From Candidatus Tectimicrobiota bacterium (GTDB lineage Bacteria; JACPUC01): a DNA stretch of 20,000 nucleotides. Below are positions 1 through 20,000 of the stretch, piece by piece. How positions within the stretch are numbered: position 1 is the stretch's first letter; the number at the start of each line of letters is the position of its first letter. The stretch lies in the NCBI GenBank assembly GCA_016192455.1, contig JACPUC010000027.1, positions 45,690 to 65,689 of the forward strand, read 5' to 3'. Both the position numbers and the translations under genes were made by a program. The notes beneath the pieces are model-generated. The model was not told the origin of the DNA and searched no databases. It saw only the letters and a list, made by a program, of their open reading frames with translations.

Positions 1-434
1 TAGCCGTTGGGGAAGTAGCCACCGGGGTAGGCGCCGCCCGTGTCCTCCTGGTGGGCCCGCGCCAGGGTGATGAAGATGAGCTCGCCGTCGAAGAAGACGG
101 GGCGGAAGAAGCCCCAGTCGGGCAGGTGGCAGTTGTGACCTCCGTGGTAGGGATCGTTGGTCAGGATGATATCGCCCGGGTGGAGGTTGTCCTTGAACTT
201 CTCCGTGATCGACTTGACGGCGAACGATGCTCCCAGGAACTGCACCGGCAGCCCCACCGGCACGGCGACGGTGCGGCCCTGGGCGTCCCAGATGCCGACG
301 GAGATGTCGTGGAGCTGCCCCATGAGGTAGTTCTGCGCGGTGCGGTCCATGACGTGGCGCATCTCGCGGCAGAGGGTCTGCATTGTGTGCCAGACGGTGG
401 CCAGGGTGATGGGATCGACGACGGAACTAGGCAT
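1..434 (-). CDS. Hydantoinase B/oxoprolinase family protein (copy 1), 5' part; runs off the window
   Basis: Not in the ORF track; translated by hand from ATG at 434 (GAGGAG RBS): MPSSVVDPITLATVWHTMQ...HDISVGI...GDIILTNDPYHGGHNCHLPD...RAHQEDTGG...YFPNG. Carries hydantoinase B motifs; 122 of 144 residues identical to the protein at 9626 by manual count. Confidence 0.93.
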   Translation of the reverse strand, partial: MPSSVVDPITLATVWHTMQTLCREMRHVMDRTAQNYLMGQLHDISVGIWDAQGRTVAVPVGLPVQFLGASFAVKSITEKFKDNLHPGDIILTNDPYHGGHNCHLPDWGFFRPVFFDGELIFITLARAHQEDTGGAYPGGYFPNG

Positions 435-466
435 GCCGCTGCTCCTCTCTTGTGCCCCGCCAGCCG

Positions 467-2527
467 TTAGCGCCGGGTGAGGATATAGTTCTTGTAGGCG
501 TCGATCGCGCAGGCGAAGCCGGGCGGAATGACCACGGTGGTGGTTGGCTCCTCAATGATCGCCGGCCCCTTGAAGGTGTTGTTCGCCAGCAGCCTGTCGC
601 TGTCGTAGATGGGCGTGTCGAGCTGGCGGCCATGGAAACGGCAGGGACGCTTGCTCTTCAGGGCGGCCTTGGCGTCGGCCTTCCCCGGCTTGATCTTGCT
701 GAGCTTGAAGGGCGCCCGCGGGGCGACCGCCTTCAGCCGGAAGGTGAGGAACTCGACCTCGCGCCACGGCATCGAGAAGGTGAAGAGCTCGTCGTGCCGC
801 TTGTGGAAGTTGTTCAGGATGAGCTCGAGATCGGCCGCCCCCAATTTGCCGTTCGGCATCTCCACCTCCACCTGGTGGAACTGGCGGACGTAGCGCATCT
901 CCGCGGTGCGGTTCAAGACGACGTCCTGCACGGGAATCTTCATGGAGCGGATGTTGGCGCGGGCTTCCTTCTCCATTTGCGCGTAGAGGCTGTTGACGCG
1001 CCGCAGGTCGAGGCGCAGCGCCCGGGAGACGAAGGAGCGCGCGAAGTCGCGCCCGAGGTCCATCGAGAACATGCCGAAGGCGCTGAACAGGGCGGCGGTC
1101 GATGGCACGATGATCTTCTCGATGCCGAGCTGCTCGGCGATGAAGGCGGCGTGCACGGCGCCGGCGCCGCCCCCCGCCACCAGGGTGAAATCGCGCACGT
1201 CGTAGCCCCGCTTCGTGGAGACCTCCGTGATCTGGTTCGCCATGTTCATGTTCACCGTGGTGAAGATCGCCTCGGCGGCCTCGTCCACGCTCATCTTGTG
1301 GGGACCCGCGACGCTCTTCACGGCCTTGGTGGCGGCTCCGGCGTCGAGTGGGATGCTGCCGCCGAGGAAGAAGTCGGCGGGGACGTAGCCAAGCAGGAGG
1401 TCGGCGTCGGTCACCGTGGGCTGCGTGCCGCCGCGGTTGTAACACGCCGGTCCCGGCTCCGCGCCGGCGCTCTGCGGGCCGACGCGGAGCAGCCCGAGCG
1501 AGTCGATCCAGGCGATGCTGCCGCCGCCGGCGCCGATGCTGCGGACATCGACGATCTTGATCGCCACCCGGTGGTCCTCCTGCCACATCTCCGTGGTGGT
1601 GGGAATCTCGCCGCCCGGCAGGAGGCAGACATCGAAGCTCGTGCCGCCCATGTCCATGGTGAGCAGGTCGCGCTGCTTGGTCAGCGACCCCAGGAAGGTC
1701 CCCGCGCTTGGCTGGGCGGCGGGGCCGGAGCCGATGAGGAAGACGGCGCGCTTGGCGCAATGCTCGACGGTCTGCGTCAAGCCGTTGGCCAAAATCATCA
1801 GCATGGCCCCCTTGAGGCCGCTGCGCTTCAGCTCCCGCTCCAGCTTCCTCAGGTACTGGCTGACGACCGGCCCGACATAGGCATCCACCAGGGTGGTGCT
1901 GAAGCGCTCGTACTCGCCCCACACCGGCAGGATGTCATGCGAGGCGCAGACGTAGAGGTCCGCGAAGCTGCCGCGCAGCAGGTTCGCCGCCGCTTCCTCG
2001 TTCTGCGGGTTGGCGTAGGAGTGCAGGAAACAGACGGCGATGGACTGCACCCCCTCCTGGCGCAGTTTCTCGGCTGCCTCGCGCACTTCGGTCGGGCTGA
2101 CGGTCTTCAGGACCTCGCCGTTCCAAAGGGTGCGCTCGGTCACCCCCAGGCGCAGGTAGCGCGGCACCAGCGGTTCGTAGGGTGGGATGAAAAGGTTGTA
2201 CATGGAGACCCGGGGGTCCTTGATGCCGCGGCGAATCTCGACGAGGTCGCGAAAGTTCTTCGTCGTGATCATGCCCGTCTTCGCGCCCGCCTTGTTGATG
2301 AGCGTGTTGGTGGCCAACGTGGTGCCGTGCATCAACAGGTCCACGTCCTTCAGAAACGTGGAAAGGGGCTGCTCGAAGTGCTGCGCCGCTTGCTCCAACG
2401 CCTGCCTCACCCCTTGGGTGGGGTCCTGAGGGGTGGTCGGTGACTTGAAGGCGCTCAAGGCGCCCGAGGCATCGAGCACCAGACAGTCGGTGAACGTCCC
2501 CCCTACGTCGATGGCGATCCTCTTCAT
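467..2527 (-). CDS. Hydantoinase A/oxoprolinase family ATP-binding subunit (686 aa)
   Basis: Motifs IDVGGTFTD, HGTT, SGPAA, DMGGTSFD, GAGGGS, GPQSAGAEPGPACY, PTVTDA. Start moved to the ATG at 2527, which follows GGAGGGAGG. Confidence 0.95.
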   Translation of the reverse strand: MKRIAIDVGGTFTDCLVLDASGALSAFKSPTTPQDPTQGVRQALEQAAQHFEQPLSTFLKDVDLLMHGTTLATNTLINKAGAKTGMITTKNFRDLVEIRRGIKDPRVSMYNLFIPPYEPLVPRYLRLGVTERTLWNGEVLKTVSPTEVREAAEKLRQEGVQSIAVCFLHSYANPQNEEAAANLLRGSFADLYVCASHDILPVWGEYERFSTTLVDAYVGPVVSQYLRKLERELKRSGLKGAMLMILANGLTQTVEHCAKRAVFLIGSGPAAQPSAGTFLGSLTKQRDLLTMDMGGTSFDVCLLPGGEIPTTTEMWQEDHRVAIKIVDVRSIGAGGGSIAWIDSLGLLRVGPQSAGAEPGPACYNRGGTQPTVTDADLLLGYVPADFFLGGSIPLDAGAATKAVKSVAGPHKMSVDEAAEAIFTTVNMNMANQITEVSTKRGYDVRDFTLVAGGGAGAVHAAFIAEQLGIEKIIVPSTAALFSAFGMFSMDLGRDFARSFVSRALRLDLRRVNSLYAQMEKEARANIRSMKIPVQDVVLNRTAEMRYVRQFHQVEVEMPNGKLGAADLELILNNFHKRHDELFTFSMPWREVEFLTFRLKAVAPRAPFKLSKIKPGKADAKAALKSKRPCRFHGRQLDTPIYDSDRLLANNTFKGPAIIEEPTTTVVIPPGFACAIDAYKNYILTRR

Positions 2528-2912
2528 TGCGCACCTCCCTCCGGGAACAGCAAGGACAGCCGCTTCCTCACCGGCGTTGCCACCCACCTCCACGCTGCGG
2601 CAGGCGAGCCGACCCGTTGCCCCCCCTGGCGAGAACTCCGCGCGGCTCAGGGGGCCACGCGGGGGAACTGACGCGGCGCCCGCACCCAGGCGGATGGCCG
2701 CGCACAGCGTGGGCCGCAGCCGCCCGTTCGAGCGCTTGCCGGCGTCTCCTCAGTTGTTCTTCGGGAACGGCCTGCTGGGCGCGAAGGAAGCTACGATACG
2801 CCATTGGAGTAAGGAGCTTCTTTCACGGCGCGAGAGGCTTGGGCGTCCCTCGCGGCAGGCGCCCACGGCCAATTTGAACACACCGGCCAAGTGGATTTTG
2901 ACAGATCATTTG

Positions 2913-2936
2913 ATGTGAAACCATGACATATGTCAA
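2913..2936. promoter_or_regulatory. Conserved operator/promoter box 1: palindrome TGACATATGTCA at 2924-2935; TTGACA on the minus strand faces the A-subunit gene
   Basis: ATGTGAAACCATGACATATGTCAA matches the reverse complement of 9253-9276 at 19 of 24 positions; it lies in an AT-rich patch of a divergent intergenic region. Confidence 0.7.
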
Positions 2937-3009
2937 TTTCTAGTCCGCGGGACTGGTCTAAGATAGTAGATCTAGGTCAAAGTTTGGGGAGAACTCGGGA
3001 GGTGCGGTG

Positions 3010-4242
3010 ATGAACACGACCAAGGTGATGCGTGCTCTCTTACTCGTCTCTTTTGCCGCGGTGGTCGCCCTGTCACTCGCCATGCCGGGGATTGGCGGAT
3101 CGCCGGCAGAAGCACAGCAGAAGCCGCCGATCAAGATCGGTGTCCTCTATGGGCTGACGGGAGTCTACGCCTTCCCGTCGAAACATGGGGTCCAGGGGGC
3201 GGCGCTGGCCTTCGAGGAGGCGAACTACCAGGTGGCCGGGCGGAAGATCGAGACCATCGTCGAGGACGACCAATCGCCCCAGGTGGCGGTGGGAGTGACC
3301 AAGGCGCGCAAGCTGGTTGAGAAAGACCGCGTGCACGCCGTCATGGGGATCATCTGGAGCCCCACCGGCGTGGCGGTGAGCGACTACATGAAGACGGTGG
3401 AGGTGCCGCTCGTCCTCACCGAGGCGGCCGCCCGCATCATCACCCAGGAGAAGCGCCACCCCTACGTCTTCCGCACCTCGTTCGCCAGCGGTCAGATGAC
3501 GCTGCCGTTCTCGGCGTACGTCTGCAAGAACCTGGGGTACAAGCGCATCGTGACGTTCGCCTTCGACAGCGTCTTCGGGCGGGAGCAGGCGGACTACGTG
3601 GCGCAAGGCTGCGAGCAAGGCGGCGGCAAGGTGATCAAGCAGCTCTTCGCCCCGGTGCGCACGCCGGATATGGCCCCCTACCTGGCGCAGATCCAGGCCG
3701 AGAACCCCGATGCCGTATGGGCCCTCTGGAGCGGCATCGCGGCCATCCAGTTCCTGCGCCAGTACAAGGAGTTCGGCCTGAAAGGGAAATACCCCTTGCT
3801 GACCTTCGGCAGCCTCTCCGGTGAGGACGTCCTGGCTCAGGTTCCCGACGCCGCCGAAGGGATGATCAGCTACTACTTCTATACCACCGCCTACGATGCA
3901 CCGGAAAACAAGGCGTTCGTCGAGGCGTATACGAAGAAGTACAATATGCCGCCGGCAGTCTATGCGGGCCAAGGGTACCTGACGGCGAAGGTGATCCTGG
4001 CGGCGCTTGAAGCGATCAAGGGCAACGTGGAGGACAAGGCGGCCTTCCTCGCGGCGTTGCGCAACGTCTCCTTCGAGCGCGGCATCCGCGGCCCGTGGCG
4101 CTTCGACGCCTTCCAGAACGCCGTCTCCGACGTCTACGTCTTCAAAGTCGAGCGGGGCGCGGACGGCAAGGTGGGCCACAAGATCATCCACGTCCTGAAG
4201 AACGCCGAGCAGTACTGGCCGCAGGGCAAGCCGCAGCGGTAG
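3010..4242 (+). CDS. ABC transporter substrate-binding protein, branched-chain amino acid (Liv/HAAT) class, copy 1
   Basis: Signal peptide ending ...AEA-QQ; PIKIG, GRKIETIVEDD, YVFRTSF, PDAVW motifs; GGGAGG RBS; alternative GTG start at 3007. Confidence 0.93.
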   Translation: MNTTKVMRALLLVSFAAVVALSLAMPGIGGSPAEAQQKPPIKIGVLYGLTGVYAFPSKHGVQGAALAFEEANYQVAGRKIETIVEDDQSPQVAVGVTKARKLVEKDRVHAVMGIIWSPTGVAVSDYMKTVEVPLVLTEAAARIITQEKRHPYVFRTSFASGQMTLPFSAYVCKNLGYKRIVTFAFDSVFGREQADYVAQGCEQGGGKVIKQLFAPVRTPDMAPYLAQIQAENPDAVWALWSGIAAIQFLRQYKEFGLKGKYPLLTFGSLSGEDVLAQVPDAAEGMISYYFYTTAYDAPENKAFVEAYTKKYNMPPAVYAGQGYLTAKVILAALEAIKGNVEDKAAFLAALRNVSFERGIRGPWRFDAFQNAVSDVYVFKVERGADGKVGHKIIHVLKNAEQYWPQGKPQR

Positions 4243-4250
4243 CCGGCCGC

Positions 4251-4287
4251 GAGGCGGCGCGCCGAGGGATGGCGCCGGCGCGCCCTC
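4251..4287 (+). other. GC-rich stem-loop between the binding-protein and permease genes (possible mRNA-stabilising element)
   Basis: GAG(GC)GGCGCGCCG pairs with CGGCGCGCCCTC. Stem-loops are commonly found at this position in ABC operons. Confidence 0.45.
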
Positions 4288-4327
4288 CGCCGCCCTCCTC
4301 CGCCACCTCAGGGGTGAGCGCGCAACC

Positions 4328-5182
4328 ATGAGCTTCTGGTACCTGCAGGCGATCACCGGCTTGTCCTTCGCCATGCTCCTCTTCCTGCTGGCGGCGGGGC
4401 TGTCGCTCATCTTCGGGCTGATGCGCATCATCAACCTGGCGCATGGCGCGCTCTATCTGGTGGCGTCCTACCTCAGCCTCTCGGTCATGCGGGGGACCGG
4501 CAGCTTCCTCTTGGCGTTGCTGGTCGGCGCGGCCGCGGTCACCCTCATCGGCCTGTTCATGGAGCGCCGCTTCCTCAACCGTCTCTACCGGATGGAGCTG
4601 GCGCAGGTGCTCCTCACCTTCGGCTTCCTGTTCATCCTCAGCGATCTCACCCAATGGGTCTGGGGCGGCGAGCCGCAAATCATGCCCAAGCCGGCGCTCT
4701 TCGCCGGCTCCTTGCGCCTGGGTGAGATGATGTTCCCGATCTACCGGCTGCTGGTCATCGCGGTGGGCATCGTGGTGGCGGTGCTGCTGGGGCTCATCCA
4801 GCAGTACACCAGCCTGGGGGCGAAGGTGCGCGCCGGCGTCGATGACGCGGAGATGACCCGCGGGCTTGGGGTGGACCTGCCCCGCCTGTTCACCGGCGTC
4901 TTCGCCATGGGAGCCATGCTCGCCGGCGTGGGCGGCGTCATGGGGGGGCCGATCATCGGGGCCAACCTCGATGCCGCCTTCGAGATTCTCCTCTTCGCCT
5001 TCGTGGTGGTCATCATCGGCGGCATGGGCAGCCTGAAGGGCGCCTTCCTCGCCAGCCTCTTCGTGGGCCTCATCGACACCTTCGGCAAGGCGCTCTTCCC
5101 GGAATACTCCCTCTTCACCATCTTCGCCCCGATGGCGATCGTGCTGGCGATCCGCCCGACGGGCCTGTTTGGACGCACATGA
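4328..5182 (+). CDS. livH: Liv-type ABC transporter permease (LivH family)
   Basis: GLSLIFGLMRIINLAHG, IIGGMGS and C-terminal RPTGLFG motifs; hydrophobic throughout. Confidence 0.93.
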   Translation: MSFWYLQAITGLSFAMLLFLLAAGLSLIFGLMRIINLAHGALYLVASYLSLSVMRGTGSFLLALLVGAAAVTLIGLFMERRFLNRLYRMELAQVLLTFGFLFILSDLTQWVWGGEPQIMPKPALFAGSLRLGEMMFPIYRLLVIAVGIVVAVLLGLIQQYTSLGAKVRAGVDDAEMTRGLGVDLPRLFTGVFAMGAMLAGVGGVMGGPIIGANLDAAFEILLFAFVVVIIGGMGSLKGAFLASLFVGLIDTFGKALFPEYSLFTIFAPMAIVLAIRPTGLFGRT

Positions 5183-6126
5183 GGCAGCGAACGCGGCGCA
5201 CCGCCATGGCGCTCGGGGGGTTCCTGCTCCTGCTCCTCCTGCCGGCAGTGCTGCCCTCGTTCTACCTCGGCCTGGTGACGGAGGTCCTCATCTTCGGGCT
5301 CTTCGCCATGAGCCTAAACCTGCTGCTCGGCTACGGGGGGCTTCCCTCCCTCGGCCACGCCGCCTACTTCGGCGTTGCCGGCTACACCGTGGCGCTCCTC
5401 TCCTTCACGGTGACGCAGAACGGCTGGCTGCTGATCTTCCTTGGGTTGGCGATGGCCGGGGTGACGGCGGCCCTCTTCGGGCTGCTGGCCCTGCGCACCC
5501 GCGGCGACTACTTCCTCATGATCACCCTTGCCCTCGGCGAGGTGCTCTGGGGCCTTGCCTTCAAGCTGCGCAGCCTCACCCACGCCGAGGACGGCATCTC
5601 GGGCGTGGCCCGCCCGGTGCTCAACCTGCCATGGTCCTTCGAGGACGATGTGGCCTTCTACGTCTTCGTGCTCGTCAGCGTCACCCTCGCCACGCTGCTG
5701 CTCATCCTCATCATCGAATCACCCTTCGGCAAGGCGGTGGTGGGGGTGCGGGAAAACGAGGCGCGCCTGCAGGTCCTGGGGTACAATGTCTGGCTGTGCC
5801 GCTACCTCGCCTTCGTGCTTGCCGGGCTCTTCGGCGGGCTGGCCGGCATTCTCTTCATCTTCTACAACCGCTTCGTCAGCCCCGCCGACCTGAGTGTGAT
5901 CCTGTCGGCGAAGGCGCTGCTCATGGTCATCCTCGGCGGGGCCGGGACGCTGGCCGGGCCGATGATCGGCGCGGCGCTCCTGGTCTTCATCGAGAACGAG
6001 GTGAGCTCCCTCACCGAGCGCTGGCTGCTCATTCTCGGTCTGATCTACGTGGTCGTCGTGATGTTCATCCCCGCCGGGGTCTACGGCGGTCTGAAAGCAA
6101 AGCTGCAGCGGCGGAGCGCCGTGTGA
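5179..6126 (+). CDS. livM: Liv-type ABC transporter permease (LivM family)
   Basis: SLNLLLGYGGLPSLGHAAYFG, LRTRGDYFLMITLA, RENE and ILGGAGT motifs; ATGA overlap with livH. Confidence 0.93.
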   Translation: MRQRTRRTAMALGGFLLLLLLPAVLPSFYLGLVTEVLIFGLFAMSLNLLLGYGGLPSLGHAAYFGVAGYTVALLSFTVTQNGWLLIFLGLAMAGVTAALFGLLALRTRGDYFLMITLALGEVLWGLAFKLRSLTHAEDGISGVARPVLNLPWSFEDDVAFYVFVLVSVTLATLLLILIIESPFGKAVVGVRENEARLQVLGYNVWLCRYLAFVLAGLFGGLAGILFIFYNRFVSPADLSVILSAKALLMVILGGAGTLAGPMIGAALLVFIENEVSSLTERWLLILGLIYVVVVMFIPAGVYGGLKAKLQRRSAV

Positions 6127-6884
6127 ACGCCCTCGTGGTCGACCAGGTGTCAAGGCGGTTCGAAGGGCTGCAAGCCCTCAACAGGGTGAGCCTCACCGTG
6201 CAGGTGGGCGAACGGCGCGCCATCATCGGGCCCAACGGCGCCGGCAAGACGACGCTCTTCAACATCATCAACGGCACGCTGCGGCCGACGACGGGGCGCA
6301 TCCTGCTCTTCGACCGCGACGTGACCCGCCTCGCTCCCCATCGCCGCACCCACCTCGGGCTGGCCCGCACGTTCCAGATCAGCGCTCTGTTCCCGCGCTT
6401 GAGCGTCTATGAGAACGTGCGCCTGGCCGCGCAGGCGGCCACTGGCGGGCGCTACGCGATGCACCGACCGGCCGCCACCCTGGGCGCCATCCAGCGCCTC
6501 TGCGAGGATACCCTGAAGAAGTGGGACCTCTGGCACCTGCGGCGCGAGGCCGTCCGCACCCTCTCCTACGGTGATCAGCGGCGCATCGAGATCGTCCTCG
6601 CCTTGGCCACGAACCCGAGGCTCCTCCTCTTGGACGAGCCGACGGCGGGGTTGTCGCTCGCCGAGACGCAGCAGGTGAGCAGCATCATCCAGGCCCTGCA
6701 TCGCCAGCTCACCATCCTGCTCATCGAGCATGACATGGACGTGACGTTCGAGCTGGTCGACCAGGTCACGGTGTTGCATCTGGGCAACCTCCTGGCGGAT
6801 GGTCCCCAGGAGGAGGTCCGGCGCGATCCCCGGGTGGCCGAAATCTACCTGGGGTCGGCAACGGAGTGGGGGAAGCCGTGCTGA
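6123..6884 (+). CDS. livG: Liv-type ABC transporter ATP-binding protein (LivG family, 253 aa)
   Basis: Walker A GPNGAGKTT, ARTFQ, LSYGDQR, Walker B LLLLDEP, IEHD. Likely start is the GTG at 6123, a GTGA overlap with the livM stop. Confidence 0.92.
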   Translation: MNALVVDQVSRRFEGLQALNRVSLTVQVGERRAIIGPNGAGKTTLFNIINGTLRPTTGRILLFDRDVTRLAPHRRTHLGLARTFQISALFPRLSVYENVRLAAQAATGGRYAMHRPAATLGAIQRLCEDTLKKWDLWHLRREAVRTLSYGDQRRIEIVLALATNPRLLLLDEPTAGLSLAETQQVSSIIQALHRQLTILLIEHDMDVTFELVDQVTVLHLGNLLADGPQEEVRRDPRVAEIYLGSATEWGKPC

Positions 6885-7582
6885 GCGTGCAGGACATCCA
6901 CACCTACTACGGCGACAGCTACATCCTGCAGGGTGTCTCCCTGGAGATTCCCGAGGGCTGCGTGGTCTCGGTGCTGGGGCGCAACGGCGTGGGCAAGACG
7001 ACCCTGATCCGCTCGATCATCGGCTTCACCCCGCCGCGCAGAGGGCGCGTCCTGTTGCGGGGCCAAGAGATCACCCGGCTGCCGGCGCATAAGATCGCCC
7101 GCCTTGGGGTGGGATTGGTGCCGCAAGGCCGGCGCATCTTCGCCAGCCTCACCGTGCGGGAGAACCTGCAGGTGGCGCAGCGCGACCTCGAGGGTGGCGG
7201 CCGCCCCTGGGACTGGGAACGCGTCGCCGCGGCCTTCCCGCGTCTGCGGGAGCGCAGCCACCATCGGGGCAACAAACTGAGCGGCGGCGAGCAGCAGATG
7301 CTGACGACCGCCCGGGCGCTGATGGGCAACCCGCGGTTGCTGCTCATGGACGAGCCGAGCGAGGGGCTCGCCCCCCTCCTGGTGCGGAATCTGGGGGAGA
7401 TCATCGCCGACCTGAAACAGCATGGCCTCGCCATCCTCCTCGTCGAGCAGAATCTCCCCTTTGCCCTCGCCCTCTCCGACTACGTCTACGTCATGAGCAA
7501 GGGGGCCATCGTGCACCACGGCGCGGCCGCGGAGTTCCACCAGCACACCGAGATCAAGGCGCGCTACCTGGGCATCGGCTAG
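6878..7582 (+). CDS. livF: Liv-type ABC transporter ATP-binding protein (LivF family)
   Basis: GRNGVGKTT, VPQGRRIF, LSGGEQQM, MDEPSEGLAP, VEQN and C-terminal YLG motifs; start at GTG 6878 (or 6866). Confidence 0.92.
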   Translation: MLSVQDIHTYYGDSYILQGVSLEIPEGCVVSVLGRNGVGKTTLIRSIIGFTPPRRGRVLLRGQEITRLPAHKIARLGVGLVPQGRRIFASLTVRENLQVAQRDLEGGGRPWDWERVAAAFPRLRERSHHRGNKLSGGEQQMLTTARALMGNPRLLLMDEPSEGLAPLLVRNLGEIIADLKQHGLAILLVEQNLPFALALSDYVYVMSKGAIVHHGAAAEFHQHTEIKARYLGIG

Positions 7583-7694
7583 GCGGGATCGGATCGCGCC
7601 GGGCGTTCGTCGATGTGATCGGCTGGCGAGGCCCGCGGGCAGGCGGTTGGGCAACGGTTGACGAGATGCGGAGGGGAGGCGTTCGCCACTTGGA

Positions 7695-7761
7695 AACGGC
7701 CCTCGGGGCGCGCTCGGGCGTTGGGGATCATTCCAGCGCCTGAGCGCCTGCGAGGGCCGTT
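7695..7761. terminator. Long hairpin between the convergent livF and binding-protein copy 2 genes
   Basis: AACGGCCCTCG/CGAGGGCCGTT (11 bp perfect) plus GCGCTCGGGCGTTGG/CCAGCGCCTGAGCGC (15 bp with two G-U pairs on the + transcript); no U-tract. Confidence 0.55.
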
Positions 7762-7852
7762 CTGCATGGTGCGGCGCAGCCCGAACAGGACCATCCCGGC
7801 ACGCGCCGCCGTTGAGGGGCGTCGCCAGGTTCAGCAGCCGTTCACTGCCGCT

Positions 7853-9082
7853 TCACTCCTTGGGTTTGCCGGAAGGCCAGTATTGTTCAAGATTCTTCAT
7901 GACGTGGATGATCTCATTGCGCACCTTGCCGTCGGACTGCCGCGTCGGCTTGAAGACGTAGAGGTCCGAAACGGCATTCTGATAAGCGTCGAAGCGCCAC
8001 GGTCCTCGATTACTGTCTTTCATTTGGACCTTCCGCAATGCCTGCAGGAAGGCCGGCTTGTCCTCCACGTTGCCGTTAATGCTCTGGAGGGCCATGAGAA
8101 TAATCTTGGCCGTCAGGTATCCGGAAGCGGCATAGATGGCGGGAGGCATGCCGTACTTCTGCGTGTAGGCCTGGATAAAGCGCTTGTTCTCGGGGGAATC
8201 ATAGGAGGTGGTGTAGCGTTCGTAGCTGAGCATCCCCTCCGCCGCCTCCGGCACTTGCGCGAGCACCTCATCGGTTGACAGGTCTCCGGCACCCAGGAGG
8301 GGTATCTTCCCCTTCAAGCCGAATTCCTTGTACTGGGTCAGGAAGCGGATGGCGTTCTGGCCGCTCCACAGCGCCCACACGGCGTCGGGATTGAGCGCTT
8401 GAATCTGCGTCAGGTATGGCGCCATGTCGGGCGTGCGCACCGGGGCGAAGATTTGCTCGATCACCTTGCCGCCGCCTTGCTCGCAGCCTTGCGCAAAGGA
8501 GGCGGCCTCATCGCGCCCATAGACGCTGTCGAAAGAGAAGGCGACCGCCCGCTTGTAGCCGAACTTCTTGCAGGCGTACTCCCCGAACGGCATCGTCATC
8601 TGGCCGCTGGCGAAAGAGGTGCGGAAGACGTAGGCATGCCGCTTCTCCTGGGTGATGATGCGCGCGGCGGACTCCGTCAGGATCAACGGCGTCTCCACCG
8701 TCTTCATGTACTCGCTCACCGCCACGCCGGTGGGGCTCCAGATGATCCCCATGATGGCGTGCACGCGGTCTTTCTCAACCAGCTTGCGCGCCTTCGTCAC
8801 CCCCACTGCGACCTGGGGCGATTGGTCGTCCTCGACGATGGTCTCGATCTTCCGCCCGGCAACCTCGTTGTTTGCCTCCTCGAAGGCAAGCTTCGCCCCC
8901 TGCACCCCGTGCTTGGAGGGGAAGGCGTAGACGCCGGTAAGCCCATAGAGCATGCCAATCTTGATCGGCGCTTTTTGCGCCCAGGCCGGCTGGCTTTGGC
9001 CGACCAGGCCGCCGAGAAGCAGCGTGCAGAACGCTGCGAGGAAGCAGCGCCCGCCCAAACTCCCCACTCCCCTGTTCACCAT
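7853..9082 (-). CDS. ABC transporter substrate-binding protein, Liv/HAAT class, copy 2 (409 aa)
   Basis: Start moved to ATG 9082, after GAGGGAGG; signal peptide ending ...AWA-QK; near-identical to 3010-4242 over the N-terminal part. Confidence 0.93.
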   Translation of the reverse strand: MVNRGVGSLGGRCFLAAFCTLLLGGLVGQSQPAWAQKAPIKIGMLYGLTGVYAFPSKHGVQGAKLAFEEANNEVAGRKIETIVEDDQSPQVAVGVTKARKLVEKDRVHAIMGIIWSPTGVAVSEYMKTVETPLILTESAARIITQEKRHAYVFRTSFASGQMTMPFGEYACKKFGYKRAVAFSFDSVYGRDEAASFAQGCEQGGGKVIEQIFAPVRTPDMAPYLTQIQALNPDAVWALWSGQNAIRFLTQYKEFGLKGKIPLLGAGDLSTDEVLAQVPEAAEGMLSYERYTTSYDSPENKRFIQAYTQKYGMPPAIYAASGYLTAKIILMALQSINGNVEDKPAFLQALRKVQMKDSNRGPWRFDAYQNAVSDLYVFKPTRQSDGKVRNEIIHVMKNLEQYWPSGKPKE

Positions 9083-9252
9083 CGCCGTTCCTCCCTCACG
9101 TCGGTGCCTGGAAAGGCCCCCACGCCTGTGAGTGCAAGGGTCGCCCTGCAAAGCGCTGCTTCCCGTCTCGCCGCAGCGCCGGCACGTCCCAGGCGTGGTG
9201 CAAAGCTGAACCGCGGTGAAAGCCACGGTAAACTGAAGCAGGGACTTTTTCC

Positions 9253-9276
9253 TTGACAATTGTCATATTTTCGCAT
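9253..9276. promoter_or_regulatory. Conserved operator/promoter box 2: palindrome TGACAATTGTCA at 9254-9265; TTGACA on the plus strand faces B-subunit copy 2
   Basis: TTGACAATTGTCATATTTTCGCAT is an inverted 19/24 match to 2913-2936. Confidence 0.7.
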
Positions 9277-9404
9277 GCACTTTGGGATGACACTATGGGT
9301 CAAAAGGGAGGGCCGGAAACGCTCGACCAGGGAGCGAGGGAGAGCCGTGGTCTTCCCGGCCGGGGGCGGCGGCCGGCTGGCGGGGGGCCGAGGCGCGGGG
9401 ACGA

Positions 9405-9554
9405 GCATCCGCCCCGCGCGCGGGGAAGCTTCAACAGCACCCTGCGTCAATGTTCCACGTGGAACGCATCCGCCCCGCGCGCGGGGAAGCTTCGGGGGAG
9501 CGCAGGCTTCCAGCCTGCCGGCCTTCGAATCCGCTTCACGCACGCGGAGGCGCC
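9405..9554. repeat. CRISPR-like mini-array: 28-bp repeat GCATCCGCCCCGCGCGCGGGGAAGCTTC with 33-bp spacers
   Basis: Identical copies at 9405-9432 and 9466-9493; degenerate copy (19/28) at 9527-9554 in exact 61-bp register; internal palindrome CCCCGCGCGCGGGG. The repeat is certain; a CRISPR origin is not, and there are no cas genes in the window. Confidence 0.7.
9451..9466. promoter_or_regulatory. parS: parS-like centromere site TGTTCCACGTGGAACG
   Basis: 15/16 match to the parS palindrome TGTTCCACGTGGAACA; the 14-bp core GTTCCACGTGGAAC is perfect; intergenic. Confidence 0.7.
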
Positions 9555-9625
9555 GACCGGCAGGTGAAGCCTTACGGCGGGAAAGAACTTCATCGACCGC
9601 GCAGGCAAGGAGTAAGGAGCAACTC

Positions 9626-11395
9626 ATGGCCGCAACCGGGGTGAATCCCATTACCTTGTCCACGGTGTGGCACACCATGCAAACGGTCTGTCGCGAGATG
9701 CGGCACGTCATGGACCGCACCGCCCAGAACTACCTCATGGGGCAGCTCCACGACATCTCCGTCGGCATCTGGGACGCGCAGGGGCGCACCCTGGCCGTGC
9801 CGGTGGGTTTGCCGTCGCAGTTCCTCGGTTCCTCGTTTGCGGTGCGGGACATGGTGGGGAAGTTCAAGGGCAACCTGAACCCCGGCGACATCATCCTCAC
9901 CAACGATCCCTACCACGGTGGGCACAACTGCCATCTCCCCGACTGGGGATTCTTCCGGCCCATCTTCTACGACGGGGAGCTGATGTTCGTCACCCTGGCG
10001 CGCGCCCACCAGGAGGATACCGGCGGCTCCTACCCGGGGGGATACTTCCCGAACGGCTACGACATCCATGCCGAGGGGCTCTGCATCCCGCCCCTGAAGG
10101 TGTACGATCGGGGGGTGGAGAAGACGGAGCTGTTCGAGCTGATCTGGAACAACGTGCGCTGGCCGCAAGGGGTGCGCGTTGACAACTACTCGATGATCGC
10201 TTCGACGGCGTGGTGTGAGAAACGGCTCGTCGCCATGCTGAAGAAGTACGGCAAGGAAACGGTGCGGGCTTGCCTCGACGAGATGATTCGGCGCACGGAG
10301 CAGGCGGTGCGCAAGGAGATTCGCGCCATCCCCAACGGCACGTACTACGGCGAAGCGGCCACCGACGACGATGGGACGACCCTCGATGAGCCGGTGTGGG
10401 TGCGCGTGCAGGTGACCGTGAAGGGCGACCGCATAAAGCTGGACTTCTCGAAGAGCGACAAGCAGCGCAAGGGGTTCATTAACAGCGTCTACGCCGCCAC
10501 ATACGGGAACGCCGTCGCCGGCGCGGTGCTCGTCTTCGATCCAGCCCTAGCCGAGTACCACAACGAAGGGACGCTGCGCCCCATGGAGGTCATCGCGCCG
10601 CTGGGGTTGGTGGTGAACTGCGAGTACCCGGCCACCGTCGGCGCCTCGCCGGTGAACGTCGGCACCCAGGTCATGGAGGCCGTGGTCATGGCGCTCTCCC
10701 AGGCCCTTCCCGAACGAGCCGCCGCCGCCTGGGGCAAGCACCGCGGCGACTACGTCTTCGGCATCGATCCGCGCAGCGGCGAACGCTACGTGCGCACCTC
10801 CTTCGACTATGACGGCAGCGCCGGGGCGGTGAGCGGCTTCGACGGCTACCAGGGCATCTCCTCCATAGCGGCCCTGGGCGCCGTGACCCGCGGCAACATC
10901 GAGGAGATGGAAATCCGCATCCCCTTCTTCATGCACAAGCTCGAGTTCGCCACCGATCTGCAGGGGGCGGGGCGCTGGCGCGGAGGGCCGGGCGTCTACT
11001 GGGAGGCGCAGAACCAGGGGAGCGACTCCGGCATGGCCACCGGCAGCTCCGACGGCGATACGACGTTCGGTCCCGGAGCGCTGGGCGGCGAGCCCTGTCC
11101 CCCCTGCCGTACTTACATCCAGCGGGGCGAGCAGCGCATGCGGGTCAAACCGCACCGCCTCGTGCAGCTCAAGAACAGCGACGTGGTCATCAAGGTCAGC
11201 AGCGGCGGCGGCGGGGTCGGCAACCCCAAAGAGCGCGACCCGGAACTGGTGGCCAAGGATGTGCGCAACGAACTCGTCTCGCTGCAAGCCGCCCGCAGGA
11301 CTTATAAAGTGGCGCTCGACCCGAAAACGCTTGCCGTGGACGCGCAGGCGACGAAACGCCTGCGCAGCCGTAGCGCCAGGGGTGCGAAGCGATGA
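9626..11395 (+). CDS. Hydantoinase B/oxoprolinase family protein (copy 2, 589 aa)
   Basis: Start moved to ATG 9626 after AAGGAG; motifs NDPYHGG..HLPD, RAHQEDTGG, EGLCIPP, GAGRWRGG, GGGGVGNP.ERD. Confidence 0.95.
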   Translation: MAATGVNPITLSTVWHTMQTVCREMRHVMDRTAQNYLMGQLHDISVGIWDAQGRTLAVPVGLPSQFLGSSFAVRDMVGKFKGNLNPGDIILTNDPYHGGHNCHLPDWGFFRPIFYDGELMFVTLARAHQEDTGGSYPGGYFPNGYDIHAEGLCIPPLKVYDRGVEKTELFELIWNNVRWPQGVRVDNYSMIASTAWCEKRLVAMLKKYGKETVRACLDEMIRRTEQAVRKEIRAIPNGTYYGEAATDDDGTTLDEPVWVRVQVTVKGDRIKLDFSKSDKQRKGFINSVYAATYGNAVAGAVLVFDPALAEYHNEGTLRPMEVIAPLGLVVNCEYPATVGASPVNVGTQVMEAVVMALSQALPERAAAAWGKHRGDYVFGIDPRSGERYVRTSFDYDGSAGAVSGFDGYQGISSIAALGAVTRGNIEEMEIRIPFFMHKLEFATDLQGAGRWRGGPGVYWEAQNQGSDSGMATGSSDGDTTFGPGALGGEPCPPCRTYIQRGEQRMRVKPHRLVQLKNSDVVIKVSSGGGGVGNPKERDPELVAKDVRNELVSLQAARRTYKVALDPKTLAVDAQATKRLRSRSARGAKR

Positions 11396-11564
11396 GACGC
11401 GGCGGCGCCTCGAGGCGCTCCGCTGGCGCCGCAATCGCCGCCGACGGGGGCGGGGAGGCGGGCGGCTCGTGAGGGCGTTCGCAGGCTTAAGAGGCTGCGC
11501 CGCGGCGGCGCCTCGACAGGCATCTCTTCGAAGTTCTCCTCACCCGATCACGGGAGAGACGTCC

Positions 11565-13958
11565 ATGGAACAGGCGGAGCGCACCATCCATCGAGTGCAA
11601 AGCTACTGCGCCACCTCGTGTTCGCACTGCGGGGTGATCTGCGAAGTCGAGGACGGGAAACTGACCAAGGTGCTGACCGATCCCGACCATCCGAACGGCG
11701 GCATCTGCATCAAAGGGAAGGCGGGGCCGGAGGTCATCTATCATCCCCAGCGTCTCCTGCAGCCGCTGAAACGCACCACCCCGAAGGGGAGCAAGGACCC
11801 CGGCTGGCAACGCATTAGCTGGGACGAGGCGCTGGACACCATGGCGAGCACGTTGCGCGAGCTGCGCGAACGCCATGGCGCGGAATCGGTGGTCTTCTGC
11901 CGCCCGGCCCCCGGCGGCTCCAGCGCCTGCGATTACGACCACTTCGTGATGCGCTTCGCCAACGCCTTCGGCAGCCCCAACACCGTGGCGACGACGCACG
12001 TCTGCAACTGGCACAAGGACGTGGGATCGAGCTACACCTACGGCATCGGCATTCCGCCCGCCGACTTCCGGCGCGCCGCCTGCATCCTCATCTGGGGGCA
12101 TAACCCCACCGCGAGCTGGCATATCCATGCCCAGCGCATCAGCCGCGCCAAGGCGCGCGGCGCCAAGCTGCTCGTCATCGATCCGCTGCGCAACCGGCTC
12201 GCCGCCAAGGCCGACCTGTGGCTTCAGGTGCGCCCCGGCAGCGACGGCGCCCTGGCCCTCAGCCTGATCGCCACGCTGATCGAGGAAGAGCTCTACGACG
12301 CCGCATTCGTCAGGAGCTGGACCAACGCCCCGTTCCTGGTGCGCCCGGATACCGGCGCCCTCCTGCGCGCGGCCGATCTCCAGGAGGATGGCGGAGAGGG
12401 CTACGTCGTGTGGGATGAGAGCCGCGGCGCCCCGGTCAGCCATCTCCGCCTGCGCGACCATGCCGTCCGCCCGGCGCTGCGGGGCACCTACCACGTCAGC
12501 CTGGCGGACGGGCGCACCCTGAGCTGCCGGCCGGCGTTCGAGGGGCTGGCCGAGCTGGCCGCCGCCTACACGCCGGAACGCGCCGCAGCCATCCATTGGG
12601 TGCCGGCCCAGCAGGTGCGCGCCGCGGCTCGCATGTTCACCCAGAACGGCCCCTCCTGCTACTACACGTACAATGGGCTGGAGCAACATACGAATGCGAT
12701 GCAGACGAATCGAGCCGTCTGCATCTTCTATGCACTCAGCGGCTTTTTTGACGCGCCGGGCGGCAATGTGATCTTCCCGACGGTGCCGAGCAAGAACCTG
12801 CAAGGCACGGAGTTCCTGCCGGCCGAGCAAGCGCGGCGGCGCCTGGGAATCGAGAAACGTCCACTCGGGCCGCCGTCTACCGGGGCGGTCCAGGCTTACG
12901 AGGTCTACACCGCGATCCTGACCGGGAAACCTTATCCGGTGAAAGGGTTCGTGAGTTTCGGCGGCAATATCGTGCAGGCGAATGGGGACAGCCAGCGGGG
13001 TTACGAAGCCCTCAGACAACTCGATTTCTATGCCCAGGTGGAGCTGTTCGAGACCCCCACGTCCCGCCTCGCCGACCTTCTGCTCCCCGCCGCAACCCAT
13101 TGGGAAGCGGGCACGCTGAGGGTGGGCTTCGGTCAGGATGAAACCACGTCGGGCTATGTGCAGTACCGTCAGCCTGTCATCGAACCGCTGGGCGAGAGTC
13201 GCCCCGACGTGCGGATCATCTTCGATCTGGCGCAGCGGATGTGCCTGGGGGAGAAGTTTTGGCGCGGCGACATCGAGGCGGCCTGGCGCGAGCAGCTCAG
13301 CCCCTCCGGTTTGAACCTGGAAGAGCTGCGGCGCCATCCGGGCGGCGTCAATGTGCCGCTGCCGGTGCGCTTCCGCAAGTACCGCGGCGCCGACGAGCCG
13401 TCCGCCACGGCGCCGGCCTTCAACACCCCCACCGGCAAGATCGAGATTTACTCCGAGCGCTTCCTCGCCCACGGCTTCGCGCCCTTGCCGGTGTACGAGG
13501 AGCCCTTCTACAGCGAGGCGCGCAACCCTGATCTGGCGCGGCAGTACCCGCACATCCTCATCACCGTCAAGGTCCTGCAATTCTGTCACGGCCAGCACCG
13601 CGCCATGCCAAGCCTGCGCGGGGCGGTGCCCTATCCCACCATCGAGGTTCATCCCCAAACCGCGGCGGCTCTGCGGATTGCGGACGGCGAGTGGGTGGCG
13701 GTGGAAACCTTCCACGGCTCCGTGCGCCTGAAGGCGAGCCTCAGCACCCGCCTCGATCCACGCGTCGTCGTGGCGCAGCATGGCTGGTGGCAGGAATGCC
13801 CCGGCCTTGACTTGCCGGGCTTCGATCCGTTCAGCTCCAGCGGCGCCAATATCAACCTGGTCTACACCAATGACCAGGTCGACCCCATCACCGGCTCGGT
13901 GCCGTTCAAATCGTTCCGCTGCCGCTTGCGCAAGCTCGCGGCCGACGCGGCGGAGTAA
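11565..13958 (+). CDS. Molybdopterin (bis-PGD) oxidoreductase catalytic subunit, DMSO reductase superfamily, probably acetylene-hydratase-like clade (797 aa)
   Basis: ATG 11565 after GGGAGAG; N-terminal Fe-S motif C...C..CG...HP.GGICIKG; RISWDEALD, IWGHNP, VIDP, VRPGSD, ADLLLPAATHWE, FNTPTGKIE motifs; C-terminal MGD-binding domain (HGWW); no Tat signal. Confidence 0.92.
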   Translation: MEQAERTIHRVQSYCATSCSHCGVICEVEDGKLTKVLTDPDHPNGGICIKGKAGPEVIYHPQRLLQPLKRTTPKGSKDPGWQRISWDEALDTMASTLRELRERHGAESVVFCRPAPGGSSACDYDHFVMRFANAFGSPNTVATTHVCNWHKDVGSSYTYGIGIPPADFRRAACILIWGHNPTASWHIHAQRISRAKARGAKLLVIDPLRNRLAAKADLWLQVRPGSDGALALSLIATLIEEELYDAAFVRSWTNAPFLVRPDTGALLRAADLQEDGGEGYVVWDESRGAPVSHLRLRDHAVRPALRGTYHVSLADGRTLSCRPAFEGLAELAAAYTPERAAAIHWVPAQQVRAAARMFTQNGPSCYYTYNGLEQHTNAMQTNRAVCIFYALSGFFDAPGGNVIFPTVPSKNLQGTEFLPAEQARRRLGIEKRPLGPPSTGAVQAYEVYTAILTGKPYPVKGFVSFGGNIVQANGDSQRGYEALRQLDFYAQVELFETPTSRLADLLLPAATHWEAGTLRVGFGQDETTSGYVQYRQPVIEPLGESRPDVRIIFDLAQRMCLGEKFWRGDIEAAWREQLSPSGLNLEELRRHPGGVNVPLPVRFRKYRGADEPSATAPAFNTPTGKIEIYSERFLAHGFAPLPVYEEPFYSEARNPDLARQYPHILITVKVLQFCHGQHRAMPSLRGAVPYPTIEVHPQTAAALRIADGEWVAVETFHGSVRLKASLSTRLDPRVVVAQHGWWQECPGLDLPGFDPFSSSGANINLVYTNDQVDPITGSVPFKSFRCRLRKLAADAAE

Positions 13959-14003
13959 CCCTGGCCGCGGCCGGTCAAAAAACCGTGCGCCGAACAGAAG
14001 CGG

Positions 14004-14037
14004 GAGGTGAACCGCGAAGAGCGGCGGGGTTCACCTC
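14004..14037. terminator. Hairpin downstream of the molybdoenzyme gene
   Basis: GAGGTGAACC (14004-14013) / GGTTCACCTC (14028-14037), a perfect 10-bp stem; no U-tract. Confidence 0.45.
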
Positions 14038-14495
14038 TCCGGGAAGTACGTGATTCTCCAGCGTGGCGCTGGCGTTCAGTGGTCGCCGGACTGGCTCTAC
14101 GGGGAGCAGCCGGACCCCGCGGTGCAGCACGACAACAGGCTGCCCTCATCCGGTCGCCGGGGTTCGACGAGTTGGCGGAGGGGCTGCAAGCCATTCTCTT
14201 AGGTGAGGGGATGGTGCAGGGGGTCGGCGGACTGACCGCGGAGGCGGCGCAGCACCTCATGCGCCTCGACGTGGTGAGTCGCGAGTGACCGCCGACCGCG
14301 GAGTTCTACCGGCAGGAGTTGGCGGCCTTCCACGATGAGCAGAGGAAGAGACGGGCGGAGAGGGTGGAGGTGCGGCGGAACGAGGACGAGAAGCTCATCG
14401 AGCTGGTGCAACGGTTGCGGGGCCACCCGAAGCTGCGGGCCGTCGTCTCCGAGATGGTCAAGAAGATGATCGAGGTGTACGAGAAGGAGTCGTGA
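14011..14495 (+). pseudogene. Decayed gene of unknown function (apparent frameshift plus in-frame TGA)
   Basis: Coding-like GKYVILQRGAGVQWSPDWLYGEQPD in one frame, then LIRSPGFDELAEGLQ...VSRE*PPTAEFYRQE...MIEVYEKES* in another, with TGA at 14286-14288 inside an otherwise open frame. Confidence 0.5.
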
Positions 14496-14624
14496 GGAGT
14501 AGGTGGCGCAATGTAACTGAAGCTCCGTCCGCGGCGGGCGCGTGGAGCATTATTATCGGTATTTCAATGGGTTGGCAAAGTAATGCGGTGTAACGCCCGC
14601 CGGCCGGGTGGGAAAGGCCGGTGC

Positions 14625-14641
14625 TTGGCATTGACGTTGCG
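14625..14641 (+). promoter_or_regulatory. Sigma54-type -24/-12 promoter
   Basis: TTGGCATTGACGTTGCG: GG at 14627-14628, exactly 10 nt, then GC at 14639-14640, with TGGCA and TTGC both matching consensus; about 90 bp upstream of the ATG at 14733. Confidence 0.6.
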
Positions 14642-14732
14642 TATACATTGTCACAGATTTGTGGTAGAGGCTACCCCTGGCTGAAAACCCAGAAGAGTAT
14701 AGAGCCTCGGGCTGGACGCGCAGGTAAACTAA

Positions 14733-15119
14733 ATGGCTGACCAACCAGAACAACAACCTTCTCGGCCTCCGCAGCCGTTGCCGCCACTGCAACCGCCAAT
14801 CCGGCAGCCGCCACTTTTCTATAGCAACGTGGCACGCGTTATGCATACTGAATATGATGTGTTCATAGATTTTGCGACACGCTTACCGGATACACCAGAC
14901 TTTGCAGCCATAAGTGCCAGGATTGTGATGAGTCCTCAGCATACAAAGGCGCTCCTGAAGGCTCTTTTTGAGCATCTAAAGAAGTACGAAGAATCCTACG
15001 GAAAGATTCCATTGCCTGGAGATTTTGTAATGGAAAAGTCTATTAAGGAGTTCTTTAACAACGTTGAGCGCAGTAAACCGGGTGAAGGAGAGACCAATGC
15101 AGGGGTACAAGGTCCGTGA
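14733..15119 (+). CDS. DUF3467 family protein
   Basis: YSNVARVMHTEYDVFIDF...ARIVMSPQHTKALLKAL...KYEESYGKI matches the DUF3467 pattern as I recall it; Pro/Gln-rich N-terminus. Confidence 0.78.
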   Translation: MADQPEQQPSRPPQPLPPLQPPIRQPPLFYSNVARVMHTEYDVFIDFATRLPDTPDFAAISARIVMSPQHTKALLKALFEHLKKYEESYGKIPLPGDFVMEKSIKEFFNNVERSKPGEGETNAGVQGP

Positions 15120-15324
15120 AGTATCAGCGGATGAAGTAATTTCTAAGGACCTGTTTGAAGTGTGGCCACGCATGGGTGCCTATGTTCATATCACGCACGC
15201 GCGAGATGTTACCTTTTACGTACAGGAGAATGAGGACGAAGACGACCTGCGCGCTCACCGTCTAGCGATGCAGGAAGAGGGGGGGCGTCCTTGGGGCGAT
15301 GTGAAACGAGAGCTGGAACTTTAG
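15097..15324 (+). CDS. Putative type II antitoxin (75 aa), possibly a divergent Phd/YefM N-terminus
   Basis: ATG 15097 after AAGGAG; acidic C-terminus EDEDDLRA...PWGDVKRELEL typical of RelE/ParE-neutralising tails; lies directly upstream of the toxin. Confidence 0.75.
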   Translation: MQGYKVREVSADEVISKDLFEVWPRMGAYVHITHARDVTFYVQENEDEDDLRAHRLAMQEEGGRPWGDVKRELEL

Positions 15325-15330
15325 ACCCCC

Positions 15331-15588
15331 TTGCCATATCAGGTGATTCTCAAGCCCGGCGCTCAACGCGACCTTAAGCGCCTCGACAATCCAGTGCGCA
15401 AAAGGGTTGCGGTTGCTTTAGATCGGCTCCTGGAAAATCCTCGACACCATGGAGTCACACCCCTGGTTGAGGGGGAAAATGTGTATCGCGTCAGGGTTGG
15501 AGAATGGCGTATCATTTTTGAAATTGCTGATAACGAATCACTCGTAACAGTCTCTCGGATCCGACACCGCCGCGACGCCTATCGTTAG
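15331..15588 (+). CDS. relE: Type II toxin, RelE/StbE family mRNA interferase
   Basis: Y.V.....A.RDLKRL...R.R.......L..NPR...YRVRVGEWRIIFEI...V.V.RI.HRRDAYR; TTG start 6 bp after the antitoxin stop. Confidence 0.92.
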   Translation: MPYQVILKPGAQRDLKRLDNPVRKRVAVALDRLLENPRHHGVTPLVEGENVYRVRVGEWRIIFEIADNESLVTVSRIRHRRDAYR

Positions 15589-15761
15589 CAAACGAGGATC
15601 AGTGAACACTATAAATCCAGAAAAATTCTAATTCTTATCGTTGCCTTGAAACCAGTTTGCTGGGCCATTCCTCCCCCAACATGATGCAATGCTGATCAAA
15701 AAGTAGACCATATAATACAATGGACGCTATAGCAATAACGTCCCCTGGGAAAACACTTGTG

Positions 15762-16212
15762 TTAGTTGAATTCTTCCAGCGTCTCCATCGCCGCCTCCGC
15801 CCGCTTCGCATCGCCCTCGGGCATCAGCACGCCGTCGAACGGCGCCGGCGCGTCCTTCTTCAGCCAGGCCCAGCCCTTGTCGCCTACGGGGGTTGGACGT
15901 AAACGAACTCGGTTCTCTCGAAGGCGTTAGGAAACGCGCACCCCGAGGCCGCGACGAGCCGCGAAGTGGGCCATCAGCGCGTCCGATGCCATTTTCAGCA
16001 CCGGGCCGGCCAGTAGAATCAACAGGGTTGACCACATGGCGAGCTCCTTGCGCCGCCTTGGGCTGCTCCTGGGTCGGCTGCCCGACAGGCGGATCAAGCT
16101 CGCCTCGGTCGCGCGTCCGCAGGGCGATCTTGCTGTCGATGGAGTCGCCGAGTTTGGAGGCGCCCCATTGCACCACCTCGTCGGCGTACCCCATGGCGGT
16201 CAGGCGCTCCAT
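15762..16212 (-). pseudogene. Degraded small-gene cluster, possibly phage lysis/lipoprotein remnants
   Basis: MERLTAMGYADEVVQW... from 16212; MWSTLLILLAGPVLK... at 16037-15927 with an AAGGAG RBS; lipobox-like LVAASGC in the +1 frame (Cys codon 15938-15940); tail WLKKDAPAPFDGVLMPEG...EEFN* ending at 15762. Confidence 0.4.
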
Positions 16213-16386
16213 AAGAAGTCGCCCCTCACCCTCCCCGCCGGCCCCCCTTGCTAATAACGCGCGATGATTCCCCCGCCTCTCCTGACGCTCTGTCTGCGGG
16301 GAGCGTACACCCTCAGCCACACCTGCTTGGCGCCGGCGTTCGCCGCCCGCGCATCCCTGACAAGCCAGCGCCGAGTGCGCCGCACC

Positions 16387-16415
16387 TTGACTTAGCACAA
16401 TGGATAACGTATATG
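16387..16415 (+). promoter_or_regulatory. Candidate sigma70 promoter
   Basis: TTGACT, 17-bp spacer, TATATG in an AT-rich patch facing the gene at 16799. Confidence 0.35.
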
Positions 16416-16798
16416 CTCTGCGGGAGAGCCACCCGACCTCTCGCTCCGCTCGCCGACCGTGTGTGACGCCAGCGCTTGCCGCCAACACTCGCCCCCCTCA
16501 GGTTCCTCCCAGCGACAAGCTTCGGTGGCGCTGAAGGTTTTGCGGGGGAGACTCTCCTTTTCGACTCATCATGCATCTTCCGAGAAGGGAAAAGTAAAAA
16601 TCAGTGGGCATTCCCTAAGCAATAGGTGTAAGAAGTTCGCTGACGACCTTGAGGCGTTGCGGGCGGCCCGATATGGGGGCGGTGGGGGCCGCGCTCTCCC
16701 ACGCGCCGGCAGGTCGGACGCAGACAGGCGAGGGGGCGAGGTTCCCTCGCACAACCTGGGGGACAGCAGAGGGGACGGTAGAGCGCAAGGAGAGCGTC

Positions 16799-18853
16799 AT
16801 GCCCTTGGACATGAGCTTAAACGATAGAGTGAAGCCGGAACCGCCGACGCCCGAGGAGTTGGCCTGGGCCGCGAAGCTGCTGCCGGGCGACTACGAAATC
16901 TACAGCGAGAAGCTGAACATGATCTGCGTGGAGGCGAGGGAGATCTTCGCGCGCATGGGGGTCTCCGCGCTCATCCACGCGGGCGACATGGTGGTGGCCA
17001 TGTACAGCGCCCAGGGTGACCAGATCACGGCGGTGGCGGGCACCTTCCTCCATTCGGTGACCGGCATCGTGCCGATCAAGTTCATTCTCAAGCACTGGTT
17101 GACCAATGAGTCCGTCGGCGTGCGCGAAGGCGACATCTTCTACTGCAACGACGCCCACTACGGCGGCGTGCACAACGCCGATCAGCTCGCCATCATGCCG
17201 GTCTTCTTTGAAGGGGAGTTGATCGCCTGGACCGTCGGGGCGGCGCATCAAACCGAGACCGGCGCCACCGAGCCGGGAGGCATGCCCGTCAGCGCCCGCA
17301 GCCGCTACGACGAGGGCATGAGCCTGTCGCCGATCAAGATCGCCCAGAACTACCGCATGAAGGACGACCTCGTCGAGATGTGCGCCAACATGATCTCGCG
17401 GGCGCCGCGCATGCAGGTGCTCGACATGAAGGCGCGGGCCGCGGCGGCCGACCGCATGCGGGTGCGCCTTCAGGAGCTGGCGCGCGCCAAGGGCGCCGGG
17501 TTCCTCAAGGGGCTGTTCCGTAGGATGCTGCAGCATACCGAGGAGGCGACGCGGGCCCGCATCGCAAGCTGGAACGATGGCGACTACCGCCACGTCGTCT
17601 TCACGGACACCACCGGCCTGCGCGACGCCCTGGGGCGCATCTACCTGACGACGCGCAAGCGCGGCGATCAACTGGTCTTCGACTTCACCGGCACCTCGCC
17701 GGAGAACGAGGGGTCGTACCACGCCTTCCTCCATGTGGTGCGGGCCGCGGCGGCCTGCTACTTCTACCAGCACCCGTTCCATGACTTCCCGATCTCCTCC
17801 GGCCTCTACGCCCCCATGGAGTTCATCGCCCCCCAGGGGTGCATGCTGAACGCCAGCCCCGAGGCCGCCATCTGCAACTCTCCCATCATCCTCATGAACA
17901 TCTGGCAGCCCCTCTGCATCACCTTCTCGAAGATGATGTTCGACAGCCCGATGCGGCATCTCTGCACCGGCTATGTCAACGCGGCCGGCAGCGGCGGCGT
18001 CATGAGCGGCGTCAACCAGTGGGGCGTGCGGCAGACCGACATGCTCAGCTATCCCCTCAACTCCGCCGGCGCCGGCGCCCGGCACGACATGGACGGCGTG
18101 GATAACTACGGCTTCCCCTATGCCCCCACCGGCAAGGGCGCCGAGGTGGAAGACTGCGAGAACGAGCAGGGACACCTGCACCTCTTCCAGCGCCGTCTGC
18201 GCGATTACCTCGGCTTCGGCAAATATCGCGGCGGCATCGGCCTGACGGCCGCCTACACGCCGCACCTGGTGCCGCGCATCGCCTACATGAACTTCGCCAA
18301 GGAATCGCGCTTCCCGGCGCACTCCGGCCTCTTCGGCGGCTACCCCTGCTCCACCCACCCGGGCATTCAAGTCAACGGCAGCAATTTCCACGACAAGATG
18401 GCGCGCGGCGACGACGACCTCCCCATGAACGTCATGGAGCTCATGAAGGAGCGCCGGCTGCAAGGAACGTACGTGGTGGAGAGCAAGACGCGCAGCGTGC
18501 GCGTGCTGGAGAAGGATGACGTGTTCGTGCTCGTCGTCCACGGCGGCGGCGGGTACGGTGACGTGCTCGAGCGCGATCCCCAGGCGGTGGTGGAAGACCT
18601 GCGCAACGGCATCATCTCGCATCGCGTCGCGGAGCAGATTTTCCAGGTGGCGTACGACCACGCCACCCTGCAGGTGGATGAGCCGGCCACCGCCGAGCGA
18701 CGGCGGGCCGCGCGCCGCGAACGACTGCGCCGCGCCCTCCCCTATGAGAGCTTCATCGCCGCTTGGTCCACGAAGAAGCCGAGGGATGAGGTTCTCGTCG
18801 TCTATGGCTCCTGGCCGGATGCTCGCCCGACGCGCGAAATTATCAGGATGTGA
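16799..18853 (+). CDS. Hydantoinase B/oxoprolinase family protein, acetophenone/acetone carboxylase metal-binding-subunit-like (684 aa)
   Basis: ATG 16799 after AAGGAG; GTFLH, GDIFYCNDAHYGGVHNADQ, AHQTETGATEPGGMPVSA, NQWG, GKYRGG, GGGGYGD.LERDP, YGSWPDA. From memory, these resemble acetophenone carboxylase Apc4/ApcD more than the other two B subunits here. Confidence 0.88.
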   Translation: MPLDMSLNDRVKPEPPTPEELAWAAKLLPGDYEIYSEKLNMICVEAREIFARMGVSALIHAGDMVVAMYSAQGDQITAVAGTFLHSVTGIVPIKFILKHWLTNESVGVREGDIFYCNDAHYGGVHNADQLAIMPVFFEGELIAWTVGAAHQTETGATEPGGMPVSARSRYDEGMSLSPIKIAQNYRMKDDLVEMCANMISRAPRMQVLDMKARAAAADRMRVRLQELARAKGAGFLKGLFRRMLQHTEEATRARIASWNDGDYRHVVFTDTTGLRDALGRIYLTTRKRGDQLVFDFTGTSPENEGSYHAFLHVVRAAAACYFYQHPFHDFPISSGLYAPMEFIAPQGCMLNASPEAAICNSPIILMNIWQPLCITFSKMMFDSPMRHLCTGYVNAAGSGGVMSGVNQWGVRQTDMLSYPLNSAGAGARHDMDGVDNYGFPYAPTGKGAEVEDCENEQGHLHLFQRRLRDYLGFGKYRGGIGLTAAYTPHLVPRIAYMNFAKESRFPAHSGLFGGYPCSTHPGIQVNGSNFHDKMARGDDDLPMNVMELMKERRLQGTYVVESKTRSVRVLEKDDVFVLVVHGGGGYGDVLERDPQAVVEDLRNGIISHRVAEQIFQVAYDHATLQVDEPATAERRRAARRERLRRALPYESFIAAWSTKKPRDEVLVVYGSWPDARPTREIIRM

Positions 18854-18873
18854 GCGAGCCGCCGCGGGGAGGA

Positions 18874-18978
18874 GTGGCTGGCCTGCGGCTCAGCCTCACG
18901 ATCGCCCTCATCCTGGCGATCTTCGTCGAGATCTTGATGGGCGGGAACGGCCTCGGCTTCCTCAGCGTCGACTACTGA
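18874..18978 (+). pseudogene. Fragment of an SsuC/TauC/NitT-type ABC permease
   Basis: VAGLRLSLTIALILAIFVEILMGGNGLGFLSVDY* matches the aGlR......a...E......GLG motif of this family; only 34 aa long, ending where AT-rich DNA begins. Confidence 0.6.
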
Positions 18979-19071
18979 CTCATGATAAGTACCGTAACAA
19001 TGTCCTACCTAATCAGCAATATTCAGCAGAAGCTAGCCACAAGTAGTAAACTGGCATAGGCGGGAGGATCT

Positions 19072-19710
19072 ATGAACTATCACGACTATTTCAGAAAGCC
19101 AGAAAGACAGCTCTTATTGTCCCTCCCCTGGGCACTCTTAGAAAAATTGGACAATCAAGTTGTTACCCGAAGTAACTACTTTCTAACAGCAAATGCTTTT
19201 TTATTAATAGCATACGTCCAGGCATTAAACGGGCATGAACGAGTAGCGCTTATGATTTCAATAACTTCTTTTTGCGGCGCACTGGCTTGGCTCCAAGTAG
19301 GCCGATTAACTGCGCACTTTCATAGGGGCTATCATCGACTAACTATGTTTCGCTATCCTATAATAAGACACACTGAACGCATAATTGGACGCAAGCCACG
19401 ATTCCGTCGCATATTTAGTAGTGCACCTTTGCAGGCTACAGGCATACCACTTATACTTCTTGTCTTGTGGTCTGCGTTAGTAACTAGATCTCTCTTACGG
19501 GCACAAGTTATCACAAAGGAGTCATCAACAACGTTATATAATTTCGTAAGAATATGTGTTGACGACTACTTTTTCTATTTATTCTTCATAATCCTCCTAG
19601 CATGTCTTGTTTTCTGGAGTCTTCGAACTCGTTGCCTTCACCGTAAATTGTATTTCACAGTAAAGGCGGGGGTGGATCGTGTTGCAACTATAAAATGTAT
19701 GGTCAAATAG
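19072..19710 (+). CDS. Low-GC hypothetical membrane protein (212 aa, about 4 TM segments)
   Basis: GGGAGG RBS; hydrophobic stretches YFLTANAFLLIAYV, LMISITSFCGALAW, GIPLILLVLWSALV, YFFYLFFIILLACLVFW; AT-rich codons unlike its neighbours. Confidence 0.8.
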   Translation: MNYHDYFRKPERQLLLSLPWALLEKLDNQVVTRSNYFLTANAFLLIAYVQALNGHERVALMISITSFCGALAWLQVGRLTAHFHRGYHRLTMFRYPIIRHTERIIGRKPRFRRIFSSAPLQATGIPLILLVLWSALVTRSLLRAQVITKESSTTLYNFVRICVDDYFFYLFFIILLACLVFWSLRTRCLHRKLYFTVKAGVDRVATIKCMVK

Positions 19711-19826
19711 ATGTGCCGGTATTATCTAATTCTGGTCACATAATTTGTTAGGAACGTTCTGATTAGTTATGGGGTCCTATGTTTACTAGCTCATGGAGAT
19801 TCTACACAGAGCGAATCGTGGCCGGG

Positions 19827-20000
19827 CTACGATGCCGCGCCCGGTTGCAGGAAGAGCGCGACGCCGGCGGCCGGAGCAGCCTTCACCAGCTCCTCATCGA
19901 ACGTCGCCAGGGGGGATGCCGTGCGCAGCGCCAGCTCGAGGTAGGCAGCGTCGTAGGCGGTAAGCTGGTAGGTGCGGGCGAGGGAGAGGAGGGTGACTTC
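19827..20000 (-). CDS. vapC: VapC/PIN-domain toxin, C-terminal part (gene starts beyond the window)
   Basis: Translated by hand: EVTLLSLARTYQLTAYDAAYLELALRTASPLATFDEELVKAAPAAGVALFLQPGAAS*. L.AYDAAYL.LA and LATFD are PIN motifs. Confidence 0.9.
   Translation of the reverse strand, partial: EVTLLSLARTYQLTAYDAAYLELALRTASPLATFDEELVKAAPAAGVALFLQPGAAS

Follow-up and report, generated by a model that had tools for sequence, protein, structure and literature searches.

A possible degenerate type I-E-derived CRISPR mini-array, with a parS-type sequence at a spacer-repeat junction, upstream of a hydantoinase B gene in a Candidatus Tectimicrobiota bacterium

Small CRISPR arrays and the repeat element upstream of hyuB2

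Regulatory mini-arrays with degenerate repeats have been established for type I-B, I-E and V-A CRISPR-Cas systems, and crRNA-like RNAs repress the promoters of other defence systems (bioRxiv 10.1101/2023.03.10.532045, 10.1101/2023.03.03.530964, 10.1101/2024.12.27.630466). Repeat-like sequences are reported beside cas3 in 25-29% of I-E, I-D and I-F1 loci and as being depleted elsewhere in genomes, the mini-arrays published in that work being located inside cas loci, while stand-alone repeat-like units are documented there as well (bioRxiv 10.1101/2023.03.03.530964). Orphan arrays are also known, for example the I-F remnants of E. coli (PMC8616872), and small predicted arrays of the size considered here are described as being mostly false positives of CRISPR-finding programs (PMC10333696).

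The element described here was found in a window of 20,000 nt (positions 45,690 to 65,689 of contig JACPUC010000027.1 from a Candidatus Tectimicrobiota bacterium), where three 28-nt repeats, R1 to R3, and two 33-nt spacers, S1 and S2, occupy the region upstream of hyuB2. In its very small size, and in repeats that depart from the canonical form, this array resembles both the CreA, CreR and crlRNA mini-arrays and the stand-alone units. It differs from CreA, CreR and crlRNA in that these lie in cas loci and usually possess two repeats, whereas the present array has three and lies in a window devoid of cas genes, and also in that the 5' part of their spacer can pair over some 10-16 nt with a neighbouring promoter beside a PAM, whereas no such local target was found in the window. 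With orphan arrays, and with small arrays of 'evidence level 1', it has in common that it is short, isolated and without adjacent cas genes; known orphan arrays, however, keep a repeat of recognisable subtype. The explanation that we place first, albeit tentatively and at somewhat less than an even chance, is that the element represents a degenerate, I-E-derived CRISPR mini-array relic in the hyuB2 leader, probably defunct, and a cluster of hairpins of non-CRISPR origin is nearly as likely.

Gene setting, repeats and spacers

The window, which has a GC content of approximately 64% overall, encodes two inverted paralogous units. Pfam and open reading frame annotation assigned hyuB1 (from 434 down to the window start) and hyuA (about 2527-467) to the minus strand, divergent from a plus-strand Liv-type ABC transporter operon (3011-7582), while the gene for the periplasmic substrate-binding protein SBP2 (7853-9082, minus strand, probable start at 9082) is divergent from hyuB2 (9626-11395, plus strand), which specifies a member of the hydantoinase B/oxoprolinase family and is followed by a molybdopterin oxidoreductase gene. 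Among named relatives, the closest to HyuB2 is a protein from a Candidatus Tectomicrobia MAG, with 82% identity. The repeat element sits within the 543-bp SBP2-hyuB2 intergenic region (9083-9625), 71 nt separating R3 from the hyuB2 ATG, which is itself preceded by a duplicated AAGGAG. A 12-bp operator-like palindrome (9254-9265), with a partner in the mirror intergenic region (2924-2935), precedes R1 by 139 nt and occupies a promoter region that is richer in AT. Promoter scanning of 8900-9800 yielded no sigma-70-like promoter, and a terminator scan of the same interval returned one terminator-like site, at chance level. A coding region across the repeats was considered and rejected, as Pfam gave nothing for the open reading frames at 9253-9567 (plus strand) and 9076-9720 (minus strand) and a period of 61 is not divisible by three; similarly, the idea that 9083-9625 retains part of a deleted hyuA paralogue was discarded, the best tblastn match with HyuA having an E value of 0.10. 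Alignment to the mirror intergenic region (2529-3010) likewise gave no homology, the array being placed opposite gaps, in agreement with the sequence-only reading, which had seen no counterpart there.

R1 (9405-9432) and R2 (9466-9493) are identical 28-nt plus-strand sequences, each composed of a 14-nt perfect palindrome (9412-9425 in R1) between two 7-nt flanks, and R3 (9527-9554, plus strand) is a degenerate 28-nt copy that agrees with them at 19 of 28 positions (68%). A repeat search with R1 as reference established a single family of three 28-nt copies with start-to-start spacings of 61 and 61, and no further periodic copies at -61, -122, +183 and so on. When up to 3 mismatches were allowed, the 28-mer matched R1 and R2 only in the 20 kb, and none of 200 shuffles gave a match. 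An identity of 19/28 was reached by five of the 39,946 positions on both strands, namely R1 and R2 on each strand together with R3, the best non-self match to the repeat in the window, and by random 28-mers of local composition in 5 of 200,000 trials. R3 is therefore regarded as a genuine copy that has diverged but kept the register exactly, being the sole other position at a level of identity that is rare in random 28-mers. Conservation of the R3 hairpin as a sign of selection was rejected as not significant, as 20% of shuffles fold equally well.

Tandem duplication of a 61-bp unit was likewise rejected: S1 and S2 are identical at just 9 of 33 positions while R1 and R2 agree at 28 of 28, and a simple duplication would have copied the spacers as well. 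Tandem Repeats Finder reported nothing of period 61, as is expected when the spacers are unrelated. These results confirm what had been read from the letters of the DNA, i.e. three copies of which the third is in exact register at 19/28, separated by unrelated 33-nt spacers.

S1 (9433-9465, plus strand, 33 nt, 54.5% GC) carries in its 3' part a 14-bp perfect palindrome (9452-9465), while S2 (9494-9526, plus strand, 33 nt, 75.8% GC) contains a perfect 7-bp stem with a 3-nt loop (9502-9518). At the S1/R2 junction, the end of S1 and the first base of R2 together form a parS-type 16-mer (9451-9466) which matches the M. xanthus parS consensus at 16 of 16 positions, has one mismatch to a perfect palindrome, and differs by one end base from the perfect parS2/3 of P. 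aeruginosa; the resemblance of S1 to the chromosomal element parS, noticed previously, is thereby borne out. The consensus is printed in PMC3899335, where ParB bound the sequence in a gel-shift assay, and parS2/3 are included in the P. aeruginosa parS table of PMC4368675. This 16-mer is the sole parS-type site in the window, and 7 of 200 shuffles contain a match at 3 or fewer mismatches. Like the chromosomal parS sites of ParABS systems it conforms to the M. xanthus consensus, but unlike these it is a single site placed between two direct repeats, and Pfam identified neither parAB nor other origin-region genes in the window. A literature search yielded no description of a parS-bearing spacer or of this 28-nt repeat.

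Further inverted repeats surround and overlap the array. The window holds 16 perfect hairpins with a stem of at least 7 bp, four of which fall within 9412-9518. An imperfect inverted repeat, I1 (9514-9564), with 21-nt arms that are 76% complementary, runs from the end of S2 through R3 into the first 10 nt of the downstream flank, and the fold of 9494-9570 has a free energy of -39.9 kcal/mol. An outer imperfect inverted repeat, I2 (9371-9523; arms 9371-9389 and 9505-9523, 79%), brackets R1-S1-R2 and was also recovered as a self reverse-complement blastn match. The plus-strand RNA of 9380-9640 was predicted to fold more stably than all 200 shuffles (z = -2.93), while for the minus strand of the same interval (z = -1.15) 19 of 200 shuffles were as stable.

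Targets of the spacers were sought in mobile elements and in the window itself. No significant protospacer was found in 50,697 phage records, of which 19 were matched, mostly through the parS palindrome and with a best E value of 0.1, nor did either spacer have a significant match among 72,556 plasmid records. The absence of a mobile-element match is weak evidence, as most real spacers also lack a database match. A match of S2-R3 to Sinorhizobium/Rhizobium plasmids (E = 4e-3, 96.7% over approximately 30 nt) lies inside a 311-aa open reading frame of Sinorhizobium and was taken as chance rather than as an element common to both. No seed-proximal spacer match to any promoter of the window was detected: the longest match was 10 nt, in coding DNA and not from the 5' end of a spacer, and the number of 10-nt spacer matches in the window approximates chance expectation. 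The suggestion of a regulatory mini-array with a local target accordingly found no counterpart in the window.

Comparison with type I-E arrays and with other genomes

A blastn search of plasmids (7.3 Gb) with R1-S1-R2 showed both repeats to match one site in 13 Streptomyces plasmids (88.5%, E = 0.7 per piece), a match which is not significant alone. In the record examined, this site lies at the cas3/casA junction, within a type I-E operon bordered by large arrays with a period of 61. The solitary unit at this junction, which was outside the training set of the covariance model described below, scored 26.4 bits as an I-E repeat, and it agrees with the window repeat at all but two aligned bases, apart from a 2-nt gap in the loop. 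Among 185,579 species, represented by one genome each, the 21-nt core of the repeat was present in no array; it gave two single matches, in Qipengyuania and in a Trueperaceae MAG, both in apparent coding DNA and neither periodic.

For comparison with real arrays, 13 I-E loci from plasmids of several phyla were collected from the Cas1e of the Streptomyces operon; Streptomyces, Thermus, Deinococcus, E. coli, Acetobacter and Roseomonas are among those represented, and 15 repeat types and 470 repeat-spacer units were extracted. Under a 28-nt repeat convention, 436 of the 470 real units measure 61 nt with 33-nt spacers, such that the 28 + 33 = 61 unit of the R1-R3 array is of the modal I-E size; the claim that the array has exact I-E geometry therefore stands. 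All 15 real repeats consist of 5 nt, a 16-nt stem-loop and an 8-nt handle, with C6-9, G18-21, T23, C27 and C28 invariant. The window repeat, like the 15 aligned I-E repeats, has a CCCCGCG/CGCGGGG stem followed by A and ending 7 nt before the repeat boundary. It departs from them in that its stem-loop comprises 14 nt, as against 16 in 15 of 15, and in that T23 and C27, two of the three invariant handle columns, are unmet; the earlier remark that the repeat lacks the usual I-E loop and termini was thus correct. A degenerate terminal repeat is present in real loci, and R3 occupies the corresponding 3' end on the plus strand.

The surroundings of the array are less like those of a type I-E locus, the upstream region being GC-rich, both spacers palindromic, and cas genes absent within about 10 kb. 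The would-be leader of a plus-strand array (9305-9404) is purine-rich and has a GC content of 80%, compared with 64% for the window, whereas in real loci 19 of the 20 listed upstream stretches are GC-poorer than the locus, the exception being the inside of an array that had been split by the script; in not being GC-poor, 9305-9404 is therefore unlike real I-E leaders. A perfect stem of at least 7 bp, present in both spacers here, was encountered in just 6 of 470 real I-E spacers, and a parS-like site in none of 470. Pfam and PADLOC detected no cas or defence genes in the window, which extends 9.4 kb upstream and 10.4 kb downstream of the array, as the sequence-only reading had reported for cas genes.

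A covariance model built from the 15 I-E repeats gave its best match in the window to R2 on the plus strand (13.8 bits), R1 obtaining 11.3 bits on this strand and the minus strand reaching 9.3 bits. Chance matches in coding DNA of the window obtained 13.4 and 12.2 bits, while true repeats scored 31-42 bits and their wrong strand, a match of the hairpin only, 14-17 bits. With an ungapped I-E weight matrix, positions 9405 and 9466 on the plus strand ranked at the top of 39,946 positions (4.3 bits versus 3.9 bits for the next). No family of Rfam was matched at gathering scores, and at E values up to 10 there were five weak hairpin matches (three microRNA families, a lncRNA region and Scr3202), none of which was a CRISPR-DR family. 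The kinship with the I-E repeat family that had been proposed from sequence finds no clear support in these scores, which GC-rich hairpins reach by chance, and by its sequence the repeat amounts to no more than a correctly framed, GC-rich hairpin of I-E type. The orientation, which had been read as that of the reverse complement, was found to be the opposite: given the 13.8 versus 9.3 bits, a plus-strand repeat that resembles the crRNA sense of the real I-E repeats, and a degenerate R3 that is leader-distal on the plus strand, the sense strand would be the plus strand if the array is CRISPR-like.

Origin and function of the element

CRISPR ancestry is favoured by the exact 61/61 register, the unrelated spacers, the I-E unit size, the I-E-type stem and the polarity of R3; such a combination, with the repeat also in the I-E frame, would seldom arise by chance. 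It is disfavoured by repeat scores at chance level, the lack of a leader and of cas genes in the window, the palindromic spacers and the unreliability of tiny arrays. Also counted on its side were the top weight-matrix ranks at 9405 and 9466, the match to the Streptomyces I-E operon and the documented existence of orphan and degenerate arrays, and on the other side the 14-nt stem-loop, the two divergent handle columns, the lack of an Rfam CRISPR-DR match and of the 21-nt core in any array among the 185,579 species. Under the reading of an I-E-derived relic, the three repeats and two spacers would descend from a type I-E-like array with the same sense strand as hyuB2, the plus strand, the immune function of which has most probably been lost. 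The array would presumably be transcribed within a long hyuB2 leader, to which its GC-rich stem-loops may only add structure, and S1 either happens to carry a canonical parS or may have been captured from parS-bearing DNA, in which case, as in the former, ParB could bind. It had been proposed that the element is a decayed or repurposed CRISPR unit, or else a scaffold for protein-binding sites; of the points made, the geometry and parS are supported and the orientation is reversed, and for sequence kinship to I-E repeats and for a local regulatory target no support was obtained.

The explanation that comes closest to the I-E relic, and which we judge only a little short of it, is that stem-loop modules rich in GC and of non-CRISPR origin are clustered locally in the leader or promoter region of hyuB2, their I-E geometry then being a coincidence. 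The modules could be REP-like elements, protein-binding palindromes or RNA structure, one of them occurring twice in exact form and once diverged, and the cluster would act in cis, through mRNA stability, as a transcriptional roadblock, or by binding of ParB and another dimeric protein. Such a cluster is consistent with the crowding of 4 of the 16 window hairpins into 107 nt, two of these hairpins being inside the 'spacers', with I1 and I2, which tie the spacers to the flanks, and with the plus-strand fold of 9380-9640, which beats 200 of 200 shuffles while the minus strand does not. Moreover, the I-E scores are no higher than a GC-rich hairpin gives, neither a leader nor cas genes are present in the window, and a position 71 nt before the start codon and 139 nt past the operator-like palindrome suits a leader element. 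A non-CRISPR cluster nevertheless needs three coincidences, i.e. the 61/61 spacing, the I-E unit size, and a 28-nt repeat ending 7 nt after the stem, and it must contend with a 28-nt identity beside unrelated spacers, which excludes a simple tandem duplication, and with an R3 hairpin that 20% of shuffles equal. Outside this array the module has no copy in the other 19.8 kb of the window, and its 21-nt core forms no repeat in any of the 185,579 species genomes. REP elements occur as many dispersed copies, usually in inverted pairs and with variable spacing; the present element is like REP and BIME sequences in being a short GC-rich palindromic intergenic unit in more than one copy, and is unlike them in that its copies are direct rather than inverted, are fixed at 61 nt and are found nowhere else in the 20 kb.

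It is improbable, by our estimate, that the array is still functional and served by cas genes outside the window, be it as a remote immune array or as a regulatory mini-array of the CreA/CreR/crlRNA type, the guides of which would direct Cascade to partly matching chromosomal targets. The identity of R1 and R2 would fit recent use or constraint, and the window represents only 20 kb of a source contig of 65.7 kb. Against this stand the loss of two invariant handle bases, the missing leader, and spacers for which neither a seed-proximal promoter match in the window nor a phage or plasmid protospacer was found. The stem of the window repeat, in a stem-loop of 14 nt, is also probably short for Cas6e-type recognition. 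Regulatory mini-arrays with degenerate repeats are established elsewhere, but those published in the preprints cited above lie inside cas loci.

That the element is primarily a chromosomal centromere, i.e. a real parS bound by ParB with the 28-bp repeats as accessory boundaries or sites for a second protein, is very unlikely: 9451-9466, the window's sole parS-type site, equals the M. xanthus consensus that ParB bound in gel shift (PMC3899335) and is one end base from P. aeruginosa parS2/3 (PMC4368675), yet the repeats are asymmetric about it (centres 40 and 21 nt away), parAB and origin-region genes are absent from the window, R3 and the 61-nt register are left unexplained, and binding of ParB here is putative.

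We assign a similarly slight probability to a CRISPR-derived scaffold that has been domesticated away from cas genes, in which I-E-type hairpins would frame palindromes recognised by a protein or an RNA, including a working parS, in the leader of a metabolic gene. Such a scaffold accords with the identity of R1 and R2, with a unit of precisely the I-E size and with a full match to the parS consensus. Two versions of it can be envisaged, which even taken jointly have very little chance of being correct: in one, a crRNA-like guide bearing the parS sequence would connect partition sites on the chromosome with a Cascade-type complex; in the other, ParB loading beside a promoter would be bounded by the repeats.

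If the element is CRISPR-derived, it constitutes a mini-array remote from cas genes in a little-studied, uncultured lineage, with a shortened stem and with one spacer equal to a canonical centromere sequence, and it bears on the decay of arrays and on the reuse of repeats outside immunity. If it is not, it provides a cautionary false positive that has the unit size of I-E arrays to the nucleotide and ends in a degenerate repeat, and false positives of this kind are relevant wherever small orphan arrays are called from GC-rich metagenomes. Whichever origin applies, the parS site furnishes a testable marker of the position of the contig relative to the replication origin.

Paralogous hydantoinase and uptake genes with paired palindromes

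Three genes of the hydantoinase-B family are present in the window as against a single hyuA (467-2527, minus strand), these being hyuB1 (3-434, minus strand), hyuB2 (9626-11395, plus strand), which lies directly downstream of the CRISPR-like mini-array and is without a neighbouring hyuA, and a third member at 16799-18853 (plus strand). The hyuB2 product is 83% identical to that of hyuB1 (P0002), and the two substrate-binding protein genes of the window are likewise paralogues of each other. The excess of hyuB over hyuA genes, together with the paralogous substrate-binding protein genes, suggests that the uptake and hydantoinase unit underwent a partial, inverted duplication. The 12-bp palindrome TGACA-NN-TGTCA occurs in both of the mirror-image divergent intergenic regions, at 2924-2935 in the first and 9254-9265 in the second, in each case in the AT-richer portion adjoining the substrate-binding protein gene. 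It has no further match in the window, and at least two matches were obtained in 6 of 200 shuffles; the two copies are probably operators for a single common regulator.

Repeat-like sequences in and beyond the array

The stretch from the promoter region to the first repeat (9305-9404) is 80% GC and purine-rich, with several GGGAG/GGAG motifs, and Tandem Repeats Finder reported a 13-nt period at 9379-9405. For the segment comprising the end of the second spacer and the start of the degenerate third repeat (9520-9548), the top database match was to Sinorhizobium and Rhizobium plasmids (L016 1501-1530 and L017 1501-1534; approximately 30 nt, 96.7% identity, E = 4e-3), where it falls within a proline/alanine-rich ORF, a likeness that we take to be coincidence. 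With the covariance model built from type I-E repeats, a sequence within the ABC ATPase coding region (6061-6084, minus strand, ending in CGGGGATGAAC) scored 13.4 bits; this likeness, as strong as that of the array's own repeats, is due to chance and indicates that the I-E motif is readily mimicked by GC-rich DNA. The same model assigned 26.4 bits to a solitary I-E repeat-like unit at 12005-12033 of L003, a record of the Streptomyces sp. 604F plasmid NZ_CP026489.1. This unit falls at the cas3/casA junction, with the cas genes encoded on the other strand, and a long GC hairpin comes after it. The corresponding site was matched in 13 Streptomyces plasmids, and the unit appears to be one of the stand-alone repeat-like elements reported adjoining cas3 in I-E loci.

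A predicted toxin-antitoxin pair

An 85-aa ORF with a match to the ParE toxin family (15331-15588, plus strand; Pfam E = 8.7e-14) is located just downstream of an 86-aa ORF on the same strand (15064-15324), which could encode its antitoxin, and the two likely constitute a type II toxin-antitoxin pair amid metabolic genes.
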